Shown here: one piece after another, positions 1-64,000 of the stretch
Layout: each line of letters begins with the position of its first letter
How positions within the stretch are numbered: the stretch's first letter is position 1
Assembly: GCA_902591925.1 (NCBI GenBank)
Contig: CACJCN010000004.1
Coordinates: forward strand, 92,869-156,868
DNA: 64,000 nucleotides
DNA from: an uncultured SAR86 cluster bacterium
GTDB lineage: Bacteria > Pseudomonadota > Gammaproteobacteria > Magnimaribacterales > D2472
Direction: 5' to 3'
The notes under the pieces: generated by a model
Told to the model about the DNA's origin: nothing
Databases searched by the model: none
Seen by the model: the letters and a program-made list of their open reading frames with translations, nothing else
Translations under genes and position numbers: made by a program

Positions 1-2
1 AC

Positions 3-794
3 TCATGGGAGTGGGTATTCTATTTATTTGGATTACTTGGATTTTTTTGGTATTTCTTCTGGAATAGAATAGTTACATCTTTTCCTGAGGATAATAAGCT
101 TCTTTCAGATGAGGAATTACATTACATAAAGACTGAAGCACCATCAAAAGAAACTGCTCCAACAATCCCATTTTTAAAACTTATAAGAAATGCTCCTTTT
201 ATGGCAATAGCTGTTGCAACATTTTGTAATAATTGGTCCTTATATACATTTCTTTCTTACTTACCAAAATATGTAAATGCTCCTGTTGCTCAAGGTGGAA
301 TGGGTATAGACTTAGGATCAAACGTATTTATTTATTCAGTACTTACTCCAAGTCTTGTTGCAATTTTTTCTTTAATATTAGGAGGCTTTTTAGCTGATGG
401 CCTTATTAAGAGGGGATACGGCTTACTAAATATAAGAAGAAGTGTAAATTCAATAGGTTTTTTTGGTTCGGCGTTATTTTTATACCTAATATCATTGGAG
501 GATTCTCTTATAAATGTTGTCATATTATTGAGCTTAATTAATATATGTTCTGGAATATGTGCAGGTGGTTTTGGAGTTAATCACGCTGATCTAGGTCCAA
601 AATATACTGGTTCATTAGTGGGAATCGCAGGAAGTATTGGAATGGTTGCAGCAATTATAAGCCCTATAGCTGCAGGATTTATTCTTGAAATAACTAACTC
701 TTGGAGTTCTATATTTTATCTTTGCACATTTGTACTTTTATTCGGAGGGATCTTTTATTTGCTTTTTGCAAGTGTTGAAAAACAATTCGATTAA
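3..794 (+). CDS. MFS transporter, anion:cation symporter-like (5'-truncated by window edge)
   Basis: Frame is open from position 3 (SWEWVFYLFG...) into the 201..794 ORF; many TM helices; NHADLGPKYTGSLVG motif typical of ACS/SLC17-like MFS. Confidence 0.8.
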   Translation, partial: SWEWVFYLFGLLGFFWYFFWNRIVTSFPEDNKLLSDEELHYIKTEAPSKETAPTIPFLKLIRNAPFMAIAVATFCNNWSLYTFLSYLPKYVNAPVAQGGMGIDLGSNVFIYSVLTPSLVAIFSLILGGFLADGLIKRGYGLLNIRRSVNSIGFFGSALFLYLISLEDSLINVVILLSLINICSGICAGGFGVNHADLGPKYTGSLVGIAGSIGMVAAIISPIAAGFILEITNSWSSIFYLCTFVLLFGGIFYLLFASVEKQFD

Positions 795-1294
795 TTAGTA
801 ACCATATTTTGGAAAAAATCAAATATTTCCTGGCTTGATCTATCTCGAGCAGTTCTCCATTCAGCAGTATTTGAATTGTTTATTACATTTTTGTTTTTAT
901 CAAAGACTAAAACTCTAGGAATCCCCTCAGCAGAAGCAATTCCGAATTCCTCCATTAAATCCATATTTATTTCATATCTAAGAACATCTATATAAAGAAC
1001 ATTAAATTTTTCATTTATATGTTTTTCAATTTTTGGAATATCCATTGTTCCAGAGAATATTCTGCAGTCTGGACACCAATTTGCTCCAAAAATAAGTATT
1101 GGTTGTTTATCATCTTTAATTGATTTATCAATAAAGTTATCCAGAAATTCAACACTATAAATTTTTCCATTGTAGGGCATGGGAAGTGGCATAGTTAATT
1201 TGTCATTTTCATCAAGCATCATATTTCCATTGATATTAATACAAATTAAAAAAAAGTATGAAATATTTATATATTTGATTACACTCTTTAACAT
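791..1294 (-). CDS. Thioredoxin-family protein, probably exported
   Basis: FGANWCPDC CxxC motif, GIP cis-Pro loop, hydrophobic N-terminus. Confidence 0.8.
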   Translation of the reverse strand: MLKSVIKYINISYFFLICININGNMMLDENDKLTMPLPMPYNGKIYSVEFLDNFIDKSIKDDKQPILIFGANWCPDCRIFSGTMDIPKIEKHINEKFNVLYIDVLRYEINMDLMEEFGIASAEGIPRVLVFDKNKNVINNSNTAEWRTARDRSSQEIFDFFQNMVTN

Positions 1295-1331
1295 AGCAAT
1301 AATTTTATTTTAAAAAGACGGAGAAAAAAAG

Positions 1332-1745
1332 TTGATCTGGATCATTAGATTCTACTTATTATTTATGGCGTTTATATATGCCCTGATTGGAGTTTGGGCA
1401 ATATTAGATCCTTTGCTTGGAGCTCTTGAGCTCGGCTATCCAAGTTTTTTAAATGCTGTAGGTCTCTCAATAACATCTCCATTAGGATATTCTGAGATAG
1501 CTGGACTATATGGTGGATTAAATTTATGCTTAGGAATTATGTGCCTAGTGGGCATTTTTAAAAGAAATATAGGCATTTTTTCAATTAAATTTATAACATT
1601 TCTAGTTGGCTCTATTGCATTTGGTAGAGTAATTTTCTCTATGCTTCCAACAACTCCCGGCTTCTATAATCCTTACTTTGTTTTTGAAGTCATAGCTTTT
1701 TTTGTTGGAATAACCCTAATATATCTTCAAAAGAAATTAAATTAA
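1332..1745 (+). CDS. Four-TM membrane protein, DUF4345-like
   Basis: Four hydrophobic segments, SEIAGLYGG and GR motifs; TTG start with GGAG upstream. Confidence 0.6.
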   Translation: MIWIIRFYLLFMAFIYALIGVWAILDPLLGALELGYPSFLNAVGLSITSPLGYSEIAGLYGGLNLCLGIMCLVGIFKRNIGIFSIKFITFLVGSIAFGRVIFSMLPTTPGFYNPYFVFEVIAFFVGITLIYLQKKLN

Positions 1746-2684
1746 ATTACTCAAACTCAATAAATATAAAATATAACAACTAACAAATAATATACCAATA
1801 AAACGAATCGATTTTATTGAAAATACTTTGTTTGAATAGAATAGCACTACTAACATAAAGATAATTGTTGCTGAGATCATTAATGTATAGTCCCTACTTA
1901 GTAGAACTTGATCTAGCTTTACGTTTGAAAAAAAACCAATAATTGGAACAACCAATGTGATGTTTAAGACATTTGATCCGATAACATTTCCAACTACCAA
2001 ATCAGTTTTCTTTTTTAAAACAGCGCTTATTGTAGCTGCTAACTCTGGGAGGCTTGTTCCAATAGCAATAATAGTTAATCCAATAATCAATTCTGAAATA
2101 TTTAGTAAAATAGCAATTTTTTCTGCATAAATGACTGCATATCTTGAGCCAAAGATTAATGAAATTAATCCTATGATCAAAAAAATAAAAGTAATTAAAT
2201 TATTTTTATCTTGTTGCTCATCAATTAATGTTTGCGAATTTTTATTTGCATTTATTACATACAAAAAATAAAAAAAGCTTAATAAAAGAAGGATTCCATC
2301 AAACTTTGAGACGTTTAAATCAATTAATACATATCCGAGAATTAATGCTGAAACTAAAAAAGGCATTAGCTGAATCATTGGTGTTTTTTTTGGTAAAAAA
2401 GAAATACCTATACATGAAACTCCAAATATTAAGGCAATGTTAGATATGTTTGATCCAACAACTGCACCCATTGCAATGCTTTCACTATTATTTAAGACAG
2501 AAGAAATTCCTACGAAGATTTCAGGAGCGGAAGTACCCAATGCAACTATGGTTAATCCTATTGTTAATTCGCTTACTCCAATCTTCTTTGCAATTAAAGA
2601 TGAGTTATCTACAAATTTGTCTGCACCCCAAATTAATATGGCTAAAGAAGCAACTAAGCCAAGGAAGTTGATTAAGAAATCCAT
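1737..2684 (-). CDS. Calcium/sodium antiporter (YrbG/CaCA family)
   Basis: Two alpha-repeats: GTSAPE...GSNISN and GTSLPE...GSNVLN. Confidence 0.9.
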   Translation of the reverse strand: MDFLINFLGLVASLAILIWGADKFVDNSSLIAKKIGVSELTIGLTIVALGTSAPEIFVGISSVLNNSESIAMGAVVGSNISNIALIFGVSCIGISFLPKKTPMIQLMPFLVSALILGYVLIDLNVSKFDGILLLLSFFYFLYVINANKNSQTLIDEQQDKNNLITFIFLIIGLISLIFGSRYAVIYAEKIAILLNISELIIGLTIIAIGTSLPELAATISAVLKKKTDLVVGNVIGSNVLNITLVVPIIGFFSNVKLDQVLLSRDYTLMISATIIFMLVVLFYSNKVFSIKSIRFIGILFVSCYILYLLSLSNLI

Positions 2685-2771
2685 AATTTATTTTACCTTA
2701 GTTATTAATAGAGATTATGTTTCGTTTTCAAAAATACAATATAATTTGGTTTCAAATTTAAGGTGATACAA

Positions 2772-3569
2772 ATGGAAATAAAAAGTTTATTTAACATATC
2801 TGGAAAAGTTGCTGTTGTAACAGGCGGTTCAAGAGGAATTGGAGAAATGATAACTGCAGGCTTTTTGGCAAATGGAGTAAAAGTTTATATTTCAGCAAGA
2901 AAAGCTCCAGCCTTGGCTGAAAAGGCTAAAGAATTATCTGAAAAATATGACCAAGAATGCATCCCAGTACCATGTGACTTAAGTTCAATGGATGGAATCA
3001 ATGAGTTTGTTAATCAGATGACCGAAAAGGAAGACGCTATTGATTTTTTAATTAATAATGCAGGAGCAGCATGGGGCGAGCCTTTAGAAAATTTCTCTGA
3101 AAAAGGTTGGGATAAGGTAATGGATTTAAATGTGAAGTCTATTTTTTTCTTAACACAGAAATTTAAGAATTTATTATCTAAAAATGCTAATGATGATGAT
3201 CCATCTAGAGTAATCAATATAGGCTCTATCGATGGATTAAATGTTCCATCAATGGAAACATATCCTTATGGAGCATCAAAGGCTGCTGTTCACCATTTGA
3301 CAAGAGTTTTGGCTGCAAAATTAGTTCGTGAAAATATTTTGGTTAACGCTATTGCTCCTGGACCTTATCCAAGTGATATGCTTGGTCCTGCTGTAGGCTA
3401 TGATTATTCTGAAATAGCAAAAAGAAATCCAAGAAAAAGAGTTGGAACTCCTGAAGACATGGCAGGATTGGCAATTTTCTTATGTTCTCGAGCTGGAGCT
3501 TATACTGTTGGTGAGACCATAACATCTGATGGCGGAATAGTTAAAACTGCTAGTCATGATTTAGGCTAG
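2772..3569 (+). CDS. Short-chain dehydrogenase/reductase
   Basis: TGGSRGIG, NNAG, YGASK motifs; ATG 2772 follows an AAGGTG SD-like element. Confidence 0.9.
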   Translation: MEIKSLFNISGKVAVVTGGSRGIGEMITAGFLANGVKVYISARKAPALAEKAKELSEKYDQECIPVPCDLSSMDGINEFVNQMTEKEDAIDFLINNAGAAWGEPLENFSEKGWDKVMDLNVKSIFFLTQKFKNLLSKNANDDDPSRVINIGSIDGLNVPSMETYPYGASKAAVHHLTRVLAAKLVRENILVNAIAPGPYPSDMLGPAVGYDYSEIAKRNPRKRVGTPEDMAGLAIFLCSRAGAYTVGETITSDGGIVKTASHDLG

Positions 3570-3579
3570 ATTTCTTAAT

Positions 3580-4482
3580 TTATCTTTGTGCGTCTTTAAA
3601 AGCTCTGATTATTAGATCTTTCATCCAGTTATGACCACCGTCACCTTCGTCACTTTTATGCCAAATTAAGAAATACTCCATTGATGGTATTTCAATCGGA
3701 ATCTCAAAGAATGGGAGATTATTTCTTTTTGCAAAACTACGTGTTCCCATCAAGACTAAATCTGTTGATTGAATAATAGTTGGAGCAATTAAAAAATGCT
3801 GACATCTTAAAGCCACCTTTCTTCTATAACCAATCTTATCAAGTTCAACATCGATTAAATGCAAGCCTCTTTTTCTTCCAGAAACATGCAAGTGCTTTTG
3901 ATCAAGAATGTCGTCAACAGAGGGACTTTTAATTTTAGATAAATCATGACCTTCTCTGTGCATAACAACAAAATCATCCTCAAAAACTTTTTCAGAATTA
4001 ATTTCATCAGATCGTGGGATAATTGGGTCAACTACAAAATCTAGGTTATTAGTCGATAGAGCATGAACTTGATCACTTCTTGGGTATGCATAACTTCCAA
4101 CAGAAATATTTGGAGCTTCTTGGTAGATTTCCCGCATAATAAATGGGAGAACTCTTCCTTCAGAAACGTCTCCAAGCGATAATTTAAAATTTCTTTTAGT
4201 TGAATTTGCATCAAAAGTATCAGGTTCATTAACACTTTGTTGAATCAAAGTCAGTGCACTTTGTACATCCTGAATCATGTTTTCAGTTTTTTGAGTAGGC
4301 ACCATACCAGAACCAGTTCTTACAAACAGATCATCATTAAACTTTTCTCTCAATCTTGAGAGAGCATTACTAACAGCAGGTTGTGTAATACCAACAACTT
4401 CAGCAGCTTTCGTAAGACTGCCTTCAGTATAAATAGCATTTAGAATTACAAAAAGATTTAAATCAAAAGAACTTATTTTCAT
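3580..4482 (-). CDS. LysR-family transcriptional regulator
   Basis: N-terminal HTH DLNL...SLTKAA...TQPAVSNALSRLR; divergent from acyl-CoA dehydrogenase. Confidence 0.93.
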   Translation of the reverse strand: MKISSFDLNLFVILNAIYTEGSLTKAAEVVGITQPAVSNALSRLREKFNDDLFVRTGSGMVPTQKTENMIQDVQSALTLIQQSVNEPDTFDANSTKRNFKLSLGDVSEGRVLPFIMREIYQEAPNISVGSYAYPRSDQVHALSTNNLDFVVDPIIPRSDEINSEKVFEDDFVVMHREGHDLSKIKSPSVDDILDQKHLHVSGRKRGLHLIDVELDKIGYRRKVALRCQHFLIAPTIIQSTDLVLMGTRSFAKRNNLPFFEIPIEIPSMEYFLIWHKSDEGDGGHNWMKDLIIRAFKDAQR

Positions 4483-4535
4483 TTTATTGCCTTAAATAAA
4501 TATTTAGTTCATATAGATTTGTAAGTAACATAAAG

Positions 4536-4584
4536 CTATTATAAGTATGAATTACTTTAGTACTATTCATAGTATTTATAATAG
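4536..4584. promoter_or_regulatory. Imperfect inverted repeat, candidate LysR operator
   Basis: CTATTATAA..ATGAAT ... ATTCAT..TTATAATAG dyad between the divergent lysR and acyl-CoA dehydrogenase genes. Confidence 0.45.
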
Positions 4585-4620
4585 TAACAAAATTTTTGAT
4601 ATAAAGGGAGATTTAACCTC

Positions 4621-5838
4621 ATGATGCCTGAATTGAGACCTGAAGCTGTTGAATTGGTTGAAAAAGTAAAAGATTTTATTGACTCTGAAGTTAGACCAAA
4701 AGAACACATATTTCATGAGCAAATTAATGTTGGTAAAAATAGATGGAGCAGCTATCCATCAGTCATAGATGAATTAAAGGAAAAAGCAAGATCAAAAGGT
4801 CTTTGGAATCTTTTTTTGCCAGAAAGTGAATTTGGAGCAGGCCTATCAAATTATGAATATGCTCATCTTGCGGAGGAAATGGGAAAATCCCACATTGCAT
4901 CTGAAGCAATGAATTGTAGTGCACCAGATACAGGAAACATGGAAGTTATTGCAAGATATGGAAACGAGCAACATCAAGAAGAGTGGCTTAAACCATTACT
5001 TGATGGTGAAATTAGATCTGCCTTTAGCATGACAGAACCTGGAACTGCATCATCTGATGCTACAAATATGCAAGCAACGGCAGTTTTGGACGGAGATGAA
5101 TATGTAATAAATGGTGAAAAATGGTGGACATCAGGAGCTGGTGATCCAAGATGTAAAATTCTCATATTTATGTGTGTAACTAATCCTGATAATCCAAAAC
5201 ATCAAAGACATTCAATGATACTTGTACCAATAGAAACTGAGGGTGTAGAGATTATTAACATGATGCATGTATTTGGATATGATGATGCGCCTCATGGGCA
5301 TGCACATATGAAATTTACCAATGTGAGAGTGCCAAAGGAAAATCTTTTACTTGGTGAAGGAAGAGGATTTGAGATAGCACAAGGACGTCTAGGACCAGGA
5401 CGTATTCACCATTGTATGAGAGCTATTGGTGCTGGAGAGGTTGCTTTAGAGTTAATGTGTAAAAGAGGTATGGATCCAAACAAAGTAGCATTTGGTAAAA
5501 ACTTAGCACAACTCGGGGCAAATTTTGATTATATAGCTGAGTCAAGAATTGAACTTAATGCTGCAAGATTCTTAACATTGGATGCCGCAGTTAAAATGGA
5601 TACAGTTGGAAATAAAATTGCAGCAAGTGAAATTGCACAAATCAAAGTTTATGCTCCCAATGTAGCGCTTAAAATTATTGATAGAGCGATTCAAATTCAT
5701 GGAGGAGAGGGCGTATCTCAGTTAACTCCACTTGCATCAATGTATGCACATATGAGAACACTTAGACTAGCTGACGGTCCCGATGAAGTTCATAGAAGAG
5801 CTGTTGCAAGATATGAGCTTGGTAAATATATGAGTTAA
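4621..5838 (+). CDS. Acyl-CoA dehydrogenase
   Basis: [42 protein letters not shown]; AGGGAG SD. Confidence 0.95.
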
Positions 5839-5842
5839 AGAA

Positions 5843-7240
5843 TTGTCCTACAATTTAATATTTTACGATACTGAAACAACTGGAATTCATAAAGATTTTA
5901 GTCAGATAATCCAATGTGGTTCGATTTTTACAGATAATACACTTAAAGTTATAGACGATCAGAATATTGGCAGCAAACCATTACCGTGGATTATCCCTCA
6001 ACCAAAAGCAATGCTTACTAACAAGAAGATTAATTCCTTTTCATCTAATATCTCACATTATCAAATGATGAAAGACATTCAACATCAATGGAAAGAATGG
6101 TGTCTAGATTTGCCATCAATATTTGTTACATACAACGGACATGCTTTCGATGAAGAACTCATCAGAAGACAGTTTTGGTGCAATCTTTTAGAGCCATATA
6201 TTACAAACACAAATCAAAATGGAAGATTAGATTTAATGTTAATGATTCATAATATAGCCTCATTTTTTTCAGATGAAATATCAATTCCTTTATTTGAAGA
6301 AGGGCCTGCTTTTAGTATTAAGTTAGAGCATTTAGCAAATGAACATGGTATTGATGTCAGTGATGCTCATGATGCAATTTCAGACTGCAAATTTATGATC
6401 GGGTTATGCAATGTTATTAAAGATAAAATACCTGAAGTTTTTGATTCATTTATGGATATATCAACAAAGGAGGGTATTAAAAACCTTTTATACTCTGATG
6501 AATTTCTTGCTCTTGGAGAAATCTACAGGCGTCACCCGTTTAAGTATCCTGTTGTAATCTGTGGTGCAGATAATTCCAGACCTAATGATATATGTTTCTT
6601 CGATTTGAGTTTTGATCCTGAAGAAATAATTGATTTAGATTTCGCTGAAATTAATAAAATGATTCAATCTGGGGGAAGAGACTTACCATTGAAAAAATAC
6701 AAAATAAATAAAACAATACCAATATGTCCAAGCAAATATCTGACAAAAAATAATCACTTCGATATTAGCCATGATGAGCTTCAAAGAAGGGCTGATGTAG
6801 TAAAGTCCAACAAAGATTTTTTTACGAAAGTATCACAAGCCATGGAAGACAGAATTATGAATTTCCCTGAACCAAATTATGTTGAAGGAACCATATATTC
6901 TGGTGGTTTTCCTTCCTATAGAGATCAAGATCTTATGAAGGAATTTCACCTTACTGATAATCTTGAGCAGCTTATTAAAATTTCAAGAAATTTTGAAGAT
7001 GAAAGATTTCGTCTATTGGCTGAGAGAATTATATGCAATAAGTATCACACAGATATTCCTGATGATATCAAAACAAGATTTGATGATTTAATTTATGAAA
7101 GAATTTATACAGATGGAAAATGGGGATCTATTGACAAAGCACTAAATGAAATTGATAAGCTTCTTGACGAAAAAGAATCTGAAGAAGATCAAAAAATTCT
7201 TATAGCGACAAAAGCTCATATCCAAACTTTAAAAAATTAA
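5843..7240 (+). CDS. sbcB: Exonuclease I (DEDDh 3'-5' ssDNA exonuclease)
   Basis: DTETTG, YNGHAFD, HDAISD exonuclease motifs plus C-terminal IYSGGFPS..D region; TTG start. Confidence 0.8.
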   Translation: MSYNLIFYDTETTGIHKDFSQIIQCGSIFTDNTLKVIDDQNIGSKPLPWIIPQPKAMLTNKKINSFSSNISHYQMMKDIQHQWKEWCLDLPSIFVTYNGHAFDEELIRRQFWCNLLEPYITNTNQNGRLDLMLMIHNIASFFSDEISIPLFEEGPAFSIKLEHLANEHGIDVSDAHDAISDCKFMIGLCNVIKDKIPEVFDSFMDISTKEGIKNLLYSDEFLALGEIYRRHPFKYPVVICGADNSRPNDICFFDLSFDPEEIIDLDFAEINKMIQSGGRDLPLKKYKINKTIPICPSKYLTKNNHFDISHDELQRRADVVKSNKDFFTKVSQAMEDRIMNFPEPNYVEGTIYSGGFPSYRDQDLMKEFHLTDNLEQLIKISRNFEDERFRLLAERIICNKYHTDIPDDIKTRFDDLIYERIYTDGKWGSIDKALNEIDKLLDEKESEEDQKILIATKAHIQTLKN

Positions 7241-7246
7241 TTTTGA

Positions 7247-7323
7247 TGGTGGGCGAGGAGAGATTCGAACTCCCGACTTCCTGCGTGTCGAGCAGACACT
7301 CTAACCAACTGAGTTACTCGCCC
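7247..7323 (-). tRNA. tRNA-Val(GAC)
   Basis: Minus strand GGGCGAG...CTCGCCCACCA cloverleaf, GTTCGAAT T-loop, anticodon arm TCTGC-TCGACAC-GCAGG, encoded CCA. Confidence 0.92.
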
Positions 7324-7365
7324 ATAAAGAGGAGTAATTTTACACAAAAAATTTATTAAATAATA

Positions 7366-7821
7366 TTAATAAATTTTAGAAAGATATTCATCAAGTCTTG
7401 TTTGATTCATCACAAATGAAGACTTAAATTGTAATGCAACACTTTTAGCAGTTTCAATGTTTGAATTGTCATCACCTACTTGTATCACACCAACCATAGC
7501 CATCATTGCATGAGGAGTACATTGATATCCATAAACACCAGGAACTTCAAAAGTTACTGAAATATCTCGGCTTAATTGACCATTCCAAGGTGTTGCACCT
7601 GATGGAATCATGCCAGGTATAGATGCAGAATTATGAGCAGCATCAGTGGACTCAAATGTGACAGTATCACCAATATTTACTTTTAAAAATGCAGGCTCAA
7701 AAACCATAATACCCGTAGCGCCTTGATTTAGCATCTTAATAGTATGGAATTCAGAATATAGATCAAAACATGCAAAAGAAATTAAAAAGGAAAAGATTAA
7801 TTTTTTTGTAATAATGTTCAT
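7366..7821 (-). CDS. Pseudoazurin (type 1 blue copper protein)
   Basis: Signal peptide; MVFEPAFLKV, HNS and YQCTPHAMMAMVG give His/Cys/His/Met ligands. Confidence 0.9.
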   Translation of the reverse strand: MNIITKKLIFSFLISFACFDLYSEFHTIKMLNQGATGIMVFEPAFLKVNIGDTVTFESTDAAHNSASIPGMIPSGATPWNGQLSRDISVTFEVPGVYGYQCTPHAMMAMVGVIQVGDDNSNIETAKSVALQFKSSFVMNQTRLDEYLSKIY

Positions 7822-7928
7822 TGCATTATTATAATTATTTATAATTAAATATCAATATAATTTATATTTATAATTATTTGCTTTAGACTTAAAAATGATT
7901 ATATTAGTCAGATATTTTTAAAATTTTT

Positions 7929-9134
7929 ATGGATTTAGTTATGTATATTAGAGCTTTTTTACTATTGATATTTTTATTTCCTTTTGCATCAAATTTAGTA
8001 GCGGGCTATTTTCCAAATAAAGAAAATTGGATTATTTCAACACCTGACGCAGAGGGCATAAATCCTAATAAAATTGATAAATTAATGGATTTATCATTTT
8101 CAGATGACGCAACTCAAGCTGTCGTTGTTATTAAAAATGGCAAAATAATTTCAGAAAAATATGCTAATGGATATGATCAAGATTCTCATGGCACATCTTG
8201 GTCAATGGCTAAGAGCTATTATGCTGCATTAATTGGAATTTCGCTTGATCGTGGTGAGATTAACAGTCTTGATGACAAAGTTTCAGAATATCTCGAATAT
8301 TTTGATGACGAGAGATCGGATATCACTATAAGAGATCTTCTAGATATGTCTAGTGGTCTTGATTTTCCAACTCATGAGCATGAAAAAATGTTTTTTCAAG
8401 TGGATCATCTTCAATATGCAAAAAAAGTTGGTGTTGAAAAAAATGCTGGTGAAAAATTTGAATATAACAATGTTAATTCGATGCTTTTAGGTGATATTTT
8501 GTTTCAAGCAACTGGCAAAAAAGCTGATTTGCTCTTTGAAGAGAGAATCTTAAAACCTCTAGATATTGATAGCTATAAGTTATGGAAAGATGAAAAGGGA
8601 AATGTCATGACATATTGTTGTGTAGATATGTCAGCAAGAGATTACTCGAAGTTAGGCTTATTATTTGCTCGAGATGGCAAATGGAATGATGAACAAATCA
8701 TATCTAAGGAATTTGTAGACGAATCTTTTCAGGTGGTATGGGAAACACCAAGTAGATTTACAGATTATAAAAGGTATTATTCTTTGCACTGGTGGGTATC
8801 AAAGTATGATGAAGAATCAAAAATATTTAATACCAGTGGAAAGTTCGGACAGTATACTTTTGTAGACAGAGAAAATGATGTTGTTGTAACAAGAATTTCT
8901 AAATATTCTGAACAGGAAAATGGTTCCACTCAAAAGTGGGGCATAATGAAATATCTTAGATGGGCAGGCATAGATAATGCTATAGCTATTGGCAGGATGT
9001 TGATAGCCTCAGGAACTGTAGAGTCTGGATCAGATGTTATTACTCCTTTTACAGATGAGGAGGGAGAATCTTACGAATTTTACGTGAAATATCCTGAAAT
9101 TATTGATTCAATCGCTGATTTAAGTCGTAATTAA
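7929..9134 (+). CDS. Exported serine hydrolase, class C beta-lactamase-like family
   Basis: SMAK (SxxK), FEYNN (YxN), LLDMSSGL, GKFGQ; signal peptide; start may be 7941. Confidence 0.85.
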   Translation: MDLVMYIRAFLLLIFLFPFASNLVAGYFPNKENWIISTPDAEGINPNKIDKLMDLSFSDDATQAVVVIKNGKIISEKYANGYDQDSHGTSWSMAKSYYAALIGISLDRGEINSLDDKVSEYLEYFDDERSDITIRDLLDMSSGLDFPTHEHEKMFFQVDHLQYAKKVGVEKNAGEKFEYNNVNSMLLGDILFQATGKKADLLFEERILKPLDIDSYKLWKDEKGNVMTYCCVDMSARDYSKLGLLFARDGKWNDEQIISKEFVDESFQVVWETPSRFTDYKRYYSLHWWVSKYDEESKIFNTSGKFGQYTFVDRENDVVVTRISKYSEQENGSTQKWGIMKYLRWAGIDNAIAIGRMLIASGTVESGSDVITPFTDEEGESYEFYVKYPEIIDSIADLSRN

Positions 9135-9315
9135 TATTTAATTCTTCAGCTTTTTCTATAAAGCTTTTAATGTCTTTTTTCCATTCTTCAAGATAATATC
9201 CATCATTACCTTGTTTGCTTAGATATCTTAGAAATATTCTACCATCCTCATCTTGATAGCCTGCACAGAACGGCTCTCCGGTTATTCTATTTAATCTTTT
9301 GTATCTGTCATCCAT
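9100..9315 (-). CDS. Small hypothetical protein (71 aa)
   Basis: ATG 3 nt after the upstream stop codon on the same strand; protein-like composition. Confidence 0.6.
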   Translation of the reverse strand: MDDRYKRLNRITGEPFCAGYQDEDGRIFLRYLSKQGNDGYYLEEWKKDIKSFIEKAEELNINYDLNQRLNQ

Positions 9316-9318
9316 TTG

Positions 9319-11085
9319 TTATGTCCATACAAACAATATCATTGGTACAGAGGCCAATATTATTAAAATATCCATTGGTAAGCCCATTCGCCAATAATCA
9401 GTAAATTTATAGTTACCTGGACCCATCACAACAGTATTACATTGATGTCCTATAGGAGTTAAAAATGCACAACTTGCTCCAACTGCAACAACCATTAAAA
9501 ATGGCTCAATGGCAAATCCCAACTCTAGAGCTATTCCAGTTGATATTGGAGCCATAATTACAGCTGTTGCCGCATTATTAATAATATCTGTTGTTATCAT
9601 GGTAACAATTAAGATAATTAGGAGTATCCAAAATAAACTTAGGTTTGATGCGTATGTTGATATTGAAGTTGCAATTAAACTACTTACACCTGTTGTCTGA
9701 AGAGCAGTTCCTATTGGTATCATTGCCGCTAACATTACTATTATCGGCCAATCAATTTTTCTGTAAAAATCACTATCAATAATTCTAATTCTTGCAAAAG
9801 CTAAAACACATAATAAAAATGCTGTTGCTGCACTTAAATAATTAAATGAAACTAGAAAAATTGATAATAAAAAGAATAATAATCCTTTAATTAGCCTACT
9901 TCTGCTTGGTATTGTTTGAAGTTCTCTTTGTCTTAAAGGCATTAGACCTAAATGTTTAATTTTGTTAGAAACATCTTCTTCAGCAAGGTCTCTAACACCT
10001 AATAGTAATACATCACCAGCCCTAAATTGTTCCCTTGTAAGTCTGGTTCTGTATTTTGAACCTTTTCTCCATAGTCCAAGAAGATTTAATTCTTCAAAAG
10101 CAAGCTTTTGAAAAAAATCATACTTTCTTCCAATTAGTCTAGAACCAGGAGCGATCATGACTTCAATTTCTTCAAGATCGTCTTCGTCAAATGAATGAAG
10201 TTCTTTTGGAATGGAAAAATCAAAAATATCTAAAATATTTGCAAGATCATCGGGAGGCGTCTTGATGACTAATATTTGTCCTTCCTTAATTCTCATATTA
10301 TTTTGAACTTTCTTGATTGAACCATTTTCAGACACTATTCCAAGGATCTCTGTATCCTCCCCAGCTTGTGTTTTAAATGCATATAAAGTCATGCCAATTG
10401 AAGAGCTTTTTTCATTCACTAGTACTTCAAATAAATAACCCTTAAGATCAATTAAATGCGCAGTTGAAGGCATCTCTTTTCTTAAAAAAATTAACTTATT
10501 TCCAATAAAAGCAATGAAAAAAATGCTAATTATTGTTACTACTAGACCAACGTATGAAAAATCAAAGAAATTAAATCCAGAGTTTGTTATAGATGCCTTG
10601 TATTCAGATATTATTATATTTGGCGGAGTTCCTATAGCAGTATTCATGCCCCCTAAAATACAAGCAAAAGCTAAGGGCATAAGATATTTTGATGGGTGCC
10701 ACTCCATCTTTTGACAAATATTAAGTGTTATAGGTAAGAGAATTGCTAAAGCACCTATATTATTTATAAATGATGACAAAACAGCTGCAATTAAAAGGAG
10801 AGAAATCATAAATTGGATCTCAGTAAATTCTCTACCTCCTATAAGCTTACCTACAAGACCTGCTATACCTGAATTGCTTAAACCTTGACTAATTATAAGA
10901 ACAAGTGCGACGGTAATAACAGCAGGATGAGCAAATCCAGCAAAAGCCTCATTAGCAGGTATTATTTCAAGGACTACTAAAACAAATAATGCGCCAACAG
11001 CCAGCGCATCATATCTAATTTTTCCCCAAATAAATAAACAGAGAAGAGCAATCAAAGTTGAGGATAATATGATTTGATCGTTCAT
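9319..11085 (-). CDS. SLC13-family permease with TrkA-C domains
   Basis: SSFINN, IGTPPN, FLTPIGHQCN..GPGNYKF motifs and central soluble TrkA-C-like repeats. Confidence 0.88.
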   Translation of the reverse strand: MNDQIILSSTLIALLCLFIWGKIRYDALAVGALFVLVVLEIIPANEAFAGFAHPAVITVALVLIISQGLSNSGIAGLVGKLIGGREFTEIQFMISLLLIAAVLSSFINNIGALAILLPITLNICQKMEWHPSKYLMPLAFACILGGMNTAIGTPPNIIISEYKASITNSGFNFFDFSYVGLVVTIISIFFIAFIGNKLIFLRKEMPSTAHLIDLKGYLFEVLVNEKSSSIGMTLYAFKTQAGEDTEILGIVSENGSIKKVQNNMRIKEGQILVIKTPPDDLANILDIFDFSIPKELHSFDEDDLEEIEVMIAPGSRLIGRKYDFFQKLAFEELNLLGLWRKGSKYRTRLTREQFRAGDVLLLGVRDLAEEDVSNKIKHLGLMPLRQRELQTIPSRSRLIKGLLFFLLSIFLVSFNYLSAATAFLLCVLAFARIRIIDSDFYRKIDWPIIVMLAAMIPIGTALQTTGVSSLIATSISTYASNLSLFWILLIILIVTMITTDIINNAATAVIMAPISTGIALELGFAIEPFLMVVAVGASCAFLTPIGHQCNTVVMGPGNYKFTDYWRMGLPMDILIILASVPMILFVWT

Positions 11086-11097
11086 AATTCATCAATT

Positions 11098-12189
11098 TTA
11101 TTTTGGCATAGATTCAACATATAGAGAAGTTGAAGGGTAAGCAAATTCAGATTTGTTGCTCTTTACAATTTTCATTATATTGAAGATCAGGTTTTCTTTA
11201 ACTTCGTTAAACGCAGCAAATCCCATTGGATCAGCGTAAGCAACAATCATTAAATCAATAGAACTGCCACCCAATTCAATAGTTCTTACAACAGGATCTA
11301 AATCACCCTCTGTAGTAAAGTCATTGCTTTTAATGATGTAATCTTTTATTTCATTTCTTATCGACTCAAGTTGTTCAACACTTGTTGAGTAAATAAGATT
11401 AATTTTCCAATTTATTCTTCTATTAATCATTTCACCATGATTAATTACTTTAACGTCAGATAAATCTTTATTAGGTATAATCATTGGCGCAGTATCAAAA
11501 GTTCTAATTACAGTTGATCTAAAACCAATGCTTTCTACAATTCCATGGAGCTGCCCACTTACCTCGATTCTGTCACCTGGCTGAAATCTGTGCTCACCAA
11601 TTATTAATATTCCTGAGATTAGATTTTTAAAGAAATCTTGTGCGCCTAATGCAACTGCCACAGAAAATAAACCCAAACCGGCAACGAGCGGACCAATTTG
11701 AATACCAAATATGTCTAATATTATTGCTGCTCCAATTACCCAGACAATAAATTTTGAAGCTCTTTCAAGCCACATTTGCATTGATGCTGTAAGCCATGAA
11801 CTTGTAGAGAGGGCAGCGAAAATTGGTTTTACACTATTTGCTAGGGCACTGAAAATAGTAAAAATAACAAAGGCTTTTACTACATTTGTTGCTATGTCAC
11901 CAATTAAACCTGATAGTGGTAATATTAAAGTGCAAATATACAAAGCAATTGTGACAGGCACTAATCCAATTGGCCTTCTTAAGGCATTAAGAATTTCGTC
12001 GTCTATCTTTGATTTTGTTTTACTGGCTAGACCTTCAAGAGAATTAAGAATTATTGAAATAATAAAACCTCTAAAAAGAAATGCTGTTAAGATAACCAAT
12101 AAAGAAGAAATTATTGAGCCCAGATCAATACCTAAGAATCCTGTATTCCAGACTTCAGAGATAAGGTTTATAAAATTTTCCATAATCAT
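11098..12189 (-). CDS. Small-conductance mechanosensitive channel (MscS family)
   Basis: AGLGLFSVAVALGAQD..N..SG, FQPGDRI, IGFRST, IPN motifs. Confidence 0.9.
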   Translation of the reverse strand: MIMENFINLISEVWNTGFLGIDLGSIISSLLVILTAFLFRGFIISIILNSLEGLASKTKSKIDDEILNALRRPIGLVPVTIALYICTLILPLSGLIGDIATNVVKAFVIFTIFSALANSVKPIFAALSTSSWLTASMQMWLERASKFIVWVIGAAIILDIFGIQIGPLVAGLGLFSVAVALGAQDFFKNLISGILIIGEHRFQPGDRIEVSGQLHGIVESIGFRSTVIRTFDTAPMIIPNKDLSDVKVINHGEMINRRINWKINLIYSTSVEQLESIRNEIKDYIIKSNDFTTEGDLDPVVRTIELGGSSIDLMIVAYADPMGFAAFNEVKENLIFNIMKIVKSNKSEFAYPSTSLYVESMPK

Positions 12190-12234
12190 GTTGTTATTTT
12201 ATGTTTATTTTATAAATTTAAGCAAAATTATGAG

Positions 12235-12936
12235 TTATCTTGCAGCTTTATCTTTTATAAAATAAGGTAAATATATTAGGTAAAAAACCGCAATTGCAAG
12301 TGGCGTTGTAACTAACAAATGCAACGGCGGTTCTGGAAATACATCCATTAGAGAAGCACCATCTGGTTTAGCCATCAAATACCAAAAATTTGCAGGATCA
12401 CCTAAGATCAAATTAATAACATAGACGATTGGCAATAATATAAAAGCAGTAATTGCTGACACTTTTAATATATCTTTTGCATAAGGCCTATTACCAAGAG
12501 CAACAGTTGCATACATTATTCCAACAATTATCATTCCATGACCAATCATAAAAAATATGTAATCTAAATCATGATGACTTATATCTGGTGTAAGAATTGC
12601 CATAGATGCTCCACCTAAACCCCAGAAAAATGCACAAAGATATAGAATTCTTGGCCCACCCAATAAAAACCAAATTAGAAATATTTCAGAAAGATCACAC
12701 ATATGTAGCGGAATTGTTTCTCTCCAATCATATGGATTAGCTAACAGATAAAGATCCTTATATGGTGAAATAATGACATGTGCAGCAATTATTCCTGCGA
12801 TTACTTTGCTCATAAGTGATTTATCACTCTCAGATTTATTTTTATAAAACTTTGGTAAAAATACTGAAACTATAATCACTGAAAATATTGTTATAAGGTG
12901 AACTGTGCCAAATATTTGAAAAGGTGTACCAAACAT
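12235..12936 (-). CDS. YwaF/TIGR02206-like integral membrane protein
   Basis: FGTVH, PLHMCD, TPD, FMIGHG, ANFWYL..KP motifs. Confidence 0.75.
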   Translation of the reverse strand: MFGTPFQIFGTVHLITIFSVIIVSVFLPKFYKNKSESDKSLMSKVIAGIIAAHVIISPYKDLYLLANPYDWRETIPLHMCDLSEIFLIWFLLGGPRILYLCAFFWGLGGASMAILTPDISHHDLDYIFFMIGHGMIIVGIMYATVALGNRPYAKDILKVSAITAFILLPIVYVINLILGDPANFWYLMAKPDGASLMDVFPEPPLHLLVTTPLAIAVFYLIYLPYFIKDKAAR

Positions 12937-12978
12937 ATTATTGCCTATTAAATTTGTAAGTTTGAATTATATTATTAT

Positions 12979-14958
12979 TTAAGAGTTGTTGAAACTTTCT
13001 AGTAAAATCTGTTCTGTTAAGATTGCAGGTAAAATTTTAGACTCGCTCATTCCAGGCTTCCAAAAAATATACAATGGAACTCCATTTCTATTATATGATT
13101 CAAGAGTTTTTAGAATTTCGTCATTTTTGTTAGTCCAATCGGCAACAATGTATTGAATGTTATTTTTATGAATGTATTCTTTAACACTTGCTCTTGATAA
13201 GGCAATTTTGTCATTTGTTTGGCATGTTATGCACCATGCAGCAGTAAAATTAATTAAATAAGCTTGATTTTTGTTTTTATATTCATTTTCTATATTTTTA
13301 TTCCATTGAACATAGTCATAACTTTCAAGTTTTACGGCATTTGTAGATTGTATTTCGTTTGAAGGAATATCCCTGAATTGAAAGAAAATTACAAAAGCTG
13401 CAATAACAAAAATAGCAAATCTATAGCTTGATTTACTTAGTTTTGTAGCAATCCATATTAACAACGAGATCATTAAAATCGTCATTAGTAGAAATATCAC
13501 CTCGTTGGAAGATGTTTGAATGCTAAACACCCATATTAACCATATTGATGTTGCAAACATAGGAAACGCAAAAAATTCTTTCAAAGCAACCATCCAATTA
13601 CCAGGTTTAGGCAGGTAGTTTATTAAACTTGGTGAGGCGGATAATACAAAATAAGGAAATGCAAAACCAAGACCTAGTGCAGAAAAGACTGGTAATGTCA
13701 TAACAGAGGGTTGAATTAATGCATAACCAAGTGCTGCCCCCATAAATGGTGCTGTGCATGGTGAGGCAACAATTACAGCTAAAATACCTGTAGAAAAGGA
13801 ACCAAGCAAACTACCGCTGTTTCCTTTACTACCAAGTCTAGTTAATGATGAGCCTATATTTATATCGCTTAGCAGTACTAAACCAATTACAAACATTAAT
13901 AAACTGAGTAATCCAACAAGAGGTGGCGACTGTAATTGAAAGCCCCAGCCCAGATATAGGCCAGTTTGTTTTAGCAAAATCATGGCAAATCCAATAAGCA
14001 AAAATGAAATCATTACTCCAGCGCAAAACAATAAAGCATGAGCTCTAATTTTTGATGAAGATTGATTACTCATTGAGACAAAACTCAGAACTTTTAATGA
14101 GATTATTGGAAAAACGCATGGCATTAAATTTAGAATTAAGCCTCCTACAAAGGCAAAAATTAAAGCTTGTAAAAAAGAAATATTAAGTGAGTTTTTTGTA
14201 GCATTTTCAATTTCAGCGTCAATTATAAAACTTTCACTGTCGTTAATATTTAATACTCCAGATAAATATTCAAAAGATTTAACATCATCTAATTTTTTAA
14301 CCTTAACAAGATAATTATTTTCTTCTTTGATCAGATTTTGATCTGAAGCATGTTCAACAATATCTTGATTATCTATAAAAAATATTGCAGAACTAACATC
14401 AAAAGGCCAAGAAAACCTTATATTTATGAACTCGCTATCAATTGATGCCTTCACAGGAAGTGTCTGAGAAGGAGCTTTTAAAAACCAATCATACAGTGCA
14501 ACATCATTTTTAATTTCATTAAGATTTGTTTTGATTAATGCCTTTTCTGGAACGCAAATATCATCACATATTAAAAAATCAATATTTGCTTCTATATATG
14601 AATCCTTATCGTTGGAATTATTTATCTCAAAGGGGAAAATTACAAAATTCTTATATCCATATGTCATTAGTGGTTCATATGGGATTAAAGTTGGAGTTGG
14701 CCAAAATAACTCGCTTATTGAAATATTATCATCATAAGACCATTTAACTTTTATCGGGCCTCCTGAATCGCCAGGATTTTTCCAGTAGGTATGCCAATTC
14801 TCTTGCATGTCCATTCGAATGCCAATAAGAGTTTGGCTTTGTCCCTCTTGTAAATTCTCAAACTTTACCAAGGAGACATTTGCATGACCGGTATTAACAG
14901 TCACTGCATTAATCGAAAAGCAAAAAAATAATAGAAAGGATATTTTAAGAAATTTCAT
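12979..14958 (-). CDS. dsbD: DsbD-like thiol:disulfide interchange protein
   Basis: WHTYWKNPGDSG, CDDIC, NLMPCVFP, ASPCTAP, FTAAWCITC; start set at 14958 (MKFLK) because the longer ORF begins inside a hairpin. Confidence 0.88.
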   Translation of the reverse strand: MKFLKISFLLFFCFSINAVTVNTGHANVSLVKFENLQEGQSQTLIGIRMDMQENWHTYWKNPGDSGGPIKVKWSYDDNISISELFWPTPTLIPYEPLMTYGYKNFVIFPFEINNSNDKDSYIEANIDFLICDDICVPEKALIKTNLNEIKNDVALYDWFLKAPSQTLPVKASIDSEFINIRFSWPFDVSSAIFFIDNQDIVEHASDQNLIKEENNYLVKVKKLDDVKSFEYLSGVLNINDSESFIIDAEIENATKNSLNISFLQALIFAFVGGLILNLMPCVFPIISLKVLSFVSMSNQSSSKIRAHALLFCAGVMISFLLIGFAMILLKQTGLYLGWGFQLQSPPLVGLLSLLMFVIGLVLLSDINIGSSLTRLGSKGNSGSLLGSFSTGILAVIVASPCTAPFMGAALGYALIQPSVMTLPVFSALGLGFAFPYFVLSASPSLINYLPKPGNWMVALKEFFAFPMFATSIWLIWVFSIQTSSNEVIFLLMTILMISLLIWIATKLSKSSYRFAIFVIAAFVIFFQFRDIPSNEIQSTNAVKLESYDYVQWNKNIENEYKNKNQAYLINFTAAWCITCQTNDKIALSRASVKEYIHKNNIQYIVADWTNKNDEILKTLESYNRNGVPLYIFWKPGMSESKILPAILTEQILLESFNNS

Positions 14959-14986
14959 TAAATGTAATTTTATCCTATTTAACATT

Positions 14987-15007
14987 TGGGGTGCATTATG
15001 CACCCCA
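14987..15007 (-). terminator. GC hairpin downstream of hsp20 (no U-tract on the coding strand)
   Basis: TGGGGTGCA-TTA-TGCACCCCA perfect inverted repeat. Confidence 0.55.
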
Positions 15008-15023
15008 TTTCACATTATATAAG

Positions 15024-15476
15024 TTATTTACCTGAGATTTTTTTTGGTGATTTGATCTCAATCATCCTGGGTTTCTTCTCATCAGGAATAATTTTCTCAA
15101 GACTGATGGTTAATAAACCATTAATCAATTCAGCACCTTGAACAACAACATCCTCAGAAAGGGTAAATTGCTGTTTAAATGCTCTTTGAGCAATTCCTTG
15201 ATATACAACCTTATTTTCACCATTAACAACTTCAGTAGTTGGCCCGTCGTAGCTTACAGAAAGAATTCCTTCTGCAAGCTCTATTTGGATATCATCTTTC
15301 GACAATCCAGCTACAGCAATCTCAATGGCAAAATAATTACCGTCTTTGCTAATGTTGTATGGTGGATAGCTTGACGATCTATCATTGGACTCAGAGAGTC
15401 TTTGCAATCTATCAAACAAAGGTTCGAACCCTAGTACACGTGTTGTGAAAAATGGGTCTGTAAAGTTAAGTATCAT
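15024..15476 (-). CDS. ibpA: Small heat shock protein Hsp20 (IbpA-like)
   Basis: SYPPYNI, IEIAVAG, YQGIAQRAF..F.L, NGLL.I.L, C-terminal IEI; AGGAGG SD. Confidence 0.92.
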   Translation of the reverse strand: MILNFTDPFFTTRVLGFEPLFDRLQRLSESNDRSSSYPPYNISKDGNYFAIEIAVAGLSKDDIQIELAEGILSVSYDGPTTEVVNGENKVVYQGIAQRAFKQQFTLSEDVVVQGAELINGLLTISLEKIIPDEKKPRMIEIKSPKKISGK

Positions 15477-15565
15477 AATAGTCCTCCTTTAAAGCAACTA
15501 TATAAATGTGCATCTAAAATAAGCATACACTTGTTAAAGCGAAGATCCGTTATGGCATCTTCATC
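15477..15565 (-). promoter_or_regulatory. ROSE-like RNA thermometer in the hsp20 5' UTR
   Basis: Three tandem hairpins; the last has UUGCU able to pair with AGGA of the SD (AUAGUUGCUUUAAAGGAGGACUAU). Confidence 0.65.
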
Positions 15566-15574
15566 AATGAATAC

Positions 15575-15600
15575 TTATGGCCATTATTAACTTTTTCAAG
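15575..15600 (-). promoter_or_regulatory. Sigma32-like promoter for hsp20
   Basis: CTTGAAA ... GGCCATAA on the minus strand; spacer about 2 nt shorter than typical E. coli sigma32 promoters. Confidence 0.45.
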
Positions 15601-15670
15601 CTTTCTTTTTTTGTAATTTTAAAATATCCTTATATAAGAACTTTTTTAAAACTCAATTGTCAAAATTATT

Positions 15671-16075
15671 ATGAAAACCAAATTTATTTTGCTTACATTT
15701 ATATTTTCTTTTGCTTCTATTTTTGATGCTAAAGATGCACAACCCTTAATCGAAGAGGGTCAAACGTGGTATCTTGAATCAAGAAGCAATAAACTGACTC
15801 CTTCAAATAGCAAGGTTTTATATTTTTTTTCTAATGATGCTTATAACATCCATCAGGCAAGATTATTTTCAGATTGGGATAGGTTTTCAATTATAGATTC
15901 AAAAAACTTAGTCAGACTAAACACTGGTGATAGGGTAGAAATTTTAAAATCTAAACACTTTGAAAAAATTTATGAAGTTAAGCTTTTAGACGGCTTTGAA
16001 AAAAACAGAAAATACTACGTTATTAAAGATGACCTTCTAAAACACTATAAATTATCTAAAGCTGAAGAATCATGA
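15671..16075 (+). CDS. Exported hypothetical protein, possible SH3-like C-terminus
   Basis: Signal peptide; LNTGDRVEIL...YEVKLLDG...YYV pattern; ATGA overlap with next gene. Confidence 0.6.
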   Translation: MKTKFILLTFIFSFASIFDAKDAQPLIEEGQTWYLESRSNKLTPSNSKVLYFFSNDAYNIHQARLFSDWDRFSIIDSKNLVRLNTGDRVEILKSKHFEKIYEVKLLDGFEKNRKYYVIKDDLLKHYKLSKAEES

Positions 16076-16527
16076 AAAACTTGTTATTAATTGCGATTAT
16101 TTTCATTACATCTTCATGTGTAAATAATTCATTACAACCTGATGTTGTTTCTAGATCGGACGCTCAGAAACAACAATATGTGATTTTTGGAACAATTATG
16201 GATGTTTCAATTGTAACAATTGAAGGTGATAGAGAAGTTGGTGCTGCAGCTGGAGCAGCTATTGGGGCAGCTGTTGGCAAAAATACAACAGATTCAGAAC
16301 CAGAATCTGATATTGCTACAGTTTTAGGAGGTTTGGTAGGTTCAGCTATTGGATCTGAGATTGGTTCAGCAGTTACAAAGAAAGATGGGGTTGAATTATT
16401 AATAGAGACCGAGTCTGGTAGCTTTATTTCTATTATCCAAGAGGTTGGTAATTTTTCATATAATACTGGTCAAAAGGTAAGAATCATAAAAAGAAATGGA
16501 AAATCAAGAGTTATTCCTTTTGAATAA
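16072..16527 (+). CDS. slyB: Outer membrane lipoprotein SlyB-like (glycine zipper)
   Basis: Lipobox TSSC, GAAAGAAIGAAVG / GGLVGSAIG zippers, GVELLI..ESG..ISIIQ. Confidence 0.8.
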   Translation: MKNLLLIAIIFITSSCVNNSLQPDVVSRSDAQKQQYVIFGTIMDVSIVTIEGDREVGAAAGAAIGAAVGKNTTDSEPESDIATVLGGLVGSAIGSEIGSAVTKKDGVELLIETESGSFISIIQEVGNFSYNTGQKVRIIKRNGKSRVIPFE

Positions 16528-16979
16528 TGTCAGATGATCTATTCAATATAATATATAACAAATCTCTAGATTTATTATCGAGAAGAGAACACTCAATTAA
16601 AGAAATTAAAGAAAAGCTATCTGCACGTTTTGAACAAAAAGAAATAATAGAATCTGTTATTGAAAAACTTAGTGATAATAACTTAGTAAATAATACAAGA
16701 TTTGCTGAAGCTTATGTATCTGCTAGAAAAAGAAAAGGATTCGGGCCTAAAAAGATTGCTTTTGAATTGACATCAAAAGGTATTGATGAATCAGTATCAC
16801 GTAATGTAATTATTGAAGAGGGTGATTGGGAATCGGCTGCTAAATTAGCTTTTTCAAAAAAATTCAAAGATGGGCCTAGTCTTGATACCAATGAAAAATT
16901 AAAACAAAAAAGTTTTCTACAAAATAGAGGTTTTAGATTTAAAGAAATCGAATCAGTTTTTACTAATGACATGTTATGA
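16527..16979 (+). CDS. recX: Regulatory protein RecX
   Basis: LLSRREHS, RFAEAYV..R..KGFGP..I..EL..KGI, FLQNRGF. Confidence 0.9.
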   Translation: MSDDLFNIIYNKSLDLLSRREHSIKEIKEKLSARFEQKEIIESVIEKLSDNNLVNNTRFAEAYVSARKRKGFGPKKIAFELTSKGIDESVSRNVIIEEGDWESAAKLAFSKKFKDGPSLDTNEKLKQKSFLQNRGFRFKEIESVFTNDML

Positions 16980-16988
16980 TTCAATGCT

Positions 16989-18569
16989 ATGTCTTATGAG
17001 GTTTTAGCTAGAAAATATAGACCATCTTGCTTTGAAGAAGTTATCGGCCAAGAGCATGTTGTTAAGGCTTTAGTAAATAGCATTGAGTCGGAAAAAATTC
17101 ATCAAGCATTTATATTTTCAGGAACAAGGGGAGTTGGTAAGACTACTATTGCAAGAATTTTAGCAAAATGTTTAAACTGCGAGAGTAACTCCAAGCCAAC
17201 ATCAGTACCATGCAATAAATGTTCTAATACTATTGAAATTACTGCTGGAAGAAGTGTTGACTTTTTAGAAATTGATGCTGCATCTAATACTCAAGTTGAA
17301 AAAATAAGGGACTTAATAGAAACAGTTGAATACAAACCTGCTAAAGGAAGATATAAGATTTTTCTCATTGACGAAGTTCACATGCTTTCTACCGCAAGTT
17401 TCAATGCTCTTCTGAAGACCTTAGAAGAACCACCGTCCCATATTGTATTTATTTTTGCAACTACCAACCCAGAAAAAATCCCAAAGACAGTTCAATCAAG
17501 GTGTTTGCAGCTAAATCTTAAAACAGTCAATGAAGAAATGTTAAACAACCACCTAAATCAGATATTAAAGAAAGAAAAAATCAAACATGATGACGAAAGT
17601 ACTCAACTAATATCAAAATCTGCAAACGGATCCGTTAGAGATGCTTTGACGATTCTGGATCAAGCTATAGCTCATGGTAATGGCGAGCTTAATAGTAATG
17701 AAGTAAAGAAATTATTGGGTACAATCGATGATTCACTTTTATTTGAGCTTTTAGAGGGCATAGTCGATGGAGATGGTAAGAAAGTTTTTGATAAGCTTGC
17801 TGAAATTGAACAGTTGTTACCAGAATATGATGTTATTCTTCGAGATTTGATAAGTATTCTTCATCAAGTTTCACTTGAACAGGTTCTTAATAATTCAGAA
17901 AGTGAAAATATAAAAAAAGTATCCAATAAAATTGATAAAGAGTTTTGTCAACTTTTATACGAAATCGGTATGAATTCTTTTACTAGATTTTCTGTACATC
18001 CAAGCCCAAAAGAATGTCTTGAAATTTGTTTATTAAGAATGCTTACTTTTAATCCCCTTCAGAAACTTTCAGAAAATAACCAAGACTCAACTCCAAGTAA
18101 TTCAGAAAAAAAAAATCTCAAAAAAGTTGATGAAAAAATAAAAAAAGTTAACAGCCCTTCGTCTGAAGAATCAAGCAAAAAAAAGTTCCTTAACAATAAC
18201 GAAGACTGGGTGAAATTATTTAATTCTTTAAAATTAAGTCCTTTTGCAAGAAATTATTTTGGAAATATGTCGTTATTTTCACACAATAATGAAGGTATGA
18301 TTTTAAAAGCAGATTTAAATTCAGGAAAAGTGCCCGAGAATATTATGTCGGAATTTAAAACTGCCGTTGAGAGTATATTTTCAAACAAAATTAATATTAA
18401 AATTGAAAAAGGGGATGTAATTAATTCTCCAATCCAATTAAATGAAAGTAAAATAGAAAAAGAAGAAAACTTGGCAAAAGATCAAATAAGTAATGATAAA
18501 GAAATACAAGATTTTGTTAAAAAATTTAATGGAAAGATAAAGCCAGAAACCATTAAACCCTCAAAGTAA
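16989..18569 (+). CDS. dnaX: DNA polymerase III subunit gamma/tau
   Basis: MSYEVLARKYRP, GTRGVGKTT, EIDAAS, DEVHML, SRC motif. Confidence 0.97.
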   Translation: MSYEVLARKYRPSCFEEVIGQEHVVKALVNSIESEKIHQAFIFSGTRGVGKTTIARILAKCLNCESNSKPTSVPCNKCSNTIEITAGRSVDFLEIDAASNTQVEKIRDLIETVEYKPAKGRYKIFLIDEVHMLSTASFNALLKTLEEPPSHIVFIFATTNPEKIPKTVQSRCLQLNLKTVNEEMLNNHLNQILKKEKIKHDDESTQLISKSANGSVRDALTILDQAIAHGNGELNSNEVKKLLGTIDDSLLFELLEGIVDGDGKKVFDKLAEIEQLLPEYDVILRDLISILHQVSLEQVLNNSESENIKKVSNKIDKEFCQLLYEIGMNSFTRFSVHPSPKECLEICLLRMLTFNPLQKLSENNQDSTPSNSEKKNLKKVDEKIKKVNSPSSEESSKKKFLNNNEDWVKLFNSLKLSPFARNYFGNMSLFSHNNEGMILKADLNSGKVPENIMSEFKTAVESIFSNKINIKIEKGDVINSPIQLNESKIEKEENLAKDQISNDKEIQDFVKKFNGKIKPETIKPSK

Positions 18570-18572
18570 ACA

Positions 18573-19169
18573 ATGAACCAAGATCTATTAAATGAACTTA
18601 TAAATGCATTAACTATCCTACCTGGTGTTGGGAAAAAATCTGCTCAAAGAATGGCATTGTATTTACTTGATAGGAATAAAGATGGTGCTAGCATATTAGC
18701 AAACACTCTATCTAATGCCATCGAAAGTATTCAAAGATGCTCAAATTGCAGAATGCTTACATCAAATAATTTATGTGGAGTTTGCTCTGATTCAACAAGA
18801 GATACAAACAGTATTTGTGTTGTTGAGAGTCCATCTGATGTATTAGCCATTGAGTCAACTGGTGGCTATAGAGGCAGATATTTTGTTTTATTAGGAAGGC
18901 TGTCGCCAATTGATGGAATTGGACCAGAAGATTTGGGTATTGATGACCTATTAAACATTACTAATAATGATGAAGTAAAAGAAGTAATCCTTGCAACTAG
19001 TAGCACCGTAGAAGGTGATGCAACAGCAATATTTATAAAAGATCATATAAAAAGTGCAAAGGTTTCAAGAATTTCTTATGGTATTCCAATTGGAGGAGAA
19101 TTAGAGTATGTTGATGGAACTACAATTGCTAGGGCAATAGAAGGAAGGATAGAAATAGATGTCGATTAA
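18573..19169 (+). CDS. recR: Recombination protein RecR
   Basis: [11 protein letters not shown] HhH, C4 zinc finger, ICVVE Toprim, GGELEYVD. Confidence 0.96.
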
Positions 19170-19728
19170 ATCAGATAAATGGATTCAAAAAATGTCACAG
19201 GAGCATAATATGATTGATCCATTTTCGAAAAATCAAGTAAGGCTTGATGATAATGGTAATAAACTAATTTCTTATGGAGTTTCTAGTTATGGATATGACG
19301 TCAGATGCTCCAATGAATTTAAAGTTTTTACAAATATTCATTCTGCGATAGTCGATCCCAAGTCATTTGATGAAAAAAGTTTTGTGGATATTAATTCAGA
19401 TGTTTGTATTATTCCTCCAAATTCTTTTGCATTGGCTAGAACCGTTGAGTATTTTAAAATTCCCAGGAATATTCTTACTGTATGTTTAGGAAAATCAACA
19501 TATGCAAGATGCGGAATTATTGTAAACGTAACTCCGCTTGAACCTGAATGGGAGGGTCATGTTACTCTTGAGTTCTCAAATACAACGAATCTCCCTGCAA
19601 AAATTTATGCCGGAGAGGGAGTTGCTCAAATGCTGTTTTTTGAATCAGATGAAGAGTGTGAGATAAGTTATAAAGATCGTGATGGAAAATATCAAGGACA
19701 AACTGGCGTTACTTTACCCAAGACTTAA
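19159..19728 (+). CDS. dcd: dCTP deaminase
   Basis: [37 protein letters not shown]. Confidence 0.96.
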
Positions 19729-20400
19729 AACCTCTAAAAGCGTTAACGTATTCGTTGTTTCAGGACTCGCATCAATTATTTTAATGAACATGTGTTCGAG
19801 CTCTTCAGCAAGATAATAGGTTACTTTTCTATCACTATTTGATCTTGTTCTTTCAAGTATTACGCATTGTAATGTTTGTCCATTAAACATACATTCTTCA
19901 AGTCCAACAACATTAAATTCGTAAGATTTCGATCCTCCTTCTTCCATATCTACAATATTAATTTTGAAACTTTTTAGACCCTGTTTTACCTTTGTTCTTA
20001 TCATGATTTGAACATTTAAAGGATCATATACTAATTTATCCTTCAAAGATGCAACCCACTTGTTAATACCTTCAGAGCGAACCTCCATAGTCTCGTAATC
20101 AAAATTTAAGTATTGATCTCTATCAAGAAATTTTGGTCTGATTTTTATTTCGTATGAATCTGAAATAACTTCGTTATTTTTAATGCCAAATTTTGATAAA
20201 AAAAATAAATTTGCAAATAGATTTGACGCCTTAAATTTCATCTCATGACCATTTTCAGTTTTATAAAATTCTCTTACTCCAGAAATTGATATTTCTTCTG
20301 ATTTAAAGCTATATTTTGCCGAATAAGCAGGTATTTCAGACGAAATGGCATACGTTGATATAAAAATCGCCAAAAGAAAATGCATTAGATTAGATTTCAT
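19714..20400 (-). CDS. Exported protein, DUF3108-like
   Basis: Signal peptide, beta-rich, position after purN typical of this family. Confidence 0.55.
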
Positions 20401-21040
20401 AACTTTTTTTAATTAGCTTGTGATTGTGTAAATTAATATTTCGATATTTGACCTCGTTATTATCTAGATAAATATTTTCATTGCAAATCTCATTTATAAT
20501 TTCTGGTAGTAACAAGTGTTCTATTTTATGAATACGTTTAATCATATTCTCCAAAGTTTCATTTTTATTTATATCAATTAATCCCTGAGCAATTAATGGA
20601 CCAGCATCTAATTCAGCTGAAACATAATGTATCGAAATGCCATGACGAGGATCTTTATTTTCAAGAACTTTTTCATGAGTATTTAATCCTGGATATTTGG
20701 GAAGAAGAGAAGGGTGAAGATTAATCATTTTATTGGAAAATTTAGTTGTAATTTTAGGACCAAGTACTCTCATGAAGCCTGCCAAAACAATTAAATCTGG
20801 ATTGAGCATATCTAAAAAATCTTCTAACGAATTTTCAAAATCAATTCTAGATGAAAACTTTTTATGATTAATAATTTTTGATGCAATATTGTAATTTGAT
20901 GCCCTAGTAAGCCCGTAAGCATCAGGATTGTTAGATATTACATGAATAATTTTTCCATTAATCTTTTTCGCATCGCATGATTCTATAATTGCTTCTAAAT
21001 TAGAGCCACTACCTGATATCAAGACTACAATTTTTTTCAT
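20390..21040 (-). CDS. purN: Phosphoribosylglycinamide formyltransferase
   Basis: ISGSGSNL, LAGFMRVL, NLHPSLLP, ELDAGP. Confidence 0.96.
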   Translation of the reverse strand: MKKIVVLISGSGSNLEAIIESCDAKKINGKIIHVISNNPDAYGLTRASNYNIASKIINHKKFSSRIDFENSLEDFLDMLNPDLIVLAGFMRVLGPKITTKFSNKMINLHPSLLPKYPGLNTHEKVLENKDPRHGISIHYVSAELDAGPLIAQGLIDINKNETLENMIKRIHKIEHLLLPEIINEICNENIYLDNNEVKYRNINLHNHKLIKKSYEI

Positions 21041-21049
21041 TTTTATTAT

Positions 21050-22081
21050 TTAGACAAATATTACAGAAGATTTTTCCTTTTTATTTTTGACTGTTCCAAT
21101 GACAAAACTATTCATTTCTAATTCTTTTATTCTTTTAGAGATATCTAATACATCATCTTTATCAACAAAAAGCACCATGCCTATTCCACAATTAAATATT
21201 CTATACATATCACTATCAGATATGTTTCCATTTTCTTTTAACCATTTAAAAATATCTGGCATTTCCCATGAACTGGTATCAATTTCTAAGCAAAGGTCAT
21301 TTGTTATTGATCTTGGTAGATTTTCTGTAAGACCACCTCCAGTTATATGCGATAGTGCATTTATCTTACAATTTGAAATTAATTCCATAATTAACTTGGG
21401 ATAAAGTAAAGTTGGCTGAAGACATTTTTTAGCTATTTTATTTTTTTCATCTTCAGTTAACTTGGATTCTTTAATGATCTTTCTTATTAGAGAGAATCCA
21501 TTTGAATGTGGACCGCTTGACTCAATGCCTATCAATACATTATCACACATGACATTATCATTTTTAATTATCTTATCCTTGCTGACACATCCAACCGAAA
21601 ATCCTGCAAGATCAAAATTATTATCAATATAATGACCAGGCATCTCAGCAGTTTCACCGCCTAAAAGAGCACAATCAGATTTTATGCATGCATCTGCAAT
21701 ACTTTTTACAACAGTAGTTGCCTCATTAACATTGAGCTTAGATGAAGCATAATAATCTAGAAAAAAAAGGGGCTTTGCTCCACATACAATTAAATCATTT
21801 ACACACATTGCCACAAGATCTTGACCAATGCCAGAAAGGTCATTGAACTCTTGAGCAAGCGAAACTTTGGTTCCAACTCCATCTGTACATGCAACTAAAA
21901 CTGGATTATCAATTTCTTTATCAAGCTCATACATACCTGCAAAGCCTCCGATATTATTTAAAACATTTTGATTATGAGATGCGGCGACACTTTTTTTAAT
22001 TTTATCAATAAGATTGTTACCAGCATCGATATCAACACCAGCTAATTTGTATGGATCATTTTCTATAATTTCTTTTGTCAT
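21050..22081 (-). CDS. purM: AIR synthetase
   Basis: AGVDIDAG, TDGVGTK, GGETAEMPG, HITGGGL, FNCGIG. Confidence 0.97.
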   Translation of the reverse strand: MTKEIIENDPYKLAGVDIDAGNNLIDKIKKSVAASHNQNVLNNIGGFAGMYELDKEIDNPVLVACTDGVGTKVSLAQEFNDLSGIGQDLVAMCVNDLIVCGAKPLFFLDYYASSKLNVNEATTVVKSIADACIKSDCALLGGETAEMPGHYIDNNFDLAGFSVGCVSKDKIIKNDNVMCDNVLIGIESSGPHSNGFSLIRKIIKESKLTEDEKNKIAKKCLQPTLLYPKLIMELISNCKINALSHITGGGLTENLPRSITNDLCLEIDTSSWEMPDIFKWLKENGNISDSDMYRIFNCGIGMVLFVDKDDVLDISKRIKELEMNSFVIGTVKNKKEKSSVIFV

Positions 22082-22108
22082 TTAGAATACCTTCATACAA
22101 TAAAAAAT

Positions 22109-23128
22109 ATGAAATTTGTAAAATATACTTCAGTATGCCTTATTATCTTTTCTAATATATGCTTTGGAAAGGAGTTTGATAAACTTTTTACAGTTTTCGA
22201 GCCAATTAATAGTTCATCACAAATTGAGAAATCAATAAATAATTCATTCAATACTATGATTTACAGATTAAGTGGTAGTGAGTCACCTTCAAATATATGG
22301 AGAATCATAAATGCTGGTAATGCGCGTAAAAATTTTATTAAAAGCTACTCTGTTAAAAATATTAATAACGAAAGTTATTTAGAAGTAATTTTTAACAAAG
22401 ATTTACTGATTGAAGTTTTTAACGAGCTTTCTATTCCAGTAATTAGCAATTCAAGGCCTGTTATGCTGTTTTTAATTGAAATTGATTCAGGTACTGGCGA
22501 ACCATATTATTTAACAAATTCACAAAATAATTCTGAACTAGATGATTTATTAAAAAACTATTTGAAAAAAGAGTCCTCTTCAAGAGGAATTTTTCTTGAA
22601 CTCCCTGAGCTCGATTTAGTTGAAGTTAATCAGTTACTGAACTATAAGAGGCTTATTGATCTTGAAGATATTATTTACGAAAAATATATTTTTGATGAAT
22701 TAATAAAAATCAAAATATCAAAAATAGGTATTGATCAATGGTCAATCGATGGCGACATTAATATAAATATAGATGACAAAGATTTTGTAAAAAATTTTAT
22801 TGATAAGTTTAAAAAGCATACTAATTTCAGAATAAACAAAATTCTTGAAAAAAACCAAATCTTTACATCAAAAAAAGAAATAATTAATATTTCTGTATCC
22901 AATATTAAATCTTTTCAAGATTATAAAAACTCACGAAAGCTCATTGAGAATCTCGTTGGATTAAGGAACATAGATATAAACAGATTTGAAATAGATACTG
23001 TTTTTTACAAACTAGGCATCTATGGTGACTTTGATTCAATTGTAAAAGAAATTTCTGAAAGTAATTTTCTTGAGATTAATAGTCAATACAAAGATAGCTC
23101 TGAGATAAATATTAGTTTTGTTAGATGA
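22109..23128 (+). CDS. Exported protein, DUF2066-like
   Basis: Signal peptide, RLSG, RP.ML and RGI..LP..D patterns; conserved position between purM and hda. Confidence 0.6.
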   Translation: MKFVKYTSVCLIIFSNICFGKEFDKLFTVFEPINSSSQIEKSINNSFNTMIYRLSGSESPSNIWRIINAGNARKNFIKSYSVKNINNESYLEVIFNKDLLIEVFNELSIPVISNSRPVMLFLIEIDSGTGEPYYLTNSQNNSELDDLLKNYLKKESSSRGIFLELPELDLVEVNQLLNYKRLIDLEDIIYEKYIFDELIKIKISKIGIDQWSIDGDININIDDKDFVKNFIDKFKKHTNFRINKILEKNQIFTSKKEIINISVSNIKSFQDYKNSRKLIENLVGLRNIDINRFEIDTVFYKLGIYGDFDSIVKEISESNFLEINSQYKDSSEINISFVR

Positions 23129-23676
23129 AAAAGTTTTTTATATTTATTCCTAACTTACTAACTATAGTTAGAATAGCTTTGGTTTATCCAATCTTAAATA
23201 ATATTTATTTAGGAAATTTTGAAATTAGTATTATTTATTTTGTTGTCGCCTCAGTTACTGATGGTTTGGACGGATTTATTGCTAGAAAAATGAATTGGCA
23301 AACTGAGCTTGGAACTCTTTTAGATCCAGTTGCAGACAAAATTCTTCTATCTGGATCTATCTTTATTTTATGGCTTAATCAATATATTCCATTTTATATC
23401 TTTGTTATTTTTTTTAGCAGAGATGTTGCCATTCTTTTAGGAGCTGCCATAAGAATGACAGTTATTGAATCTGATACACCAACACCAAATTTTCTCGGGA
23501 AGTTAACTACCACTTTGCAAATAATCTATATTGCTATTATTTTCCTTAAAGAAATTATTGAGTTAAATCTTGGATTGTTTCCTCTTGATATATTAATAAT
23601 TCTTGTAACTATATTGAGTTTAGCTGTATACGCATATAATTGGGTTCGAGATCTTAGGACTTATCATAATGAATAA
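23125..23676 (+). CDS. CDP-alcohol phosphatidyltransferase
   Basis: PNLLT..R and DGLDGFIAR...G..LDPVADK signature. Confidence 0.9.
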   Translation: MKKFFIFIPNLLTIVRIALVYPILNNIYLGNFEISIIYFVVASVTDGLDGFIARKMNWQTELGTLLDPVADKILLSGSIFILWLNQYIPFYIFVIFFSRDVAILLGAAIRMTVIESDTPTPNFLGKLTTTLQIIYIAIIFLKEIIELNLGLFPLDILIILVTILSLAVYAYNWVRDLRTYHNE

Positions 23677-24346
23677 GCCGCAACAATTAACATTTCCATG
23701 GAGTAAACAAAATAAATTCACATTTGATGATTTTTTCTTTGATTCACCTAATGAAGAAGTTAAATTAGCTTTGAAAAATAATGAGGATGTTTTTTTGTAT
23801 GGAGCTGAAGGCTCTGGAAAGTCATTCTTACTTCAATCTACATGTAATTATTATGCATCTGATAATAAATCTTCGGTTTATATACCAATTTCTGAAGCAA
23901 TGAAGCATGGAACTGATTTTATAGATTCATTGGAGGGACTGGATCTTATATGTCTTGATAATATCGATTTAATTGCATCAAATAAAGATTGGGAAGTTGG
24001 AATTTTTAATCTAATAAATGACTGTTTTTCATCAAATTGTCGACTAATTTTTTCTTCATGCAAAAATCCATCATCAATTAATTTTGATTTAGACGACTTA
24101 AGATCACGAATAAAAAAAATTGACCATATTGAACTTTATCCAATTAGTGATGCAAACTTGCCAGAAGCAATAAAATTTATTTCTCAAATCAGATCAATTA
24201 ATTTGGGAGATAAAGAAATTAATTATCTTGTTACATATTCAAAAAGAAATATGTCAGATCTCATTGAAGCTATTAGTAAACTAGATCAGCTTTCGATGGA
24301 GTTAAAAAGAAAAATAACAGTACCGTTAATAAAAGAAATTATTTAG
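23669..24346 (+). CDS. hda: DnaA regulatory inactivator Hda
   Basis: N-terminal clamp-binding QLTF, GAEGSGKS, DLRSR, RKITVPLIK. Confidence 0.88.
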   Translation: MNKPQQLTFPWSKQNKFTFDDFFFDSPNEEVKLALKNNEDVFLYGAEGSGKSFLLQSTCNYYASDNKSSVYIPISEAMKHGTDFIDSLEGLDLICLDNIDLIASNKDWEVGIFNLINDCFSSNCRLIFSSCKNPSSINFDLDDLRSRIKKIDHIELYPISDANLPEAIKFISQIRSINLGDKEINYLVTYSKRNMSDLIEAISKLDQLSMELKRKITVPLIKEII

Positions 24347-26177
24347 TATTAAAATATTCACACTCAAAACAATATATTGCAGTATTAATTTTCTTATCAG
24401 GATTTATAAATTTGTATTGAGAATTAACAATTCTAGAAAAAACTCTTGCCTCATTGCTTAGTTTTAATTTCCCACCAAAATTATCAATTAGTTCACTTAA
24501 AAATATCTCAAAGGGATCCATTTCTTTTGAGTATGTGACAATTTTATAATCATCAAGATCTGCAAAAGAAGCCGCTGATTTTATAGCGTCATCAAGATCA
24601 CCAATTTTATCTACTAATCCTAATTTTAATGCTTTTTCACCAGACCAAATTCTTCCCCCAGCTATTGATAGTACTTCTCTATATGACATACCTCTATTAT
24701 CAGAAACCTTTGAAACAAATTTATCATATGTATTATCAACACTAGCTTGGATGCTTTGAGTAACATATTCTGGCATTGGCAATCTTTCATCCCATTCTCC
24801 TGCCTTTGTTGATGAAACTCCATCAACTTGAATGCCTGCCCACTCATAAATACCGTCTAGAGTAGGAATTATTCCATAAACACCAATTGATCCAGTTATT
24901 GTTTCTTCTTTTGCCAATATTTCATCAGATACGGTTGTTACCCATACTCCACCAGAAGCTGCAATATCTCCCATTGAAGTAACTATTGGTCTGCCAGATG
25001 ATTTAAATTCACTTAAGGCATTCGTTATTAATTCACTAGCCCAAACATCACCACCTGGACTATTTACTCTTAACACCAAAGCTTTAACAGAGTCATCTTT
25101 TATGGCATTTCTAATATTTTTTACAATCGTGTCAGAACCAGCAACATTATATGCTGCTTCTCCAGTAACAATAGTGCCTTCAACATTAACAATTGCGATT
25201 TTATTTTGTGAATCCGATTCAACATCTTCTATAGTTGATAAATATTTGTATATTGAGATTGAATCAGGAAATTTATTTTTATCATTTTCTTCGTTAGGAA
25301 ATTTCTCGAACATCCATTGTCTAAGTTCTTCTCTAGTAACAACCATATCTACTAAATCAAGTTCAAGAGCAATTTCAGCAGTTTCAGGATTTTCTATAGT
25401 CATCTCCCAAAGTGTGTCACCATATTTTTGCATAGTGCCTATTGGCAAGTCTCTACCAGATTCCATCATACTAGTCATTTTTAACCACAAAGGATTAGCA
25501 AAATCATTCCATGCTAACTTATCTTCATCTGACATAGAATTTCTTGTAAAGGGTTCTGGGCCGCTTTTAAAGTCGCCTGCAACAAAAATATTGAAGTTAA
25601 GATTTATATTTTCATAGAGATCTTTGTAAAATTCTCTTTTCCTAGAGAAACCTACAGCGTTAACCATGCCATACTCATTAATCATAACTTTACTAGCCTG
25701 AGAACTTATTAAATATGAAGTATTTCCATAAGTTTCTGCATAAGCTATTACTTCTTTTCCACTATCTCTAATATTTTTAACAGCATTAGCAATTTCGAAT
25801 GCAGATGAATAGTACATACCTAATTCTGATACATTTAGATATACAGCTGAAAGATTTTCATCTTTAGCAGCTGAATTTAAAACTTTTATGAGATCGCCTA
25901 GTTCATGCTGTTTGACAGTTGTACCACCTATAACCAGAGCATCAAATGATGGAGTTGAGTCGATAGATGAATCAACGACAACGCCAATTGGTTTAAACCA
26001 TAAAATTTTTCCATCAGTCTCAATTTTTTCTTCGCTAGTAAAAAATGAACTAATACCACCAATTATTGTAAAAGTTATAACTATAAGAACAATTACAGTA
26101 AATGTATTGACAATTAGTTTTCTTGATAAAGATAAAAATTTATCCGCTTTTGACCATACCGATTGAACTTTGCTCAT
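24339..26177 (-). CDS. sppA: Signal peptide peptidase SppA (long form)
   Basis: GDFKSGPEPF, LRVNSPGG, SMGDIAASGG, TGSIGV, GGRIWSG. Confidence 0.93.
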   Translation of the reverse strand: MSKVQSVWSKADKFLSLSRKLIVNTFTVIVLIVITFTIIGGISSFFTSEEKIETDGKILWFKPIGVVVDSSIDSTPSFDALVIGGTTVKQHELGDLIKVLNSAAKDENLSAVYLNVSELGMYYSSAFEIANAVKNIRDSGKEVIAYAETYGNTSYLISSQASKVMINEYGMVNAVGFSRKREFYKDLYENINLNFNIFVAGDFKSGPEPFTRNSMSDEDKLAWNDFANPLWLKMTSMMESGRDLPIGTMQKYGDTLWEMTIENPETAEIALELDLVDMVVTREELRQWMFEKFPNEENDKNKFPDSISIYKYLSTIEDVESDSQNKIAIVNVEGTIVTGEAAYNVAGSDTIVKNIRNAIKDDSVKALVLRVNSPGGDVWASELITNALSEFKSSGRPIVTSMGDIAASGGVWVTTVSDEILAKEETITGSIGVYGIIPTLDGIYEWAGIQVDGVSSTKAGEWDERLPMPEYVTQSIQASVDNTYDKFVSKVSDNRGMSYREVLSIAGGRIWSGEKALKLGLVDKIGDLDDAIKSAASFADLDDYKIVTYSKEMDPFEIFLSELIDNFGGKLKLSNEARVFSRIVNSQYKFINPDKKINTAIYCFECEYFNTK

Positions 26178-26236
26178 TTATTACTCCAAAAAAAGATTAT
26201 GATGATATGACATATATAGGACTAAGTAAACGCATT

Positions 26237-26569
26237 TTAGTTCATATTATTTATAATTCTTGGTCCATACATGGTGCTAATAAATAATGAGCATATAAGA
26301 AATAATTCAAAAATATCTAACCAGTATGCGGCTGTTCCAAAAACTCTCAATGAGCACGATAGAAAGTATATGATCAACAAAAAACAAAACCATTGATAGG
26401 CTTTAATTATTAATTTATTTATAAAGATGTAAAAAATTAATATAGGTAGTGCCCAAAAGATGTACATAAATATATCAATTCTTTGTTGAATAACATTGAA
26501 AAATTTTGAAATAAACAAACATATAAAGATTAAATTTAACAGGAGTTTGTAATTAGAAATACTAATCAT
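26237..26569 (-). CDS. Membrane protein, DUF2069-like
   Basis: Hydrophobic, KAYQWFCF...YF; directly downstream of wrbA. Confidence 0.6.
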   Translation of the reverse strand: MISISNYKLLLNLIFICLFISKFFNVIQQRIDIFMYIFWALPILIFYIFINKLIIKAYQWFCFLLIIYFLSCSLRVFGTAAYWLDIFELFLICSLFISTMYGPRIINNMN

Positions 26570-27158
26570 TAATTTTCATTACTAATTTGCCAAGCCTTGA
26601 TCCGGTTTTTTTTGCAATTTCATATTCATCTTTTGTTAAATCACTTGAGGAATTAAAATTTTCAACATGAGAGGGGCCGTATGGTGTTCCGCCTGACTTT
26701 GTTTTATTTAGTTCATCAATAGAATAGGGCGTTCCAGCTACAACCATTCCATGATGTAACATGAAAGTTATCAAACTAAAAAGAGTTGTTTCTTGACCAC
26801 CGTGCATAGAGCTTGTAGATGTAAATGCTATGCCTGGTTTATTTTCTAATGCATTTGTAGCCCACAAATCACCTGTTGAGTCCAAAAAATACTTTAAAGG
26901 AGATGAAATTGAACCAAACCTTGTTGGAGAACCCAAAGCAAGACCGCTACAATTAATTAAGTCATCCTTAGTACAGTAGATTTCACCAGATTCTGGAATA
27001 ACGTCTTCAATTTGTTCAACGTTTGATGATATTTTTGGAACTGTTCTCAGGCGAACATCTAAACCAACATCCTCAATACCATCCGCAATAGCATGTGCTA
27101 AATTTTTAACTGATCCAGATGCAGAATAAAATAATACTAATAAAAAATTATTTTCCAT
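26562..27158 (-). CDS. wrbA: NAD(P)H:quinone oxidoreductase WrbA
   Basis: GSPTRFG, SSMHGGQETT, GGTPYGPSH; start set at MENNF (27158). Confidence 0.92.
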   Translation of the reverse strand: MENNFLLVLFYSASGSVKNLAHAIADGIEDVGLDVRLRTVPKISSNVEQIEDVIPESGEIYCTKDDLINCSGLALGSPTRFGSISSPLKYFLDSTGDLWATNALENKPGIAFTSTSSMHGGQETTLFSLITFMLHHGMVVAGTPYSIDELNKTKSGGTPYGPSHVENFNSSSDLTKDEYEIAKKTGSRLGKLVMKIND

Positions 27159-27194
27159 GTTTACATTTAAAGTTTTAATTATATTATGTACGCG

Positions 27195-27647
27195 ATGAAG
27201 TCTAAAATTATACAACTTTTCTGTTTGTTGCTTCTCTTTGCATGTCAAAAAAATGATATTGAAGTATTTAATGGATCAAATACTAATCTTACCAAGCTTG
27301 AAGGTAGCTGGGTTGTTATTAATTATTGGGCTGACTGGTGTGCGCCTTGCATAAAAGAAATTCCAGAACTTAATGAGTTTGCGCATGAAAATAAAGATAT
27401 ATTTGTATTCACCTTTAACTTTGATCATCTCGATCAAGAAGATTTAGCACCAATTGCAAAAAAATTTAATATAGAAGTTCCCTCTTTGGTGACTCACCCT
27501 AGAGATATTTGGGGTATTCAAACACCTCCAGCAGTTCCAGCTACTTTTTTCATAAATCCTAATGGCGAATTATCGCTTTCATTATTTAGACCACAAACAA
27601 AAGATGCGCTTAATGACGTCTTATTAGATCTAAAGCAGGCTTTCTAA
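27195..27647 (+). CDS. TlpA-family disulfide reductase lipoprotein
   Basis: Lipobox LFAC, INYWADWCAPCIKEIP, VPATFFINP. Confidence 0.88.
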   Translation: MKSKIIQLFCLLLLFACQKNDIEVFNGSNTNLTKLEGSWVVINYWADWCAPCIKEIPELNEFAHENKDIFVFTFNFDHLDQEDLAPIAKKFNIEVPSLVTHPRDIWGIQTPPAVPATFFINPNGELSLSLFRPQTKDALNDVLLDLKQAF

Positions 27648-28415
27648 AAAGTTATCCTGAATAATTGACTCTGGATTGATTCTCACCTTATTCAAATACA
27701 CTGTCCAATGTAAATGAGGTCCTGTAACTCTTCCAGTTGATCCAACTTCACCAATTTTTTGACCTTTTTCAACTAATTCATTTTCATCAACAAGGACTGA
27801 CGATAAATGACTGTATGAACTTATTAGACCAAATCCATGGTCTATTATTATGTAATTTCCTGCATAGAAGAAATCACCAACTAAAATTACTTTACCTTTT
27901 GAAGGAGATACTATTTTTGTTCCCTCAGCTGCAGCAATATCCAAAGACAGGTGAGGGGATCTAGGTTGATCATTGATGTATCTCTTTTTACCATATCTGC
28001 TTGAGATAATACCCTCAACAGGATTTATAAAATTTAAATCAGGAACTAAAAATTTTGAATAGTTATTGAGTGCTTTCTGTATAATTTTATATTCTTTAAA
28101 AGCCCTATCAGAATCTTTTTTACTTAGATTGACCATAGAATTGTTTTCAATAGTAATTCTAGATTCACCAAAATCTTTTTGATTAATATTTATTTTTTCA
28201 CCATCTACATATATTGAGTCATTTTGTTTTTCAAATGGAAGTGGTATCAATTTATAAAGAGATTTATTAATTTCGACTGTTAAATATTTATCAAGATCAT
28301 TACCTGAAGCTTTTATAGCAATTATTTCGCCAGGATCACCAAATTTGTCCGCATTAATAAAAAAAGAAATAAAACATACATAACAAAGAGAAAAATTTTT
28401 GAACTTATTTCTCAT
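27630..28415 (-). CDS. M23-family metallopeptidase
   Basis: HLSLD, YSHL, STGRVTGPHLHW. Confidence 0.9.
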   Translation of the reverse strand: MRNKFKNFSLCYVCFISFFINADKFGDPGEIIAIKASGNDLDKYLTVEINKSLYKLIPLPFEKQNDSIYVDGEKININQKDFGESRITIENNSMVNLSKKDSDRAFKEYKIIQKALNNYSKFLVPDLNFINPVEGIISSRYGKKRYINDQPRSPHLSLDIAAAEGTKIVSPSKGKVILVGDFFYAGNYIIIDHGFGLISSYSHLSSVLVDENELVEKGQKIGEVGSTGRVTGPHLHWTVYLNKVRINPESIIQDNFLESLL

Positions 28416-29769
28416 TTTTTATTACTTCAACATCAATTGAGCCTTTATTTAATCTAGTTTTTAAAATCTCTCCTTTGCTGACATCTGAAAAAGACTTTAT
28501 TGCTTCTCCTTTCTTATTAGTAACGATCGCATATCCTCTATCTAATATTGATAGTGGGCTAAGTATTTCTATATTTTTTAGCAATTTATCAACTACATTT
28601 TTATTTAGCGTTATCTTTTCATTGATATTTCTATGAAGTATTTCGTTAACTTGTATTAATTTATTTTTAATAAGATCTAATTTTCTGATTGGATTGTTAA
28701 AACTAATCTGAGAATCAATTTTTTCAATTTGATTCTTTTTATCATTAATGATTAATTTTTGTTGTTTTTGTATTCTTAGATCTAGATTATCTAAATATTG
28801 ATTTTTCTCTCTTAACAGCGACAAAGGATCTTTTAACCTTGATCGATTAAAATCTAGATTTCGTTTTAAGTCTTCAATAAAAGTTCTTATATTTTTGTTT
28901 ATTTTTGATTTAAATTCGTCTAACTTCTCTAAAAGTTTAAAATTAAATTCAGTTACAAGCTCTGCTGATGCTGTGGGAGTAGGAACTCGTATATCGCAAA
29001 CAAAGTCACAAATAGTAAAATCAATTTCATGGCCAACTCCAGATATGGTTGGAATTGGATATGAAAAAATTTCTCTTGCTAAATCTTCATTATTGAAGCA
29101 CCAAAGATCTTCTATTGAACCTCCTCCTCTAGCAAGAATGACTACATCAATTTTATTATTAGGATTTTTCTCGTTGTGCAAAACTATTCTATTAAGTGCA
29201 TTGATGATACTGACGTGGGCATTGTCGCCTTGAACTAAAGCATTACTTAATGAAATTTTAGAGTTTGGTGCTCTTCTTTTAACAGTTGAAATAATATCTT
29301 GAAATGCAGCAGTCGATGATGAGGTTACAATCCCAATATGCTTAGGAGATTGAGGTATATCTTCTTTATTTTCTAAACTAAATAATCCCTCGTTTTCTAA
29401 TTTATTCTTTAGTTTTTCAAATTGTTGCATTAGATTTCCTGCACCTGCAGGCTCAATAGTTTTTACTATTAACTGATAGTCACCTCGCGGAGCATAAATA
29501 CTTACTTGACCCTTGAGCACACACTGATCTCCATTTTCAGGTGAAAAATTTAATTTCATGTTTTGATTTTTGAACATTGCACATCTTATTGCTCCTTCCT
29601 CATCTTTTAATGTGAAGTAGATATGCCCTGAACTAGGTCTTGAAAGGTTTGATATTTCCCCAACAACAGATACATTGTTGAAGTTATTTTCTAATAAATA
29701 TTTTGCAGACTTATTTAATTCGCCTACTGAGATAATTTCATCATTCTGCACTACAATGTTACTAGTCAT
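28405..29769 (-). CDS. xseA: Exodeoxyribonuclease VII large subunit
   Basis: GEISN..SGHIYFTLKD, RGGGSIEDLW.FN, GVGHEID, PTPTA.AE. Confidence 0.96.
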   Translation of the reverse strand: MTSNIVVQNDEIISVGELNKSAKYLLENNFNNVSVVGEISNLSRPSSGHIYFTLKDEEGAIRCAMFKNQNMKLNFSPENGDQCVLKGQVSIYAPRGDYQLIVKTIEPAGAGNLMQQFEKLKNKLENEGLFSLENKEDIPQSPKHIGIVTSSSTAAFQDIISTVKRRAPNSKISLSNALVQGDNAHVSIINALNRIVLHNEKNPNNKIDVVILARGGGSIEDLWCFNNEDLAREIFSYPIPTISGVGHEIDFTICDFVCDIRVPTPTASAELVTEFNFKLLEKLDEFKSKINKNIRTFIEDLKRNLDFNRSRLKDPLSLLREKNQYLDNLDLRIQKQQKLIINDKKNQIEKIDSQISFNNPIRKLDLIKNKLIQVNEILHRNINEKITLNKNVVDKLLKNIEILSPLSILDRGYAIVTNKKGEAIKSFSDVSKGEILKTRLNKGSIDVEVIKNEK

Positions 29770-29786
29770 ATTGAAAGTATAACTTT
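29770..29786. promoter_or_regulatory. Candidate bidirectional promoter for xseA and the DMT gene
   Basis: TATACT on minus and TG-a-AAGTAT on plus overlap, each ending 6 nt before an ATG. Confidence 0.55.
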
Positions 29787-30683
29787 ATGAAAATTAATTT
29801 TCAGCGAACAAATCACTTTCTTATCCTCACACTTGGAGCTGTACTAATTGGCTTTGCACCAATTTTTGTTAAGTGGAGCATGTTGTCTTCATCAGCAATT
29901 AGCTTTTATAGGATGTTGCTAGCTATACCTTTTTTATTCTTATTAAACTTAAGATTAAATAAAAAATTTAAGTTCACTGTAAATGATAGTAAAACAATTT
30001 TTTTTGCTGCATTAGCATCTTTAGCGTTTACAACTGATTTAACTCTTTGGCATTACAGCATGAATATAACATCTGTATCCAATGCAACAATAATAGTTAA
30101 TTCTTCTCCTGTCTTTGTAGCCATACTTGGCTACATATTTTTTAGGGAAAAACTATCAAGGAGTTTTGTTGTATCTTTTATGATTACTTATATTGGAATA
30201 CTGGGGTTAATTTATTTCTCAAATAATTATGCTACTGGGAGAGTTGTTGGTGACATACTCTGTTTAATTGCGGCTTTTTTTTATGGAGTGTATTTATTAA
30301 TAATTGCAAAATTAGGTAAAGAAAATTCCCTAAATATAATTTTTTACACAACATTATTTTGTTGTTTATTTTCAATAATCCCAATGCTAATTCAAGGTGG
30401 AAATATGATTCCGTCCACTTCATTTGAATGGATAAACTTATTATTACTTGCAGTTTTATGTCAATTTGGAGGTCAATATTTAATTACTCATGGAATTGGA
30501 AAAATTTCTGCCTCAGAAGGATCTGTAGGACTTTTAATGCAACCCATTACAGCAACTATTTTAGCTGCATTTATATTTGGAGAAATTTTAAATATTACAC
30601 AAATAATATTTGTATTTGTTGCACTTTTTGGTATCTATTTAGCAAGAATCAATCTAACCGGAAATCAACAAAAACAAACCTAA
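29787..30683 (+). CDS. DMT/EamA-family transporter
   Basis: About 10 TM helices in two EamA repeats (TSVSNAT, FFREK; QPITA...FGE). Confidence 0.9.
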   Translation: MKINFQRTNHFLILTLGAVLIGFAPIFVKWSMLSSSAISFYRMLLAIPFLFLLNLRLNKKFKFTVNDSKTIFFAALASLAFTTDLTLWHYSMNITSVSNATIIVNSSPVFVAILGYIFFREKLSRSFVVSFMITYIGILGLIYFSNNYATGRVVGDILCLIAAFFYGVYLLIIAKLGKENSLNIIFYTTLFCCLFSIIPMLIQGGNMIPSTSFEWINLLLLAVLCQFGGQYLITHGIGKISASEGSVGLLMQPITATILAAFIFGEILNITQIIFVFVALFGIYLARINLTGNQQKQT

Positions 30684-30749
30684 CAAATAATGTTATTTTT
30701 TTCTAATAATAGTATTATTAGCACCCTTAATTGTTAATTAAGAAGGTTA

Positions 30750-30826
30750 GGGTGATTAGCTCAGTTTGGTAGAGCATCTCGTTTACACCGAGAGGGTCGG
30801 CAGTTCGAACCTGTCATCACCCACCA
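30750..30826 (+). tRNA. tRNA-Val(TAC)
   Basis: GGGTGAT...ATCACCCACCA, anticodon arm TCTCG-TTTACAC-CGAGA. Confidence 0.96.
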
Positions 30827-30828
30827 TT

Positions 30829-30868
30829 AAGGTTGAACTTTTATTAATAACATATAAGATTCAACCTT
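30829..30868 (+). other. Hairpin in the tRNA-Val/tRNA-Asp spacer
   Basis: AAGGTTGAA ... TTCAACCTT inverted repeat spanning nearly the whole spacer. Confidence 0.55.
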
Positions 30869-30873
30869 TATGT

Positions 30874-30948
30874 GGTCCGGTAGTTAAACGGTTATAATTC
30901 CGCCCTGTCACGGCGGCGTTCGGGGTTCGATTCCCCGTCGGACCGCCA
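30874..30948 (+). tRNA. tRNA-Asp(GTC)
   Basis: GGTCCGG...TCGGACCGCCA, anticodon arm CCGCC-CTGTCAC-GGCGG. Confidence 0.96.
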
Positions 30949-30959
30949 CTGAATTTAAT

Positions 30960-31367
30960 ATGGATACTTTAATCATAAGCCTTTTAATACTTTGCTACTC
31001 CCTAGTACTTGGAATCATTTTTGCACAAGTACTGCTTACAGCTCCCGTGGTATTTAAGGTACTGGATGATCAAAATGCATCTAAATTCTTGAGAAAAATT
31101 TTTCCACGCTACTATTTGTTACTTTTATTAATAACCTTACTTGCCTTATTAATATCCTATTTATTTTTTGAAATATTCGATGTTTATATAGCAATTGTGG
31201 CTGTATTTTTCTCTTTTTTTGGATACATAATTATTCCACTTACAAATAGTGCTAGAGATAGAGGCTGGGATAACCTTTTTAAATGGTTACATAACCTTAG
31301 TGTATTTAATACATTGGTAATAATGGCTATAGCCATAGTGCAAATATTTAGAGCAACAACTTTATAA
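30960..31367 (+). CDS. Membrane protein, DUF4149-like
   Basis: APVVFKVL...ASKFLRKIFPRYY, P..N.ARD, F..LH.LSV..N. Confidence 0.7.
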   Translation: MDTLIISLLILCYSLVLGIIFAQVLLTAPVVFKVLDDQNASKFLRKIFPRYYLLLLLITLLALLISYLFFEIFDVYIAIVAVFFSFFGYIIIPLTNSARDRGWDNLFKWLHNLSVFNTLVIMAIAIVQIFRATTL

Positions 31368-31370
31368 GTC

Positions 31371-32381
31371 ATGGAAAATTCCAAAAGTGTTGCAGTTCTC
31401 GGAGGAGGAAGTTTTGGTACGGTTCTAGCAAATTTAGCAGCATCAAATGGATACAATGTTTCATTATGGGTAAGGGACTCTGAACAAGCTTTAAGAATAA
31501 ATTCGGAGGGTGCTAACACCACATATCATCCTGAATTGAAATTATCTAAAAATATAATCGCATCTGATAACTTAAAAGACGTTTTAAATAATAAATCTAT
31601 AATTTTTATTGCGACACCAAGTATTGTGTTCGAGCAAATTGTAATTAGAGTATCTGATTATATAGATGAAAAACCATATTTAGTTTCATGTACAAAAGGC
31701 ATTCTTGATGATCCATTTAGACCGTTATCAGAAATTATTTCATCAAAACTCAAAAATACTATTGGTGTTTTGAGTGGCCCAAACCTTGCAAAAGAAATAG
31801 CGGATGAAAAGATAGCAGGTACAGTCATTGCAAGCCCAGATGAAAGTTTAATAAATATAGTTAAATCAGTTTTGTCCTCTGAAACTTTTAAAATATATTC
31901 AAGTAACGATATGCAAGGAGTTGAAATGGCTGGCGCATTAAAAAACATTTATGCAGTAATATGCGGAATGGCTGAATCACTTAAAGTTGGTGAAAATGCT
32001 ATTGGACTAATACTAACACGAAGCATGGCTGAGATGAGTCGGTTTGCTGTTGCAAAAGGTGCAAATCCGATAACATTTTTAGGATTATCGGGAATGGGTG
32101 ATTTAGTTGCAACATGCATGTCAACTTTATCAAGAAATTATCAACTTGGTTTTAATATTGGATCTGGAATGTCTTTATCAATGGCAAAGGAAAGCGTTGG
32201 TCAAGTTGCTGAGGGATTAAGGACTCTTGAGGTTGTTTTAAAAGAATCATCAAAATTGAATATTAAAATGCCATTAGTCGAATCTATGTATAATATAATT
32301 TACAATAATGCTTCACCAAACACACTTATTGATGATTTAATTAATAATCCGAATGAGGTTGATGTAGAATTTAATTATTGA
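31371..32381 (+). CDS. gpsA: NAD(P)H-dependent glycerol-3-phosphate dehydrogenase
   Basis: GGGSFGT, SGPNLAKE, GALKN, GLSGMGDLVATC, SRN. Confidence 0.96.
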   Translation: MENSKSVAVLGGGSFGTVLANLAASNGYNVSLWVRDSEQALRINSEGANTTYHPELKLSKNIIASDNLKDVLNNKSIIFIATPSIVFEQIVIRVSDYIDEKPYLVSCTKGILDDPFRPLSEIISSKLKNTIGVLSGPNLAKEIADEKIAGTVIASPDESLINIVKSVLSSETFKIYSSNDMQGVEMAGALKNIYAVICGMAESLKVGENAIGLILTRSMAEMSRFAVAKGANPITFLGLSGMGDLVATCMSTLSRNYQLGFNIGSGMSLSMAKESVGQVAEGLRTLEVVLKESSKLNIKMPLVESMYNIIYNNASPNTLIDDLINNPNEVDVEFNY

Positions 32382-32383
32382 GT

Positions 32384-32716
32384 ATGGAAACTATTAACAA
32401 AGACGAAATTTTAAAATCAAGTAAGTGGATTAGATTCATTTTTATGGTTCTATATGCATTTGCATTAAATTTTGTTTTGCCAATATGTATTGGGCTTGCA
32501 GTTGTCCAGTTTTTATTTGTTCTTTTTACATCAAAAGTAAATCCATCAATAGCTAATGTAAATTCTTATGTTATTGAGTTTTTTGAAGATTCTTTATCAT
32601 TCTTATTATTTCAAACTGAAGAGAAACCTTTTCCATTTAAAAACAACTCAGAAGGAGAGGTTGTAATTGAAGCGGAAGAAATAGAGGACCCATCCTCAAA
32701 ACAAGAAACAGATTAA
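32384..32716 (+). CDS. Membrane protein, DUF4389-like
   Basis: [17 protein letters not shown]...[12 protein letters not shown]. Confidence 0.7.
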
Positions 32717-33554
32717 TTAGATGCTGCTCTCTCAGCTGATTGAAGTGTTTGAAGAATCAACGTATTAATTGTCATTGGTCCTACTCCTCCAGGCACTGGA
32801 GTATATGCGCTTGCAATTTTTTCAATATTATCAAGATCAATATCTCCACATTTTTCTGGATGGTAACCAGCATCGATAACGACCGCACCTTTTTAATCCA
32901 ATCAGATTTTATAAATTTAGGTATTCCAACGGCCCCAACAATTATATCTGCATTTTTAATTATTAAATCTAGATTCGTAGTTCTTGAATGACATATTGTC
33001 ACTGTAGCATTCATATTTAAGAGCATCATTGCCATTGGCTTGCCTAAAATTGGACTCCTGCCTACAACGACAGCATTTAAGCCTTCTAACTGAATATTAT
33101 GATGGTTAATTAATCTCATAATACCAGCAGGTGTACATGAGCCATAAGCATCAAGTCCCATTGACATGTTTCCAAAACCCAGGCAGGTTACTCCATCCAC
33201 ATCTTTATTAATATCTATTTCATCAAAACACAATCTTTCATCAATTTGAGATGGAACTGGATGTTGAAGCAAAATGCCATGAACATTCACATCATTATTT
33301 AAACTTCTAATTTTTTCTAAAAGCTCTTCTGTGGTTGTATCTTTAGATAATTCAACAGCTATAGATTCCATACCAACTCTCGCACAGGTATTTCTTTTCA
33401 TTTTCACATAGGTTTCAGAAGCCGGATCATTACCCACAAGAATAGTTGCTAAAGTTGGCTTAATATTTTTTGATAATAATTCCTGAACCTTTTTCTTTAT
33501 AGATTCTTCAGAAATTCTTGAGAGCTCTTTACCATCTAATAATATTGCAGACAT
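32713..33554 (-). CDS. folD: Bifunctional methylenetetrahydrofolate dehydrogenase/cyclohydrolase, with a 1-nt frameshift near 32890-32894
   Basis: [24 protein letters not shown] in one frame; GAVVIDAG...[12 protein letters not shown] continues in the -1 frame to TAA at 32713-32715. Confidence 0.93.
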
Positions 33555-33595
33555 GATATTATTATCTCATTAATTGATATTTATGCCCATGAAGA

Positions 33596-33624
33596 TTGCT
33601 TATTTATTATATTAACCTTAATAT
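33596..33624 (+). promoter_or_regulatory. Sigma70-type promoter for tRNA-Pro/Arg
   Basis: TTGCTT-17 nt-TAATAT, 9 nt before tRNA-Pro. Confidence 0.5.
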
Positions 33625-33633
33625 TTGCATCCT

Positions 33634-33710
33634 CGGGGTATAGCGCAGTCTGGTAGCGCACTCGCTTTGGGAGCGAGTGGTCGTAAGTTCGAATCTTACT
33701 ACCCCGACCA
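33634..33710 (+). tRNA. tRNA-Pro(TGG)
   Basis: CGGGGTA...TACCCCGACCA, anticodon arm CTCGC-TTTGGGA-GCGAG. Confidence 0.96.
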
Positions 33711-33711
33711 A

Positions 33712-33788
<77 letters not shown>

Positions 33789-33799
33789 TTTTTTTTGAT

Positions 33800-34732
33800 A
33801 TGCATAGAATTGCTACTTTATATAAATTTTCAAGGATTCAAAATCCATTAAAAACTCATAAAGATATTCGTTCAAATTTAAAAGAACTTAATATTAAAGG
33901 AACAATTCTTGTTGGCAAGGAGGGTCTCAATGGAACGATTTCTGCGAGTAGTGAAAAAAAATTAAGTAAAGCAATTAAGTATTTACGAAGTATAGATGGC
34001 TTTGATGCTTTAGATGTAAAGTTTTCTTCATCAGAAAAAAATCCATTCGTAAGAATGAAGGTTAAATTAAAAAAAGAAATCGTAACAATTGGAGATAATT
34101 CAATAGATCCAACAGAAGAGGTTGGTGAATATGTTGACCCAAATAATTGGAACAAATTAATTGAAGATAAAAACACAATTTTAATTGATGTAAGAAATAA
34201 CTATGAATATTCAATAGGGACTTTTAAAGACTCTATAAATCCTAATACAAATAAATTTAGAGAATTTCCAAACTGGATAAAAAAACAAAAGTTTTCCAAT
34301 AAGGACAAAGAAACAAAAAATATAGCTATGTTTTGCACTGGTGGAATTAGATGTGAAAAAGCTTCTTCGTTGATGAAAAATCAGGGCTTTAAGAGTGTTT
34401 ATCATCTTAAAGGGGGAATATTGAAATATTTTGAATTAATCTCTGAAGAACAAAGCAAATGGGAAGGAGAATGTTTTGTATTTGATGATAGGGTTTCTGT
34501 AAAACAGGACTTATCTGAGGGAACATATGATATGTGTCATGGATGCAGAATGCCGATCACTGAAAAAGATAAGACTTCTAAAAAATATATCAAAGGTGTA
34601 TCTTGTTCGAAGTGTTTTGATAAAAAAACTGAAGAACAAAAATCGAGATACATGAGCAGACAAAAACAAGTAGACTTGGCAAAAAGAAGAAATCAGCGAC
34701 ATATTGGACCTAAAGAGGAAGTATTTAATTAA
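33800..34732 (+). CDS. trhO: tRNA U34 hydroxylase TrhO (YceA/UPF0176 rhodanese family)
   Basis: EGLNGT, KKEIV, DVRNNYE, FCTGGIRCEKA, YHLKGGILKY, CFVFDDR, C-terminal Cys cluster. Confidence 0.9.
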   Translation: MHRIATLYKFSRIQNPLKTHKDIRSNLKELNIKGTILVGKEGLNGTISASSEKKLSKAIKYLRSIDGFDALDVKFSSSEKNPFVRMKVKLKKEIVTIGDNSIDPTEEVGEYVDPNNWNKLIEDKNTILIDVRNNYEYSIGTFKDSINPNTNKFREFPNWIKKQKFSNKDKETKNIAMFCTGGIRCEKASSLMKNQGFKSVYHLKGGILKYFELISEEQSKWEGECFVFDDRVSVKQDLSEGTYDMCHGCRMPITEKDKTSKKYIKGVSCSKCFDKKTEEQKSRYMSRQKQVDLAKRRNQRHIGPKEEVFN

Positions 34733-34737
34733 TAACT

Positions 34738-35400
34738 ATGGAATATCCAATTTTATATTCATTTATTAGATGTCCATATGCAATGAGAGCAAGAATGGCA
34801 CTTAAACTTACTAATATAAGGTGTGAAATAAGAGAAGTAAGGTTAAACAATAAACCCAAACAAATGATAAATAAATCTCCAAAAGGAACTGTTCCAGTAT
34901 TAGTTCTTGAGAATGAAGTAATTGATGAAAGCAATGACATAATTAAATGGGCTCTACGCTCTAACAATGTATTTGACGGAAATATAGATCATAATCAAAT
35001 AGATTTGACTAATCGTTTGATTGAGCTCTTTGACTCTAAGTTTAAATATAATCTTGATAGATATAAATATTCGACCAGATATGAAAACATTGATCCAGAA
35101 ATACATAAGAGGAAATGTTTAGATATTTTAATCTATTTAGAATCGTTAATTTCAAAAGAGGGATGGATTCTTGGTCGTAAAATAAACAAACTAGATATAT
35201 CAATCCTGCCCTTTATACGTCAGTATAGAATTGCTGATATCGAATGGTTTGATAAGCAAGATAAAATAAAAGAAATCCAGAAAATTTTATCTAATTTTCT
35301 TAATTCAGACTTATTTAAAGATGTTATGTACAAATATGATGTTTGGAATGAGAATGCCGAACCTCAGTTTTTTCCCCAAAAGAAATTAAAAAATAGATAA
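34738..35400 (+). CDS. Glutathione S-transferase family protein
   Basis: LYSFIRCPYAMRAR, SPKGTVPVL, IDES, LDRYKY, PFIRQ. Confidence 0.9.
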   Translation: MEYPILYSFIRCPYAMRARMALKLTNIRCEIREVRLNNKPKQMINKSPKGTVPVLVLENEVIDESNDIIKWALRSNNVFDGNIDHNQIDLTNRLIELFDSKFKYNLDRYKYSTRYENIDPEIHKRKCLDILIYLESLISKEGWILGRKINKLDISILPFIRQYRIADIEWFDKQDKIKEIQKILSNFLNSDLFKDVMYKYDVWNENAEPQFFPQKKLKNR

Positions 35401-35433
35401 TAATTTTATTTAAACTATAATACCGAATCTTGT

Positions 35434-35511
35434 GGCGGGCGTAGCTCAGTTGGTTAGAGCGCTGGATTGTGGCTCCGGAGGCCGTGGGTTCGAACCCCAT
35501 CGCTCGCCCCA
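35434..35511 (+). tRNA. tRNA-His(GTG)
   Basis: Encoded G-1 and C73, anticodon arm CTGGA-TTGTGGC-TCCGG, CCA; TATAAT at 35416-35421 upstream. Confidence 0.95.
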
Positions 35512-35528
35512 GTTATGAGAGAAGAATA

Positions 35529-36824
35529 ATGAGAGTAAGTATCAAAAAATTAAAAGATCTTGAAAGAAAGATTACAGTAACAGTCCCGGTTAAGGAATAT
35601 GAGACAAAATTTACTGCAAAATTAAAAAACATTCAAACTAAAGCTAAAGTTGATGGATTTAGGAAGGGTAATGTGCCAAATGACGTTCTTGAACAAAGGT
35701 ATGGCGCGTCGATACACAATGAAGTAATTAATGAAATAATTCAAGAATCTTATCCTAAAGCCATTGCTGAGTATAAAATTAGAACTGCATCATCACCACA
35801 GGTTTCAATTGAATCTGAAGATCCAAAAAAACCTCTTGTATACTCAGCAATGACTGAGGTTTTTCCAGAAATAAAACCTAAATTTTCTAGATGGTCAAGT
35901 TATGAAAAATTTGAGATTGTTATTGAAGAGGGCGATATAGATTTGGCTATTAAGGACATCAAGAAAAGATATGGTGAATGGAATGATGTTGAAAGAGCGG
36001 CAAAGAAAGATGATCAAGTTATTATTGATTTTATAGGAAAAATTAATGGCGAAGAGTTTGAAGGAAATTCTGCAAAAGACTTTAAATTAGTTTTAGGAAG
36101 TAATTCAATGATACCAGGATTTGAGGATAGTATAATAGGTAAAAAATCATCCAAATTCACAATTCAATGTAAATTCCCAGACGATTATTTTAAAAAAGAT
36201 CTTGCAGGTGTTGAGGCCAATTTTGATATTGATTTGAAACAAATTCAAGAAATTAAAGAAGCTAATATAAATAAAGAATTATTCACTAAACTTCAAATGG
36301 ATATAAAAGAATCATCAGAATTTAGAGATGAAATTACACAAAGAATGAAAAATGAGGTGTCCGCTCAAGAAAAAGAACTCACGAAAGAGTCAATGTATGA
36401 GACCTTGTTGAAAATCAATAATTTTAAAATTCCAAAAGTTACACTTAATGAGCAAGCTAATTTAATGAGAAAGGACGCACTTATGAGAATTGGCCACTCT
36501 GAAGATAATGCTGGAGACGATCTATTTCCAATTGATACTTTTCTAGAAAAAGCAGAAAAAAGAGTAAAACTAGATTTGCTATTCTCTGAACTTATTGGTT
36601 ATTTCGAAATTAAATTAGAAAAACAAAAAATTGATGAATTTATTGATGAAGAATCTAAAAGATATAAAGATCCTGAACAATATAAACAATGGATTATTGG
36701 GCAGCCAAATCAGATGGAACAATTTAGGATGGTTGTTTTAGAAAAACAATTAGTTGAAAAATTAGAAAATGTTCTTAAATCTAAGAAGAAAGTGATAAAA
36801 TTTTCAGAACTAGCTAACAGATAG
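35529..36824 (+). CDS. tig: Trigger factor
   Basis: GFRKGNVP ribosome-binding motif, FKBP domain (MIPGFE, FPDDY); start set at 35529 because the longer ORF begins inside tRNA-His. Confidence 0.93.
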   Translation: MRVSIKKLKDLERKITVTVPVKEYETKFTAKLKNIQTKAKVDGFRKGNVPNDVLEQRYGASIHNEVINEIIQESYPKAIAEYKIRTASSPQVSIESEDPKKPLVYSAMTEVFPEIKPKFSRWSSYEKFEIVIEEGDIDLAIKDIKKRYGEWNDVERAAKKDDQVIIDFIGKINGEEFEGNSAKDFKLVLGSNSMIPGFEDSIIGKKSSKFTIQCKFPDDYFKKDLAGVEANFDIDLKQIQEIKEANINKELFTKLQMDIKESSEFRDEITQRMKNEVSAQEKELTKESMYETLLKINNFKIPKVTLNEQANLMRKDALMRIGHSEDNAGDDLFPIDTFLEKAEKRVKLDLLFSELIGYFEIKLEKQKIDEFIDEESKRYKDPEQYKQWIIGQPNQMEQFRMVVLEKQLVEKLENVLKSKKKVIKFSELANR

Positions 36825-36833
36825 GTTTTTAAT

Positions 36834-37433
36834 ATGTCAGAATTTCAATCAGCATTAATACCAATGGTTGTTGAACAAACTCCAAGGGGTGAAAGGTCAT
36901 TTGATATATACTCTAGATTATTAAAAGAAAGAGTGATTTTTCTATCTGGTGCAATTGACGATTACATTTCTAATCTTGTTGTTGCACAATTACTTTTCTT
37001 AGAATCTGAGAATCCTGAAAAAGATATTTCCATATATATTAACTCTCCTGGCGGAAGTATTTCTGCGGGTCTTGCTATTTACGATACTATGCAATTTGTT
37101 AAGCCTTCAATCTCAACAATGTGCATTGGTCAGGCCGCAAGTATGGGAGCTCTTCTGCTTGCTGGTGGTAATAAAAAGAAAAGATTTGCCTTACCTAATT
37201 CCAGAATAATGATTCATCAACCATTAGGTGGTTTTCAGGGACAGGCTTCTGATTTTGAAATTCATGCTAAAGAAATACTACACATGAAAAAAATTGTTAA
37301 TGAAATTCTTGCAAAACATACTGGTCAAACAATTAAAAAAATTGAAAAAGATACTGACAGAGATAATTTTCTTGATGCTGAAACAGCAAAATCATATGGA
37401 ATTGTAGATAGTATTCTTGAGGAAAGAAACTAG
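36834..37433 (+). CDS. clpP: Clp protease proteolytic subunit
   Basis: DIYSRLL, YINSPGG, AASMG, MIHQP, DRDNF. Confidence 0.98.
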
Positions 37434-37434
37434 T

Positions 37435-38694
37435 ATGAAAGTAGAATCTCAATCAGAAAAATTACATTGTTCATTTTGTGGTAAATCTCAAGATGAGGTT
37501 AACAAACTAATTGCTGGTCCAAGCGTTTATATTTGTAATGAATGTGTGGATTTATGTAACGATATTATAGAAGAAGAAAGTAAAGTTGGTGAGGAGTCTT
37601 CTCATGACAAAACATTGTCTCCAGCTGAAATTTTCAGTCAGCTTGATGAGTATGTAATTGGTCAACAAAAAGCAAAAAAAGTTTTATCTGTAGCTGTGTA
37701 TAACCATTATAAAAGACTAAAGAAAGCTCAGAATAAAAACGACAATGTAGAACTACAAAAAAGTAACGTTTTACTTCTAGGCCCAACTGGCAGTGGTAAA
37801 ACACTTCTTGCTCAAACGCTGGCTAAAATTTTGAATGTACCATTTACTATTGCAGATGCAACAACATTAACTGAAGCTGGATATGTAGGTGAAGATGTAG
37901 AAAATATAATTCAGAAATTGCTCCAAAAAGCTGATTATGATCCTGAAAAAGCTGAGCTTGGTATTGTTTATATCGATGAAATAGACAAGATTGCAAGAAA
38001 GTCTGACAATCCATCAATCACTAGAGATGTTTCTGGCGAAGGTGTTCAACAGGCTTTATTAAAGTTAATTGAAGGAACTGTAGCTTCGATTCCACCTCAA
38101 GGTGGCAGAAAGCATCCACAACAAGAATTTATTCAAATCGACACTTCAAACATATTATTTATATGTGGTGGAGCATTTTCAGGACTTGATAAGGTAATTG
38201 AACAAAGAATAAATAAAACAGGAATTGGTTTTAGTGCGGAAGTTGATGCAAAATCAAATGTAAGCATTATCAGCAAAAATATTGATAATCTCGAACCTGA
38301 AGATTTAGTACGTTATGGTCTTATACCCGAGTTTGTTGGAAGGTTACCCGTCATATCTAACCTTCATGAGCTTGATGAAAATGCTCTTGTAAGAATTTTA
38401 AAAGAACCTAAAAATGCTCTTGTTAATCAATACAGACATTTATTTGAAATTGACGATGTTGAATTATCCTTTCGAGATGAGGCCCTAAAAGAGATTGCTA
38501 AAAAAGCTATTGACAGAAAAACTGGTGCCAGGGGGCTTAGGTCAATTATGGAAGAAATTTTAATGGATACAATGTTCGATCTTCCAAATGATGATCTTGA
38601 TAAGGTTATTGTTGATGAAAAAACTGTAGTTAATCAAACAGAACCAATTAAATTATTAAAAACCAAATCTAAAAAAACTTCTTCAGGTAATTGA
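37435..38694 (+). CDS. clpX: Clp protease ATP-binding subunit ClpX
   Basis: CSFCGK..ICNEC zinc finger, [19 protein letters not shown] loop. Confidence 0.98.
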
Positions 38695-38718
38695 TATTTA
38701 ATTTAGAGTCCTTATATT
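38691..38718 (+). promoter_or_regulatory. Candidate lon promoter (sigma32- or sigma70-like, leaderless)
   Basis: TTGATA ... CCTTATATT ending 6 nt before the lon ATG; no SD. Confidence 0.4.
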
Positions 38719-38724
38719 TATCTT

Positions 38725-41121
38725 ATGAACAAGATAAAATCTGATTTGCCTTTAATACCTCTCAGAGATGTAGTTGTATTTCCAGGAATAGTTACAACAT
38801 TGTTTGTTGGAAGAAAAAAATCAGTTGAAGCACTAAATGTTGCTATGAATTCCAACAAAAAGCTTGTACTAGTTAGTCAAAAAGACGCAAGTAAAGAAAA
38901 TCCAAATGTAGATGATCTTTTCAGCTTTGCATCAATAAGTAACTTACTTCAGTTAATAAAACTTCCTGATGGGACAATGAAGGTATTAGTCGAAGGTCAT
39001 AAAAGATGTTCAATAGATAAAGTAATAGAAAAAGATAATTACACAATTGCAAGAGTGTCTGAAGAAGAAGATTCAGCAATAAAAGATAGTGAATCAAATA
39101 ATCTCGTAAGACTCATAAAGGCTAAATTTGAGGATTACATTAGTGTTACAAAAAGAATTCCACCTGAAATAGTCTCTACAGTTGATTCGCTTGATGAATT
39201 ATCTAGACTCATGGACACAATTACAGGTCACCTTCCAATAGAAACTTCAAAAAAACAAGAAATTCTAGAAATGATTGACTTAAAGTCTAGAGCTGAAAAA
39301 GTACTAACCTTCATTGAGTCACAGCTTGATGTGGTAGATGTTGAAAAGAAAGTAAGAGATAGAGTAAAAAAACAGATGGAAAAATCGCAAAGAGAATATT
39401 ATCTTAATGAACAAATTAAAGCTGCACAAAAAGAACTTGGTGAGATTGGCGAAGAAGGAGACGAACTTGAAAATCTTGAAAAGAAAATTCTCGAAGTTGG
39501 TATGACCAAAGAAGCACTTAAAAAAGCAAAAAGTGAGCTGGCCAAGTTTAAGCATATGGCGCCTTCATCTGCTGAGGCATCTGTGGTAAGAACATATCTT
39601 GATTGTTTGGTTGACGTGCCATGGAAAAAGAAATCAAAGGTTAAATCAGATATTAAAGCTTCAATGGAAATTCTTGAACAAGATCACTATGGACTTGATG
39701 AGGTAAAAGAAAGGATTGTCGAATATCTTGCTGTTCAAAAAAGAGTGAAATCCATGAAAGCACCTGTGTTATGTTTAGTTGGTCCTCCAGGAGTTGGTAA
39801 GACTTCGCTTGGAGAATCAATTGCAAGGGCTACAAATAGAAAGTTTGTAAGAATGTCACTTGGTGGCGTCAGAGATGAATCAGAAATTAGAGGTCATAGA
39901 AGAACTTACATTGGCTCAATGCCAGGAAAAATTATTCAAAAGTTATCAAAAGTTGGTGTAAAAAATCCTTTATTTTTACTTGATGAGATAGACAAAATTG
40001 GTATGGATCATAGGGGTGATCCAGCATCAGCTTTATTAGAAGTTTTGGATCCAGAGCAAAATAACACTTTTAGCGATCATTACCTTGAGGTGGATTATGA
40101 CTTATCTGAAGTAATGTTTGTTTGCACAGCTAATAGTTTAAATATACCTACACCATTGTTAGACAGAATGGAGATTATTAGAATTCCTGGTTACATTGAA
40201 GATGAAAAAGTAAATATTGCTGAAAAATATTTGCTTCCCAAGCAAATGAAAAGGAATGGACTAAAAGATGATGAGATAAATGTTAATAAAAATGTAATTT
40301 TATCCTTAATTAGATATTACACACGTGAAGCCGGTGTCAGAGGGCTTGAAAGACAAATCGCAAAAATTTTGAGAAAAATTGTTAAAGAGAGGCTTGTCAG
40401 CAAGATTAAAAACAAAAAAGCATCATCAATAACAACAAGGAACCTTGAAAAATATTCTGGTGTTAAAAAATTTAAGTATGGGGTTGCTGAAAAAGATAAT
40501 GCAATCGGTCAAGTCACTGGACTAGCATGGACCGAAGTTGGTGGAGAATTACTAACCATTGAAGCATCTAATATAGATGGTAAAGGCAGAGTAATAAAAA
40601 CAGGCTCTCTGGGTGATGTAATGCAAGAGTCGATTCAAGCAGCTCTTACAGTTGTAAGATCCAGAGCAGAATCACTTGGAATCAAGCCAAACTTTTATGA
40701 AAAATATGATATCCATATCCATGTACCTGAAGGAGCAACTCCAAAAGATGGCCCAAGTGCTGGAGGCGCAATGGCAATTTCATTAATTTCTATCTTCACA
40801 GGAATTCCTGTAAGAGCAGATACAGCTATGACAGGAGAAATAACTTTGAGGGGACAAATTTTAAAAATTGGCGGACTAAAAGAAAAGCTTCTTGCTGCAA
40901 AACGAGGTGGAATTAAAAATGTTATTATTCCAAAAGATAATGAGCCTGATCTGCAAGAAATTCCTAAGCAAATTACAAAATCATTAAATATTATTCCAGT
41001 TGAGTGGATTGATGAAGTTATCTCATCTGCTCTTGTTGACGAACCAACACCAATATCAAAGAAAATTAGGCAACAAAAAAACAAAACTCCAAGAAAAGCT
41101 ATTAATGAGCCTGCGCACTAA
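38725..41121 (+). CDS. lon: Lon protease
   Basis: [37 protein letters not shown]. Confidence 0.98.
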
Positions 41122-41207
41122 AACCCTTTAATTGCTTGACTTTTAGCCTTAAAAAGCTTTTCATAGAGGTGTATTTAATAAATAAATTCACAGAGGAGTA
41201 TTTAAAT

Positions 41208-41495
41208 ATGAATAAATCAGATTTAGTTGATGCAGTTGCAAGTAGCGCTGATATGTCTAAAGCTCAAGCTTCTAATGCAGTTGATGCTGTATTAGATGGT
41301 ATTTCAGGAGCTTTAAGTAATGGGGATTCAGTAGCTTTAGTTGGATTTGGAACATTTTCAGTTCGTCATAGAGCTGCTAGAGAGGGTAGAAATCCTCAAA
41401 CAGGAGCTTCAATGCATATTTCAGCTTCAAATGTACCAGGCTTTAAGGCTGGTAAAGCACTTAAGGATGCGGTAAAAGCCGGTAATCCTGCTTAA
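41208..41495 (+). CDS. hupB: DNA-binding protein HU
   Basis: [31 protein letters not shown]; GAGGAG SD before 41208. Confidence 0.95.
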
Positions 41496-41508
41496 TAGTT
41501 TTTCTTTT

Positions 41509-41536
41509 AAAAAGGGTGCTTATGCACCCTTTTTTT
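41509..41536 (+). terminator. Intrinsic terminator after hupB
   Basis: AAAAAGGGTGC-TTAT-GCACCCTTTTTTT. Confidence 0.88.
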
Positions 41537-41555
41537 ATTCTATAATATCGCCATA

Positions 41556-43430
41556 ATGATGGAATCTCTTAGAAATTTTTTGACAGGCCCGCGGCTTTTA
41601 ATAGTTGTTCTTGTGTGTGCACTACCATTTGTTTTTTTAGGAACGTCTTCCCTAGGAACCACTTTTAATTCATCATTTGGAAATATAAATGGTGAAGATG
41701 TTAAAGAGATTGATCTACAAATAGCCTCAAATAGTACCGTTCAAAAATTTAAAAGCGTTTATGGAGAGGAATTTGATTTTGATATGCTTGATGAAGAATT
41801 TAAAGCTGATGCAATTAAACAAGAATTAATAATTCAAAAAGTTTTATATTCTGGAGCCAAATCAATGGGGTTGATAAATCAATCAACTGAATTAAAAATA
41901 AAAAAAGAAATTATCAAAAGTCCTAGGTTCCAAGTGGATGGGGAATTTAATGAGAATGTATATGAGGCACAAGTTAATTCAAGTGGTTTTACCAAGGAGA
42001 GTTATATAGAAATAATGACTGGTTTATCCGCTTCAGAGCTTTATAGGTCGTCGTTGAATGCTGTAAATTTTGTAACTGATCAAGAGCTCTATCAGCTAGC
42101 AAGTTTGCTAGAAAAATCTACCAATATTGATTTCATAAAAATTAATTTTGACAATCTAAAGTCTGAAATAGTAAATACAGAGGATGAAATCAAAAGTTTT
42201 TATGAAGCTAATGAAATATTATTTTTTTCTGACGAACAAAAAAGTTTTAAATATCTTGTATTAGATCAGTCTAATTATTCTGAACTCATAGAGGTGCCTG
42301 ACTCATATCTTGAAGACGGGTATCAGAATTACTTAAATGAATTTGTAAATGCTGCGCAAACTAGAATTTCTCATATTATGATTGATAAAAATAATTATGA
42401 GACACGCGAAGACGCGTTTGACTCCATAAATAAAATTGAAGAACTTATAAAAAATGGCGAAAATTTTTCCGAATTAGCTAGCGTTTACAGCGAGGACATT
42501 GTGACTAGTGATATTGGTGGCGATTTAGAATATTTTGATAAAGATATTTTTCCAATTGAATTTGATGAGGCAATCAAAGATCTTGAACTCAATGAAGTAA
42601 GTAAGATTGTTGAACTCGAAGACACTTTTCACATACTAAAAATTACAGAAAAGAATCTTTCTAAACCATTATCAGCTGATGAAGTTAAAGATAACCTTTT
42701 AGCAGAATTAATTGAAACAGAATCGTATGCATTAATGCTTGATGAATTTACTAACCTTGAGGATATGATTTTTAATAATGACTCATTTGATCAGATTTCA
42801 ATAGCTTCATCAAAAACTGTTTATACATCAGATCTTTATACAAAAAATAATTTTGATTTTGAATCGAATAACCAAGCAATTAAAGATTACTTATTTTCGC
42901 CTAATACAATCATTGGCGAACCATTTAGCGTTGATTTAGGAGACAGAATTATTATTATGGCTCTCGATAAATTAATCGAACCTCAATTACAAAGCCTTGA
43001 AAGCATAAAAGACTCTGTAATTAATATGATCACAAATTCAAAGGCTAAAGAAAAAATGAATCTATTAGCAACTGAAATTCAATCATTTTCAAATGATGAT
43101 GAAAAAAATAAATTTATAGATGCTTATAAATATGTTGAAAGCGATTCTTTTGTTGATGTAAAAAGATACTCATCTCTGTTACCCAGAGAAGTTTTAAATA
43201 AGGTATTTATTAATCAAGCTGATACTATTATTAGTGAAGATGCTTCAAATGGAGATAAATACATTGTTACTATAAAAAAATTTAATCAGCCATTAGAGAC
43301 AGATATTCAAAACATTATTGAAGAGTACAATACATTTAGCGAAGAAATCTTTGTTACGAGAATGAATCAAATTGTAAATAATGATATTTTTGAGAGTGCT
43401 AGAGTTAATTTAAATAATTTAATATTTTAA
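41556..43430 (+). CDS. ppiD: Periplasmic chaperone PpiD (SurA-N plus parvulin domain)
   Basis: N-terminal TM anchor, SHIMI, F.ELA..YSED, GGDL, FHILK; conserved position after hupB. Confidence 0.85.
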   Translation: MMESLRNFLTGPRLLIVVLVCALPFVFLGTSSLGTTFNSSFGNINGEDVKEIDLQIASNSTVQKFKSVYGEEFDFDMLDEEFKADAIKQELIIQKVLYSGAKSMGLINQSTELKIKKEIIKSPRFQVDGEFNENVYEAQVNSSGFTKESYIEIMTGLSASELYRSSLNAVNFVTDQELYQLASLLEKSTNIDFIKINFDNLKSEIVNTEDEIKSFYEANEILFFSDEQKSFKYLVLDQSNYSELIEVPDSYLEDGYQNYLNEFVNAAQTRISHIMIDKNNYETREDAFDSINKIEELIKNGENFSELASVYSEDIVTSDIGGDLEYFDKDIFPIEFDEAIKDLELNEVSKIVELEDTFHILKITEKNLSKPLSADEVKDNLLAELIETESYALMLDEFTNLEDMIFNNDSFDQISIASSKTVYTSDLYTKNNFDFESNNQAIKDYLFSPNTIIGEPFSVDLGDRIIIMALDKLIEPQLQSLESIKDSVINMITNSKAKEKMNLLATEIQSFSNDDEKNKFIDAYKYVESDSFVDVKRYSSLLPREVLNKVFINQADTIISEDASNGDKYIVTIKKFNQPLETDIQNIIEEYNTFSEEIFVTRMNQIVNNDIFESARVNLNNLIF

Positions 43431-43441
43431 GGACTTTGCTT

Positions 43442-45058
43442 ATGATTTTAAGAACACTATCTTTTTTGATAATTTTTGCATTCGTTTATGGATGTTCAGA
43501 GAACATTACACCCGTTGACTCGGGACTTGAAAAACAAATATACCATCACGGAAATGGTTCAGAACCTCAAGGAATCGATCCACATATTGTTACTGGTGTT
43601 CCAGAACATCATATTTTAATAAGTCTATGTGAAGGATTAACAATACCCAATCCAAACCCAGATGACATGAATGGATATATGGCAGGAACTGCGGAGTCTT
43701 GGTCTGTTAGCGAAGATGGCAAAGAGTACATATTTAATATAAATGAAAATGCCAGATGGTCTAATGGTGATCCAGTCACTGCAAATGATTTTGTGTGGTC
43801 ATGGAAAAGAATTCTTACAGCAAGCTTAGGTTCACAATATCCCGATATGCTTTATTATTTAGTCGGTGCATATGAATATCATAATGGATTAACTAATGAT
43901 TTTAGTGAGGTTGGTGTGAAAGCCATTGATCAAAAGACTTTAAAAGTTAGTCTTAAAAACCCGACTCCATTTTTCCTTGGATTGCTAAGTCATTACAGCA
44001 CATGGCCGGTTCATAAAGAAACTGTTCTAAAATATGGAGATATTGATGATAGAAATGGAGAGTGGACAAGGCCAGGAAATTTTGTTTGCAATGGACCATT
44101 CCAACTCAAGTCTTGGGAGCTAAATAATAAAATTGTTGTTGAAAAAAATCCTTATTATTATGATGCTTCAATAGTTAAACTAAATGAAATTCATTATTAT
44201 CCTGTATCAAATGTAATGACTGAAGATAGAATGTTTAGGGCAGGTCAACTTCATTTAACTAGTACGTTACCATCACAAAAATGTCCAATATATATTGAGG
44301 AGAATCCAAATCTAAGAATAGATCCTTATATGGGAACTTACTTTTATAGAATAAATACAAATCATGAGGCACTAAAAGATGTAAGAGTAAGAAAAGCTTT
44401 GGCATATTCTATAGACAGAGAATTACTGGTCGATAAAGTAACTAAATGTGGTCAAATACCAGCTTATTCTTTTACTCCACCAGGATCGAATGGGTATGAA
44501 CCAAAAACTCAAATACCTTTTGATCCTGAGCTTGCTAAATCATTGCTTGAAGATGCAGGATACTCTGATGAAAATCCCTTTCCAAAGTTAGAAATATTAT
44601 TTAATACCAATGAGGATCATAGAAAGATTGCCTTAGCAATCCAACAAATGTGGCAAGTAAACCTTGGTATTGAAATAGAATTAGTTAATCAAGACTGGAA
44701 AGTATATTTGAATAGAGAGATGATTGGAGACTTTCAAATATCAAGAGCTGGATGGATTGGCGACTATGAGGATCCAAATACATTTTTAGATTTGATGAGG
44801 CCAAACAGAGGAAATAATAAAACAGGCTGGGAAAATAAAGAGTACGATGAGCTGGTCGAAAAGGCTAACACAATAAACAATCAATCTGAAAGATATGAAA
44901 TGCTCTATAAAGCTGAAGAAATTTTAATTGATAATATGCCAATAATTCCTTTATATACCTACGTAAGATCGTATCAACTTTCACCTGATGTTAAAGGCTT
45001 TAATCCTCATATTTTAGACCATCACCACCCAAAATTTATTTATCTTGAAAGAGATTGA
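43442..45058 (+). CDS. oppA: Oligopeptide ABC transporter substrate-binding lipoprotein (OppA-like)
   Basis: Lipobox VYGC, EPQGIDP, WSNGDPVTANDF, NGPF, GWIGDY.DP. Confidence 0.88.
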   Translation: MILRTLSFLIIFAFVYGCSENITPVDSGLEKQIYHHGNGSEPQGIDPHIVTGVPEHHILISLCEGLTIPNPNPDDMNGYMAGTAESWSVSEDGKEYIFNINENARWSNGDPVTANDFVWSWKRILTASLGSQYPDMLYYLVGAYEYHNGLTNDFSEVGVKAIDQKTLKVSLKNPTPFFLGLLSHYSTWPVHKETVLKYGDIDDRNGEWTRPGNFVCNGPFQLKSWELNNKIVVEKNPYYYDASIVKLNEIHYYPVSNVMTEDRMFRAGQLHLTSTLPSQKCPIYIEENPNLRIDPYMGTYFYRINTNHEALKDVRVRKALAYSIDRELLVDKVTKCGQIPAYSFTPPGSNGYEPKTQIPFDPELAKSLLEDAGYSDENPFPKLEILFNTNEDHRKIALAIQQMWQVNLGIEIELVNQDWKVYLNREMIGDFQISRAGWIGDYEDPNTFLDLMRPNRGNNKTGWENKEYDELVEKANTINNQSERYEMLYKAEEILIDNMPIIPLYTYVRSYQLSPDVKGFNPHILDHHHPKFIYLERD

Positions 45059-45064
45059 TTTCGC

Positions 45065-45988
45065 ATGCTAGCGATTTTTATTAAAAGAATTTTAATTGCA
45101 ATACCTGTTTTATTTGCTGTAGCTAGCATTACATTTTTTCTGATTAAAATTGCACCTGGAGGTCCTTTTGATGCCGATAGGGCAGTCTCTCCTCAAGTTC
45201 TTAAAAACTTAAATGAAGCATATAATTTAGATGCTTCCAATTGGGAGCAATATCTTGACTATATGGGTGGTCTGTTACAAGGAGATCTGGGCCCATCATT
45301 TAGATTTCCTGGAAGATCTGTAACTGAAATGATTGCGACTGGGTTGCCTGTAACTTTTGAGTTAGCATTTTATGCTATTTTGATAGCTCTTTTAATGGGT
45401 ATATTTTCTGGTGTTCTGGCTGCTTTAAAGAGAAACACCTTTCTTGATTTTATTCCAATGGCGATAGCAATGATAGGAATTTGCGTACCAACTTTTTTAA
45501 TGGGACCGCTTTTAGTTTTGATTTTTGGTATTAATCTTGAAGTCTTACCTGTATCAGGTTGGGATCAATTACCAGGGGATAAAATTTTGCCATCCTTAAC
45601 TTTGGGGTTTGCTTATGCAGCGTATATAGCAAGATTAAGTAGAGGAGGAATGCTAGAAATTTTAAATCAAGATTTTATTAGAACAGCAAGAGCAAAAGGA
45701 TTAACAGAAAGGATGGTTGTCATTAAGCACGCAATGCAGGGAGGGTTAATACCAGTTATTTCATTTTTAGGTCCTGCAATAGCAGGACTTCTTGCAGGAT
45801 CATTTGTTGTAGAAACAATATTTCAAATACCTGGCCTCGGAAGGTTTTATGTTGAAGCTGCTTTTAATAGAGACTATACAATGATTCTAGGAACAACGAT
45901 CTTTTTTTCTGCGATGATTATATTTTTTAATTTAATGTCGGATCTGGCAGCATTATGGTTAAATCCTAGATCAAGAGATGCATCATGA
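45065..45988 (+). CDS. oppB: Oligopeptide ABC permease
   Basis: APGGPF, GDLGPSF, FIRTARAKGL, ETIFQIPGLG, NRDY. Confidence 0.9.
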   Translation: MLAIFIKRILIAIPVLFAVASITFFLIKIAPGGPFDADRAVSPQVLKNLNEAYNLDASNWEQYLDYMGGLLQGDLGPSFRFPGRSVTEMIATGLPVTFELAFYAILIALLMGIFSGVLAALKRNTFLDFIPMAIAMIGICVPTFLMGPLLVLIFGINLEVLPVSGWDQLPGDKILPSLTLGFAYAAYIARLSRGGMLEILNQDFIRTARAKGLTERMVVIKHAMQGGLIPVISFLGPAIAGLLAGSFVVETIFQIPGLGRFYVEAAFNRDYTMILGTTIFFSAMIIFFNLMSDLAALWLNPRSRDAS

Positions 45989-46836
45989 ATAACAATTCTT
46001 TATGGTCAGATGCTTTATATAGATTGTCAAAAAATAAGGCTGCCATGTTTGGCGGTTTTATTCTAATACTGTTGATTTTTTCAGCTGCTTTAGCTCCTAT
46101 TATTGCTCCATATTCATATTCTTACCAAGATCTAAATTTAGGGGCTAGTCCTCCATCTTCTGAACATCTTCTAGGCACAGATATTCTTGGTAGAGATCTT
46201 TTAAGTAGAATACTTTATGGTGCTCGAATCTCGCTTTTAGTTGGATTCGTAGCGACAGGAGTAGCCCTTGTTATAGGTGTTTCATGGGGAATAGTAGCTG
46301 GATATATTGGTGGAAGGGTTGATTCAATAATGATGAGAATTGTTGATATTCTTTATGGGCTCCCATTCATAATTTTCATAATTTTATTAATGGTTATTTT
46401 TGGACGAAATTTATGGTTATTATTTGGAGCTATTGGAGCAGTCGAATGGTTAACAATGGCAAGAATAGTTAGAGGTCAAGTTATTGGTCTTAAAAATCAA
46501 GAATTTGTTATGGCTGCTCAAGCTATGGGAGTCTCTAATTTACAAATGTTCAGAAGGCATTTACTTCCAAACATATTAGGACCCATAGCAGTATATGCAA
46601 CATTAACAATTCCTCAAGTTATGTTATTGGAGGGTTTTTTGAGCTTTTTAGGTTTAGGCATTCAGCCACCTATGAGTAGTTGGGGTACCTTAATTAAGGA
46701 CGGTGTTGAATCTATGGAGGAATATAGTTGGCTTCTAATATATCCTGGGATTACTTTTACTATTACTCTATTTGCACTTAATTTTTTTGGTGATGGTCTT
46801 AGAGACGCATTAGATCCAAAAACATCTGAAAATTAA
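45985..46836 (+). CDS. oppC: Oligopeptide ABC permease
   Basis: LGTDILGRD, EFVMAAQAMG, LSFLGLG, GDGLRDALDP. Confidence 0.9.
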   Translation: MNNNSLWSDALYRLSKNKAAMFGGFILILLIFSAALAPIIAPYSYSYQDLNLGASPPSSEHLLGTDILGRDLLSRILYGARISLLVGFVATGVALVIGVSWGIVAGYIGGRVDSIMMRIVDILYGLPFIIFIILLMVIFGRNLWLLFGAIGAVEWLTMARIVRGQVIGLKNQEFVMAAQAMGVSNLQMFRRHLLPNILGPIAVYATLTIPQVMLLEGFLSFLGLGIQPPMSSWGTLIKDGVESMEEYSWLLIYPGITFTITLFALNFFGDGLRDALDPKTSEN

Positions 46837-48302
46837 AATGCTCGTATGGCAATCTTAATAATTTGGCCTGGCATCAGGGTGGGATTACTAAATTTATTTA
46901 TTTCTTCAATACTACTAATTGTTACATCAAATAGTTCTGATATTTTAAAAAGGTTGTCTCCCTGTTTTACTGAATAGAGAATAGTTCTTTTTTTTGATTC
47001 CATATTTCTATATATATTTTTGTTTCCAATTGATAGTTGTTGACCAAGTTGAAGATAGTCATTTTTATTGAGTGAATTCATTCTAGCTAAATTATTAACA
47101 TTTAAATTATATTTTTTAGCAATACTCCATAAGGTATCTCCCTCAGAAACAATATACATCTCATAGGGAATAAAGTTATTTGACTTAGTTTTACCAAGAG
47201 GTATAAGTAAATTATCATTTATTGATAATAGATCATTATTGAGATAATTGACCTCTTTTATAACATCAACTTCAGTATCGTATTTTATCGCTAGATCCCA
47301 AAGATTATCACCTTTGTTGACTGTATGTGATATCCAATTGATGTCATTAGTTTTGTTAAAAGGATTTTTTTCACTTAAAAATAAAAAATATTTTTCTTTA
47401 GGAATAAAAAAAATACTCTCATCTTTTGGTGCAGAAGCCCATTTTGTATAACCTGCATTTAATTTGTATAAGAGTTCTGGTTTAATTTCTAAATATTCAC
47501 TCAAAGCTAAAATTTCAACCTGACCAGGTATAGTTATTTTTTGAACAACACTATCGTAGGGTATATTTGGCAATGTTATTCCATATTTTTTAGGATTCAA
47601 AATTAACTCTCTTAAAGCTATATATTTTGGTACATAATTTTTTGTTTGAGTCGGAAGATTTAGTGACCAAAAATCAATATCTTCTCCTTTTCTTTTATTT
47701 TGGTTAATCCTTTTGTCAACAAGAGATGGTCCTGCATTATATGCTGCAATGGAGAGATAGATATCTCCATCAAATCTTTGGTATAAATATTTTAAATATC
47801 CAATAGCTGCCTCTGTAGATTTAAAAGGATCATGCCTATCTTCACTCCACCATGATTTATTTAATTCATATAGCCGGCCTGTTCTTGGCATAAACTGCCA
47901 CATGCCAACTGCTCCAGATGGAGAAATAGAAAATGGATCATAATTACTTTCAATGTATGGAAGAATTGATAATTCAATTGGTAGGTTATTTTTCTCTAAC
48001 TCTTTAATTACAAAATATAGAAAATAATATGAATCATTAAGGTATTCTTCAAATTTGTCTAGATCTCTAAGATGATTATTCATATAAGACAAAATTTGTT
48101 CGTCGAGATAATTATTCTGTTTAATTTTGTTATTTACTTGAAGATATTCCCAAATATTTTCGTAAGAATCTTTCTTTTCAACTAATTCATATGAAGTATT
48201 TTTAGATATTTCATTTGGAATATCTTTGATAGTAGTTGGAGTTTGTTGACACCCAAATACTGAAATAACTATAAAAAAAATTGTTAAAAGTTGTCTTTCC
48301 AT
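46833..48302 (-). CDS. mltD: Lytic murein transglycosylase MltD with LysM repeats
   Basis: Lipobox VFGC, IESNYDP, GMWQF, AAYNAG, YVPK, three LysM repeats. Confidence 0.9.
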   Translation of the reverse strand: MERQLLTIFFIVISVFGCQQTPTTIKDIPNEISKNTSYELVEKKDSYENIWEYLQVNNKIKQNNYLDEQILSYMNNHLRDLDKFEEYLNDSYYFLYFVIKELEKNNLPIELSILPYIESNYDPFSISPSGAVGMWQFMPRTGRLYELNKSWWSEDRHDPFKSTEAAIGYLKYLYQRFDGDIYLSIAAYNAGPSLVDKRINQNKRKGEDIDFWSLNLPTQTKNYVPKYIALRELILNPKKYGITLPNIPYDSVVQKITIPGQVEILALSEYLEIKPELLYKLNAGYTKWASAPKDESIFFIPKEKYFLFLSEKNPFNKTNDINWISHTVNKGDNLWDLAIKYDTEVDVIKEVNYLNNDLLSINDNLLIPLGKTKSNNFIPYEMYIVSEGDTLWSIAKKYNLNVNNLARMNSLNKNDYLQLGQQLSIGNKNIYRNMESKKRTILYSVKQGDNLFKISELFDVTISSIEEINKFSNPTLMPGQIIKIAIRAF

Positions 48303-49048
48303 TGTCTTAAAGCACAAAAAACCTCTAATTCATCATCAGAGGTATTAAATTTAGAAACAATTTTATTTTTAATGTGATGATTATCACATCTCAAAAAGGG
48401 ATTTATCCTAAGTTCTTTTTCTAGAATTGTTGGAAGAGATGGATTGCCTGAATCAACTATATTTTTTATATTGTCATATTCTTTTATCAGGTCTTCATTA
48501 TTTTCATCAACGGCTAGGGCAAATTTTAAATTTGACAAAGTATACTCATGTCCACAAAAGATTTTTGTTTCTTTGGGATATTTAGATATTTTTTTTAGTG
48601 CAATAAACATCTGATCAAAAGTTCCTTCAAACACTCTGCCACAACCACCTGAAAATAAAGTATCACCACAAAAAAGAATTGGTTCTCCACTATTAAATGA
48701 ATAAAAAGCTATATGATCTAATGTATGACCTGGAATCTCTATGACCTCAAAATCAATACCAATAACTGTAAACTTATCATTATTTTTGACTATGTTATTA
48801 ATACCATTCACATTATTTTTAGGACCATATACTTCCAAACCTCTTTTATCTAATAAATCAGAAAGTCCGTTTGTATGATCAAAATGATGATGAGTAATTA
48901 AAACGCCTTTCAAATCTATCTCATTGTTATCAATTAAATTCAATATTTTTTTAGATTCACCAGGATCGACAACTATTGACCCTTCATTAGTTGATACTAA
49001 CCAAATATAATTATCTTGATAGGCTTTTATAGGTTTGACAGATAACAT
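48284..49048 (-). CDS. gloB: Hydroxyacylglutathione hydrolase (glyoxalase II)
   Basis: DNYIW, THHHFDH, PGHT, GDTLF.GGCGR, CGHEYT, NPFLR. Confidence 0.95.
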   Translation of the reverse strand: MLSVKPIKAYQDNYIWLVSTNEGSIVVDPGESKKILNLIDNNEIDLKGVLITHHHFDHTNGLSDLLDKRGLEVYGPKNNVNGINNIVKNNDKFTVIGIDFEVIEIPGHTLDHIAFYSFNSGEPILFCGDTLFSGGCGRVFEGTFDQMFIALKKISKYPKETKIFCGHEYTLSNLKFALAVDENNEDLIKEYDNIKNIVDSGNPSLPTILEKELRINPFLRCDNHHIKNKIVSKFNTSDDELEVFCALRQWKDNF

Positions 49049-49070
49049 ATACGAATTCTAATTTAAATTT
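49035..49070. promoter_or_regulatory. Overlapping divergent promoters for rnhA and gloB
   Basis: Plus: TTGACA-18-TAATTT-6-ATG; minus: TAGAAT-6-ATG. Confidence 0.6.
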
Positions 49071-49502
49071 ATGAAAACAGTAAATATTTATACAGATGGT
49101 GCATGTAGAGGCAATCCAGGAGATGGAGGCTGGGGCGCATTAATTGAATACGAAAATTTTTCAAAAGAAATTTTTGGTGGTATGAGGGATACGACCAACA
49201 ATCAAATGGAACTTCAAGCAGCTATTGAAGGATTAAGCATGCTAAAGGAGCCTTGCGAGGTTTTTATAACTACCGACTCGAAATATGTTATGAATGGTAT
49301 TACTTTATGGATAGAAAAATGGAAAAAAAATAACTGGAAAAGTGCATCTAAAAAAGATGTAAAAAATAAAGATCTCTGGATTAAGCTTGATCAATTAACA
49401 ATAAAACATAATGTAAAATGGAATTGGGTCAAAGGGCATTCCGGTCACGAAAAAAATGAAACTGCAGATGCTCTTGCTAATAAAGGAATAGACAATCTAT
49501 AA
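49071..49502 (+). CDS. rnhA: Ribonuclease HI
   Basis: TDGACRGNPG, TTNNQMEL, TDS.Y, WVKGHSG...NE.AD. Confidence 0.97.
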   Translation: MKTVNIYTDGACRGNPGDGGWGALIEYENFSKEIFGGMRDTTNNQMELQAAIEGLSMLKEPCEVFITTDSKYVMNGITLWIEKWKKNNWKSASKKDVKNKDLWIKLDQLTIKHNVKWNWVKGHSGHEKNETADALANKGIDNL

Positions 49503-49505
49503 ATT

Positions 49506-50222
49506 ATGGCAAAAAGATATATTGTTTTAGACACAGAAACCACCGGTTTAGAGGTAAATCAGGGCCACAGAGTAATTGAACTGGGTGCCGTTCTGCTAAA
49601 TGATCGAAAAAAAACTGAGGAACATTTCCATAGTTATTTAAATCCATCTAGATTGATAGATGAAGAAGCAACCAAAGTTCATGGAATCATAAACTCTGAT
49701 CTAGAAGATAAACCTTTTTTTGATGAAATAGCAGAGGAGTTTATTAATTTTGTAGAGGGCTCAACTTTAGTAATTCACAATGCACCATTCGATTTGGGGT
49801 TTTTAAATAATGAATTAAAACTTGCCTCTGTAAGTTATCCAAAATTAGAAGATATTTGTGAAGTAGAAGATTCATTGTTAATAGCTAGAGATAAATTTCC
49901 AGGTCAAAGAAACTCTCTGGATGCTCTTGCTACACGTTTTAACATTTCTGGCTATGATAGAACTTTCCATGGTGCTCTATTAGATGCGAATATTTTGGCA
50001 GATGTATATATGCAGCTTACAGGTGGTCAAAGTAAATTTGAATTTGTATCAAATGGAGGTTCTTTATCAATGAATAATGAAAACTCCGACAAACAGGTAA
50101 TTGAAAAAATTAATGATCTTCCTAGAATTAATGCGTCCAAAGCAGATTTAAAAAATCACAGTAAAAGAATTAATGAGATTGAAAAAAAATATTCTATTAA
50201 AACTTTATGGAGTAAATTTTAG
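49506..50222 (+). CDS. dnaQ: DNA polymerase III epsilon subunit
   Basis: LDTETTG, HNAPFD, HGALLDA, TGGQ.KF. Confidence 0.95.
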   Translation: MAKRYIVLDTETTGLEVNQGHRVIELGAVLLNDRKKTEEHFHSYLNPSRLIDEEATKVHGIINSDLEDKPFFDEIAEEFINFVEGSTLVIHNAPFDLGFLNNELKLASVSYPKLEDICEVEDSLLIARDKFPGQRNSLDALATRFNISGYDRTFHGALLDANILADVYMQLTGGQSKFEFVSNGGSLSMNNENSDKQVIEKINDLPRINASKADLKNHSKRINEIEKKYSIKTLWSKF

Positions 50223-51610
50223 TGAAACCTGTAATTACAAGATTTGCACCAAGCCCCACAGGGACACTCCATATTGGAGGCCTAAGAACAGCTTTATTTA
50301 ACTATGTATACTCAAAACAAAATAATGGAAAATTTTTAATTAGAATTGAAGATACCGACAGAGAACGATCAACAAAAGAATTTGAAAAAAATATTTTGGA
50401 TAATTTATCATCGATTGGACTTGCACCTGATGAAGATCCAATAAATCAATCTGAAAGGAATGAAATATATGTAAAGGCCGCTGAAAAGATTATTGAATCT
50501 GGTAAAGCATATTGGTGTGATTGTAGCCCTGAAGATCTTGAGCTGATGAGAAAAGAACAAACTGAGGCAGGTAAAAAACCTATGTATGATGGAAGAAGCA
50601 GAAATCTTGGACTACCTAAAACAGATAAAACAGTATTAAGATTGGCAACTCCCGAAAGTGGTGAGATAGTTGTAAAAGATCTTATAAGAGGTGAAATAAA
50701 ATTTAACAATAATGAGTTAGATGATCTTATTTTATTGAGAAGTGATGGAACACCAACTTATCATTTATGTAATGTTGTTGATGATTTTGAGCAAAAAATT
50801 ACTACTGTGATTCGGGGTGAGGATCACATCAGTAATACGCCCAGGCAAATTCATATTCAAAATGCTTTGGATTACCCCGAGTTAGAATATGCACACTTAC
50901 CACTAGTATTAGGTACAGATAAAAAAAGATTATCAAAAAGGAATGCGGCAACTAGTCTTGAAGAATATCGTGAAAAAGGATATTTGGACTCTGCAATTAT
51001 AAATGCCTTAGCAAGATTGGGCTGGTCCCAGGGTAATAATGAAGTTTTTTATCTTACAGATTTAATTAAAGAATTTAATATAAAAGATGTTCAAAAAGCT
51101 GGAGCAATTTTTGATATATCCAAGTTAGACTGGCTAAATTCGCAACACCTCGCAAATCTCACATTAAACCAGTTTAAGAAAAACTTAGAACCCTTTTTAA
51201 ACAAAATAAACATTGATATGGAAAGTCACTCAAATGTTGACAGTCTAATTGAAGCAATGAGAACCTCCAGTGACACTTTATCAGGAATTGCTCAGTCTTT
51301 GATTCCATACTATCAAGACATTAATGAGTATGATGAAAAAGCTATTGATAAGTTTATTTCTGATAAAAATCTGTTAATGCAATTAAGAGACTTAATTGAT
51401 GGCATAAACGATTGGAATTTAGATTCAATTGAAAGTTCGTTAACTAATTTTCAAGCAGAAAATAAACTATCAACGCCAGCAGTTAACCAGCCAATAAGAA
51501 TTGCGTTAACTGGTTCAACAAAATCACCAGGTCTTGGACTTACGTTAACTTTTTTCTCAAAAAAAACTGTGTTAGAAAGGATGGATAAGCTTTTAGACAA
51601 AAAAAGCTAA
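50222..51610 (+). CDS. gltX: Glutamate--tRNA ligase
   Basis: RFAPSPTG.LHIGG, RIEDTD, IRGEDH, LSKR, anticodon-binding domain. Confidence 0.96.
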   Translation: MKPVITRFAPSPTGTLHIGGLRTALFNYVYSKQNNGKFLIRIEDTDRERSTKEFEKNILDNLSSIGLAPDEDPINQSERNEIYVKAAEKIIESGKAYWCDCSPEDLELMRKEQTEAGKKPMYDGRSRNLGLPKTDKTVLRLATPESGEIVVKDLIRGEIKFNNNELDDLILLRSDGTPTYHLCNVVDDFEQKITTVIRGEDHISNTPRQIHIQNALDYPELEYAHLPLVLGTDKKRLSKRNAATSLEEYREKGYLDSAIINALARLGWSQGNNEVFYLTDLIKEFNIKDVQKAGAIFDISKLDWLNSQHLANLTLNQFKKNLEPFLNKINIDMESHSNVDSLIEAMRTSSDTLSGIAQSLIPYYQDINEYDEKAIDKFISDKNLLMQLRDLIDGINDWNLDSIESSLTNFQAENKLSTPAVNQPIRIALTGSTKSPGLGLTLTFFSKKTVLERMDKLLDKKS

Positions 51611-51649
51611 AATTTAACATTTTTTGAAATTAAAAAATATTAACAAAAG

Positions 51650-51699
51650 TAGACAGATAAAGATCCAAATGCCTATAATAAGTCATTAAAACGCGTTTT
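51650..51699 (+). promoter_or_regulatory. Promoter and palindrome upstream of TonB receptor 1
   Basis: TAGACA-18-TATAAT followed by AAAACGCGTTTT. Confidence 0.5.
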
Positions 51700-51713
51700 T
51701 TAAAGGGGATACT

Positions 51714-54700
51714 ATGAAAAACTTAAAATATTTATTTTCACTTGTTTTGTTGCTGCCTCTCGCTGTGGTAGCTCAAGAGAGCGATGATTCTGATTCTGAA
51801 GTTGAAGAAGTTGTTGTCGTTGGTTCACAAATTAAAGGAGCATCAATTACCGATGCACTACCAGTTACAGTTCTTTCAGCTGATGATATTGAAGCTCTTG
51901 GTGTTAGTGACGGTGATGAATTAATTGAAAATGTTGTTGAACAAGGTCTAAATTTCTTTAACGAGCAGGAGCAAGCTTCTGGTGGTGTCAATGCCGGTAG
52001 AGGTGATACAGGTGCATACAATTTAAGAAATATGGGTGTTGGTAATACTCTTACATTGTTAAATGGTAGAAGGATGGTTAACAATGCTGGATATCAAACT
52101 GAATTCATTGGTGGTGATTTTGTTCCAACCGTCACTGTTAATACGAATTTAATTCCAACAAATGGTTTGGATAGACTTGAAATTTTAAGGGATGGTGCCT
52201 CAGCTATATATGGTGCTGACGCTGTTGCTGGTGTTGTGAATAATGTTTTGGAAACTGATTATGAAGGGTCTAGCCTTTCAGTAAGAGTTACTGGTTATGA
52301 GCACTTTGATGCAACGAACACAGATTTAAGTTACAAGTTTGGTAAAGCTTTTAACGATGGAGCTACAAACATATCAGTATTTGCTAGATATAGAGACCGG
52401 GGTCGAATTAAAGCTAGTGAAGACGAACGTTGGTATAGCCAAGATTATAGGCGTTACCTTCCTGACGATTCCCCATTTAATGTATCCGCAATGCGTAACA
52501 CTAGTACTTATGGTTGGTTCCAATTAGATTTAAATAGTAAATATAATGGTGATTTTCCATGGGTAGCAGTTAAAGATGGTGAGACTGAATTAGCTGATGC
52601 TTCAGACCCAAGGGGTGGTGCGGCTCTTTGTGCACTTCCGGGAGCAGTCAATACAGGCTTTGGTACATGTATGTTTAATACCGATTTAGGAGATAACAGA
52701 TCTAATCAAAGAGGTATGGGTGATTATCGTGGTGAAATGCAACGTTCTCAAGTTTTTGTATTTACAAATCATGAATTTGATAATGGAGTTGAATTATTCA
52801 GTGAAATGGGATACTACCAATCTGATTCATTTAGATACATTTCTGCTGGTAGTTTTAAATCAGGTATGTTCTCAATTCCTGGAAACTATTACTGGTTCTC
52901 ACAATTACCTGAAAGTATTGGATTTCCAACAGATAAATCTGTTGCAATCGATGGCTGGAGACCATTTAACTTAAACAGAGAAATAAGTGTTGATAAAAGT
53001 AGCACAAGATTTCTTATTGGCTTAAGAGGAACAACTAATAATGGTTGGGACTGGGAAACTGCAATAGTTAATGCAGATGCTAAAAGTGTAGATGCTGCCG
53101 GAAACAGAATTACATATGAAGCCTTGTACGAGCAGTTCTATGGCGCGGTAGCAACCACATCAGATGCTTTTAATATTTTTGATACTAATTGGGATACCAA
53201 TAATGGTGATAATATTCTGACAACCATATACAGAAGAGATAAATCAACTCTTGACATGATTGACTTTAAGATTAGTAATGATGAAGTATTTAATTTACCT
53301 GCTGGCCCAGTTGGTATGTTAATAGGTTTTGAAAGAAGAAAAGAAACATATACCGATGACAGGGATCCATATTTAGATGGAACAGTACAAAATCAGGATT
53401 GTTGTGGTGTAACAAGCCCAACAAGATCACATCCATTTACATCTGGTGTGCTTGGTTCAAGTCCAACAGTTGATGTTTATGGAGTCAAAAGGGTCCAATC
53501 AGCCTTCATGGAGATGATTGTTCCAGTTACAGAAAAAATGGATGCACAAATTGCTGTTAGAAATGAAGACTTTTCTGACACTGAAGCTACTACTGTTGGA
53601 AGAATAGCTCTTGGATATGTTGTAAATGATTTGGTAAAGTTGAGAGCATCTTTCTCAACAGCATTTAGATCACCTAATATTCTTCAAATTAATCAGCCTT
53701 TTGTAACAAGAACTGGTACAAGAAATGATGCTGTTCAAGAATATAGAATTTATAAAAATAATAACGATGTGAGACCTCCATCAGGCAGTGGATTTGCAAA
53801 TGATTACACTATTTCAAATACACTTCATTTTAGATTAGGTAATCCTGATCTATTACCTGAGGAGTCTGATAATGCTACATTTGGTGTTGTGATTACTCCA
53901 AATGATTCGCTAACAGTCACAGTTGATTCATGGAGTATTGAAAAAGACAACACCATTGGTCTTTTTGGAAGAAATAACTCAAGTGTTTATGATCTTCTTT
54001 TAAGAATACAACAAGGGATTGGTGGTGCAACAACTGTTGCTGAAATGCTTGCTTTTTGTGAAGGCAAAAACGTGCTTAATAATCAATTTGGTAAATATGC
54101 ACTAGATGGTTCATATGTATTAAGAGATGCTGATCCTACTGCATCTTATGATGATGACTTCTTTAATGCTGGTATTTGTCCAGCTGGTCAGCAAGATACT
54201 ATAACTGAGCCTTATCAGAACTTAGCTCTTAGAACTGTAGAGGGAACTGATATAGCAGTTTATTATGATTTTGAAACATCTATTGGTGATTTCAGTGTTA
54301 CTTTACAAACTTCTATGACTGATAAGTTTGAACAAACACCAAGTGCAAAATATCAAGCTGTTGCAGCTGCAGTTGCAGATGGCACACTTCCTCCTTATAC
54401 ATCTATTGAGGGTTTTGGCGATTTAAGAAACAATGAAAATGTTGGAACAGATCGTAAAGATACTTTGAGAGTAAACTACAGAAATGGAGATTGGGGTGCA
54501 TCACTTTCAGCTTTGAGAGTCGGAGAGCTGCTTGATAATGGTGTTAAAAGTGATGATGGTCAGGTATATGAAATTCCATCAATGACTACTGCCAATTTAA
54601 GTGTCTACAAGAAGTTCACACTTAATGGGAATGATGCAAGATTAAGATTAATGGTAAGAAATATTGCTGATGAGAGAGCTCCATTAGCAGATGGTTTCTT

Positions 54701-54770
54701 TGGTTTCTACTCTGATATACACAGAGATGAAGGCAGACATTACTATCTTGATCTTAGAATGGATTTCTAA
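51714..54770 (+). CDS. TonB-dependent receptor
   Basis: Signal peptide, TonB box EEVVVVGS, plug NLRNMG..NTL.LLNGRR and RLEILRDGASAIYGADA, GNPDL.PE, terminal Phe. Confidence 0.93.
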   Translation: MKNLKYLFSLVLLLPLAVVAQESDDSDSEVEEVVVVGSQIKGASITDALPVTVLSADDIEALGVSDGDELIENVVEQGLNFFNEQEQASGGVNAGRGDTGAYNLRNMGVGNTLTLLNGRRMVNNAGYQTEFIGGDFVPTVTVNTNLIPTNGLDRLEILRDGASAIYGADAVAGVVNNVLETDYEGSSLSVRVTGYEHFDATNTDLSYKFGKAFNDGATNISVFARYRDRGRIKASEDERWYSQDYRRYLPDDSPFNVSAMRNTSTYGWFQLDLNSKYNGDFPWVAVKDGETELADASDPRGGAALCALPGAVNTGFGTCMFNTDLGDNRSNQRGMGDYRGEMQRSQVFVFTNHEFDNGVELFSEMGYYQSDSFRYISAGSFKSGMFSIPGNYYWFSQLPESIGFPTDKSVAIDGWRPFNLNREISVDKSSTRFLIGLRGTTNNGWDWETAIVNADAKSVDAAGNRITYEALYEQFYGAVATTSDAFNIFDTNWDTNNGDNILTTIYRRDKSTLDMIDFKISNDEVFNLPAGPVGMLIGFERRKETYTDDRDPYLDGTVQNQDCCGVTSPTRSHPFTSGVLGSSPTVDVYGVKRVQSAFMEMIVPVTEKMDAQIAVRNEDFSDTEATTVGRIALGYVVNDLVKLRASFSTAFRSPNILQINQPFVTRTGTRNDAVQEYRIYKNNNDVRPPSGSGFANDYTISNTLHFRLGNPDLLPEESDNATFGVVITPNDSLTVTVDSWSIEKDNTIGLFGRNNSSVYDLLLRIQQGIGGATTVAEMLAFCEGKNVLNNQFGKYALDGSYVLRDADPTASYDDDFFNAGICPAGQQDTITEPYQNLALRTVEGTDIAVYYDFETSIGDFSVTLQTSMTDKFEQTPSAKYQAVAAAVADGTLPPYTSIEGFGDLRNNENVGTDRKDTLRVNYRNGDWGASLSALRVGELLDNGVKSDDGQVYEIPSMTTANLSVYKKFTLNGNDARLRLMVRNIADERAPLADGFFGFYSDIHRDEGRHYYLDLRMDF

Positions 54771-54782
54771 AATCTTTAAATT

Positions 54783-54814
54783 AAAAAAGGGAGTTGTAAA
54801 ACTCCCTTTTTTTT
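54783..54814 (+). terminator. Intrinsic terminator after TonB receptor 1
   Basis: AAAAAAGGGAGTT-GTAA-AACTCCCTTTTTTTT. Confidence 0.9.
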
Positions 54815-54830
54815 ACTCTATAATAATTTA

Positions 54831-56267
54831 ATGGCTGCATACAAAAAGAAGGGATTTTCCATAGGAATAATAATATTTCTTTTCATGCAGTTTTCTCCAT
54901 CGCCAACTGGTCTGAGTGATATAGGATGGGATGTTGCTGCTGTTGCAGTCCTGATGGCTATTTGGTGGGCCACAGAAACAGTTCCAGTTGCAATAACAGC
55001 ACTATTACCATTAGCACTTTTTCCACTTTTGGGAGTTACAACTTTTGATAATGCTGCCTTGCCTTACGCCAATAAAAATATATATCTCTTTTTAGGAGGT
55101 TTTATGCTTGCTCTTGGTATTGAGAGCTCTGGATTGCATAAGAGAATTGCTTTAAAAATGATAATTTCTGTTGGTTCAAGTGGAAGAAAGCTAGTTGGCG
55201 GGTTTATGCTTGTTGCAGCTCTAATAAGTATGTGGGTGATGAATACTTCAACAACTTTAATGTTACTTCCTATTGGATTAGCTGTTTGTGGAGTAATGTC
55301 TGAGACAATTCCAGGGTTATCTGAAAAAGATAAATCAAATTTTGATACTGCTTTGCTTCTTGGAATTGCATATGCAGCAACAATTGGTGGCATGTCAACG
55401 TTGATTGGTACTGCTCCAAATATTGTCTTTAGTGCTTTCATGCAAGATACCTATGGTGTTGAGATCTCAATGTTTGATTGGATGATGCTAGGAGTTCCAT
55501 TAGCTTCAATTATGCTTTTTGGCGCGTGGACACTTCTAACAAAATATATATTTCCAATAAGCTTTAATGCTTCAACTGAAGCAAGAGAAGAGTTAAAAAC
55601 AATGCTTTTAAATATGGGAGAATTTTCCAAGGATGAAAAGAGAATTTCTATAATTTTTGGCTTTGCAGTTTTTGCTTGGGTATTCAGAACATTGCTTAAT
55701 AAGATTGATTTTTTATCCGGACTAACTGATGCTGGAATTGCAATTATTGCAGCTATTTTAATTTTTATGACACCATCTGCATCAAAAAAAGGTGATTTAC
55801 TTCAATGGGAGCGATCTAAAGATCTGCCATGGGGACTTTTAATTTTATTTGGCGGTGGTTTATCACTTGCTGCTCAAATAAGCACAAGTGGTCTTGGAAT
55901 TTGGATCGGAAATAGCCTGTTGGTTTTAAGTTCAGTTCCACCAGTATTACTAATCTTGGCAGTCGCAACCTTAATTATTTTCTTAACTGAAATTACAAGT
56001 AACGTGACTACTACAACAACTTTTTTACCTGTTTTTGGAGCTCTAGCAATTGCAATTGGTGTTTTGCCTGTTTCATTAACAGTCCCTGTTTGCCTTGCAG
56101 CAAGTTGTGCATTTATGCTTCCAGTTGCAACTCCACCAAATGCTATTGTTTATGGATCAAACAAGTTTACTATTGCAACAATGATGAGAGCTGGATTTGC
56201 GTTAAATATAATTGGCATACTAGTTGTGACAATATTTGCATATTATTTTGCCCCATTAATTTTTTAA
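54831..56267 (+). CDS. DASS/SLC13 sodium:dicarboxylate symporter
   Basis: WWATE, SMWVMNT, TLIGTAPN, TEITSN, AFMLPVATPPNA. Confidence 0.92.
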   Translation: MAAYKKKGFSIGIIIFLFMQFSPSPTGLSDIGWDVAAVAVLMAIWWATETVPVAITALLPLALFPLLGVTTFDNAALPYANKNIYLFLGGFMLALGIESSGLHKRIALKMIISVGSSGRKLVGGFMLVAALISMWVMNTSTTLMLLPIGLAVCGVMSETIPGLSEKDKSNFDTALLLGIAYAATIGGMSTLIGTAPNIVFSAFMQDTYGVEISMFDWMMLGVPLASIMLFGAWTLLTKYIFPISFNASTEAREELKTMLLNMGEFSKDEKRISIIFGFAVFAWVFRTLLNKIDFLSGLTDAGIAIIAAILIFMTPSASKKGDLLQWERSKDLPWGLLILFGGGLSLAAQISTSGLGIWIGNSLLVLSSVPPVLLILAVATLIIFLTEITSNVTTTTTFLPVFGALAIAIGVLPVSLTVPVCLAASCAFMLPVATPPNAIVYGSNKFTIATMMRAGFALNIIGILVVTIFAYYFAPLIF

Positions 56268-56270
56268 GTT

Positions 56271-57983
56271 TTGAGAAAAATATTAATTACAGTTTTTTTT
56301 GTTTCTTACTTAAATAGTACAGACTATATTGATTATCCTCATCCATTTCACCCAACCAAAAGCTTGAACGGGATGGTTGTGAGTCAGAATGCTCTTTCAT
56401 CAGATATTGGTATAAAAATTTTAGATATGGGAGGAAATGCTGTTGATGCAGCAGTCGCAGTTGGATTTTCTCTAGCAACCACTCTTCCAAGAGCTGGTAA
56501 TCTTGGTGGCGGCGGTTTTATGTTAATTTATTTAAAAGAAAGGGATGAAATATTTTATATAGATTATAGAAGTAAATCTCCTCGGAATTCTTCAATTGAA
56601 AAATTACTTGGCACTAAACAAATTCCTGATCGAAATTCTAAATTATGGGAGAGAGTTGATTATTCATATTTAGCCTCAGCTGTACCTGGAACAGTATATG
56701 GTTTACTAGAAGCGCATAAAAATTTTGGTAGATTAGAACTTCAAGAAATACTGAAACCAGTTATCGAACAGGCAGAAAATGGAGTGACAGTTACAAGCGA
56801 TTTGAATTATGTTATTGAGGTAACACCTCAGTTAAGAGCTGATAAAGAATCATATTCTATATTCTTTGATAATGACGAACCCTTAAAAGAATTCTCTGTT
56901 ATAAAAAGACCTGATTTGGCAAATACATTTAAAGAAATTTCAAAAAATGGTGTAAAAGGATTTTACGAGGGAGTCATCGCAGACAAGATTGTAAGTGCAA
57001 TGGAAAAAAATAATGGGTTAATTACTCATGAAGATTTAAAAAATTACAAATCTTTTTTTAGAATGCCGATTGCCATCAATTATAAAGGTCATAAAGTCTA
57101 TACTGCTGCTCCTCCTTCAGGTGGTGGAATTACTTTACTAACAGCTTTAGGGATTCTTAATAATATTGATATTAAAAAATATAAAAATGACTCTACCAAA
57201 ACATATCATTTTCTTGCAGAAGCGTTAAGAAGAGGGCACAACAACAGATCTCATTATGTTGGAGATCCAGAGTACTTTGACGTTCCAATAACTGAACTTC
57301 TTTCAATAGAAAGAATAAAAGAATTAATAAGCTCAATCGATTCTAATAAATCCAGCACAGTAGAAGATGTAATTGCATATAAACCAAGAAAAGAGAGCAA
57401 AGATACAACTCATTATTCAATTATTGATAAAGATGGAAACGCTGTTTCGAATACATATACTCTAGGCCTTTCTTTTGGTTCAGGAGTAACTATTCCAGAT
57501 ACAGGAATCTTAATGAATAGTCAGATGAATAATTTTGCATATAGATATGGCAATAAAGGCGATATTAGCAGAGGAGCAAGCCCTGGTAACAGGTTTGAAC
57601 CAGGTAAAAAACCAATGAGTACGATGGCCCCAACAATAGTATTTGATAAAAACAATGACTTGTTTTTAATAACTGGTTCTCCTGGTGGATCTGATATTCC
57701 TGCTGCAATTTTAAGAGTTATTACAGGTGTCATTGATTTTGAATTAGATATAGGTGAAGCGACAATGCTTCCAAGAATTCATAAAGATTGGCCATACGAA
57801 GGACTTGAGCATGAGAGGGCAGTAAGTAGAGATATTGTAAGGCGTCTTAAGAGTATGGGGCATAAAACCGAATATGAAATGACCATTGGAAGCACACAAA
57901 GTATTCATGTAGTTGATGGAGTTAACTATGGGTTTGCAGATCTCAGAAGACCTAATGCTGGAGTTGCAGTTCAGACTAATTGA
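56271..57983 (+). CDS. Gamma-glutamyltransferase-family Ntn hydrolase with altered acyl pocket
   Basis: GGNAVDAAVA, GGGGF, DYR, VPGTV, autocleavage D|TTHYS, GSPGG; probable signal peptide; pocket substitutions described in findings. Confidence 0.9.
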   Translation: MRKILITVFFVSYLNSTDYIDYPHPFHPTKSLNGMVVSQNALSSDIGIKILDMGGNAVDAAVAVGFSLATTLPRAGNLGGGGFMLIYLKERDEIFYIDYRSKSPRNSSIEKLLGTKQIPDRNSKLWERVDYSYLASAVPGTVYGLLEAHKNFGRLELQEILKPVIEQAENGVTVTSDLNYVIEVTPQLRADKESYSIFFDNDEPLKEFSVIKRPDLANTFKEISKNGVKGFYEGVIADKIVSAMEKNNGLITHEDLKNYKSFFRMPIAINYKGHKVYTAAPPSGGGITLLTALGILNNIDIKKYKNDSTKTYHFLAEALRRGHNNRSHYVGDPEYFDVPITELLSIERIKELISSIDSNKSSTVEDVIAYKPRKESKDTTHYSIIDKDGNAVSNTYTLGLSFGSGVTIPDTGILMNSQMNNFAYRYGNKGDISRGASPGNRFEPGKKPMSTMAPTIVFDKNNDLFLITGSPGGSDIPAAILRVITGVIDFELDIGEATMLPRIHKDWPYEGLEHERAVSRDIVRRLKSMGHKTEYEMTIGSTQSIHVVDGVNYGFADLRRPNAGVAVQTN

Positions 57984-59416
57984 TTTTTTTTGAACTTGAT
58001 AATTTTTCCAACCCATTCCTCTCGCTTCATCGAATGAATTACATTTATATCATTTGATGTTATCAATTTTCTTTTTTTATCATTAGTATTCAAAAACATT
58101 ATAGCTTTTGGTTTATTTTTGTTTTTTATAATTGTGTAACCAATGATCTTTCCTTCTCCGTGTTTAAGATCACTAATGTCAATTGGTTTATCATTTAATT
58201 GAGCTTCATCGGTAAAATCTTTATGAGTAAAATCAATGTATGAATTATTTGACCATAATGCATAGGACTGTTTTGTCATCATTCCAGAAACTCCAGTTAC
58301 TATACCTGCAGACTCTTTCTTTTTTCTTATTTCAGAAATAATTTTAGCCGTTGAATGAAGAACAAAACTATTTAAAGGACCTCCACAAAAGGGCATACCG
58401 CCAGTTATTGAAACGTTGAATATGTTTTTGACATTTAGTGATTCCGCAAACATTTGAACGGCAACAGGAAAACAGCTATAAAAATCATAAAAATCAACAT
58501 CGATATTATTTTTTTTACAGATATCTATAATAAAATTTGCAGCTTTTTCCATGCCTATATATCTTGTAAGGTTTTGTCTCTGAAGTGTAGGAATCATATG
58601 GTTATTTTCAGTCGAAGATAATGGATAGACTCTTTTATTTATTGGTATATTTAGCTTATCCGCTATAGATTCTGAACATATTATTAGTGCACATGATTGA
58701 TTTACGTTCCAACTTGTACAATGATTTTTATAATATGGAAAGGCTTGAAGAACATTTTTATCGCTCTCTTTTTTAATCTCTTCCTTTTGTAATGGTTCAT
58801 CAATCCAGCCGAATTCATTATTCGATGCAATTTTTGCAAAATGTGAGTAAAGGTTTGCTATGAATTCACTCTGTTCAGATAAAGTTTTTTTTGTTTTTGC
58901 TCTAAATGCACTTTCAAGTATCGCATAATATCCTACTGCCATTTCACCAAGTTCTTTTTTTTCTATATCAAGATTAAGATCATTCGGTGCCTTTATGTAT
59001 CTATCTGGATTGATGGTTAATTCTGATTCTTCATATTTTTTGTTTTCTATTGAAGCTTTTAGCATCTTATATCTTGATTCTCCACCAAGAATTACTCCGG
59101 CACTAGTTTCTCCAGTGTTAATCTTGTTACAAACAGAATTAATAAGACTTTGTTGAAGTATTCCAATTTTTGTAACACTTGTCTCAATGGACTTGATTCC
59201 ATTCTTATTTGCAATCCACCTTGCTGGATCTCTATATTTCCAAAAACCTTTTGGAATTTGAATCTCATCAATATAGTCAATAATTTTTTTGTTTGTTGTA
59301 TCATCAACTGCCTTCTTAAAAGCTTTGTCCATAAGAATCAAAGCTTCATCAAGATCATCAAAATTGCCTTTTTGTTGAATGCAACCAATGCCAATGACAA
59401 CGGGCCTATTTTTCAT
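57971..59416 (-). CDS. Thiolase-like protein (TLP1-type acetyl-CoA acetyltransferase family)
   Basis: PVVIG, GGE, VNQ..ALII, YSCFPVAVQ, ITGGMPF.GGP.N, short extra C-terminal domain; start set at MKNRP. Confidence 0.7.
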   Translation of the reverse strand: MKNRPVVIGIGCIQQKGNFDDLDEALILMDKAFKKAVDDTTNKKIIDYIDEIQIPKGFWKYRDPARWIANKNGIKSIETSVTKIGILQQSLINSVCNKINTGETSAGVILGGESRYKMLKASIENKKYEESELTINPDRYIKAPNDLNLDIEKKELGEMAVGYYAILESAFRAKTKKTLSEQSEFIANLYSHFAKIASNNEFGWIDEPLQKEEIKKESDKNVLQAFPYYKNHCTSWNVNQSCALIICSESIADKLNIPINKRVYPLSSTENNHMIPTLQRQNLTRYIGMEKAANFIIDICKKNNIDVDFYDFYSCFPVAVQMFAESLNVKNIFNVSITGGMPFCGGPLNSFVLHSTAKIISEIRKKKESAGIVTGVSGMMTKQSYALWSNNSYIDFTHKDFTDEAQLNDKPIDISDLKHGEGKIIGYTIIKNKNKPKAIMFLNTNDKKRKLITSNDINVIHSMKREEWVGKIIKFKKNQLV

Positions 59417-59420
59417 GAAT

Positions 59421-60044
59421 TTATAAGGAGGCGTTACCCCAATAATTGTAACCAACAATTTTCGGAGTACTTGGAAGATACATTTGATCAAGCTTATTAA
59501 TTTTTAAACCTGATTCTAAAATGAGATTAGGAATATCTCTATTTATATTACACCCACCAAAAAGTTTTCCCCAAAGAGGATTTATCCTGTTCTGCCATTT
59601 TTGAACATTTAAATCCGGTGCTGTCCCGTGTTCACAAAACAGAATATTTCCATCAGACTTCAAAACCCTCTTAATTTCATCCAAAGCATCTAGTGGTTCA
59701 GGGATTGTGCATAGTGTATAGGTGAGAAGGACTGTATCAATTGAATTTGAGGGTAGGTTAATTTCTTCTGCACTATTGATAAGAAAATTGACATCAATTT
59801 TATTTTTTTTTGCACATTTTTTTGCCATCTCACACAATTCTTCTGAGGGATCTAGTCCTATAATTTTCTGAATATTTGATTTTTGATAAAAAGGGATATT
59901 GAGTCCAGAACCAATTCCTATCTCAAGAATTGTTCCTCTTGCGTATGGCACAATTTTTTTTCTTTGATAGTTAACAGGTTTAGTGGAACAGCAAGTATCT
60001 AAAAGTTTTGGAAGTAAATATTTTTCATATGCTGCTTTAATCAT
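59421..60044 (-). CDS. Class I SAM-dependent methyltransferase
   Basis: [31 protein letters not shown]; start set at MIKAAY. Confidence 0.88.
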
Positions 60045-60828
60045 CAAAAGTCTCTTTGAGTGGCATTGCAGAAATATTAAAACCTGCATCAACATATGTT
60101 ATTTCACCTGTGATACCACTTGCATAATCAGAGCATAAAAATGCTGCTGTATTACCAACCTCCTCTGAAGTAACAGTTCTGCCCAATGGAGCTCTTTGAG
60201 AGTGTTGATTAAGCATTTTTCTGAAATTTTTAACTCCAGAGGCAGCAAGAGTTTTTATCGGACCAGCAGAGATTGCATTTACACGAATATTATTACTTCC
60301 TAAAGAGGCTGCAAGAAATCTAGTGTTTGCCTCTAAAGAAGCTTTTGCAAGACCCATTACATTGTAATTAGGCATAGTTTGAATTGATCCAAGGTAAGTA
60401 AGAGTCAGAAGGGCAGAATTATCATTAAGCATTGATTTAGCCTCTTTGGCCATCGCAGTAAAGCTATAAGAGCTAATATCATGAGCTATCTTAAAGCCTT
60501 CTCGAGTAGTAACATCAACAAAATTTCCCTCTAATTGGTCTGAGGGTGCATAACCAATCGAATGAACAAGACCGTCAAAGGTTTTCCACTTTTTTTTAAG
60601 CGACGAAAACGCATTTTTAATTGAATTATCATCGCTTACATCGCATTCAACTAATATATCAGAGCCACATGCTTCGGCAATTGGCTTAATATTCTTCAAA
60701 AGTCTCTCATTTTGGAAGGTAAAAGCAAGTTCCGCACCTTCTCTAAACATAGATTTAGCAATTCCTGCAGCAATTGAATATTTGTTAGCAACTCCAGTAA
60801 TTAAGATTTTTTTGTTTTTAAGTAACAT
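60037..60828 (-). CDS. fabI: Enoyl-ACP reductase FabI
   Basis: [37 protein letters not shown]. Confidence 0.97.
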
Positions 60829-60973
60829 TTATAAAGATTATTTATATTAGATATAGGTATTGTATAAGATAAATTATATTTATATGTATTTTTGATCATA
60901 TTTATATCAATTTTGACTATATCCACATTATATTAATTACTTATGTATAAATATAATTAATTACAAAAAACTG

Positions 60974-61021
60974 TAGCAATATTGTCAAAACAATGAAACA
61001 ATAACCTCATAAACGTGTTTT
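60974..61021 (+). promoter_or_regulatory. Candidate promoter and motif upstream of TonB receptor 2
   Basis: TAGCAA-17-AACAAT with upstream TG, then TCATAAACGTGTTTT. Confidence 0.4.
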
Positions 61022-61068
61022 AGCGTATTGCTATGCGCATAAATTTAAATAACTTACAGGGGAATTGT

Positions 61069-63891
61069 ATGTTTAAAATAAAAAATTATTTATTTGCAGT
61101 TCTTGTGCTTTCATTTGGTGTTTTAAATATCAATGTTGCAGCTCAAGAAGCATCTGCAGATGAAAATGTAGAAGAAGTTGTAATAACTGGTTCTAGGATA
61201 AAAAGAGATTCTTTGAATAGTGCCGCACAAGTTACAGTTATCACAAGTGAGGATATTGACGCTTCATCTGGATTGATAGCTGCCGACGTTCTTAGACAAT
61301 CCATATATAATTCTTTTGGATCCACTGCCCCAACAGCCGGTAGTAGCGCTATGAGTAACGCTACTATTAGTATGCGGGGACTGGGTTCTTCAAGAACTTT
61401 AATATTGATGGATGGTAGAAGAATGCCTGGTTCTCCACATCTTGGTGGATCTGGTGCAACTAACATCAACATGATACCTACTGTTGCAATTGACAGAATT
61501 GAAATATTGGCTGATGGAGCTTCATCAGTTTATGGATCTGATGCGATTGCTGGTGTTATCAATGTTATTACAAAAAAAGGTTTCGACGGAGCTGAATTCA
61601 ATTTCAGACGTGGAGATAGAGATAGAGATGATGGTGAAGAAAACTCAGTTTCTTTCCTTTATGGCGCTACTAATGACAAAGGTTATGTAACAGTAATGGT
61701 AGAGCATGATGAAAGAGATGAAATATACCTAAAAGATAGATGGTATACACAAGCAAGAGCCAACGATACTGATGGTGATGGCGTTGTGAACATGTATCAA
61801 GAATCTTATGGTATCAGTTGGTATTCTCAAAACCTTGCAGATCCTGTAACAGGTGATCTTTTTGCAGCACCTACATGTCCGGGTTCTATGGACAATCCAG
61901 TAGATGGATGGTGGGGACCTAATTTTGGTGGTGCAGTATTTGGTCAAGGTGGTACTGTTACTCCAACATATCCTGGTGCACAGCCAACTGGAATGTGCGG
62001 ATATGCTTGGGCTGACATTATGGTTGCTGATGCTGCAACATTTAGAGACAGCATAACAACTAACATTGAATACAATATCAATGATGATTTTTCATTATAT
62101 TCAAGAGTTAATCTTCTAAGAAACGAGTCTACTGGTAGGTTTGCTCCTCCAGCAGCTGGATATCCTGGAATTTTAGCTACAGATCCTGCTAACCCTTACG
62201 ATGAGCCAGTACAAGGCTATTGGAGATGGACAGGTATTGGTAACCGTGGCATGCACTTTGTTGATAACGGCATGGATGCAGTGTTCGAATTGACTTACAG
62301 AGTTAACGACAACATAGAGGTTGTTGCTGGTACCCAGTACAACAAATTTTATGGTACTGATATTGGTAGATATTACCTAGACTATGCTGGATTAGATTCT
62401 AATCTATATAACGATGAGCCATTTGGTTCAGAAGCTGGTTTAGCAGCTATGTCTGCAACTACTCTAGTTGAATACACAAATCACTACGAGAAACAAGATG
62501 TCGTTGTTCAGTTTGATAACGTTGCTGATTTACCAGGTGGATCAGTTCAAGCACTTGTTGGTGTTGAGCAAATTGAGAACAGATATTCAGCTGAATATGA
62601 CAAGCATTCAGAAGGTGGACTTGTAGGTGGTTCTGCTGGTAATTCAGGTTTTGGAAACAGAACTATTGATTCAATATTTGGTGAAGTTTTACTCCCAGTA
62701 ATGGATAATTTAGAAGTTACTGCGTCATTCAGAAGAGATGATTATTCTGATGTTGGTGAAGCTGATTCATTTAAGTTAGGTGCTTTATGGACTCCTGTAG
62801 AAGGTACTGTTGTTAAATTCAATACTGGTGAAGGATTCAGAGCTCCTACAATGGATGATTTATATGGAGCAACTACATTTAGTGCTAACACTGCAACTGA
62901 CTATGTTGCTTGTGCTGCTGCTGGTGTTTCTGCTGCAGATTGTTCATCAAAACAAATATCAACATTAATAACTGCTAATCCTAACTTAGGTCCTGAGACT
63001 TCTGAAGGATTCACAATGAGCGTAGAGCAAGATATGGGAATGCTTGTTGATGCACTAGATGGATTAACAGTCAGATTTGATTATTATGAAATTACAGTTA
63101 TGGATGCAATTTCATCAGTTAGTACTCAAGACGTAATGTGGAATGAGTATGTTGGTGGTTCAGCATTATCTAACACTGTTAATTTTTATGATTCAGATGG
63201 AGTTGGTTCAGATGGAAGTGCTGCTGGTAATCCAGTAGGTACTGGAACAGTTGGTGATGCATGTCCTGCTGGAGCAACATATTACAGTACTGTAGGTAAT
63301 GATCCTGCAATTTATTCAACAAGATCTTGTGCTAACGGTCGTGTAGACTATGTTGGTGCAGGTTTCACAAACGTTGGTGAAATTGAAGTTATTGGTTATG
63401 ACCTATTTGTAGGTTATATGAGAGATGTTGGTCCTGGTACCATGTCTGTTCAGGTAGATTACACTTCAATGGATGAATACAATACTGATTCATTTACAGG
63501 TAGTAACCAAACAACTAACAATGTTGGTTTCTCAGGTCAACCTGAAATGAGAAATAACATCACAGTTGGTTATGCTTGGGATGCATATAGCGTTGCATTA
63601 ACTCAGAGAACTATCGGAGGAGATTACTATCTCTCATCTGATGCTGAAACAGATGCACAAGGTAACCCAACAGGCGGAATTGTAAAAGATGGTGACATAC
63701 AAGATGATTACAGTGCTCTTGATCTTCAGATTAGAGCTGACCTAGGTAATTATGGTGTTGTTACATATGGAATGTTTAATGTTGAGGATAATGATCCTTT
63801 ACCAGGACGTAATAATAATTATGAAACCTACTTAGACCTTTACGGTAATTCAGGTTTAATTACATACGTCAAATGGAACATTAAGTTCTAA
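61069..63891 (+). CDS. TonB-dependent receptor
   Basis: CAGGGGA SD before ATG 61069; signal peptide, EEVVITGSRI, RGLGSSRTLILMDGRR, IDRIEILADGASSVYGSDA, terminal Phe. Confidence 0.93.
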   Translation: MFKIKNYLFAVLVLSFGVLNINVAAQEASADENVEEVVITGSRIKRDSLNSAAQVTVITSEDIDASSGLIAADVLRQSIYNSFGSTAPTAGSSAMSNATISMRGLGSSRTLILMDGRRMPGSPHLGGSGATNINMIPTVAIDRIEILADGASSVYGSDAIAGVINVITKKGFDGAEFNFRRGDRDRDDGEENSVSFLYGATNDKGYVTVMVEHDERDEIYLKDRWYTQARANDTDGDGVVNMYQESYGISWYSQNLADPVTGDLFAAPTCPGSMDNPVDGWWGPNFGGAVFGQGGTVTPTYPGAQPTGMCGYAWADIMVADAATFRDSITTNIEYNINDDFSLYSRVNLLRNESTGRFAPPAAGYPGILATDPANPYDEPVQGYWRWTGIGNRGMHFVDNGMDAVFELTYRVNDNIEVVAGTQYNKFYGTDIGRYYLDYAGLDSNLYNDEPFGSEAGLAAMSATTLVEYTNHYEKQDVVVQFDNVADLPGGSVQALVGVEQIENRYSAEYDKHSEGGLVGGSAGNSGFGNRTIDSIFGEVLLPVMDNLEVTASFRRDDYSDVGEADSFKLGALWTPVEGTVVKFNTGEGFRAPTMDDLYGATTFSANTATDYVACAAAGVSAADCSSKQISTLITANPNLGPETSEGFTMSVEQDMGMLVDALDGLTVRFDYYEITVMDAISSVSTQDVMWNEYVGGSALSNTVNFYDSDGVGSDGSAAGNPVGTGTVGDACPAGATYYSTVGNDPAIYSTRSCANGRVDYVGAGFTNVGEIEVIGYDLFVGYMRDVGPGTMSVQVDYTSMDEYNTDSFTGSNQTTNNVGFSGQPEMRNNITVGYAWDAYSVALTQRTIGGDYYLSSDAETDAQGNPTGGIVKDGDIQDDYSALDLQIRADLGNYGVVTYGMFNVEDNDPLPGRNNNYETYLDLYGNSGLITYVKWNIKF

Positions 63892-63908
63892 AATATCTTT
63901 TTAAGATT

Positions 63909-63937
63909 AAAAGGCCGGATTATCCGGCCTTTTTTTT
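63909..63937 (+). terminator. Intrinsic terminator after TonB receptor 2
   Basis: AAAAGGCCGGA-TTA-TCCGGCCTTTTTTTT. Confidence 0.9.
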
Positions 63938-64000
63938 ATTTATAGATTAAAATATTACAATTAAAACTATATGTAAAATTGAACATTAAAACCTTTAAAG

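Follow-up and report, generated by a model that had tools for sequence, protein, structure and literature searches.

Why does the genome of a marine bacterium carry, directly behind the gene of a DASS-family carrier and downstream of a TonB-dependent receptor (TBDR) gene, a gamma-glutamyltransferase (GGT) homolog whose pocket lacks the residues that bind the substrate amine? The locus is situated in a stretch of 64,000 nucleotides from an uncultured SAR86 cluster bacterium (the window); its features are compiled in Table 1. A pocket unable to grip a free amino group, a receptor of its own and an acid importer indicate that the nutrient harvested is probably a different amide. In our preferred reading, with a probability of roughly 0.4, the three genes together provide a scavenging route, leading from the outer membrane to the cytoplasm, for gamma-glutamyl-type amides without a free ammonium group, most likely N-acylated gamma-D-glutamyl peptides of peptidoglycan, with uptake of the acid product.

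Table 1. Features of the TBDR, DASS and variant GGT locus (positions in the window; residue equivalents in E. coli GGT numbering)
Feature	Position	Strand	Basis
Promoter-like site 5' of the TBDR gene: TAGACA, 18 nt spacer, TATAAT	51650..51679	+	consensus 11/12
TBDR gene, 1018 aa	51714..54770	+	Pfam plug and barrel domains
Stem-loop followed by U run, between TBDR and DASS genes, terminator- or attenuator-like	54783..54812	+	fold energy versus shuffles
DASS-family Na+-coupled anion symporter gene, 478 aa	54831..56267	+	ORF, profile match
Variant GGT gene (TTG start) for an Ntn hydrolase precursor of 570 aa	56271..57983	+	ORF, profiles, alignment, model
Signal-peptide-like N-terminus, about residues 1-16, putative cleavage site	56271..56318	+	basic n-region, then hydrophobic core
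R100-S101 = R114 (carboxylate anchor, retained) and E115 (lost)	56568..56573	+	alignment
T379 = T391, nucleophile, residue 1 of the small subunit	57405..57407	+	alignment
G399 (GGC) = N411	57465..57467	+	alignment, codon read from DNA
Q418-M-N420-N421 = Q430-M-D432-D433	57522..57533	+	alignment
Remodelled lid-loop region, residues 423-440; I432 = Y444	57537..57590	+	alignment, model
S450-T451 = S462-S463	57618..57623	+	alignment
G472-G473 = G483-G484, oxyanion hole	57684..57689	+	alignment

The ORF coordinates confirmed the 3-nt gap between the DASS stop (ending at 56267) and the variant GGT start (56271) that had been reported before; both genes share the same frame. The promoter-like site was the top consensus match of the region (11/12), and promoter-like matches in the region overall were not enriched compared with shuffles. 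The template-switch-oligo-like loose letters of one RNA-library contig (X6) start at 51685, 6 nt past the -10 hexamer, which, as one contig from one run, is a weak hint in favour of this site. The stem-loop (-16.7 kcal/mol, z -4.72; equally stable shuffles 0/200) was not among the output of a simple terminator scan; it is crossed by an RNA-library contig (X1 record 5, 54708-55250), so that read-through is possible. Four RNA libraries from as many studies yielded contigs that covered all three genes and bridged both junctions, although such contigs cannot prove a single transcript and may derive from DNA carry-over.

The variant protein scored 484.7 bits against PF01019 (G_glu_transpept, Ntn-hydrolase family T03; cut-off 27) and 488.1 bits against the NCBIfam profile TIGR00066 (g_glut_trans; equivalog cut-off 357.85), and P0115 is annotated as "gamma-glutamyltransferase" in one source, as was to be expected from the earlier suspicion that automated pipelines would label the gene plain ggt. 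The top Foldseek match of its AlphaFold2 model (pLDDT 87.6) was 2E0W, the precursor of E. coli GGT (E 2.1e-51, rmsd 2.4 Å, TM 0.93 when normalised to the target length); pLDDT dropped below 50 at residues 1-24 and in the linker 369-376 just before T379, and was about 70 in the lid-loop region. Of the features of a presumed autoprocessing Ntn hydrolase, the conserved Thr and this low-confidence linker are visible. Signal-peptide-like N-termini, conserved in kind in 17 orthologs and homologs, point to an exported enzyme, in line with the sequence-only reading. The structure 2NLZ ("cephalosporin acylase") matched with E 3.2e-47 and represents a distant YwrD-like chain.

Residue equivalents were obtained from a phmmer alignment with 2E0W (E 1.9e-116; free of gaps between the nucleophile and residue 433), E. 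coli numbering being the PDB chain index plus 24. With E. coli Ggt (PDB 2DBU, 2DBX, 2E0W) the variant shares family, fold, the form of an exported precursor, the Thr nucleophile, the second Thr T409 (T397 of the variant), the oxyanion Gly-Gly and the alpha-carboxylate anchors R114/S462; it differs by the exchanges E115S, N411G, D432N, D433N, Y444I and S463T, with Gln at position 430. The sequence-only reading, which had been made by eye, thus proved correct both in the catalytic residues that it listed as kept and in the replacements of N411, D433, Y444 and S463: position 433 is occupied by Asn, not Asp (N421, codon AAT at 57531-57533), and E115S and D432N are added here. In canonical GGTs (n=121), N411, D433 and E115 were found in 100%, D432 in 93% and E430 in 90% of the sequences. 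By comparison, position 115 was Ser, Gly or Thr in 82/82 members of the variant clade, the lid loop was variable or shortened across the clade, and region 516-521 differed as well. The G/Q/N/N combination was retained in 119 of 120 close homologs among the matches listed (88-100% identity), and G and N in 28/28 loci that were read in further genomes of the order, the canonical paralogs of which showed N/E/D/D. At the level of aligned sequences, the remodelling of the amine pocket, with a neutralised ammonium-binding acidic cluster and the lid Tyr lost, is confirmed.

Asn433 and loss of the lid Tyr are also shared with the class IV (glutaryl-7-ACA) acylases and with engineered E. coli GGT (D433N; D433N-Y444A-G484A); according to the accessible part of PMC8062742, these exchanges open GGT to acyl groups without alpha-ammonium, Asn433 conferring GL-7-ACA acylase activity on the E. 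coli and B. subtilis enzymes and loss of Y444 raising it. The variant might therefore be a glutaryl-, 2-oxoglutaryl- or succinyl-amide hydrolase that releases glutarate, 2-oxoglutarate or succinate from a compound taken up by the receptor, e.g. a carboxylate siderophore, for import of the diacid by DASS. This alternative, close to what the sequence-only reading had proposed, appears unlikely. Four acidic or polar amine ligands are indeed gone from the pocket; however, it keeps a glutamate-length geometry, and no result pointed to a succinyl (C4) acyl group. In the same accessible text, D433N alone yields a weak acylase that keeps 82% of gamma-glutamyl hydrolysis, and the class IV acylases prefer GGT substrates (PMC8062742), so that Asn433, although present as stated, is by itself no predictor of a glutaryl amidase. 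Moreover, the variants go beyond the class IV acylases, which were compared by description only, in E115S, N411G, D432N/R and conserved partner genes.

Phylogenetically, the variants grouped as a single clade of 82 leaves with an SH-like support of 0.999; Gly, Ser or Thr at 411 was combined with N433 in 81 of these leaves. A canonical GGT paralog (N/E/D/D/F/SS) is present in the same 1.2-Mb genome as the variant, and in family f2 both occur in tandem; this coexistence in a small genome argues for a division of labour and not for drift. The genomic context was compared for 72 non-redundant variant loci (clade A 21, B 7, C 43, D 1) and 72 identically annotated canonical GGT loci. A TBDR gene was located within 6 kb in 61 of the 72 variant loci (A 20/21, B 5/7, C 36/43, D 0/1) and in just two of the canonical loci, counts to be read with the reservation that the reference set was derived from variant loci, where detection is favoured accordingly, and that related genomes are non-independent samples. 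In 10 of the 11 variant loci without TBDR the contig ends at the expected receptor position. Within the order, TBDR, DASS and variant GGT occurred together in 17/17 larger regions from three families. The window TBDR (PF07715 plug, 53 bits; PF00593 barrel, 62.9 bits) aligned along its entire length with the receptors of nine variant loci in Alphaproteobacteria (30-33% identity, 353-412 bits), whereas the remaining TBDR-like ORFs in the window's genome reached at most 109 bits. The TBDR, which the sequence-only reading had not mentioned, is the main and constant partner of the variant GGT, and the receptors are mutually related across classes. The variant GGTs thus represent a separate, old subfamily in Gamma- and Alphaproteobacteria with its own receptor and acid carrier, a linkage that canonical GGT loci do not possess.

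These observations also bear on the simplest explanation, i.e. that the variant is an ordinary periplasmic gamma-glutamyl hydrolase of glutathione and gamma-glutamyl peptides, supplying sulfur or nitrogen, in which the exchanges merely abolish transpeptidation. The score above the equivalog cut-off would suit such a role, as would the E. coli D433N enzyme, described in the available portion of PMC8062742 as devoid of transfer while hydrolysing, and the statement there that class IV acylases prefer GGT substrates. In addition, the SAR86 genome papers, as far as their accessible text goes, read ggt as glutathione use by sulfate-non-assimilating cells (PMC3358033, PMC11582366), a group to which the window's genome presumably belongs. 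Set against this, the genome retains the canonical paralog, at least five pocket positions have changed jointly and are fixed across an old clade, and the clade has co-inherited a receptor that canonical loci almost always lack. Glutathione (307 Da) should need no TBDR. We consider the ordinary hydrolase quite unlikely.

The cargo of the receptor could be a siderophore, in favour of the diacid-amide alternative: receptor size and the ECF sigma/FecR pairs adjoining two clade-A loci (L061, L075) are reminiscent of siderophore systems, and an exported esterase-like protein encoded in the f2 operon would suit a compound with ester and amide bonds, for which we take vibrioferrin-type molecules to be candidates. 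Apart from the plug domain, however, the window TBDR had no close solved siderophore-receptor relative. The beta-lactamase-fold partner in f2 is nearest to family VIII carboxylesterases rather than to DD-peptidases, which speaks against the preferred peptidoglycan reading.

The window DASS protein (Pfam Na_sulph_symp, 256 bits; TIGR00785 (dass), 292.1 bits, cut-off 198.6) is the sole full-length DASS of its genome (tblastn), and its nearest solved proteins are SLC13A2/A5/A3 and VcINDY (E 7.5e-71 to 4.8e-61), i.e. Na+-dicarboxylate carriers, as the proposed role of a dicarboxylate-type importer and the diacid-amide alternative would have it. DASS carriers are known to accept di- and tricarboxylates, not peptides, a point against the preferred reading. 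The linkage of DASS with the variant held within the order (28/28 loci) and in clade C (39/43; an inner-membrane acid or amino-acid carrier of any kind was adjacent in 40/43), but not outside the low-GC clade (clade A 0/21, clade B 1/7), where non-homologous carriers take its place: DctA/GltP-type SDF, GltS, APC and AbgT. GltS and the APC amino-acid permease speak against a plain diacid.

The sister clades contain further genes that a plain diacid product would leave unaccounted for. Near variant GGTs of clades A and B, homologs of D-aminoacylase (1M7J, E 3.8e-64 and 7.4e-86) and N-acyl-D-glutamate deacylase (3GIP, E 4.7e-42 and 1.7e-68) were encoded, with signal-peptide-like N-termini in 8/8 cases read; D-amino-acid-dehydrogenase-like genes were likewise found there. 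Above their respective cut-offs of 480 and 400 bits, DgcN (506 bits) and DgcA (415.7 and 427.5 bits) adjoin variants, both together at locus L165 and DgcA at L164; in the accessible text of PMC12363236 and PMC10845958, the two constitute a D-glutamate pathway. At the f2-type loci L130 and L247, within the order, a LysR and a D-amino-acid-dehydrogenase-like gene adjoin the receptor. Glutamate and amino-acid carriers, together with D-amino-acid genes, in sister lineages favour a glutamate-type product over glutarate or succinate, and the earlier proposal of a glutarate- or succinate-type product is weakened accordingly. Any D-type gene occurred within 6 kb in 10 of 28 leaves of clades A and B, with 4 such matches in the 72 canonical control loci, in favour of the preferred reading of a gamma-D-glutamyl peptide route. 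Against this reading, D-type genes were near only one of 43 clade-C leaves, and the window's genome (93% complete) contained neither DgcN nor DgcA, no D-amino-acid dehydrogenase above cut-off and no D-aminoacylase-like protein. Its one candidate for the fate of N-acyl-D-glutamate is a D-amino-acid-transaminase-like gene below cut-offs.

A glutamate-type product might also arise from oligo-gamma-glutamates, in which each amino group is acylated by the preceding unit: the variant would then be an endo- or exo-hydrolase of poly-gamma-glutamate fragments, folyl- or p-aminobenzoyl-polyglutamate or F420 tails, with uptake of glutamate or N-acyl-glutamate. Arg at position 432 (28/82 members of the variant clade) or 446 (30/82) could bind a neighbouring carboxylate; the D-/L-Glu catabolic genes and glutamate carriers would fit; and relatives of the E. 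coli abgABT system for p-aminobenzoyl-glutamate utilisation (amidohydrolase plus N-acyl-glutamate carrier) accompany some variants. Exported M20D amidohydrolases, with an aminobenzoyl-glutamate utilisation protein among their solved relatives (E 6.9e-17), were encoded beside 10/43 clade-C and 2/21 clade-A leaves. Their best match, however, was HmrA and not AbgB; an AbgT-family carrier adjoins the variant in a single locus (L047), which lacks a receptor; and homologs of both AbgT and M20D were absent from the window's genome (tblastn, protein search). The abgABT system itself includes neither a GGT nor a receptor, and poly-gamma-glutamate is not known to us as a common substrate in the open ocean. 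This explanation was judged very unlikely.

In the preferred route, the dedicated TBDR would pass a compound that is scarce or bulky to the periplasm, where the exported variant GGT would hydrolyse, rather than transfer, a gamma-glutamyl-type amide with no free ammonium at the 2-position, and the Na+-coupled DASS protein would then import the acidic product. The substrates would be stem-peptide fragments of peptidoglycan cut at the bond between gamma-D-Glu and the diamino acid, and the imported product N-acyl-glutamate or glutamate; this assignment leans on gene neighbourhoods of homologs with just 39-41% identity. The combination of TBDR, exported hydrolase and inner-membrane carrier follows the logic of TBDR-centred nutrient utilisation loci, but with an amidase of the GGT family as hydrolase and an acidic amide, instead of a glycan or metal chelate, as proposed cargo; no description of such a locus was found in the literature searched. 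MpaA and YcjG of E. coli serve peptidoglycan-peptide recycling, and known gamma-D-Glu-mDAP peptidases have other folds (M14, NlpC/P60); we know of no GGT-fold enzyme for this bond. The proposed job likewise consists of cutting the gamma-D-Glu bond and passing D-Glu on, as in peptidoglycan recycling and D-glutamate catabolism, whose DgcN, DgcA and D-aminoacylase homologs share clusters with clade-A/B variants and whose Dgc genes the window's genome lacks.

Annotations and, in their accessible parts, published SAR86 genome papers (PMC3358033, PMC11582366) treat every ggt as glutathione-cleaving, and automated names hide the variant subfamily. If its cargo were a diacid amide, the variants would be natural glutaryl-type acylases of biotechnological interest. 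If, on the other hand, gamma-D-glutamyl peptides of peptidoglycan were harvested, genes could be named for a flux discussed for long, the turnover of D-amino-acid-rich dissolved organic nitrogen, with a metagenomic marker so far masked by automated names and a new reaction type for the GGT family. Whether the variant is the first GGT-fold gamma-D-glutamyl amidase, acting as the periplasmic step of a receptor-fed harvest of stem peptides in very abundant ocean bacteria and in soil and freshwater alphaproteobacteria, and thereby as a defined sink for dissolved organic nitrogen rich in D-glutamate and supposed to be refractory, is doubtful at present, though it merits consideration. As 41 genomes of the order gave no match for a glutamate racemase, D-glutamate for the bacterium's own wall might be salvaged by this route as well.

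The gamma-glutamyltransferase (GGT) gene of the window, which has a low G+C content throughout (about 30-37%), starts 3 nt behind the stop codon of the DASS gene and in the same frame; upstream of both lies a TonB-dependent receptor gene, which is preceded by the top promoter-like site of the region. The sequence-only reading, according to which GGT variant and DASS carrier form a module for the scavenging of glutaryl- and succinyl-amides, stands with regard to this architecture; it had missed the receptor, and its proposed substrates are not favored here. The convergent gene downstream gave no Pfam match and weak matches to PRK08257-type "acetyl-CoA acetyltransferase" models (233 bits, cut-off 654); in sister genomes, a gene for an exported M20D amidohydrolase, lost in the window, is located between GGT and the homolog of this gene. 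The second receptor is related to the studied one in the plug domain alone (109 bits), and the TonB-dependent receptor-like ORFs of the window's own genome (G000) are few and divergent from one another.

Features of the receptor/DASS/GGT locus and its downstream neighbors.
Feature	Position	Strand	Evidence or remark
TonB-dependent receptor (plug + barrel), 1018 aa	51714-54770	+	Pfam, NCBIfam
Stable stem-loop with U run	between receptor and DASS genes		-16.7 kcal/mol, z -4.7
DASS Na+-coupled anion symporter, 478 aa	54831-56267	+	292 bits (cut-off 198.6)
Gamma-glutamyltransferase, 570 aa, TTG start	56271-57983	+	TIGR00066, 488 bits (cut-off 357.85)
Convergent gene, 506 aa	57971-59491	-	overlaps GGT stop by 13 nt
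Second large TonB-dependent receptor	61033-63891	+	3 kb downstream

RNA libraries (20 runs from 16 studies) contained a third to half of the words sampled from the stretch. Contigs of four runs from four studies cover receptor, DASS and variant GGT and bridge both junctions (54770/54831 by record 5 of run X1; 56267/56271 by record 7 of X1 and record 14 of run X2), a result compatible with separate transcripts or with DNA in the library; read depth is no basis for ranking the genes, and uncovered bins carry no meaning. Two contigs of the poly(A)-type library X6 start with template-switch-oligo-like letters, one at 51685, 6 nt past the -10 hexamer of the promoter-like site that precedes the receptor, the other at 54955 inside the DASS ORF (Met42 codon).

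The alignment to the E. coli GGT precursor 2E0W (phmmer, E 1.9e-116; E. coli residue number = PDB chain index + 24) was ungapped from the nucleophile to position 433, and the residue identities were confirmed at codon level in the DNA. Retained are T379 (E. coli T391), T397 (T409), R100 (R114), S450 (S462) and G472-G473 (G483-G484), and Q418 corresponds to Q430; replaced are G399 (N411), N420 (D432), N421 (D433), I432 (Y444) and T451 (S463). The AlphaFold2 model (pLDDT 87.6; low confidence for signal peptide, lid and the linker ahead of the Thr) had its best match in 2E0W (TM 0.93 by target length) and, as a prediction, confirms the fold only. Measured against the 2E0W alignment, the codons and this model, the residue observations of the sequence-only reading proved right in every item. 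The protein thus passes the tests for the GGT family (profile, catalytic residues, fold), but lacks the amine-ligand features by which canonical GGT is defined; Asn433 and the lost lid Tyr are shared, by description, with class IV cephalosporin acylases and engineered GL-7-ACA acylases. In a comparison of 82 variant-clade with 121 canonical sequences, E115 was Glu in 100% of the latter (n=121) versus Ser, Gly or Thr in 82/82 variants, residue 430 was Glu in 90% versus Gln in 72/82, and residue 432 was Asp in 93% versus Asn (43/82) or Arg (28/82); residues 516-521 differed too. The whole acidic cluster is gone from the pocket, which is more than the exchange of a single residue.

Of 150 proteins, each representing a 50%-identity cluster, 10 carried G411/N433 and three S411/N433. 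In a FastTree phylogeny of 225 GGTs with the YwrD-like paralog as root (built after removal of near-duplicates, of sequences with <450 aligned residues and of representatives shorter than 500 or longer than 700 aa), the variants formed one clade of 82 leaves (support 0.999), of which 81 bear the (G/S/T)411 + N433 signature; one further protein, P0259, bears it and falls outside the clade. The clade comprises the mostly high-GC subclade A (25 leaves, including named Sphingomonadaceae, Caulobacter and Phenylobacterium records), subclade B (nine leaves), the low-GC subclade C with the GGT of the window (45 leaves) and the small subclade D (three leaves); in high-GC loci, genes were identified from a scan of every long ORF. 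In the sample of 400 other genomes of the phylum, the variant is rare: a strict DNA motif, blind to S/T411 and non-QM forms, matched two of them. General GGT motif patterns yielded seven variant-type loci and one M/N form in 80 among the matches listed. Profile A1 was discarded as a means of selecting variants, canonical GGTs scoring high as well (variant-like in 4/29 top loci from other genomes). Another GGT type (E411/Q430/T432/D433, "EQTD"), which groups separately from the variant clade, adjoins the variant GGT in 5/21 clade-A loci (L164, L166, L216, L225, L244).

G000 (1.2 Mb, 93% complete) has three GGT-family genes, i.e. the variant, a canonical one (N/E/D/D, lid Phe, SS) and a distant YwrD-like one. 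G/Q/N/N was kept in 119 of the 120 listed close homologs, and both G and N in all 28 variant loci read among 40 relatives of the order; with the canonical paralog kept alongside, this constancy argues against drift of the pocket. The variant was present in 18/24 genomes of genus g1 (the six without it being 75-87% complete), in 5/5 of family f4 and in 5/6 of family f2; the five genomes of family f3 had canonical GGT only. DASS adjoins the variant GGT in 28/28 loci, and the gene order receptor, DASS, variant GGT recurs in 17/17 larger regions, the receptor always being the best match of that of the window, even with different flanking genes. In most g1 genomes, an exported M20D amidohydrolase is convergent to the variant GGT. 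The f2 variant follows in tandem a canonical GGT and an exported esterase-like protein, the three genes forming a same-strand set convergent to receptor and DASS (L126-L130, plus metagenome loci such as L171, L217, L236). The esterase-like protein has a beta-lactamase fold with SxxK motif; a function as DD-peptidase was rejected, family VIII carboxylesterases being the nearest relatives of known structure, and the protein gives no support to a wall-peptide reading.

Across the variant clade, 72 non-redundant loci were annotated by BLAST against a reference set of Pfam-/NCBIfam-checked neighbors (see table).

Genes within 6 kb of the variant GGT by subclade; the reference set was drawn from variant loci, and related genomes are not independent samples.
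Gene	A	B	C	D
TonB-dependent receptor	20/21	5/7	36/43	0/1
DASS	0/21	1/7	39/43	0/1
D-aminoacylase-like	5/21	2/7	0/43	0/1
D-amino-acid-dehydrogenase-like	6/21	0/7	1/43	0/1

In 10 of the 11 receptor-less loci, the contig ends at the expected place of the receptor. Elsewhere, DASS is replaced by carriers of the DctA/GltP-type SDF family (A 4, C 2), GltS (A 1), an APC permease (A 1) or AbgT (D 1). Among 72 canonical GGT loci annotated alike as control, a receptor was found in 2/72, and the four D-type reference families gave four matches in all. The receptor of the window matched those beside variant GGTs of nine alphaproteobacterial loci over the full length (30-33% identity, 353-412 bits), compared with at most 109 bits for other receptor-like ORFs of G000; receptor and variant GGT thus form an old, co-inherited pair, the strongest argument for transferring functional hints from one clade to another. 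The gammaproteobacterial locus L166 has a receptor unrelated to that of the window.

Such hints come from the clusters of clades A and B. They encode homologs of D-aminoacylase/N-acyl-D-glutamate deacylase (E 3.8e-64 and 7.4e-86 to 1M7J; 4.7e-42 and 1.7e-68 to 3GIP) with signal-peptide-like N-termini in 8/8 homologs read, D-amino-acid-dehydrogenase-like proteins and, above NCBIfam equivalog cut-offs, DgcA in two genomes and DgcN in one of these; some of the clusters further contain GltS, an APC permease, a D-threonine-aldolase-like gene, peptidases of the S58, S9 and M24 families and a second GGT of "E411" type. According to passages of the respective papers, DgcN-DgcA constitute a route from D-glutamate to L-glutamate (PMC12363236, PMC10845958), and members of the D-acylase family act stereospecifically on N-acyl-D-amino acids, 3GIP on N-acyl-D-glutamate (PMC12149444). 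Taken together, these genes agree with the import of a compound in which D-glutamate is acylated at its amino group and bears an amide at its gamma-carboxyl. N-acyl-D-glutamate deacylase (3GIP) accepts L-Xaa-D-Glu dipeptides as well, and D-Glu is carried by E. coli GltS; the commonest compound with an N-acylated D-glutamate and a gamma-carboxyl amide is the peptidoglycan stem peptide. We infer that an N-acylated gamma-glutamyl donor would require just such a neutral, opened amine pocket. The variants constitute a distinct GGT subfamily, with N-acylated gamma-D-glutamyl peptides as leading candidate substrate. In two alphaproteobacterial genomes (L164, L165), the variant GGT cluster is followed downstream by the same trio of genes, for a DHDPS-family protein, a short-chain dehydrogenase and an RraA-like aldolase; that these break down the diaminopimelate half of a stem peptide is speculation only.

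Against a carry-over to the window stands the finding that D-type genes are near only 1/43 of the clade-C leaves, and that in G000 (93% complete) neither DgcN, DgcA nor D-amino-acid dehydrogenase was detected above cut-off, nor was any D-aminoacylase-like or M20D protein found; two f2-type loci have LysR and a dehydrogenase-like gene beside the receptor. This absence, the dicarboxylate-type DASS of the window and the properties of the D433N exchange keep three other readings alive. Hydrolysis of diacid amides (glutaryl-, 2-oxoglutaryl- or succinyl-amides) would agree with the carrier, but is unlikely; in the relevant passages of PMC8062742, D433N yields only weak glutaryl acylase activity and keeps most gamma-glutamyl hydrolysis. 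The latter would suit an ordinary gamma-glutamyl hydrolase, a reading that we consider less probable still. Least likely of the three is an oligo-gamma-glutamate hydrolase.

With respect to the supply of D-glutamate, glutamate racemase (PF01177) was above cut-off in 0/41 genomes of the order (22/41 at least 90% complete), weak matches being PanB-like proteins by eye, and TIGR00067 had no match at E<=1 in G000. A 275-aa gene of G000 (C1:96706-97533, minus strand) has D-amino-acid transaminase as best match (197 and 184 bits, below the cut-offs of 320 and 277) and may supply D-Glu; given its presence, D-glutamate auxotrophy was set aside. The MurD of the dcw cluster, outside the window (G000 C3:70188-71216), has 342 aa only and covers model positions 3-206 and 319-436 of 441 (192.8 bits, cut-off 211.95), so that some 110 residues are apparently lacking from its middle.

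SAR86 genome papers, in the passages concerned, read ggt as glutathione use (PMC3358033, PMC11582366); G000 is similar to the SAR86 genomes in size, G+C content and wealth of TonB receptors and probably belongs with them. A GGT phylogeny of 47 sequences leaves position 433 unmentioned, and library searches revealed no description of a GGT clade that is linked to a receptor or devoid of the amine pocket. New are the single clade of the variants, the co-inherited receptor and the loss of the entire acidic cluster, together with the control against canonical GGT loci and the link to D-amino-acid genes. In an uptake route that starts at the receptor, the variant GGT would take the periplasmic step.
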